DNA of 25,368 bases from contig JAHFJJ010000001.1 in assembly GCA_023245895.1 (NCBI GenBank), positions 71,621 to 96,988 of the forward strand, read 5' to 3'. Below the pieces are notes generated by a model, which saw nothing but the letters and a program-made list of their open reading frames with translations, made no database searches and had not been told where the DNA came from. Of this stretch, positions 1 through 25,368 are shown one piece after another. The translations under genes were made by a program, and so were the position numbers. Origin of the DNA: Candidatus Doudnabacteria bacterium. Lineage in GTDB: Bacteria > Patescibacteriota > Doudnabacteria > UBA920. Within the stretch, counting starts at the first letter, position 1; each line of letters starts with the position of its first letter.

Positions 1-57
1 AGGTTAGTGACTTGAGAGGAAGACGGCCAGGTCTTAAAACTGAAAAAATTGTAGCCA
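1..57 (-). CDS. possible 5' end of an unidentified gene downstream of gap (partial, runs off window)
   Basis: An ATG at minus-strand position 57-55 opens a frame (MDFAVAGYNFFSFKTWPSSSQVTN...) that reaches the window edge. There is no recognisable homology and no clear SD. Confidence 0.2.
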
Positions 58-97
58 GCAACGGCAAAATCCATTCCCAATTGCTTAAGGCTCTCCG

Positions 98-1138
98 CTA
101 GCTTTTTTTCGCAATACGCCTGGCCAAATATTCCAGCAAGTAAACCATTTGCTGGACATAACCCCATTCGTTGTCGTACCAGGCTAAAACATTTATAAAA
201 TTTCCGTTTACAATCTCTGTGGAAAGCAGATCCACTATTGCCCCGTGCGGGTTGCCCCTAAAATCTATAGAAACCAAAGGCAAAGTAGAAGTACTCAAAT
301 GGCGGCTAAGCTCGCCTGAGGCGGCCTTTTGGAAAACTTTATTGAGCGCTTGAGGCGTAGCGCTTTTTTTTAATTGCGCGGTAAGCACTACCAGCGAAGG
401 GTTCACCACCGGCACCCGCAAAGAAATTGCGGACACCTTGCCTTTCAGTTGGGGGTAAAGTTTGGTTATGGTGTTAGAAACACCCGTGGAAGTCGGGATT
501 ATAGATTCCGTGGCCGAACGGGCCCTGCGCACGTCCTTGTGTGAGGAATCCAATAGTTGCTGGTCATTAGTGACGGCATGGATGGTGTTAATGTAAGCCT
601 GCCTAATACCGAAAGCTTCTTCCAAAACTTTTATGGTTAAGGTTGAACAGATGGTGGTGCAAGAGCCGCCGGAAATAATTTTGTGTACCTCGGGATCAAA
701 CTTGCCGTGGTTGGCGCCGTAAACAAAAGTTTCGTCCGCGTCGTCCATTGGCGCGCTGGCCATGACAAAGCGAGCGCCGGCGTCCAAATGCTTTTGCGCG
801 TCAACGCGCTTGGTAAACTTACCCGTGGCGTCCAGCACAAAATCCACGCCAATCTTTTTCCACGGCAAATGGCCGTCTGTGGAGCGGATATAGGGTACTT
901 CGACTTTATCTATTAATATTTTATTCCTTTTTACGGAAATAGCTTTTTCCCAAACGCCGTAAGTGGAATCGTACTTGAGCAAGTGGGCGTACTGCTCTGC
1001 CTCGCCGCGGCTATGAGCGGCGACAATTTCAAAATGTGGGTTGTTGTAGGCTATCCTTAAAAAAACGCGGCCAATCCGGCCCAGGCCGTTTAATGCTATC
1101 CTGACTTTCTTTGGCTTTGATGCTGATTTTACTTTCAT
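98..1138 (-). CDS. gap: glyceraldehyde-3-phosphate dehydrogenase (type I)
   Basis: 346-aa ORF with the N-terminal NAD-binding motif NGLGRIGR and the catalytic SCTT(I/N)C motif. It is full length relative to bacterial GapA. Confidence 0.93.
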   Translation of the reverse strand: MKVKSASKPKKVRIALNGLGRIGRVFLRIAYNNPHFEIVAAHSRGEAEQYAHLLKYDSTYGVWEKAISVKRNKILIDKVEVPYIRSTDGHLPWKKIGVDFVLDATGKFTKRVDAQKHLDAGARFVMASAPMDDADETFVYGANHGKFDPEVHKIISGGSCTTICSTLTIKVLEEAFGIRQAYINTIHAVTNDQQLLDSSHKDVRRARSATESIIPTSTGVSNTITKLYPQLKGKVSAISLRVPVVNPSLVVLTAQLKKSATPQALNKVFQKAASGELSRHLSTSTLPLVSIDFRGNPHGAIVDLLSTEIVNGNFINVLAWYDNEWGYVQQMVYLLEYLARRIAKKS

Positions 1139-1154
1139 AACTTTTTAAACCTCT

Positions 1155-1160
1155 ATTATA
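1155..1160 (-). promoter_or_regulatory. putative -10 box (TATAAT on the minus strand) for gap
   Basis: On the minus strand, TATAAT lies 16 nt upstream of the gap ATG, within the AT-rich intergenic region. No clear -35 is present. Confidence 0.25.
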
Positions 1161-1213
1161 ATTAATTTTAATGATACTACCACACTTCTTTAGAAAATAA
1201 AAGCTGTAAAATT

Positions 1214-1951
1214 TTAAATTAACTGCTCGGCTAAGGCCAAATCCTGGGGACTATTTATTCCCAAAACCTCTTTTGGCTCAACTAACAGGCTTTCCACCTT
1301 TTCGCCGTTAGCTATGGCAACTTCTACAATATCGGTTAAATAATATTCAGCCTGCGCGTTTTGGTTTTTTATTTTCTTGGCGTGTTCCCAAAGCCAGGCG
1401 GTATTAAACATATAAATATTGGGGTTTAGTTCCTTTATTTTCCTTTGTCCAATACTTGCGTCTTTATACTCTACTATTTTAATTATTTTTTTTTGCGTGT
1501 CCCTAATAACTCTTCCGTAATGCTCAAGCGGCGCGTAAATAGCCTTAAAATTCGGCGTTACGGCAGTAAGCATGCTAATGTTAGATTTTTTTGCCTGATG
1601 CATGGCCATTAATTTTTTCAGGCTAGCGGCTTTGGTCAGTGGGTGGTCGCCATTTACAACCAGGATGTTTTTACCTGTTACTTTATGCCTGGCCGAAAGC
1701 AAAGCATGCGCGGTGCCTAGTTGTTTGTCTTGGATGGCGTAAATATAATTATCGCCCAAAACCGCCTTAACCTTGGGGGCCATAAACCCCACTACTATTA
1801 TGGGTTTGGCTAACTGGTTAATTTTTTCCACTTCATCCAAAAGATGCAAGATAATCGGCTTGTTTTTTAGCATTACCAAAACTTTAGGGATGCTACTATT
1901 CCCCATTCTGGTGCCTTTGCCGGCTGCTAAAATGACAATTTGGCTGCGCAT
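1214..1951 (-). CDS. stand-alone GlmU N-terminal domain: UDP-N-acetylglucosamine pyrophosphorylase-type sugar-1-phosphate nucleotidyltransferase, lacking the LbH acetyltransferase domain
   Basis: 245 aa. It aligns along its whole length with the E. coli GlmU uridyltransferase domain (ILAAGKGTRM, LGTAHA, EYKDA, NAQAEYYLTDI). There is no C-terminal hexapeptide-repeat region, and the stop is 1 nt after the upstream gene's start. Confidence 0.85.
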   Translation of the reverse strand: MRSQIVILAAGKGTRMGNSSIPKVLVMLKNKPIILHLLDEVEKINQLAKPIIVVGFMAPKVKAVLGDNYIYAIQDKQLGTAHALLSARHKVTGKNILVVNGDHPLTKAASLKKLMAMHQAKKSNISMLTAVTPNFKAIYAPLEHYGRVIRDTQKKIIKIVEYKDASIGQRKIKELNPNIYMFNTAWLWEHAKKIKNQNAQAEYYLTDIVEVAIANGEKVESLLVEPKEVLGINSPQDLALAEQLI

Positions 1952-1952
1952 T

Positions 1953-2477
1953 CTAATTTGGTGATTCGTATCTTTGTTTAAATCTTTGGATTTCTTTAGT
2001 TAATCTTTCTCTGTCTTTAAGTATTTCTTCACTATCCCTTTCCCACTCTTCTAAAAGCTTCAACGAACGGGCCAGTCTTTTCCTATCAGACTCAATGTCT
2101 TGCCTCGTGTTACGTATTTCGTCATTTGCAATACCTTGATTGCCTAATTTTTCATCCATGGTCCGACTTAAGTCATCTTCAATATATTTTAACTCCTCTG
2201 CTAACTGCCGATTACCAGGATCAAGATTTTTTTCATCGCTGGTTTTTTTCCATTGCTCTAATAACTTACTAATATCTTCCTCAATCTTTTTTTGGCCTAG
2301 GTCCTCTGACTGGTTTTCAAGTAGTCCAACCAGCCGGCTTTCTGACTCATACAAAGACGCGCGAAGATTTTCAACATCCGCCTTTAGTTCTACTAAAAGC
2401 CGCTCCAGTTCCGCAAGCAAACTTTCATATTCCGAGAGCTGATTTTCATTTTGGCGCCTTTTAAAAAAATCTGGCAT
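1953..2477 (-). CDS. hypothetical coiled-coil protein
   Basis: 174 aa, rich in E, K, L and R in a heptad-like pattern, with no TM segment. It sits in an operon between the GNAT and the GlmU-like gene, with 1-6 nt spacers. Confidence 0.55.
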   Translation of the reverse strand: MPDFFKRRQNENQLSEYESLLAELERLLVELKADVENLRASLYESESRLVGLLENQSEDLGQKKIEEDISKLLEQWKKTSDEKNLDPGNRQLAEELKYIEDDLSRTMDEKLGNQGIANDEIRNTRQDIESDRKRLARSLKLLEEWERDSEEILKDRERLTKEIQRFKQRYESPN

Positions 2478-2483
2478 AATAAA

Positions 2484-2837
2484 TCACTTAAAGTCTACTC
2501 TATATTCTACCCCCCAAATGTTTAAACCGAATTTTTTGTAAAATTTTTGCAGTTCCGGCTTGGAATTCCTGCTGGTGGCAATTAATTTATAACAATTGCG
2601 CTTTTTGGCTTCGGCAACAGCTTGCTTTACGAGTTTGCTGCCCAAACCCTTGCTGCGGAACCGTGCGTCCACAAAAACATCTTCCAAAAGACCAAAGGGC
2701 CGTTTGTGCAAGTCATTGTTTATTACATACAAAAAAGCTCGGCCTATTTCCTTGCCTTTTTCTTCAAAGGTAATTTTTATCCCGTATAGGTTTTTTTTGA
2801 CTGCCTTTTTAATCTTCATAAGATTTTTATGCGTCAT
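2484..2837 (-). CDS. GNAT family N-acetyltransferase
   Basis: 117 aa with the acetyl-CoA binding motif (RSKGLGSKLVKQAVAEAKKRNCYKL). Confidence 0.8.
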   Translation of the reverse strand: MTHKNLMKIKKAVKKNLYGIKITFEEKGKEIGRAFLYVINNDLHKRPFGLLEDVFVDARFRSKGLGSKLVKQAVAEAKKRNCYKLIATSRNSKPELQKFYKKFGLNIWGVEYRVDFK

Positions 2838-2948
2838 TCCGAGGCGGTAGCATCCGAGCCGAGGAATCCCCTTATATCCGATTATTCATCAGCATTAAAG
2901 GGCTCCTCCACTCCCCTTCGGATGCACTCAGGGGTCGGTCGGGATGAC
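2833..2948. repeat. GC-rich imperfect long hairpin filling the yvcK-like/GNAT intergenic region, with its outer stem overlapping the GNAT start codon
   Basis: The outer arms gtcattccgag (2833-2843) and ctcaggggtcggtcgggatgac (2927-2948) are complementary. The inner arms gcatccga (2851-2858) and tcggatgc (2916-2923) are complementary too. The element is GC-rich relative to its flanks and shares cttcgg(c)gatg with the element at 21304-21331. Confidence 0.4.
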
Positions 2949-2950
2949 AC

Positions 2951-3919
2951 TTAGATTAAACCCCAAATTAATTTTGCCAATTTGTCCGAGTCATGGCGCA
3001 AAAAACTGCGCTTTAATTTGTCGCCGGCTTTCTTTTTTATTACTCCGTCAGACAATAAATCTTCGGCAATAGCCTCAACTTTGGTTTGGGCCAAGGCCTG
3101 AATGTCAGCTTCCACAAACTTTGCTTTTTCCGCTGAATACTTTTTCAAAATATCAGCTCCCGGTTTTTTGTTGTTTGCTAAAACAAGGTCTATTCTGCCA
3201 TTAAGGTATTTCTCCAAGGTCTTAACAAAATCAGAAGCCTTAAAACCATCTGTCTGGCCGAACTTGGTCATAATATTAGTGACAAGGATTTTTTTGGCTG
3301 GTGATTTATTTACCGCTTCGGCCACGCCTTTGACCAAAAGGCTGGGTAAAACGCTGGTAAACAAATCGCCCGGCCCAAAAATTATGGCATCGGCAGAATG
3401 TAGTGCCTTAAGAACTTTTGGATTGGCCGGCAAATTTGGTTTTAATCTTAAGTCTTTAATCTTTAATCTTGTGCGAGGTTCGTCTATATTATGTTCGCCA
3501 ATTACTTTTTTGCCGTTTTCTAAAAGAGCCATCAGAGTTGTAGGTTTCAATGTTACCGGCAAAACAGCCCCGCGGACATTAAGCAATTTGCCTGCCGCTT
3601 CCAGCGCCTGCTCGGGGTCGCCGGTAATTTTTTCCAGCGCGGCTAAAATTATGTTTCCCGCGGTGTGGCCTTCAAGCGAACCGGCAGTAAACCTGTAGGC
3701 AAAAAGCTGCTTGTAAATTTCATCGGTATAAGAAAGGCCAATTAAGCACTGCCGGTAGTCGCCGGGCGGTATAATGCCAAGTTCATACTTTAACCTGCCG
3801 CCGCTGCCGCCGTCGTCCGCGGTGGAAGCAATTACACTATTATTGGACGGATACTTCCTTAACCCCGACAGCAGGGTAAGCGTTCCCGTTCCCCCGCCGA
3901 TTATTACAATATTTTTCAT
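2951..3919 (-). CDS. YvcK/GlmR (UPF0052, CofD-like) family protein
   Basis: The N-terminal KNIVIIGGGTGTLTLLSGL and DDGGSGGRL motifs are typical of the YvcK/CofD family. The six-frame ORF extends to 3952 (TTG), but the ATG at 3919 just before the GGGTG motif is the more likely start. Confidence 0.8.
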   Translation of the reverse strand: MKNIVIIGGGTGTLTLLSGLRKYPSNNSVIASTADDGGSGGRLKYELGIIPPGDYRQCLIGLSYTDEIYKQLFAYRFTAGSLEGHTAGNIILAALEKITGDPEQALEAAGKLLNVRGAVLPVTLKPTTLMALLENGKKVIGEHNIDEPRTRLKIKDLRLKPNLPANPKVLKALHSADAIIFGPGDLFTSVLPSLLVKGVAEAVNKSPAKKILVTNIMTKFGQTDGFKASDFVKTLEKYLNGRIDLVLANNKKPGADILKKYSAEKAKFVEADIQALAQTKVEAIAEDLLSDGVIKKKAGDKLKRSFLRHDSDKLAKLIWGLI

Positions 3920-3947
3920 ATGTAGTGTTCTCAAATAAACAAATTTG

Positions 3948-4025
3948 GACAAATATACAAATCTTAATTATTTCCACAAATATACACAACCGACATTTGT
4001 ATATTTGTGTTGATTTGTATATTCG
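3948..4025. promoter_or_regulatory. cluster of four copies of the CAAATATACA half-site (two direct, two inverted): candidate operator/promoter for the yvcK-like operon
   Basis: Direct copies acaaatatacaa (3949-3960) and acaaatatacaca (3977-3989). Inverted copies tttgtatatttgtg (3996-4009) and tttgtatattcg (4014-4025). On the minus strand the cluster contains an extended -10-like TGTGTATATT. Confidence 0.35.
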
Positions 4026-4031
4026 CGATTA

Positions 4032-5315
4032 CTACTTAATTATTGCCATTTCCTTGCCCACCTCTTCAAAAGCCTTAACCGTACTGTCCATTTGCTCTTT
4101 GGTATGCGCTGATGATATTTGCACGCGAATCCTGGCCTTGCCCTTTGGCACTACAGGATAAGTGAACCCGCGGACGTAAATGCCTTTTTCAAAAAGCGCG
4201 CGGGCCATATTTGCCGCCAATTTTTCTTCAAACAACATCACGGGCGTAATCGCATGCTTACCGTCCCCTCCAAGTGTAAAGCCCAGCTTTTCCATTTCGC
4301 CCCTAAAATATTTGGTATTTTCTTCCAGCTGATTTCTATACTGCGCAAACTTGCTGTCAAAATTCTGTAATACATATAGGGCTGTGGCAGTAATCATAGG
4401 GGGCAAAGCATTGGAGAATAGTGTTGTACGAGAACGCTGATGGAGCACCTGGATTATTTCCTTCCTTCCGGCCGTAAAGCCTCCGCCCGCGCCGCCAAGG
4501 GCTTTTCCAAAAGTTGAAGTTAAAATATCTATCCTATCCATAACTCCGGCCTGTTCAATACTGCCACGGCCGTTCTTTCCCAGCACGCCGCTTGCATGGC
4601 TGTCGTCCACCATAACCAAAGCGCCGTACTTGTCGGCAAGGTCGCAAATTTCTTTGAGCTTGGCAGTAATGCCATCCATAGAAAACACGCCGTCTGTTGC
4701 AATCAATATCCGACGGGGCTTATATTTGCTCCCCTCTCCCCCCTTGTCCGCCATAGCTTTAGCGTCGGCGGATGGGAGAGGGGCCGGGGGTGAGGGTTTC
4801 TCTGGCCTCGATGTCGCCTCCTTTAACTGCCTTTCCAAGTCCCCCATATCCGAATTTTTAAACCTAAACCTTTCTGCCTTGCAAAGCCTAACGCCATCTA
4901 TAATAGAAGCATGATTCAACTCATCAGAAAAAATCGCATCCCCTTCCTTTAAAATAGTTTCAAACAAACCAGTGTTTGCGTCGAAACACGATGTATAACA
5001 AATGGCGTCTTCCTGCCCAAAAAACTTGGCAATTTCTTTTTCCAAATCTTTGTGCACAGTAAGCGTGCCGCAAATAAAACGTACGCTACCAGTACCATAC
5101 CCATATTTATCCAAAGCCTCTTTCGCGGCTCGGGTTAAATCATCGGATGATGCCAAACCTAGGTAGTTGTTGGCACAAAAGTTCAAAAGTGTCTTGTCGC
5201 CGACTTTAATTTCCGTCCCCTGTTTGCCTTCAATAACCCCTTCTTCTTTCCAGGTCCCTGCGTCCTTTATTTCTTTTAGTTCATCTTCAAATTGTTTTTG
5301 ATAGTTTGCGTACAT
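4032..5315 (-). CDS. kbl: 2-amino-3-ketobutyrate CoA ligase (glycine C-acetyltransferase)
   Basis: 427 aa. It aligns end to end with E. coli Kbl (NFCANNYLGL, VRFICGT, LIATDGVFSMDG, TFGKALGGAGGG, ARIRVQISSAHT). It carries a roughly 32-aa low-complexity insertion (RPEKPSPPAPLPSADAKAMADKGGEGSKYKP) that E. coli lacks. Confidence 0.92.
   Translation of the reverse strand: MYANYQKQFEDELKEIKDAGTWKEEGVIEGKQGTEIKVGDKTLLNFCANNYLGLASSDDLTRAAKEALDKYGYGTGSVRFICGTLTVHKDLEKEIAKFFGQEDAICYTSCFDANTGLFETILKEGDAIFSDELNHASIIDGVRLCKAERFRFKNSDMGDLERQLKEATSRPEKPSPPAPLPSADAKAMADKGGEGSKYKPRRILIATDGVFSMDGITAKLKEICDLADKYGALVMVDDSHASGVLGKNGRGSIEQAGVMDRIDILTSTFGKALGGAGGGFTAGRKEIIQVLHQRSRTTLFSNALPPMITATALYVLQNFDSKFAQYRNQLEENTKYFRGEMEKLGFTLGGDGKHAITPVMLFEEKLAANMARALFEKGIYVRGFTYPVVPKGKARIRVQISSAHTKEQMDSTVKAFEEVGKEMAIIK
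4729..4796. repeat. nested GC-rich palindromic element inserted in-frame in kbl
   Basis: The outer inverted repeat cccctctccc (4731-4740) / gggagagggg (4774-4783) is perfect. The inner pair tccgcc (4747-4752) / ggcgga (4767-4772) encloses the 14-nt loop atagctttagcgtc. The element coincides exactly with the extra peptide segment of Kbl. Confidence 0.55.
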
Positions 5316-5316
5316 A

Positions 5317-5949
5317 TTATTCCTTCATTTCCTGGACACGAAAAATATCTTCGTGCTCCAAGTCTATAAAACCTTCCCGGGTGAATACGGCTGCAATACC
5401 CTTTTCTTTTAATTCTCTAAAATATCTACTTAACAAACTGGCGGTTTCATTTTCTTCTTTATCAGGTGAAAGCAATTTTGCCTGACCTGATATTGTTGAC
5501 ATGAAATCTCTGGTTATTTTTTGCAGCAGCTCAATAGCTGAACTTTTTTGCTCCAAAGTTTGTGACTCCTTCAACTCAAAAATTGCCGGGATTGTGTAGC
5601 CGATACCCGGGGATTCGCCGGTAGCCATTTGCAGCTGATAAAATTTAAATTCCTGTAAAGTTTTTTTTCCAAGCCCGCTTTCCGGCTCTCCTGTTAGTGT
5701 TAAAGAAAAATCGCTTTCATGCTTACCCAACACTGTAAGTGAATCGTGGTTCCTGTATATGTCTTTGAGTACGGGCGGGCCCGCAGTACCGGCAACGAAC
5801 CCGCGGAATTCAATAAAAGAATCCGGGCCTGTCTTAAGGCTTAAGAGTTCTTCATATTGTTGTTTGCTTATGGTTGGGTAATTTTCCGCCTCCTCACTGA
5901 ACTCCCTGGAAATAGTCCGTTCAGCGCTATCTTGTTCAAACTCTTGCAT
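5317..5949 (-). CDS. hypothetical protein co-transcribed between the tdh-like gene and kbl
   Basis: 210-aa ORF with no recognisable motifs. Its stop is 1 nt from the kbl ATG and its start is 10 nt after the tdh stop. Confidence 0.55.
   Translation of the reverse strand: MQEFEQDSAERTISREFSEEAENYPTISKQQYEELLSLKTGPDSFIEFRGFVAGTAGPPVLKDIYRNHDSLTVLGKHESDFSLTLTGEPESGLGKKTLQEFKFYQLQMATGESPGIGYTIPAIFELKESQTLEQKSSAIELLQKITRDFMSTISGQAKLLSPDKEENETASLLSRYFRELKEKGIAAVFTREGFIDLEHEDIFRVQEMKE
5769..5789. repeat. GC-rich palindrome gtacgggcgggcccgcagtac inside the hypothetical gene
   Basis: A perfect 10-bp palindrome GCGGGCCCGC is flanked by inverted gtac. It encodes GTAGPPV and is far more GC-rich than the surrounding coding sequence. 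Confidence 0.35.
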
Positions 5950-5959
5950 ATAATTTAGG

Positions 5960-7219
5960 TTAAAATTGTATTAAAAACTTAGGGTGCTTTGCCATCATTT
6001 CCTCAAACCTTTCCTTAGTATACTCTTCTATAGGCAAAATTGTGTCTTGGCCTCTGTCTAAAATTACGTTGAATAATTTTTCCTGGACGCCGTTTTTCGT
6101 GTTTTCCATTAAAGAGCGGGTTGTTTCCCATGTCTGCCAAATTTGCCGGCCAATGACAGCGTGGAAAGTAAAACCGTTGACAATAAGGCGGTTAAAATCT
6201 TCAAACACAAAATCTCCCTGCTTAATCCCAAAAAGAACAACTTCCCCTCCCCTGCGCGTGGCATACAGGCAATTATTTACAGAGGAATTAAAACCGGCCA
6301 TTTCAAAACTAATGTCCACGCCCACGCCGTTGGTAATTTTTTTAATTTCGTCGGTGAGGGATGTGTCATGGATGTAGGGCAGGGCCTTGCCCTGCTTGTT
6401 GGGCAGGCCGGGGGCCTGCACTACATTATACAACGGGATGACATAATCTATTCCCAACTTCTTCGCCATATCCTGCGTAACCGGATTCGGGTCCACTCCT
6501 ATTATAGAGGAAGCGCCCATGCCTTTTAAAACAATGGTTAAAAACATGCCGATTGGGCCTAACCCAAATATGGCGACAGATTTTCCTTTAACATCCACTT
6601 TGCTTGCCGCGTGGACCGCGTTGCCAAACGGTTCCTGCATGGCCGCGACTTCGGGACGGATTTTGGAAGTGTCGGTCTTCCAGACAATATGGCTTGGAAC
6701 TTTTGCAAATTCCGCGAACCCGCCGTCATGGGAAATGCCTAATATCTTTTCATTGGTGCAGACTTCTTTTTGCCCACGCAAACACTGGTAGCACTTATTG
6801 CAAACCACGTGGGACTCGCAAGCCGCGAAGTCCCCGGGCTTTAAATTTTTTACTGCTGATCCGACTTTAATAATTTCGCCAAAAAATTCGTGGCCAATTA
6901 TGCGGTATGTTTTACTTGCTGAAACTGCGAGTGCGGCCGAAGCAGTCCCGTCTTGTTTCAAGATTGCTTCGCCTCCTGCACTCCTCGCAATTTCATCATC
7001 TTTATCTATGCTCCCCAAAATGACATCCCTAAAAGCCTGCCTGTTCCAAATGCCGCGGTCAGTCCCGCAAATGCCGGCGTAGTGGACTTTCATAATTACA
7101 TAATTGGCGTCACCAGGATTATTTTTTTCATCCAAAACCGGCTCGGGAATATTTACCAATTCAAACCCGTGCGATGTTTCCCAATCATATTTAGATTTAT
7201 CAAACACCAATGCTTTCAT
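5960..7219 (-). CDS. tdh: Zn-dependent medium-chain dehydrogenase, L-threonine 3-dehydrogenase-like
   Basis: 419 aa, with an MKAL start. It has the catalytic-Zn motif GICGTD and GHEFFGEI, the structural-Zn motif CESHVVCNKCYQC...C, the GLGPIG NAD motif and EPFGNAVHA. It is adjacent to kbl, as in tdh-kbl operons. It carries two insertions of roughly 35 aa and roughly 15 aa relative to E. coli Tdh. Confidence 0.72.
   Translation of the reverse strand: MKALVFDKSKYDWETSHGFELVNIPEPVLDEKNNPGDANYVIMKVHYAGICGTDRGIWNRQAFRDVILGSIDKDDEIARSAGGEAILKQDGTASAALAVSASKTYRIIGHEFFGEIIKVGSAVKNLKPGDFAACESHVVCNKCYQCLRGQKEVCTNEKILGISHDGGFAEFAKVPSHIVWKTDTSKIRPEVAAMQEPFGNAVHAASKVDVKGKSVAIFGLGPIGMFLTIVLKGMGASSIIGVDPNPVTQDMAKKLGIDYVIPLYNVVQAPGLPNKQGKALPYIHDTSLTDEIKKITNGVGVDISFEMAGFNSSVNNCLYATRRGGEVVLFGIKQGDFVFEDFNRLIVNGFTFHAVIGRQIWQTWETTRSLMENTKNGVQEKLFNVILDRGQDTILPIEEYTKERFEEMMAKHPKFLIQF
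6373..6425. repeat. nested GC-rich palindromic element inserted in-frame in the tdh-like gene
   Basis: The outer inverted repeat is tgtagggcagg / cctgcactaca. It encloses two 7-bp stem hairpins (gcagggc-ctt-gccctgc and gcaggcc-ggg-ggcctgc). It encodes VQAPGLPNKQGKALPY, which is absent from E. coli Tdh. Confidence 0.5.
6926..6989. repeat. second nested GC-rich palindromic element inserted in-frame in the tdh-like gene
   Basis: The outer pair is tgcgagtgc / gcactcctcgca and the inner pair is ggccgaagcag / ttgcttcgcc. The central palindrome is cttgtttcaag. The element encodes part of the roughly 35-aa insertion between the CGTD and GHE motifs. Confidence 0.5.
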
Positions 7220-7230
7220 AAATCTTTTAA

Positions 7231-7280
7231 ATCTTGTTCAATAATGGTCAATCTTGTCAATTAATCTGCTCTTGTCAAAA
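7231..7280. promoter_or_regulatory. three direct repeats of (a)tcttgt(t)caa spaced about 20 bp apart in the divergent tdh / small-ORF intergenic region
   Basis: The copies are atcttgttcaa (7231), atcttgtcaa (7251) and ctcttgtcaaaa (7269). The third overlaps the -35 of the plus-strand promoter. Confidence 0.3.
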
Positions 7281-7300
7281 ATCAGCGCTTTCATTATAAT
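7272..7300 (+). promoter_or_regulatory. sigma70-type promoter (TTGTCA-17 nt-TATAAT) for the small plus-strand gene
   Basis: -35 TTGTCA at 7272-7277, an exact 17-nt spacer, and a perfect -10 TATAAT at 7295-7300. AGGAGG follows at 7323-7328 and the ATG is at 7333. Confidence 0.6.
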
Positions 7301-7332
7301 TTGTGTGGTTAGTATGTTTAGAAGGAGGGGAT

Positions 7333-7659
7333 ATGTTTCGAAAAATTCTGCTGCTATTTCAGCACCAGCCCAAGAGAAAGGTGCTTTACCACGACCTTTT
7401 GTGCCAATATTGGCCAACAAAGATCAAGCACAGGACAAACCCTGTTACTGTGTTCGTCATTGGGCACGACGGGCGGATGCGGTCAATTCCATGCGGACTG
7501 GATCCCGGCCGCAACTTTTATAACCTTGTAAAAGAAGTGTTGGCCTACGAAGGCGTTGACTGTGAGAGAACACCCCTTGGTCATTGGCAGCTCGTCGATG
7601 TCATCACAGATAAACCCGGAGACGACATTGTCGTTTTACAAAGAGGAAAGGCGGCCTAA
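7333..7659 (+). CDS. small Cys-containing hypothetical protein (108 aa)
   Basis: It has a canonical promoter, an SD and an ATG. It is the only plus-strand gene among minus-strand genes here. A rho-independent terminator follows it. It contains five Cys (CQYW, PCGLD, DCERT). Confidence 0.6.
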   Translation: MFRKILLLFQHQPKRKVLYHDLLCQYWPTKIKHRTNPVTVFVIGHDGRMRSIPCGLDPGRNFYNLVKEVLAYEGVDCERTPLGHWQLVDVITDKPGDDIVVLQRGKAA

Positions 7660-7719
7660 GAATGGAACACTTGTTTTTGGGCAGTTTGTTGGAGATTCTT
7701 TCCGACGAACTGCCCTGCC

Positions 7720-7742
7720 CCCCCATCTTGATGGGTTTTTTA
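7720..7742 (+). terminator. rho-independent terminator for the small plus-strand gene
   Basis: The stem cccatc/gatggg (7722-7735) is followed by TTTTTTT (7736-7742). Confidence 0.6.
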
Positions 7743-7757
7743 TTTGTCAAAATACTT

Positions 7758-9572
7758 TTACTCAACTGTAACGCTCTTAGCCAAATTCCTTGGTCTATCG
7801 ACATCCCGGCCTAATGCTACTGATACATGATAGGCAAATAACTGGAGCGGGATGGTATTTAAAAGCGGTTCAAGCAGTTCCATAGTTTTTGGCAAATAAA
7901 TAATTTCATCAGCAACCTCTTTTGCCTCTTCATCGCCTTGTGTCGCGATAATTAAAGTTCTGGCCCCGCGGGCGCGGACTTCCTGGATGCTACTTTTCAT
8001 TTTTTCATATAACTGGTTTTTGGTCAAAATAGCCACCACCGGTACGTCTTTGCTTACTAACGCAAGCGGCCCGTGCTTTAGCGCGCCGCCAGCCAAGCCT
8101 TCGGCGTGGATGTAGGAAATTTCCTCAAGCTTCAAAGCGCCTTCCAAAGCCACGGGGTAATTTACGCCCCTGCCAATGAATAAAATATTTTTGTAATCTT
8201 TATAGATGTTGGCAATTTTTTTAATTTCTTCGTTCTGCTTTAAAATTTCATTCATCTTTTCGCTAATTTCCAAAAGCGATTGCAACATCCTCTGTCCTGT
8301 GGCCAGTGAGGTATGCTTAAGGCGTCCAAATTGTAAAGCGTACAATAGTAGAACCGCTGTCATGTTTGTATAGGCTTTAGTAGATGCCACCGCAAGCTCC
8401 GGGCCGGCGTGGATGTAAGTGCCGGCGCCGGTCTCGCGCGCAATGGTTGAGCCCACAACATTTACAATTCCCCTAACCTGCCCGCCCTTTCTTTTGGCTT
8501 CGCGCGCGGCCATTAGCGTGTCGGCGGTTTCTCCGGATTGCGAAATTACAAAAACCAAAGTGTCTTTGTTTACAATCGGGTCGCGGTAGCGGAATTCGGA
8601 TGAAAAATCCACTTCGGTGGGGATGTTCGCCAAACGTTCAAAAGCGTATTTGCCAATAAGCCCGGCATGCCTGGCCGTGCCTTCGGCAATTATCATTATC
8701 CTTTTGACTTTCCGCATTTCTTCTTCGGTCAAATTAAGCCCGCCCATTTTTGCCGTGCCTTCTTCCATGTCTATCCTGCCCCTAAGCGCGTCTTCAAAAA
8801 CTTCTTTCTGGTCAAAAATTTCCTTGAGCATAAAATTCTCAAAACCGCCTTTTTGCGCCTTAGCCTGGTCCCAGTCTATTTCCGTAATATTTTTGCTGAT
8901 GACTTCATTACGCAAGTTAAAAATTTTCAATTCAGAATTGATGGATGCAATCTCACCGTCATCTAAAAAGGTCACGCGCTTGGTAAACGGCAGCATTGGC
9001 GTTACATCGGACGCGATATAAAATTCATTTTCACCAATACCCACGGCCAAAGGACTGCCTAAACGCGCGGCGACCAGCTGGTGCGGATGGTCTGCGTGCA
9101 TAACTACAAGCCCGTATGTACCCCGAATTCCGGGTAAGGCATCTTTTACCGCCTGCACTAAATCGCCTTTATAATTTTGGTAAATCCATTTGGCCAAAAC
9201 CTCCGTGTCGGTTTGCGATTCGTAATTTTTGTCTTGGATTTTTTCTTTCAACTCCCGGTAATTTTCAATTATGCCATTATGGACAATAGCCATTCTGCCA
9301 TCCACAATATGCGGATGTGCATTAAATTCTGTCACTCCCCCGTGGGTTGCCCAGCGTGTGTGCGCGACGCCAATTGTTCCCGGCAACTTCTTGCCTTCCA
9401 GTTTTTGCGATAGCTTGTCCACCTTGCCCACTTCCCTAACGCGATCGATTTTCCCATTATCCAAAACCGCCACGCCAGCGCTGTCGTAGCCTCTATATTC
9501 CAAATCGCGCAATCCTTGTAAAAGGATAGGCAAAACCTGTTTATTTCCAACGTATCCGACTATACCGCACAT
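7758..9572 (-). CDS. glmS: glutamine--fructose-6-phosphate aminotransferase (isomerising)
   Basis: 604 aa. It has the N-terminal MCGIVGYVG Ntn-amidotransferase start with the nucleophile Cys2, two SIS domains, and the C-terminal ...VTVE tail. It is full length relative to E. coli GlmS (609 aa). Confidence 0.97.
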   Translation of the reverse strand: MCGIVGYVGNKQVLPILLQGLRDLEYRGYDSAGVAVLDNGKIDRVREVGKVDKLSQKLEGKKLPGTIGVAHTRWATHGGVTEFNAHPHIVDGRMAIVHNGIIENYRELKEKIQDKNYESQTDTEVLAKWIYQNYKGDLVQAVKDALPGIRGTYGLVVMHADHPHQLVAARLGSPLAVGIGENEFYIASDVTPMLPFTKRVTFLDDGEIASINSELKIFNLRNEVISKNITEIDWDQAKAQKGGFENFMLKEIFDQKEVFEDALRGRIDMEEGTAKMGGLNLTEEEMRKVKRIMIIAEGTARHAGLIGKYAFERLANIPTEVDFSSEFRYRDPIVNKDTLVFVISQSGETADTLMAAREAKRKGGQVRGIVNVVGSTIARETGAGTYIHAGPELAVASTKAYTNMTAVLLLYALQFGRLKHTSLATGQRMLQSLLEISEKMNEILKQNEEIKKIANIYKDYKNILFIGRGVNYPVALEGALKLEEISYIHAEGLAGGALKHGPLALVSKDVPVVAILTKNQLYEKMKSSIQEVRARGARTLIIATQGDEEAKEVADEIIYLPKTMELLEPLLNTIPLQLFAYHVSVALGRDVDRPRNLAKSVTVE

Positions 9573-9581
9573 ACTAGTTAT

Positions 9582-10298
9582 TTAAGTTAATTTTAAAGTT
9601 TTAAATGCCTCGTAAACAATTCTTTGTGAGGAAATTTTTTCTAATATTAATATCTTTTCATCCATAAGCGGCACCGGGCCGACTGGATCAACAAAATCTT
9701 TCAAACTAAATTCACCTAGTGATATAGATTTAATATTATTATACTGTTCGTGATCCTTCCCCCCTACAAAACCAACGATTCTACTTTGATATTGATGCTT
9801 CCCAATGTGTACCGAAGCTTCTCGCGCTATCACTTCGGTATCTACAAAGTCTTTTTTCCTTATTTCGCTTTCAGGAACGGCTACATTGATGCCTGACTCA
9901 GTCTGTAAGTTTATTATGGCCACAGCTCCGGGAGAATCAAAATCTTGCCTGTTCATTTTCTTGAAAGCATAAGAAGCAGCATACATAGCTCCAACATATA
10001 GTGAATTCAGTAGAACCTTTTTATCTTCAGGTCTTTCAAAAAAAGTTGTGACCATTAATGATCTGTCCTCTGTAGTATCTGTTTCCAAAGCTTTTATATG
10101 ATTAATTGCTCTATTTGAAGCTCCATGAAACCCAAAAAACGGAATAGGCCCTTTTTCCATAATTTGTAAAAAAAGACTGTCATTTGTTTCCGCAATTTCC
10201 CTAAGTCTGTCAAGTTCTAAATTATTAATTTCCTCAACTGAAGGAAAATTAAAATCGGTTGGATTTTTTAAATCACTATAACCAATCCTTTCGGGCAT
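9582..10298 (-). CDS. hypothetical protein between the TrmB regulator and glmS
   Basis: 238-aa ORF with no recognisable motif. The gap to glmS is 9 nt and its start overlaps the TrmB stop region, so it is probably in the same operon. Confidence 0.55.
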   Translation of the reverse strand: MPERIGYSDLKNPTDFNFPSVEEINNLELDRLREIAETNDSLFLQIMEKGPIPFFGFHGASNRAINHIKALETDTTEDRSLMVTTFFERPEDKKVLLNSLYVGAMYAASYAFKKMNRQDFDSPGAVAIINLQTESGINVAVPESEIRKKDFVDTEVIAREASVHIGKHQYQSRIVGFVGGKDHEQYNNIKSISLGEFSLKDFVDPVGPVPLMDEKILILEKISSQRIVYEAFKTLKLT

Positions 10299-10301
10299 AA
10301 A

Positions 10302-11054
10302 TTATAATTTATTCCAATTAAATTCAAAAACTAACTTCTGCGTTTCATAAATTGCCTCGTTCTGGATTACCACGCCAACGGGATTTTCTTTTTCATCCAG
10401 CCCCAAATGCGCCACTTTGCCGGCATAAATTATTTCGTGCGTGGATTTTACGTCTTTGCCGCCGGTAGGCATTTTTTTCCTTTCGTCCAGCCCGGCCAAC
10501 TGCCCGCCTTCGCCCAAAGAAATAATTTTCACGCTGATTTTTTTTGCAATCCTCTTTTTACTAAAATCAGGAATGCCTTCGTAAACGTTTTTCCTGTCTT
10601 TTACGGTGGAGGATGAGTATAAATAATAAGTCTTATCGGTTATTTTAGCAACTTCTTCCAAGACGTCTTCCAAAATTAACTTGATCCCCTTCGCGCCTTC
10701 GTATAATTTAACCGTTGGCTTGCCGCCCTGCTTTTCAAATAAGGTTTTAATGAGCGGTAAACTTTGTTCAATATGCCCCCGCACCTCATCCAAGTCTTCT
10801 TTTTTTTGGTCAATGGCGCTTAATAACTTTTCCGGAGGTTCGGCAATAAAATACTGTTTGGATTCCTTATTATAGTAAGAAACAATTCCGGTGCTCATCA
10901 GCGACTTTAAAATATCATAAGCCGTCCCGCGGTTAACCTTGGACTTGGCCGATATATCCCTAACCGACGAAGGTCCAAGTTCTATCAATGCCAAATATAC
11001 AGAGATTTCCTTTTCCGATAACCCAAAATTCTTTAAAATTACCTGGATTTCCAT
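10302..11054 (-). CDS. TrmB-family (sugar-responsive) transcriptional regulator
   Basis: It has an N-terminal winged-HTH (LSEKEISVYLALIELGPSSVRDISAKSKVNRGTAYDILKSLMSTGIV) and a roughly 170-aa C-terminal TrmB-like effector domain. Confidence 0.78.
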   Translation of the reverse strand: MEIQVILKNFGLSEKEISVYLALIELGPSSVRDISAKSKVNRGTAYDILKSLMSTGIVSYYNKESKQYFIAEPPEKLLSAIDQKKEDLDEVRGHIEQSLPLIKTLFEKQGGKPTVKLYEGAKGIKLILEDVLEEVAKITDKTYYLYSSSTVKDRKNVYEGIPDFSKKRIAKKISVKIISLGEGGQLAGLDERKKMPTGGKDVKSTHEIIYAGKVAHLGLDEKENPVGVVIQNEAIYETQKLVFEFNWNKL

Positions 11055-11061
11055 ATAAATG

Positions 11062-11090
11062 ATAATATACCCGATTTGTTAATTTGTCAA
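11062..11090 (-). promoter_or_regulatory. sigma70-type promoter (TTGACA-17 nt-TATTAT) for the TrmB operon, apparently leaderless
   Basis: On the minus strand: TTGACA (rc of 11085-11090), a 17-nt spacer, and TATTAT (rc of 11062-11067). The -10 ends 7 nt before the ATG at 11054, so the TSS should be at or beside the start codon. Confidence 0.5.
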
Positions 11091-11120
11091 GAATTTTCCT
11101 GCAAAAACTGTGCATAAATT

Positions 11121-11148
11121 AAAATATCCTTTAATTAAAGGATATTTT
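11121..11148. terminator. perfect 13-bp inverted repeat aaaatatccttta-att-aaaggatatttt: bidirectional terminator and/or operator
   Basis: A perfect palindrome with AT-runs on both sides. It lies directly after the stop of the 11182..11805 minus-strand gene and upstream of the TrmB promoter. Confidence 0.5.
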
Positions 11149-11181
11149 ATATATAAAAATAACTAAAATTTATCTGCAATA

Positions 11182-11805
11182 CTAGTTAATAGCTTGACTA
11201 CCCAGCTTTCTTATCGCCTTGTAGCCCTTAAAAAGATATATAGTCAAAAAGATTTTTACGAAAAGTCCCGCCACTATAGATCCGCCTCTTCCTGATTCAA
11301 GTGAAGCTTGAACGTAAAAAATTATGTCCAAGGCCAGCAATCCCGTTGCCGCGGCTGCTGCCCAAGCTTTATGCTTGGAAATAAAATAACCTAGAACTAA
11401 AAATATACCCCCTTCTACAGCCGCTGCGTAACCAACCCCTGCATTTAGTAATACTTCTACAGGAGCCAACTCCGCAACCAGGCCCAAAACCGCACTTAAT
11501 CCGCCAATAAAATAAGCCACGCCTTTGGCTTGCTTAATTTGTTCATAGGGGTCTGCGGCAGAACCTGCCAAAGGCTGCCCGTTCCTAAACAGCTGGATTT
11601 CATAACTCAAAAAAATCATTGCCAATTTTATTTTTAAAACCGACGCATCAGGCAACAAAAATTCCTTACCTTGCCTGGCTTCCTTGCCGGTACATTCACC
11701 CAAAACCGCGCCGTTTAATTTAGCTTCAAACTTAGTTTGCGAAAAATTCCAATTTAGCTCCAGCTGCCCTAAATTACCCCCTAAGTCATATTGTTTTTTT
11801 GGCAT
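11182..11805 (-). CDS. hypothetical membrane protein (soluble N-terminal roughly 90 aa plus about 4 TM helices)
   Basis: 207 aa. The C-terminal half is strongly hydrophobic (LSAVLGLVAELAPVEVLLNAGVGYAAAV..., LLALDIIFYV, IVAGLFVKIFLTIYLF). Confidence 0.55.
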   Translation of the reverse strand: MPKKQYDLGGNLGQLELNWNFSQTKFEAKLNGAVLGECTGKEARQGKEFLLPDASVLKIKLAMIFLSYEIQLFRNGQPLAGSAADPYEQIKQAKGVAYFIGGLSAVLGLVAELAPVEVLLNAGVGYAAAVEGGIFLVLGYFISKHKAWAAAAATGLLALDIIFYVQASLESGRGGSIVAGLFVKIFLTIYLFKGYKAIRKLGSQAIN

Positions 11806-11822
11806 ACAAATAGTTAATTTGC

Positions 11823-12353
11823 TTAATTTTTATAAACATAAATCTCATGTTGTTTGGGAAGATAATATTTTTCCGCGTGCGGCATATTGGGAAAAGGAAA
11901 ATCGCGGACAATGGCAATACTGCCAGGTTTCATTTCGGCTTTGAATTTGTCTTCGATTCTTTGCATTAATGGCGGGTATAAATAACAATAGATGATATTC
12001 GCACCTGACCAATTTTCTTTAAAAAAATTATGGCTGGAAAATTCCGCGCGCGATCCCGTCATCAGCTTTTGCAGCTTAGCCCACCAATGCGTCCATAAAG
12101 TCTGTTCAAAGCCTTTAACTTTTGCACCCGATAACTTCTCTACTAAAAATACCACCTTGCCGTTTCCAGAACCCAGGTCATAAAAAATATCTTTTGATGA
12201 TATTTTAAGTTTGTCTACAATAAATTTAACATCGCCGGCGTAAGTCGGCACAAAGGGCACGCGGGTAATTACGAAGCCTACGAAAGCGCTGGCGATTACA
12301 AAAAGCATAAACAGCGCGAACAACAGCATGGCAATAAGAAATACAGTCATCAT
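11823..12353 (-). CDS. membrane-anchored class I SAM-dependent methyltransferase
   Basis: It has an N-terminal TM helix (MMTVFLIAMLLFALFMLFVIASAFVGFVI) and then motif I DLGSGNGKVV of Rossmann-fold methyltransferases. Confidence 0.68.
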   Translation of the reverse strand: MMTVFLIAMLLFALFMLFVIASAFVGFVITRVPFVPTYAGDVKFIVDKLKISSKDIFYDLGSGNGKVVFLVEKLSGAKVKGFEQTLWTHWWAKLQKLMTGSRAEFSSHNFFKENWSGANIIYCYLYPPLMQRIEDKFKAEMKPGSIAIVRDFPFPNMPHAEKYYLPKQHEIYVYKN

Positions 12354-12360
12354 GTCTATA

Positions 12361-12369
12361 ATTATAACA
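12361..12369 (-). promoter_or_regulatory. extended -10 promoter (TGtTATAAT) for the methyltransferase operon, leaderless
   Basis: On the minus strand, TG-T-TATAAT ends 7 nt before the ATG at 12353. Confidence 0.4.
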
Positions 12370-12458
12370 AAAAAAATACTTTTAAGGCTTTAGGCTGATT
12401 TAAAATCGCCGGAGGTTTGGCTGGCGAAGATAAAAAAATATCGGGAGCATCAAAAAAA

Positions 12459-12487
12459 TTGACAAGAGGCTATAAATATGCTAATAT
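12459..12487 (+). promoter_or_regulatory. sigma70-type promoter (TTGACA-17 nt-TAATAT) upstream of the giant surface protein gene
   Basis: TTGACA at 12459-12464, a 17-nt spacer, and TAATAT at 12482-12487. This gives a 5' UTR of about 140 nt before the GTG at 12630. Confidence 0.45.
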
Positions 12488-12629
12488 TATTGTATATTTT
12501 GAATAAAATTCTGCCCAAAATAGTTCGTTAGTAATTAGAAATAAATTACAAATCAAAAACAGCAATGAGGTTCTTTCAGAATCAGCCTCAAGAATTTCAT
12601 CGCGCAAAGATTTTAAAGCAATCAAGTCT

Positions 12630-15600
12630 GTGAGAAACAATTCTAAAATAAAACACAATTTCAGAGCCGGGACTTTTAAAGTTTCATATAGTCCGTTTTT
12701 TAGATTAGGCCTGTTTTTAATGGTCTTTGTTATGCTGTTTCATATCAATCCACAGCAGGCCCAAGCAGCCAATTACACGTTTAGCCAATCCAGCTGGAGC
12801 GGTGGAACAACATCAAGCACAATGGTCCACCCGACTAACGAAACCGGCTGGACGCAGTATTCCACCAGTACCAATATTACCGCGGGCTCAACTATTACTC
12901 TCAATTCAAGCTTTGGAGCAGGCGGCTGGTACTCGACCGGAGGTACTTGGACTTACAGGAAAAAGATAACCATAGACCACACTAAAGTCAGCGGATCGAG
13001 CGCGCTGACTAATTTCCCAATGTTGTTTAACGTAACAGATTCGGATTTAAAATACACAGGCAGCGGAGGCGGGGTCGGCACTACATCTGGAAATGATATT
13101 TTATTTACTTCGTCAGACGGAACAACGCTTTTGAATTATGAAATAGAAAGCTACGCTTCCACTACCGGAGCTACCGCCGCCTGGGTTAATATTCCTTCCC
13201 TCTCCCCGACAACCGACACGACTATTTATATGTACTACGGTAATGCTTCAGCGGCGGCGGAAAGCGCCGGCAACATTACCGGCACTTGGGATTCCAATTT
13301 TAAAGGCGTATGGCACTTTCCCAGCACCACGACCTTGGGCGCTAATGATTCAACCAGCAACGCCAATAATGGATCTTCAACAACTACTACCGCCTCTACC
13401 GGCAAGATTGCTGGAAGCGCGAGTTTTAACGGCTCGGCTTTTATTTCCGTCGGCACCGGCTCGTCTTTGAATATTACTTCCCAGCCCGTTACTGTTTCAT
13501 CCTGGGTCAAACCAAGCAGCCAGCCTCCGACTTTCCAGATGATCTTTGATAAAGATGCTTCATACGCTTTTTTTCTCGACAGCAACAGCCCCCCAACAAA
13601 TTCTCTGGGGTTTAGGTCTAACATTAACGGGTCGATTGTTTACGCAAACAATAATATTATAACCACAGGCAGCTGGCAGCATGTAGCGGCAGTTTACGCT
13701 TCAAACACAGTTTCTTTTTACGTTAACGGCAGCCTGGCTTCAACCACAGCACTTTCAAACGCCTTTTCGTCTAACTCAAACGCGGCGGAAATTGGAAGGA
13801 GATTTACTAACGAACAGTTCTTTAATGGTGATATGGATGAAGTTAGGGTATCCTCTGCCGCCCGTTCCGCCGACTGGATTGCCACGGAATACGCCAACCA
13901 AAATTCGCCGTCAACTTTTCTTTCCGAAGCCTCGGCCGTAACTAATGTAAAAATGCTGGTTTCTTCGCCTTACGATTCCGGCAGTTCTAATAATATTTTA
14001 AACCAGGTTACCTGGACTGAAGATTCAACTTTGCCGGCCAATACTTCCGTGACCCTGGCCCTGCGCACGGGCAGTTCCACAACCACACTGGCCGCGGCAA
14101 GCTGGACCAATATTGCCACCAGCACGCCTTCCACCCTGACTTCCAACTGCAGCAAGGCTTCCGCGACAATTACCTGCAGCGCCGGCGCCATTGCCTCTTC
14201 TCTCAAAGACGGGTCCGGCGACGAATGGTTCCAGTACGCCGTAATTCTTAACAGCAGCGACGGAGTCTACACGCCCACAATTAGCGCGGTATCCGTGCAG
14301 TATGTGGTCAATGGCCCGCCGGATTTTAATTCCAACTACCCAACCGCCAGCGCCGGCGGAGTCTATGCTTACCAAAACGCGACCACCACAGACTCAAGTT
14401 TTGGCAAGGTAATAATCCAATACAGCGTTAGGGATACGGACTCAACCTCGGGCAACAGCACGCCCGGATATGTTACGCCTTCTTTCCAGTACAACATTGG
14501 CGGCAGCTGGACCAGCATAACTTCGGGCTACCTGGCATCTGGCGATTTGAACAACAAAGCCGTAAGCGAGTCCAGCTACACGACTTACCAGGCGACCTGG
14601 GACGCGAAAAGCCAAATCCCTACCAATTACCTGGCGACCGCGCAGGTAAGGGTGACTGTGAATGATAATGAGCTTGCGGGCAACACTGCCACACAAGCCT
14701 CAGCTAACTTTACCTTAGATACAACAAACCCTTCGGCCAGTATTCGTTTAGATGCCAGCAGCAACATAATTTATTCCACCTCAACCGACAGCAGCATTGT
14801 TTCATACTTGCTATCCAACAATTCCACCGGCACGCCCGATTCCTTAAATGCCATAAGCGGCATTTGGCAGTCTGCAAGCAGCACTTCGGTATCAACCTCT
14901 ACTGCCTGGACTTTTGCTTCAACCACTTATCCCACAGTCTACTTCCAGGCCCGCGACGCATACAATAACGGCGCCAGTACTACCGCGGTAGCCCCTTACG
15001 CGCCGACCAACATGGACATAAAAGATATTAGCAATACGGCTACAGGCGTGTACAGGGAATTTATTTCCTGGGGGGTTTATTCCGCAACTTCAAGCGCGGC
15101 CTTTTCCAAATATGAAATTTACCGTTCCACGGATGCCAGCAGCTATTCCCTGCTTAGCACAATTATTGACTCCTCCCTTAATTACTACGCCGACTCGGCG
15201 GTGGCCACTAGCAGCACTTATTACTACAAAATAAGAACGGTAGATACCGACACTGACAACTCCCCCTATTCTTCGGTTGTCAGCGATAAACCGGACGGCC
15301 AGGGCGGGACAGACATAACTGCCCCAACCATAAGCTCGGTAACCGTGGCGCAAACCCAGTCAACCTGGGCAACCATTACCTGGACCACGGATGAGCTGTC
15401 CAACTCCACGGTAGGATATTCCACGACTGCGGGCAGCTGGACATCAAGCCAGTCCTCAACCTCATTTTTGCTTAGCCATTCGGTGACAGTCTCCGGGCTT
15501 TTGCCAAATACCACCTACTACTTTAGGGTCCAGTCCTCGGACATTGTGGGCAACACGGCTACTGACAACAACGGCGGCAACGGATACAGTTTTACAACTG

Positions 15601-17591
15601 CCGGCGGTCCGACTATTTCCAATACCAGCGTTTCCGCGCAGGCCACCGGCGCTTCCATAACCTGGAATACGGACCGCAGTTCTGACTCCTACGTATATTA
15701 CTCCACCAATTCCAACCTTAGCTCGCCGCAAGTAGCCGGTAACGCGGCTTTGGTGTCAACAAGTTCAACTCCTTCAGTATTCCAGCATAGAGTCGACCTA
15801 ACAGGCTTGTCCGCGGCCACAACTTATTATTTCTACGTTAAATCCACGGACGGCAACAGCAATTCTTCCACGGACACCAATAACGGCAGTTACTATTCTT
15901 TCCGAACCGTGCTCGATACCCAGGCGCCGGTTATTTCGGGAATTTCAACGCCGGTAATTTCATCCACGGCCGCGGTAGTAGTATGGACTACGGACGAGCC
16001 GGCTACTTCAAGAGTTTCCCTGGGCACGGCTACCGGCAGCTACTCAACCAGCACTCCCGTTGACTCCACCTTAACCATAACCCATGTGGTCGCGCTCTCC
16101 GGTTTAACCGCCTCAACCAAATATTATTTCGTGGCCACTTCCCAGGACCAGGCGGGTAACTCCACCACCTCGGCCGAAAACACTTTTACTTCCGCCGATG
16201 CCAACGATATAATTTATATAGGCAGCGGGGGCGCGAGTGCCGGAGGCACAACCTCCGATATTACCCCGCCTGTCATTAGCAGCATTAAAACAGGAACGAC
16301 CACAGCCTTTAGCGTGACGGTTAGCTTCTCTACCAACGAATCGGCTGTTGGAATTGTTCAGTACGGGACTAGCGACAAATACGGCCAGTCAGGCGCTGAA
16401 TCAAGCTTTACTTCCACCCACAACATTAGCCTTACCGGCCTGCGCATGGGAACCAAATATCATTTTAAAGTTGTCGCCCTGGACAAAGCCGGCAACGAGG
16501 CTGATTCTGTAGACGGAACCTTTGAAACACAATTCTTGAGCGATGACTTAAGCAGCATAAATATCGATGACTTATACCAGTACCAGGAAGAAATTGAAAA
16601 CCAAATTGAATCAATCCTTCCCTCTATAGTCCCGCCGTTTATCGGCAAAGTAGCCATAAGTAACGTAAGCCAGGATTCAGCCGACATTTCCTGGCAGACT
16701 AACCTGAAAGCCTACTCCTCGGTTCAGTACGCTTCTGAAAACGACTACAATAAAGACAGCGAAAAGCCGTACCCAAGCGAAAGCGGCGACATTACCACCA
16801 AAGCCACCAACCATAGCCTAACTTTAACCGGGCTGACTCCCAACACCGTTTACCATTTTCGCGTTAAAGCCTACACCCTGCCCAAAGCCTCAAGCTCAAG
16901 CAAAGATATTTCTTTTACCACCAAGGCCGAGGATATTAAAGCCCACATTGCCGAGGTAAAAATCGATTCCTTCCGGGTGGTTTGGAGTACTGCAGACGCT
17001 TCAGATGCGGTAGTGGAATATAAAAATTTGAGCAACGGGCAGGTTAACCGTAAAGTAGATGAGCAAAAAAAGATTTTCCATGAAGTCACAATAGACAAAT
17101 TACCGTCCGGAACGACTTTTTTGGTAAAAGTTTCCAGCATCAACAATAAAGGCAACTTAACTGAAAATAAAGTGCCGCTTAAGGTAACTACCGGCACGGA
17201 CAACAACGCCCCCACAATTTCAGGACTGAAAATAGAAAGCACTTTGGTGCCGGGTAAACAAGACAAAGTCAGCACTTTAATCCGCTGGAACACGGATGAA
17301 CCGGCCAGTTCGGCTGTCTACTACGAAGAAGGCAGCGGCGCCCCTACCAACCAACACCTGGCCAATAAGGCTGTAGGCGACCAAAATGCTTTTGTAACCG
17401 ACCATGTGGTAGTGCTCGGCTCGCTGAAAGCCGGAGCTATTTACCGCATCCAGGTTGAATCCAGCGACTCGGCCGGCAACCTTACTGCGCCGACTATAAA
17501 AACCATTGTCGTGCCAAGACAAAGCCAATCGGTAACTGATATTATCTTTAAAAACTTTGAAGATTCCTTTAAGTTCCTAAACACGAAATAA
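12630..17591 (+). CDS. giant secreted/cell-surface protein: signal peptide, DUF2341-like domain, LamG/ConA-like lectin domain, Ig-like region, then about seven FN3/PAP-N-like repeats
   Basis: 1653 aa with a GTG start. It has a Sec-type signal (K/R-rich n-region, LGLFLMVFVMLF, AQA|AN). Residues 108-215 resemble DUF2341 (WTYRKKITIDHTKV...TTIYMYYGN). Residues 245-430 resemble LamG (WQHVAAVY...SFYVNGSL...FNGDMDEVRVSSAARSADWI). It has repeated ITWTTDE..S.V.Y....YYFRV.S.D..GN modules, an S/T/N-rich composition and many N-x-S/T sequons. Minus-strand ORFs inside it are spurious. Confidence 0.9.
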   Translation: MRNNSKIKHNFRAGTFKVSYSPFFRLGLFLMVFVMLFHINPQQAQAANYTFSQSSWSGGTTSSTMVHPTNETGWTQYSTSTNITAGSTITLNSSFGAGGWYSTGGTWTYRKKITIDHTKVSGSSALTNFPMLFNVTDSDLKYTGSGGGVGTTSGNDILFTSSDGTTLLNYEIESYASTTGATAAWVNIPSLSPTTDTTIYMYYGNASAAAESAGNITGTWDSNFKGVWHFPSTTTLGANDSTSNANNGSSTTTTASTGKIAGSASFNGSAFISVGTGSSLNITSQPVTVSSWVKPSSQPPTFQMIFDKDASYAFFLDSNSPPTNSLGFRSNINGSIVYANNNIITTGSWQHVAAVYASNTVSFYVNGSLASTTALSNAFSSNSNAAEIGRRFTNEQFFNGDMDEVRVSSAARSADWIATEYANQNSPSTFLSEASAVTNVKMLVSSPYDSGSSNNILNQVTWTEDSTLPANTSVTLALRTGSSTTTLAAASWTNIATSTPSTLTSNCSKASATITCSAGAIASSLKDGSGDEWFQYAVILNSSDGVYTPTISAVSVQYVVNGPPDFNSNYPTASAGGVYAYQNATTTDSSFGKVIIQYSVRDTDSTSGNSTPGYVTPSFQYNIGGSWTSITSGYLASGDLNNKAVSESSYTTYQATWDAKSQIPTNYLATAQVRVTVNDNELAGNTATQASANFTLDTTNPSASIRLDASSNIIYSTSTDSSIVSYLLSNNSTGTPDSLNAISGIWQSASSTSVSTSTAWTFASTTYPTVYFQARDAYNNGASTTAVAPYAPTNMDIKDISNTATGVYREFISWGVYSATSSAAFSKYEIYRSTDASSYSLLSTIIDSSLNYYADSAVATSSTYYYKIRTVDTDTDNSPYSSVVSDKPDGQGGTDITAPTISSVTVAQTQSTWATITWTTDELSNSTVGYSTTAGSWTSSQSSTSFLLSHSVTVSGLLPNTTYYFRVQSSDIVGNTATDNNGGNGYSFTTAGGPTISNTSVSAQATGASITWNTDRSSDSYVYYSTNSNLSSPQVAGNAALVSTSSTPSVFQHRVDLTGLSAATTYYFYVKSTDGNSNSSTDTNNGSYYSFRTVLDTQAPVISGISTPVISSTAAVVVWTTDEPATSRVSLGTATGSYSTSTPVDSTLTITHVVALSGLTASTKYYFVATSQDQAGNSTTSAENTFTSADANDIIYIGSGGASAGGTTSDITPPVISSIKTGTTTAFSVTVSFSTNESAVGIVQYGTSDKYGQSGAESSFTSTHNISLTGLRMGTKYHFKVVALDKAGNEADSVDGTFETQFLSDDLSSINIDDLYQYQEEIENQIESILPSIVPPFIGKVAISNVSQDSADISWQTNLKAYSSVQYASENDYNKDSEKPYPSESGDITTKATNHSLTLTGLTPNTVYHFRVKAYTLPKASSSSKDISFTTKAEDIKAHIAEVKIDSFRVVWSTADASDAVVEYKNLSNGQVNRKVDEQKKIFHEVTIDKLPSGTTFLVKVSSINNKGNLTENKVPLKVTTGTDNNAPTISGLKIESTLVPGKQDKVSTLIRWNTDEPASSAVYYEEGSGAPTNQHLANKAVGDQNAFVTDHVVVLGSLKAGAIYRIQVESSDSAGNLTAPTIKTIVVPRQSQSVTDIIFKNFEDSFKFLNTK

Positions 17592-17603
17592 AGAACCCTC
17601 CAA

Positions 17604-17637
17604 ATTCCCCCCGCCGATGGCAGGGGGAATTTTTTTG
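17604..17637 (+). terminator. rho-independent terminator of the giant gene
   Basis: The stem attccccccgcc/ggcagggggaat is followed by TTTTTTT. Confidence 0.7.
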
Positions 17638-17663
17638 TAAGAATGCTTTATTTTTGCTATATT
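17635..17663 (+). promoter_or_regulatory. putative promoter (TTGTAA-17 nt-TATATT) for the receiver/ABC operon
   Basis: TTGTAA at 17635-17640, a 17-nt spacer, and TATATT at 17658-17663. The ATG is at 17692. Confidence 0.35.
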
Positions 17664-17691
17664 TATAGAAGACTAATCCAAACAATCCCAA

Positions 17692-18126
17692 ATGAAACAA
17701 ATAAAAATTTTGATGGTGGACGAAAATGAAATTATGCGGTTTTACTTCCGCGACTCTTTCTGGCTGCATAGCGAACGGGACGAGTATGAATTGAGGTTTG
17801 CCAGTGATTTTGTCCAGGCACAGCAGATATTGCGGGAACCGGAAACATTTTTTGACATTATATTCCTGGATTTAGTTTTGCATATTACCCACAAAAACCG
17901 CTTGGTTCTGGACCCGGAAGCGGGCCTAAAGCTAATTGCCCAAATCCGCTCCATGCCTAAATTTAAAAATACCAAAATAGTAGTATTTTCTTCCAAGCAA
18001 TATTTCCATTTGTGGAAAAAAGCCAAAAAGCTGGGCGCTAACTTTTTCCTTAAAAGCGAAGAATACCTGCCCCGTTACCTGGTAAAATGGGTAGAAAAAA
18101 TCTTTAAAGAGAAATCCGCGCAATGA
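17692..18126 (+). CDS. stand-alone CheY-like receiver-domain protein (single-domain response regulator)
   Basis: 144 aa with the receiver signature positions: an acidic pair (VDEN), the phospho-acceptor Asp (IIFLDLVL), S (VVFSS) and K (FFLKS). It has no output domain. Its stop overlaps the ATPase start (ATGA). Confidence 0.75.
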   Translation: MKQIKILMVDENEIMRFYFRDSFWLHSERDEYELRFASDFVQAQQILREPETFFDIIFLDLVLHITHKNRLVLDPEAGLKLIAQIRSMPKFKNTKIVVFSSKQYFHLWKKAKKLGANFFLKSEEYLPRYLVKWVEKIFKEKSAQ

Positions 18127-19433
18127 ACACAATAATAGAATTAAAGCACGTCAATTTTTGGTACGACCGCGGCAAACCCACGGAAATGCAGGCTTTGCAC
18201 GACATTAATTTACAAATTGGCCAGGGAGAATATGTGGCTTTTTTCGGCCCTTCCGGCAGCGGCAAAACCACCCTGCTGTATTTGCTTTCAGGAACGGAAA
18301 TGTCCCAGGAAGGCGAAGTTATGGTCAACGGCAAAGACATTAGCAAACTGTCCAAAAGAGAAATGGCCATTTACCGGCAAATCGGGGTGGGCATGGTTTT
18401 CCAGCAGTTCAACCTTATTCCCAATTTAACCATACTGGAGAATGTCGGCTTGCCCATGGCTTTTTTAGGCGTTGGCGAAGACAAAAGAATAAAAGAAGCC
18501 AAGCTGCTGCTGGAACGGCTTAACCTGTCTGCCCTTGCCAAACGTTTTCCATATGAACTTTCCGGCGGACAGCAACAGAGAGTCGGCATAGCGCGCGCGC
18601 TGGCCAACAATGCGCCGATTATTGTCGCCGATGAGCCTATTGGCAACCTGGATTCCACCAACGCCAACAACGTGCTGGATTTTTTAAAGGAACTTTGTGA
18701 AAAGGACGGCAAAACTGTGGTTATGGTTACCCACGAAGCCTGGAGCTTAAGAGACGCCAAAAAAATCTTTTACCTGAAAGACGGCGTGGTGGAAAAAGTT
18801 GAAACCAACCACGCCAAACCGGCAACGCAAATCCTGGCGGAACAGCTATATAAACAAACAGCTCCCAAGCGGGCGCAGGAGTCCAAAGAACGGGCGGTGG
18901 CCAGCACCCTGGCCAATGTGCTTTTTCGCGGTTTTTCGGCTGAAGAAAACATGCGTTTCAGCGACTTTCTAACACAGCGCTTAACGGGACAAGTGGACCA
19001 GGTACAATTCCTAGAATTGCTCTATAAGCCTTTCCGCGAGGGCGGCGGAGGTTTGTGGAAAAAACGGGCGCTGGAAACCTCGCGCTACGTTGAAGGGATT
19101 ATCCAGGAGCATATGGACGTGGAAGGAATATGCCTGGAGCTGGAAAAAAATCCAACGGCTCCCCTGCTTCACGAAATTGGCAGTTTAATGGAATGGCTTT
19201 TAGACAGGAATAAAATCCGGCTGGATCAGCTACAGGAAAGCCGCTTCCGCCAAGTTACCACAGAAGTCCTCCGCAACGCTATTAAGCTGGAAGCCTTTAA
19301 AGAAGCGCTGTATTTGCCAAAGTCAAAACTGGGCGTGGGGCTGTCGCATAGGACAACTGAAAGAATTTATGAAAAATTTAAACTTGCTTTGGGTAATTTT
19401 GAACTTGAACCGCTCTCGCCTGAAAAAGCCTAA
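18123..19433 (+). CDS. MacB/LolD-type ABC transporter ATP-binding protein with a roughly 200-aa C-terminal extension of unknown function
   Basis: It has Walker A (GPSGSGKTT), the ABC signature (LSGGQQQRVGIARAL), Walker B (IIVADEPIGNLD) and an H-loop (VTHE). Residues from about 230 to 436 have no recognisable motif. Confidence 0.88.
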   Translation: MNTIIELKHVNFWYDRGKPTEMQALHDINLQIGQGEYVAFFGPSGSGKTTLLYLLSGTEMSQEGEVMVNGKDISKLSKREMAIYRQIGVGMVFQQFNLIPNLTILENVGLPMAFLGVGEDKRIKEAKLLLERLNLSALAKRFPYELSGGQQQRVGIARALANNAPIIVADEPIGNLDSTNANNVLDFLKELCEKDGKTVVMVTHEAWSLRDAKKIFYLKDGVVEKVETNHAKPATQILAEQLYKQTAPKRAQESKERAVASTLANVLFRGFSAEENMRFSDFLTQRLTGQVDQVQFLELLYKPFREGGGGLWKKRALETSRYVEGIIQEHMDVEGICLELEKNPTAPLLHEIGSLMEWLLDRNKIRLDQLQESRFRQVTTEVLRNAIKLEAFKEALYLPKSKLGVGLSHRTTERIYEKFKLALGNFELEPLSPEKA

Positions 19434-19437
19434 TAAT

Positions 19438-19598
19438 GGGTCTTCTGCCGAATGTCATTTTGACTGCAATTTCAAAATTTCGGCCATTCGACCCAAAAAA
19501 TTTATCCGCTTAACTAAAGTTAAACATCAAAATTTATTTGTGCCGACTGTCTCGAAATTTTGAAATTTCGTTACAAAAGCACATTCGGCAGAAGACCC
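19438..19598. repeat. 161-bp near-perfect inverted-repeat element (MITE-like or structured RNA) filling the ATPase-permease intergenic region
   Basis: The terminal 18-bp inverted repeat gggtcttctgccgaatgt (19438-19455) / acattcggcagaagaccc (19581-19598) is perfect. The inner 15-bp pair is aatttcaaaatttcg / cgaaattttgaaatt. The tip hairpin is ttaac-taaa-gttaa. The element ends 5 nt before the permease ATG. Confidence 0.6.
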
Positions 19599-19603
19599 AT
19601 ACA

Positions 19604-20809
19604 ATGAACAACCACCTAAGCCCTTTTGACCTTATAAAACTCTCCACCAGAGTCTTTTTCGTCAAGCCAACACGAACGCTTTTGACTATTTTAGGGACTT
19701 CTGTCGGCATTAGCGCGGTGGTATTTTTAGTTTCCCTGGGCTACGGCTTCCAGTACCTGCTTTTAGGCAAACTGGTTACAACCGAAGATTCTTTAATTAC
19801 GCTGGCGGCTTCCTACCCCAGTGAAAGCGGAGCGGTAATTTATCCCAAAACAATAGAGGAAATGGGCAAGCTGCCCGGGGCGTCGGAAACCAGCAGCATG
19901 GCTGAATTTTCGGGCGAAATTGACTACGAAAAATTAAGCGGGCTAATCTTGGTTAGAGAAGTAGAACCCAGCTACTTTCGGCTTTCCGGCTTTAACCCGG
20001 ACATTGGACAGGCGCCATCGGAAAAAAAGCCGGGCTTAGTGCTTACTAACCAGGCTTTGCGCCTGCTTAACTTAGCAGATGACCAAAATATCCTCGGCAA
20101 ACAAGCCGGTATAAAAGTTTATTATCAAAGCCAGGACCAAAGCCAGCCCAGCGAAGCAAACGCCTCTTCGCCCCTGCCCATTGTCGGCATAATCACCGAC
20201 GAGAACGAGCCTCCGGTAGTCTACGTTCTGGCTTCTTCCATTTCACAAGCGCCGCCTTTTTTTAAGGAGCTCTTACTTAAGGCTGACAAAATCGACAATG
20301 TAGAACCCCTTAGGGAAAAATTAAGCGACAAAGGATTTTTAATTTCTGCCAAGCTTGACTTGGTCACACAGGCCAGAAAAATTTTAAACGCGATTACCAT
20401 TGTGCTGGCTGTGTTCGGGATTACCGCCCTGGTGGTTTCCGCCATTGGCATGTTTAACACTATGATCGTGGGCTTTTTGGAAAGGATTTATGAGGTCGGG
20501 GTCATGAAGTCTTTAGGCGCCACCGATAGCGACGTGCGGAACCTATTTTTGATGGAATCCCTGCTCATGGGCCTTTGCGGCGGCATAGCGGGCGTAGCCA
20601 TTGGCATTGGGGCGGGCAAACTGCTAAATTTTGGCCTCAATGTGCTTGCCTCCCGCCTAGGAGGCAAAGCTTTAGAGCTCTTTATTACCCCTTGGTGGTT
20701 TATAGGTTTAATCTTGGCAACCTCGGCTTCCATTGGCCTGATTGCCGGTTTTTGGCCGGCCCACCGCGCTTCGACGCTTTCTCCCAAAGAAGCATTTTTG
20801 AGGAAATAA
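19604..20809 (+). CDS. ABC transporter permease, MacB/FtsX family
   Basis: It has an N-terminal TM (LLTILGTSVGISAVVFLVSLGYGF), a large periplasmic domain, and a C-terminal FtsX-type four-helix region (MKSLGATDSDVRNLFLMESLLMGLCGGIAGV...). The ATG at 19604 is preferred over the ORF-track start at 19538, which lies inside the inverted-repeat element. Confidence 0.85.
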   Translation: MNNHLSPFDLIKLSTRVFFVKPTRTLLTILGTSVGISAVVFLVSLGYGFQYLLLGKLVTTEDSLITLAASYPSESGAVIYPKTIEEMGKLPGASETSSMAEFSGEIDYEKLSGLILVREVEPSYFRLSGFNPDIGQAPSEKKPGLVLTNQALRLLNLADDQNILGKQAGIKVYYQSQDQSQPSEANASSPLPIVGIITDENEPPVVYVLASSISQAPPFFKELLLKADKIDNVEPLREKLSDKGFLISAKLDLVTQARKILNAITIVLAVFGITALVVSAIGMFNTMIVGFLERIYEVGVMKSLGATDSDVRNLFLMESLLMGLCGGIAGVAIGIGAGKLLNFGLNVLASRLGGKALELFITPWWFIGLILATSASIGLIAGFWPAHRASTLSPKEAFLRK

Positions 20810-20841
20810 AAAGTTTGTCCTATAAAAATTTATCGGATAAT

Positions 20842-20873
20842 AAAAAATCTCTCCGTTTAGGAGAGATTTTTTA
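20842..20873. terminator. bidirectional rho-independent terminator
   Basis: aaaaaa-atctctcc-gttt-aggagagat-tttttt. It has a perfect 8/9-bp stem with an A-run upstream and a T-run downstream. Confidence 0.75.
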
Positions 20874-20940
20874 TAGCCGCCAGCTCTCCTTGGCTAAAGC
20901 TTTGGAGGACTTATTCGATTATTTATATTCGTTAAAATAG

Positions 20941-20968
20941 AAAAACTCCCCTTTTTAAGGAGGAGTTG
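20941..20968 (-). terminator. rho-independent terminator of the rRNA operon
   Basis: On the minus strand, the hairpin aacuccucc-uuaaaaa-ggggaguu followed by UUUUU lies immediately 3' of the 5S rRNA. Confidence 0.5.
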
Positions 20969-20976
20969 ATCATATA

Positions 20977-21094
20977 GCGGGCAGCCGCCTACTTTTGCGC
21001 ATACATGCGTATGACTATCATTGGCCCGTGCGTGTTTTACTACTGAGTTCGGGATGGGATCAGGTAGGACCACGCTGGAAATGCCACCCTCGTC
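20977..21094 (-). rRNA. rrf: 5S ribosomal RNA
   Basis: The minus strand reads ...GUGGUCCUACCUGAUCCCAUCCCGAACUCAGUAGUAAAACACGCA..., matching the conserved 5S core (GGUCCCACCUGACCCCAUGCCGAACUCAGAAGUGAAAC). Terminal helix I pairs GAGGGUGGC with GCUGCCCGC. Confidence 0.8.
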
Positions 21095-21303
21095 GTACTT
21101 TATTCCGTGATTGGAGAATAAAAAACAAAGAGGGGGACACTTAGATCACTTATTATGGCTTAATTGCATTTACTGTGCCTTGAGTAAGGACGAAAAATCC
21201 GGCTGTTACTAAAAATATAATTAAAATAACCGCAAAAACCTTTAAGTGATGCTTCATTATAAGGGGGTAAATAAATTGTTATTGTACTGTTATGAACATT
21301 GTA

Positions 21304-21331
21304 CTATCCGCCTTCGCTAAAGCTTCGGCGG
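21304..21331. repeat. copy of the short palindromic core element (atccgcc-N14-ggcggat with loop cgctaaagct) in the 23S-5S spacer
   Basis: It has a 7-bp perfect stem atccgcc/ggcggat and a 14-nt loop ttcgctaaagcttc. The kbl insertion has the same stem and loop length and shares the 10-nt loop core cgctaaagct, in the opposite orientation. Confidence 0.45.
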
Positions 21332-21717
21332 ATGACTCTCTACTAAATAAATTATAGTGAGTCACAAATTGCTAGTCAATAGAAATAGAATTAAAATTTT
21401 CGGTTGATTAGTATTGCTCGGCTGAACACATTACTGTGCTTACACCTGCAACCTATAAAACGAGTGGTCAGTGATTAGTGTTTAGTGATTAGTATTGCTA
21501 CTATCCACTGCCCACTGCACACTATCCACTAGTTATGATACGGGGTAGTCTTCCCCGAACCTTTATTATGTATTGCTACATAAAACGAAACCTAGTTTCT
21601 TGGACGGCTTCACGCTTATATGCATTCAGCGCTTATCCTAACTAGACCTAGCTACCCCGCCATGCCGCGGACGCGACAACGGGTACACCAGAGGTCTATG
21701 CATCCCGGTCCTCTCGT

Positions 21718-22569
21718 CACATATTCTTCTGTCACCAGAAGTGCAGACTATATCTTCATCCTATCTTATACCTTAGGCTCCTGGGCCATAGTATTTTTTT
21801 ATGATAGGTGTCGGCGTATTATAGAAATAGTAGAAAGTATAAAGTTGAAAGTTTAAAGTAACTGCAATTGCAGTCCTTTTCACTTTCTACTTTTAACTTT
21901 TAACTACCTTCCATCTCCTCTTTCGAGTCAGTCGTTACGGGGTCAAACCTAAAATCTTAAATAATTCAAGTCCGGTTTTCTTTTTCCGAGTTGCGTAGTT
22001 ATTATTTTGAATTATTGTTATACAGCTTATAATTTTCCTGAGTTCAGATTGCGTAAAATTAGCAATCTTTTTCCCTTCCAGAATTCCGGCTGCTTTATAC
22101 AAAGCCGCAGCTTGTTGCTTCTTAAAACGTATAAATGGAATTAAATCTTTAAGAATGTTTTTAATTTGAGTCACCCCGTTTATACGAAGTTCGCTCATTC
22201 CGTCATTTCTGCGGGATAAGTACCCAATGCCTAAAACTTTCTTAATCCAGAAAAGTTCTGCTTCATGGCGGCTATCCTGATAAAAACAGATAGTGCACAT
22301 AAAACGAACTTTTTTCTTTCCATCTTTGCGCTTTTTGATTTGCAACATTAAGCTGCCGTCTCCGTCTAAAAAGCCGGCAATATAAGCTAAATCAATTTTA
22401 GATCGACTTCCCACGGTATTGTCTTAATATTCTTGGTCCTCAAGTAAATTGTACCATAACTGAAGAACCGTTACAATTATGGTTATCAACGGATGCAAAA
22501 TATATTAAGATTTCACCGTTATTAGCCGAATTTTCAAGGCAGATTACTCTGCCAAGTAGCAAACCCTTT
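21718..22569 (-). other. intron (group I-like, 852 nt) inserted in the 23S sarcin-ricin loop (E. coli U2656/A2657 equivalent)
   Basis: The 5' exon ends ...GCGCAUCCCUAGU (22570). The 3' exon starts ACGAGAGGACCGGGAU (21717). Joined, they restore the universal SRL CCUAGUACGAGAGGACC closed by the AUCCC/GGGAU stem. The intron starts with A after an exonic U and ends in G. Confidence 0.7.
21935..22414 (-). CDS. LAGLIDADG homing endonuclease (single-motif) encoded in the SRL intron
   Basis: It has the LAYIAGFLDGDGS motif near its N-terminus. It is 159 aa with a GTG start, and lies entirely within the intron. Confidence 0.85.
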   Translation of the reverse strand: MGSRSKIDLAYIAGFLDGDGSLMLQIKKRKDGKKKVRFMCTICFYQDSRHEAELFWIKKVLGIGYLSRRNDGMSELRINGVTQIKNILKDLIPFIRFKKQQAAALYKAAGILEGKKIANFTQSELRKIISCITIIQNNNYATRKKKTGLELFKILGLTP

Positions 22570-22699
22570 ACTAGGGATGCGCCCAATCAAGTTTCGAACA
22601 CCCACAGCAGATAAGGACCAAACTGTCTCACGACGTTTTGAACCCAGCTCGCGTACCACTTTAATATGCGAACAGCATAACCCTTGGGAGCTTCTTCAC

Positions 22700-22738
<39 letters not shown>

Positions 22739-23308
22739 TCTCGTCGATGTGGACTCTTGGAGAGGATCAGCCTGTTATCCCTAGAGTAACTTTTATCCGT
22801 TGGGCTTTGCGTCTTCCACTCGAACGCATCGGATCACTAACTTCCACTTTCGTGCCTGCGCGGGTCGCCGCCCTTGCAGTCAAGCATGCTTATGCGTTTG
22901 CACTATCAGCATGATTTCCATCCATGCCTAGCATACCTTAATAAACGCCTCCGTTACCATTTAGGAGGCAACCGCCCCAGTTAAACTACCCACGAGCCAC
23001 TGTCCCAAAGTAGGTTAGACTTTGGTTAGAATTAATATTTTTACAGAGTGGTATTTCACCTTTTGCCTCCATTTGAGCTGGCGCCCAAACTTCAAAGGCT
23101 CCCACCTAGGCTAAACAATAAAAGCATTAATTCAATGACACGCTATAGTAAAGCTTCATAGGGTCTTTCCGTCTTGCTGCGGGTAGACGGCATCTTTACC
23201 GCCACTGTAAGTTCATCGGAATGTTCGTTAAGACAGTTCTCTGCTCGTTATGCCATTCGTGCGGGTCGCAACTTACGCGACAAGGAATTTCGCTACCATA
23301 GGACAGTT

Positions 23309-24044
23309 CATAATGTTAGCTTCATGTTTCCATGAAGTTCAGACTATATCATTCCATCAATTGGATGGATTCGGCGTTTAGTCGTTGAGGGTTTTTACTA
23401 AATGATTCTTTAAAATTTGTTAAATTATGCTTTCGAGTTCTACCTTTTCCTTCATTTAAGTCCTCACGAAGTTTTACTATTTCTAGCAACCCTTCCTGAT
23501 TTAAATGTTGGCTTGCAAAAACTAATCTTGCAATTTTAGAGAATAACGAATAGTTTCTTTTTTTACTAGCGGACAAGAAACCGAACCGGTCAAAGAAAGG
23601 AATTATTTTTTCTTTGAGTGCTGTATGATTTTGGACAATATATTGATGCACGCCATCTTTCCTATGGTCAATGCGACCACAGCCTAAATGATGCTTCAAC
23701 AAAGCAAGTACGGTAATGTCTTTTTGAGCAACATTAAACGTTAATATTACTTGCCATAATACTTTACTGTCGTTTCGTTTACGAAGGGAAACATTAAAGC
23801 TTCCTTCTCCGTCTACAAAACCTGCAAAGTAATTTCCAATTTCAACAGGAATTTGCTTTAACCAATTTTGATCCATAAAGTTTCCTTCTGAATCTTTTAG
23901 TAAATCTTCCCTGCGGATTGACTGTATCTTGTAAATTTTTACTGTCAATTTAATGACGAGTATTACAAGCTTTAAGCACATCAAAGTCCTTTGTGTGCAC
24001 AGTTATTCCCGCAAATAGCCAAATTTTATAACTACAACATGTTC
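23309..24044 (-). other. group I-like intron (736 nt) in 23S helix 69 at the L1917-equivalent site
   Basis: The 5' exon ends ...GGCAGUAACUAU (U at 24045). The 3' exon starts AACUGUCCUAUGGUAGCGAAAUUCC (23308). Joined, they give the H69 loop UAACUAUAAC. The intron ends in G. The junction can slide by 3-4 nt because of the local repeat gaac...gaac. Confidence 0.65.
23349..23984 (-). CDS. LAGLIDADG homing endonuclease (single-motif) encoded in the L1917 intron
   Basis: It has the NYFAGFVDGEGSF motif. The likely true start is the internal Met at 23876 (MDQNWLKQIPVEIGNYFAGF...). The longer N-terminal extension probably reads through intron core sequence. Confidence 0.85.
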   Translation of the reverse strand: MMCLKLVILVIKLTVKIYKIQSIRREDLLKDSEGNFMDQNWLKQIPVEIGNYFAGFVDGEGSFNVSLRKRNDSKVLWQVILTFNVAQKDITVLALLKHHLGCGRIDHRKDGVHQYIVQNHTALKEKIIPFFDRFGFLSASKKRNYSLFSKIARLVFASQHLNQEGLLEIVKLREDLNEGKGRTRKHNLTNFKESFSKNPQRLNAESIQLME

Positions 24045-24814
24045 ATAGTTACTGCCGGCGTTCATCAGGGCTTGGCCGATCGGCTTGCGCCAACCGGTTT
24101 AACCTTCTGACACTGGCCAGGCATCAGCCCGTATACATCAGCTTGCGCTTTAGCACGGACCTAAGTTTTTGGTAAACAGTCGGAGGAGATCTTTCGCTGC
24201 GGCCCTGTACCATTCATTCGCTTACGCGAATTCAGGTGCAGGGCAAGGTATATACCGAAGGTACACCTGCTTTTTTGCCGAGTTCCTTAACGAACATTGG
24301 TCCGGACGCCTTGGGATTCTCTCCCCATCCACCTGTGTCGGTTTACGGTACGAGCACTTTATAACATGACTTCGACGCTTTTCTTGACACCTTGATTCAC
24401 ACTAATCTCCGTTGCCAGATTTTTTTATGCTTTCGAGATTACAATCGCATCAACCATCTCTTGCGAGGTAAGCTGATGTAATATAGGAACTCCGGATTTA
24501 CCTAAAGTTCCACCCTACGAGCACAACAACGCCAATAGTCAGATGACGCTAATGTTATCATGATGCGTCCCGCCTAAGATAATTATAAAGCGGTTATGGA
24601 ATATCAACCATATTTTCCATCGGGTGAACCCCTTGGGGCCCACTCTTAGGATCGACTAACCCAGGGACGACGATCGTTGCCCTGGAAACCTTGGATATTC
24701 GGCGAAGAGGATTCTCACCTCTATATATATTACTTATTCCAACATTCTTACTTGTACACTGTCCACGGCCGCTTACGCATACCGCTTCAGCCTGTGTACA
24801 ACACTCCTCTACCA

Positions 24815-24927
24815 CTTATGCGAAGCATAAGAACAATTAACTTTTAACAATTAACAATTGACCGGCTGCAGACTGCAGTAGTTAATCGTTAATCGTTAAT
24901 TGTTACCAGTTTTTATGCTTCGCATAA
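24815..24927 (-). repeat. 113-nt hairpin expansion segment in 23S (replacing the short helix after the GTPase-associated centre), built of tandem 7-10-nt repeats
   Basis: The base palindromes are cttatgcgaagcataag and tttatgcttcgcataaa. Tandem aacaattaac copies pair with tandem gttaatc copies around the central palindrome ctgcagactgcag. E. coli has only GCGGCAGCGACGCUUAUGCGUUGUUGGGUAG at this position. Confidence 0.5.
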
Positions 24928-25010
24928 ATCCACGTCTTCGGCACCTAGCTTAGCCCCTATATATTGTCGGCGCAGGATCGCTTGACCAGTGAGCTGTTAC
25001 GCTTTCTTTA

Positions 25011-25047
<37 letters not shown>

Positions 25048-25368
25048 GGGCAATCCCACATCCTTTGCACTATAGCTAGGATTTGGGGGCCTTAGACGGT
25101 GGTGTGGATTCTTCTCCATTTGTCTCGTGAAGCTTAGACCTCACGGACTGACTGCCAATTTCTTGACCTTTAGAATTCGGAGTTTGGTTGGAGCCTACCG
25201 CTTGCGCAGCAGGTTTCCATTCAGTGCTCTACCTCTAAAGGGAACAATTGACGCTAGCCCTAAAGCTATTTCGAGGAGAACCAGCTATCACCCGGTTCGA
25301 TTGGAATTTCTCCCCTACGCACAGCTCATCCCCTATTTTTGCAGCAATAGTGGGTTCGGACCTCCCGT

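Follow-up and report, generated by a model that had tools for sequence, protein, structure and literature searches.

The 23S rRNA gene found in the window, the whole stretch of 25,368 nucleotides analysed here, is interrupted by an insert falling within the sarcin-ricin loop (SRL). The locus raises the questions of what kind of element is hosted there, how the two halves of the loop may be brought together again, and whether the position is new for an intron.

The gene is carried by the minus strand, and its 3' two-thirds are included in the window; the match to the Rfam model LSU_rRNA_bacteria (22523-25368) is ended by the window edge. A 5S gene (20976-21091) is located downstream. The insert measures 852 nt, and extends on the minus strand from 22569 (AAAGGG...) to 21718 (...ATATGTG). 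Once it is excised in silico, CAUCCCUAGU adjoins ACGAGAGGACCGGGAUG, and the resulting sequence is the SRL, which the H95 stem closes with 7 perfect bp. The limits of the insert and the exon reconstruction reported in a preliminary description of this DNA are exact, as judged from the flanks aligned by BLASTN and from the restored loop. The closing stem AUCCC/GGGAU proposed there is similarly found, as part of the whole H95 stem GCAUCCC/GGGAUGC, which is complementary at 7/7 positions. The expected junction of the ligated exons reads UAGU-ACGAGAGG (UAGU-ACGAG). The parts of the interrupted loop are the following.

22570 to 22579, minus strand: end of the 5' exon, H95 5' strand and first SRL bases CAUCCCUAGU; U2656 is 22570, and U is found at -1 in 75/75 homologues
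up to 22570, minus strand: terminal sequence of the 5' exon, ...GCGCATCCCTAGT
21718 to 22569, minus strand: 852-nt insert assigned to group I introns, between U2656 and A2657
21700 to 21717, minus strand: start of the 3' exon, ACGAGAGGACC (remaining SRL) followed by the H95 3' strand GGGAUGC
from 21717, minus strand: first bases of the 3' exon, ACGAGAGGACCGGGATGC

Positions were derived from an E. coli 23S gene copy of 2907 nt (L001), in which numbering is shifted by +3 at the SRL relative to the standard one, AGTACGAGAGGACC beginning at 2657 and not at 2654. Window segments 23308-22569 and 21717-21614 align by BLASTN to neighbouring E. coli 23S positions. BLASTN coordinates were used throughout, as the 3' region is misplaced when the gene, intron included, is aligned globally to E. 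coli with MAFFT. Because the flanks abut on the E. coli 23S, and given the +3 offset, in standard numbering the insert separates U2656 from A2657, in agreement with the preliminary description. Intron and 3' exon both begin with A, a one-base ambiguity by which the alignment alone is compatible with 2657/2658; the junction is fixed at 2656/2657 by the group I rule that the exon base at -1 is U and the last intron base is G. Since the SRL is split at 2656/2657, a functional loop needs its halves to be rejoined, a point also anticipated in the preliminary description.

The same arrangement recurs in many related genomes. Homologues of the endonuclease encoded by the insert number 3289 at E <= 1e-5, hundreds of which are equal in length and 65-75% identical. 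A scan covering a single genome for each GTDB species gave 554 or more stretches in which a relative of the endonuclease is encoded, and 80 loci were retained. The junction is identical in 75 of the 78 evaluable loci, and reads ...YUAGU / A...UUGCUAC...G / ACGAGAGGACC, slashes marking the intron ends. Exon -1 is U, intron +1 is A, the last intron base is G and exon +1 is A in 75/75 loci. In 75/78 loci the two 7-nt strands of H95, one on either side of the intron, pair at every position, and about 40 variants of their sequence occur. The junction is therefore not due to chance, being recurrent in 75/78 loci, each with a fully complementary stem, and the aligned sequences indicate that H95 is kept as a helix and that the exon halves co-evolve. 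A pattern scan of metagenomes gave 120 matches, mostly due to chance. Of these, 91 lack a downstream SRL and were not used; the other 29, on metagenome contigs, show the same junction, followed by the SRL and with H95 complementary at 7/7 positions.

To which class of elements the insert belongs is told by its non-coding parts. A helix model was derived from the MAFFT alignment of these regions, and pairs were counted over 74 distinct homologues. The features are listed in 5' to 3' order of the transcript, all on the minus strand.

22557 to 22569, minus strand: P1, intron side, AAA, GGG loop and UUUGCUA, the last facing exon UAGU and intron AAA; the guide GCUA (22560-22557) pairs with exon UAGU
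22538 to 22553, minus strand: P2 hairpin GGCAGA-GUAA-UCUGCC with a GNRA loop, 435/437 cells paired, recovered by MFE folding
22525 to 22529, minus strand: P3 5' strand UCGGC, pairing with 21811-21815, 340/365 paired
J3/4, minus strand: UAAUAA
22414 to 22518, minus strand: P4-P5-P5a-P5b domain, from pair counts, an inverted repeat and the MFE fold
22518-22514 and 22418-22414, minus strand: P4, CGGUG/UACCG, 363/365 paired, nearly invariant
22510-22502 and 22430-22422, minus strand: P5, from the MFE fold
22405 to 22412, minus strand: P6 5' strand GGGAAGUC, codons 2-4 of the ORF, invariant, all cells paired
21935 to 22414, minus strand: ORF of 159 aa with a GTG start, single-motif LAGLIDADG homing endonuclease, in the P6 loop
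21939 to 21944, minus strand: P6 3' strand GACCCC, last three ORF codons
J6/7, minus strand: GUAA
21929 to 21933, minus strand: P7 5' strand GACUG, pairing with 21746-21750; GACU/AGUC invariant in 74/74, recovered by MFE folding
21927-21918, minus strand: P7.1, CUC-GAAA-GAG, from the MFE fold
21914-21821, minus strand: P7.2, long AT-rich hairpin, from the MFE fold and an inverted repeat
21811 to 21815, minus strand: P3 3' strand GCCGA, forming the pseudoknot together with P7
21760 to 21808, minus strand: P8 hairpin CCUAUC...GAUAGG, from the RF00028 alignment and the MFE fold; the first two pairs are conserved or covary
21746 to 21759, minus strand: J8/7 AUGAAGAUA and P7 3' strand UAGUC, group I 'S' element, from the RF00028 alignment, invariant
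21726 to 21741, minus strand: P9 hairpin CUUCUG-GUGA-CAGAAG, 444/444 paired, covariation at 5/6 positions
21718, minus strand: terminal (omega) G, G in 75/75 homologues

The U-G, G-C, A-U and U-A pairs of P1 are canonical in 74/74 homologues, with the splice-site U wobbling with the guide G, and UUGCUACUU is near-invariant in this region. Compensatory exchanges are found in several of the other helices: four to five pair types occur at 5/6 positions of P2, CG/UA/UG and GC/UA exchanges in P3, and P5b, 86% paired, covaries through many exchanges. P4, P6 and P7 are near-invariant, and are accordingly backed by conservation with little covariation; one compensatory P6 variant, GGGAACUC...GAGCCC (CUC/GAG), was found in a homologue lacking the ORF (L088:2090-2468). 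P8 aligns poorly among homologues past its first two pairs. The region from P7 to P3' (21821 to 21927) varies in length, and P7.1-like GNRA hairpins with other stems are recognizable by eye in the alignment of the homologues. When the 3' non-coding part is folded alone, P7, P7.1, P7.2, P8 and P9 are recovered by MFE (z -5.6); P2, P4, P5, P5a and P5b are similarly recovered from the 5' part (z -3.6). No clear P10 pairing with the 3' exon was recognized.

Two other pairings were considered and discarded. GCCGAC had been a candidate for P7, but covariation assigns it to P3', paired with UCGGC, and P7 is formed by GACU(G)/(U)AGUC just past the stop codon. Pairing of the first intron bases with the H95 5' exon strand (CCCU/AGGG in the window, chosen by MFE) gives too weak a signal, the longest exon-intron complementary run in the 75 loci averaging 3.69 vs 3.51 +/- 0.08 in permuted pairs.

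A scan with the Rfam group I model RF00028, proposed in the preliminary description, detects the window copy below the gathering score of 50: one match of 30.3 bits (E 1e-5) at 21725-21858, in which the model is aligned to P8, to the J8/7 'S' element AUGAAGAUAUAGUCU and to P9, and one of 20.2 bits at 22237-22579. The low score is explained by the P6-loop ORF, which splits the core and hence the model. An ORF-less homologue at the SRL site (L108:4903-5194) reaches 50.5 bits, just above the threshold. In the eight loci scanned at the gathering score, the model passes only in other introns, and in none of the SRL introns containing the ORF.

The splice-site U-G pair, the omega G, and the P3-P9 core with its P3/P7 pseudoknot and J8/7, as read from the aligned homologues, identify the SRL insert as a group I intron. 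The LAGLIDADG-encoding intron seen within the SRL in the preliminary description is thus borne out. The extra helices modelled between P7 and P3' suggest an IA-like architecture. The hairpin at the P7.2 position of the window (21821-21914, minus strand) is unusually long, AT-rich, and includes short repeats of the AAAGU/ACUUU type; owing to it, the window intron exceeds by about 60 nt the family median of about 790 nt. Extra sequence after P9 was noticed in loci L164, L088 and L083.

The ORF product matches Pfam LAGLIDADG_1 with 41.8 bits vs a threshold of 23.1, and features one such stretch per 159-aa chain. Its closest relatives of known structure in PDB are the homodimeric enzymes I-MsoI, I-CvuI and I-CreI (E 1e-12 to 1e-26). 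The motif reads GFLDGDG, and no member of the aligned family departs from D19, Q46 or K98; by our own reading of the alignment to the PDB relatives, these presumably correspond to I-CreI D20, Q47 and K98. The ORF of the window is full length, and carries every family-invariant residue. P4'/P6 is formed by the codons at the two ends of the ORF, GUG GGA AGU C.. at the start and .. UUG ACC CCG UAA at the end, and the invariance of G2, S3, L157, T158 and P159 is attributed to this double duty. The GTG start lies inside P4/P6, with no obvious ribosome-binding site.

The DNA that the enzyme may recognize has been rebuilt by joining the exons.

rebuilt intron-less SRL rDNA duplex: GCGCATCCCTAGTACGAGAGGACCGGGATGC

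In this target (CATCCCTAGT/ACGAGAGGAC) the best twofold symmetry falls exactly at the junction, with 5/10 matches and a palindromic GTAC centre. A pseudo-palindrome centred on the junction is to be expected in the target of an enzyme acting as a homodimer. The central 15 bp of the rDNA site (-3 to +11) are invariant in 75/75 loci, and the SRL rDNA site is near-universal.

Some copies of the intron have lost the ORF wholly or in part. Seven of the 29 metagenome introns are short or ORF-decayed (292, 331, 334, 379, 387, 510 and 618 nt), and the ORF-less copies at the SRL site, 292-387 nt long, retain intact cores. A plain P6 hairpin replaces the coding region both in the 292-nt copy L108:4913-5204 and in L088. 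In L196:1086-1416 only the first six and the last few codons of the ORF remain, and the ORF of L102:6971-7588 is internally deleted. ORF-containing, decayed and ORF-less copies make up the usual series of gain, decay and loss of homing-endonuclease genes.

As regards the host, the sequence is that of a CPR/Patescibacteria member, probably Ca. Doudnabacteria. The closest named relatives of GlmS are from Ca. Doudnabacteria and Patescibacteria (75-81% identity), and the SRL-intron loci kept from the species-genome scan are all from CPR MAGs. Neighbour genes are ordinary bacterial ones (GAPDH, GlmS, an ABC/FtsX pair, a 1653-aa surface protein). Proteins identical to the window endonuclease and to GlmS, the two ORFs checked, are already present in public assemblies; a gene for the identical enzyme is carried by the ENA assemblies ERZ27296333 and ERZ27297344. 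The 1653-aa ORF (12630-17591, plus strand) features DUF2341, LamG-like, fn3 and purple-acid-phosphatase-N repeats, and its product is probably a large protein that the CPR host secretes or displays on its surface. For many SRL-intron loci (L005, L010, L013 and others), the MAG of origin is a TPA assembly bearing the title 'uncultured Candidatus Saccharibacteria bacterium'. Saccharibacteria have been reported to be without such introns (Tsurumaki et al., PMC11270868), and the titles may be a generic or wrong label for Patescibacteria bins.

Other features were noticed in the rRNA region of the window. A second group I intron resides in the same 23S gene at the classical L1917 site (23309-24044, minus strand; exon GUAACUAU/AAC, intron end ...AUUAUG); it scores 36 bits with RF00028, below threshold, and hosts its own LAGLIDADG_1 ORF (23349-23984, 211 aa, Pfam 72 bits). 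Several introns per 23S gene are the norm in these CPR loci, and further group I introns above the RF00028 gathering score were found in the SRL-intron 23S genes L002 (98-345), L004 (99-363 and 1444-1632), L008 (247-501) and L108 (3438-3711). Compared with E. coli, the helix-45 region is lengthened near position 1165-1170 by an insert of about 90-110 nt (24816-24927, minus strand). This insert is a long imperfect hairpin with 47-nt arms, 81% complementary, featuring short repeats similar to TTAACGA/TTAACAA, and looks like the RNase III-type intervening sequence (IVS) known there (23IS4, Tsurumaki et al., PMC11270868). The spacer of about 500 nt between the 23S and 5S genes contains short direct repeats (CAGTGG..., ACTAATCACT..., about 21455-21530) and a small ORF translated by hand, MKHHLKVFAVILIIFLVTAGFFVLTQGTVNAIKP (34 aa, about 21153-21257, minus strand), whose product looks like a single-pass membrane peptide. 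The P7.2 hairpin is similar in style to both the helix-45 insert and these spacer repeats.

Is the position new? The preliminary description had supposed that it was undescribed, and this is refuted by the survey of 348 CPR 23S genes of Tsurumaki et al. (2024, J Bacteriol), in which the frequent insertion sites 23IS1-14 have been defined (PMC11270868). 'Position 2657' is there the frequent CPR site 23IS14, hosting group I introns that mostly encode LAGLIDADG_1 proteins (PMC11270868). The same domain predominates at 1917, 1931, 1952, 2593, 2604 and 2657 (23IS6-8 and 12-14), ORF-containing and ORF-less insertions share sites, and the group I introns at 23IS9, -10, -11, -13 and -14 had been previously unreported in known bacteria (PMC11270868). 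The window element is a member of the CPR class 23IS14, of which site, intron type and enzyme family are already known. Shared features are the 23S position 2656/2657 (within the A/A ambiguity), the group I type, the single-domain LAGLIDADG_1 protein, the CPR host, and the coexistence of forms with and without ORF. The difference is that the survey presents neither a P1-P9 model nor a splicing test for the 2657 site; there is otherwise nothing substantive. The word 'sarcin' is absent from its main text, where the SRL location is not discussed (PMC11270868). Searches of the open-access literature found no relevant use of L2655, L2656 or L2657 as intron names, nor any combination of 'sarcin-ricin loop' with group I intron terms, and the text of a 2025 group I intron database paper is without rRNA positions.

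Elements similar in part have been described elsewhere. The homodimeric enzymes I-CreI, I-MsoI and I-CvuI, from chloroplast L2593 23S group I introns, are likewise about 160 aa long, single-motif, and encoded in a peripheral loop; they differ because they target L2593 in green-algal chloroplasts, whereas the predicted target of the window enzyme is SRL 2656/2657 in a CPR host. I-ShaI, a CPR LAGLIDADG enzyme at 23IS7, cleaves its own insertion site and dimerises (PMC11270868). It is also a single-domain enzyme of a CPR 23S group I intron, but both site and enzyme lineage differ, and by analogy it demonstrates no more than that a CPR enzyme of this kind is capable of activity. The bacterial L1917/L1931/L1951 introns (Coxiella, Thermotoga, Simkania, cyanobacteria) are also LAGLIDADG group I introns found in critical, universally conserved 23S sites; these are located in domain IV (H69-H71), the window SRL intron in domain VI (H95). 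The J8/7-P7-P9 segment GAAGAUAUAGUCUGC...GUGA... presumably resembles that of the T4 td intron (phage group IA), and the extra helices between P7 and P3' are shared with phage group IA introns, the likeness being confined to core motifs. A specific phage relationship is unsupported, as the 473 phage records matched in BLAST by the 73-nt 3' core feature only short, weak motif matches.

The element is very probably a mobile group I intron, IA-like, which best accounts for the data and resides at SRL U2656/A2657 in the single 23S gene of a CPR bacterium (probably Ca. Doudnabacteria). Once transcribed, the intron would fold into the P1-P9 core. An external guanosine would attack after the exon U, wobble-paired to the guide G in UUGCUAC, and the freed exon would in turn attack past the terminal G, joining UAGU to ACGAGAGGACC. 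With the exons rejoined, H95 and the SRL could form. The 159-aa enzyme encoded in the P6 loop, a predicted homodimer, would cut intron-less SRL rDNA near the palindromic centre GT/AC, and the intron would be copied into empty alleles (homing). Splicing with ligation, the activity of the enzyme and its target are what we infer from sequence comparison. The H95 variants found in the loci prove that the two halves co-evolve, not that they are ligated. A single cut in the SRL, such as that made by alpha-sarcin after G2661, inactivates ribosomes. Ligation is suggested because the insert has a ribozyme core, because a nick in the SRL kills ribosomes, and because the removal of CPR rRNA insertions has been published. 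According to the passage of PMC11270868 that cites Brown et al. 2015, transcripts are freed of such insertions.

The insert could in principle be an IVS that RNase III, or an enzyme like it, excises without rejoining the ends, in which case the H95 stem would keep the pieces of a fragmented 23S together. Bacterial 23S genes are known to contain fragmenting IVSs, which are also suspected in CPR (PMC11270868), an IVS-like hairpin is present near helix 45 of this very gene, and H95 covariation is equally expected for pieces paired in trans. However, RNase III-type IVSs are helix-tip hairpins found at helices 9, 25 and 45, not at H95, and have no ribozyme core; the group I core of the SRL insert is complete, the U/G splice-site rules are obeyed in 75/75 loci, and an ORF-less homologue passes RF00028. 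The break would moreover fall inside the SRL, where a single cut inactivates ribosomes, and not at a helix tip, all of which makes a fragmenting IVS highly improbable. Similarly improbable is that this rRNA gene copy has lost its function and harbours an intron remnant that is decayed and does not splice. The sub-threshold RF00028 score, the extra AT-rich peripheral hairpin, and the existence of ORF-decayed relatives (L196, L102) would fit it, but core helices and both splice-site bases are all intact, the ORF is neither truncated nor missing any family-invariant residue, and the universal SRL and a perfect H95 stem are preserved in the exons. The neighbouring 5S gene and the second, intact intron at L1917 look normal, and one rRNA operon is usual in CPR genomes (PMC11270868).

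A genuine group I intron may also not be self-sufficient, and need its own LAGLIDADG protein as maturase, or a host factor. Some LAGLIDADG proteins are established maturases (mentioned in PMC11270868), P1 is short (four exon pairs), no P10 is evident, and MFE folding of the 5' half of the window intron picks the exon-intron hairpin CCCU/AGGG over P1. ORF-less copies of 292-387 nt, residing at the same site with intact cores, argue that the RNA is independent of its own protein, and helper-dependence is regarded as unlikely.

In comparison with the intron proposed here, which splits the SRL and encodes a homing enzyme, a bolder scheme may be conceived, in which SRL splicing is a late built-in checkpoint, or timer, for the activation of CPR ribosomes, and the enzyme an unusually broad-host homing nuclease. 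The former idea stems from the intron splitting the SRL bulged-G motif, as the GTPase-activating site of the 50S would be absent until splicing; the latter from the predicted rDNA target, near-universal and with its central 15 bp invariant in 75 loci. Neither is discussed in the paper cataloguing the site (PMC11270868). Nothing in the present analysis supports the checkpoint or the pan-domain rDNA nuclease, and we regard the scheme as quite improbable.

As a discovery the locus has little weight, site, intron type and enzyme family having been published for CPR. What is added is an explicit, covariation-backed P1-P9 model, the finding that the first and last codons of the ORF form P6, and the identification of site 23IS14 with the bulged-G region of the SRL. 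This intron family is a reasonable starting point to obtain a nuclease directed against universally conserved rDNA, or to test whether ribosome activation may be gated by splicing.
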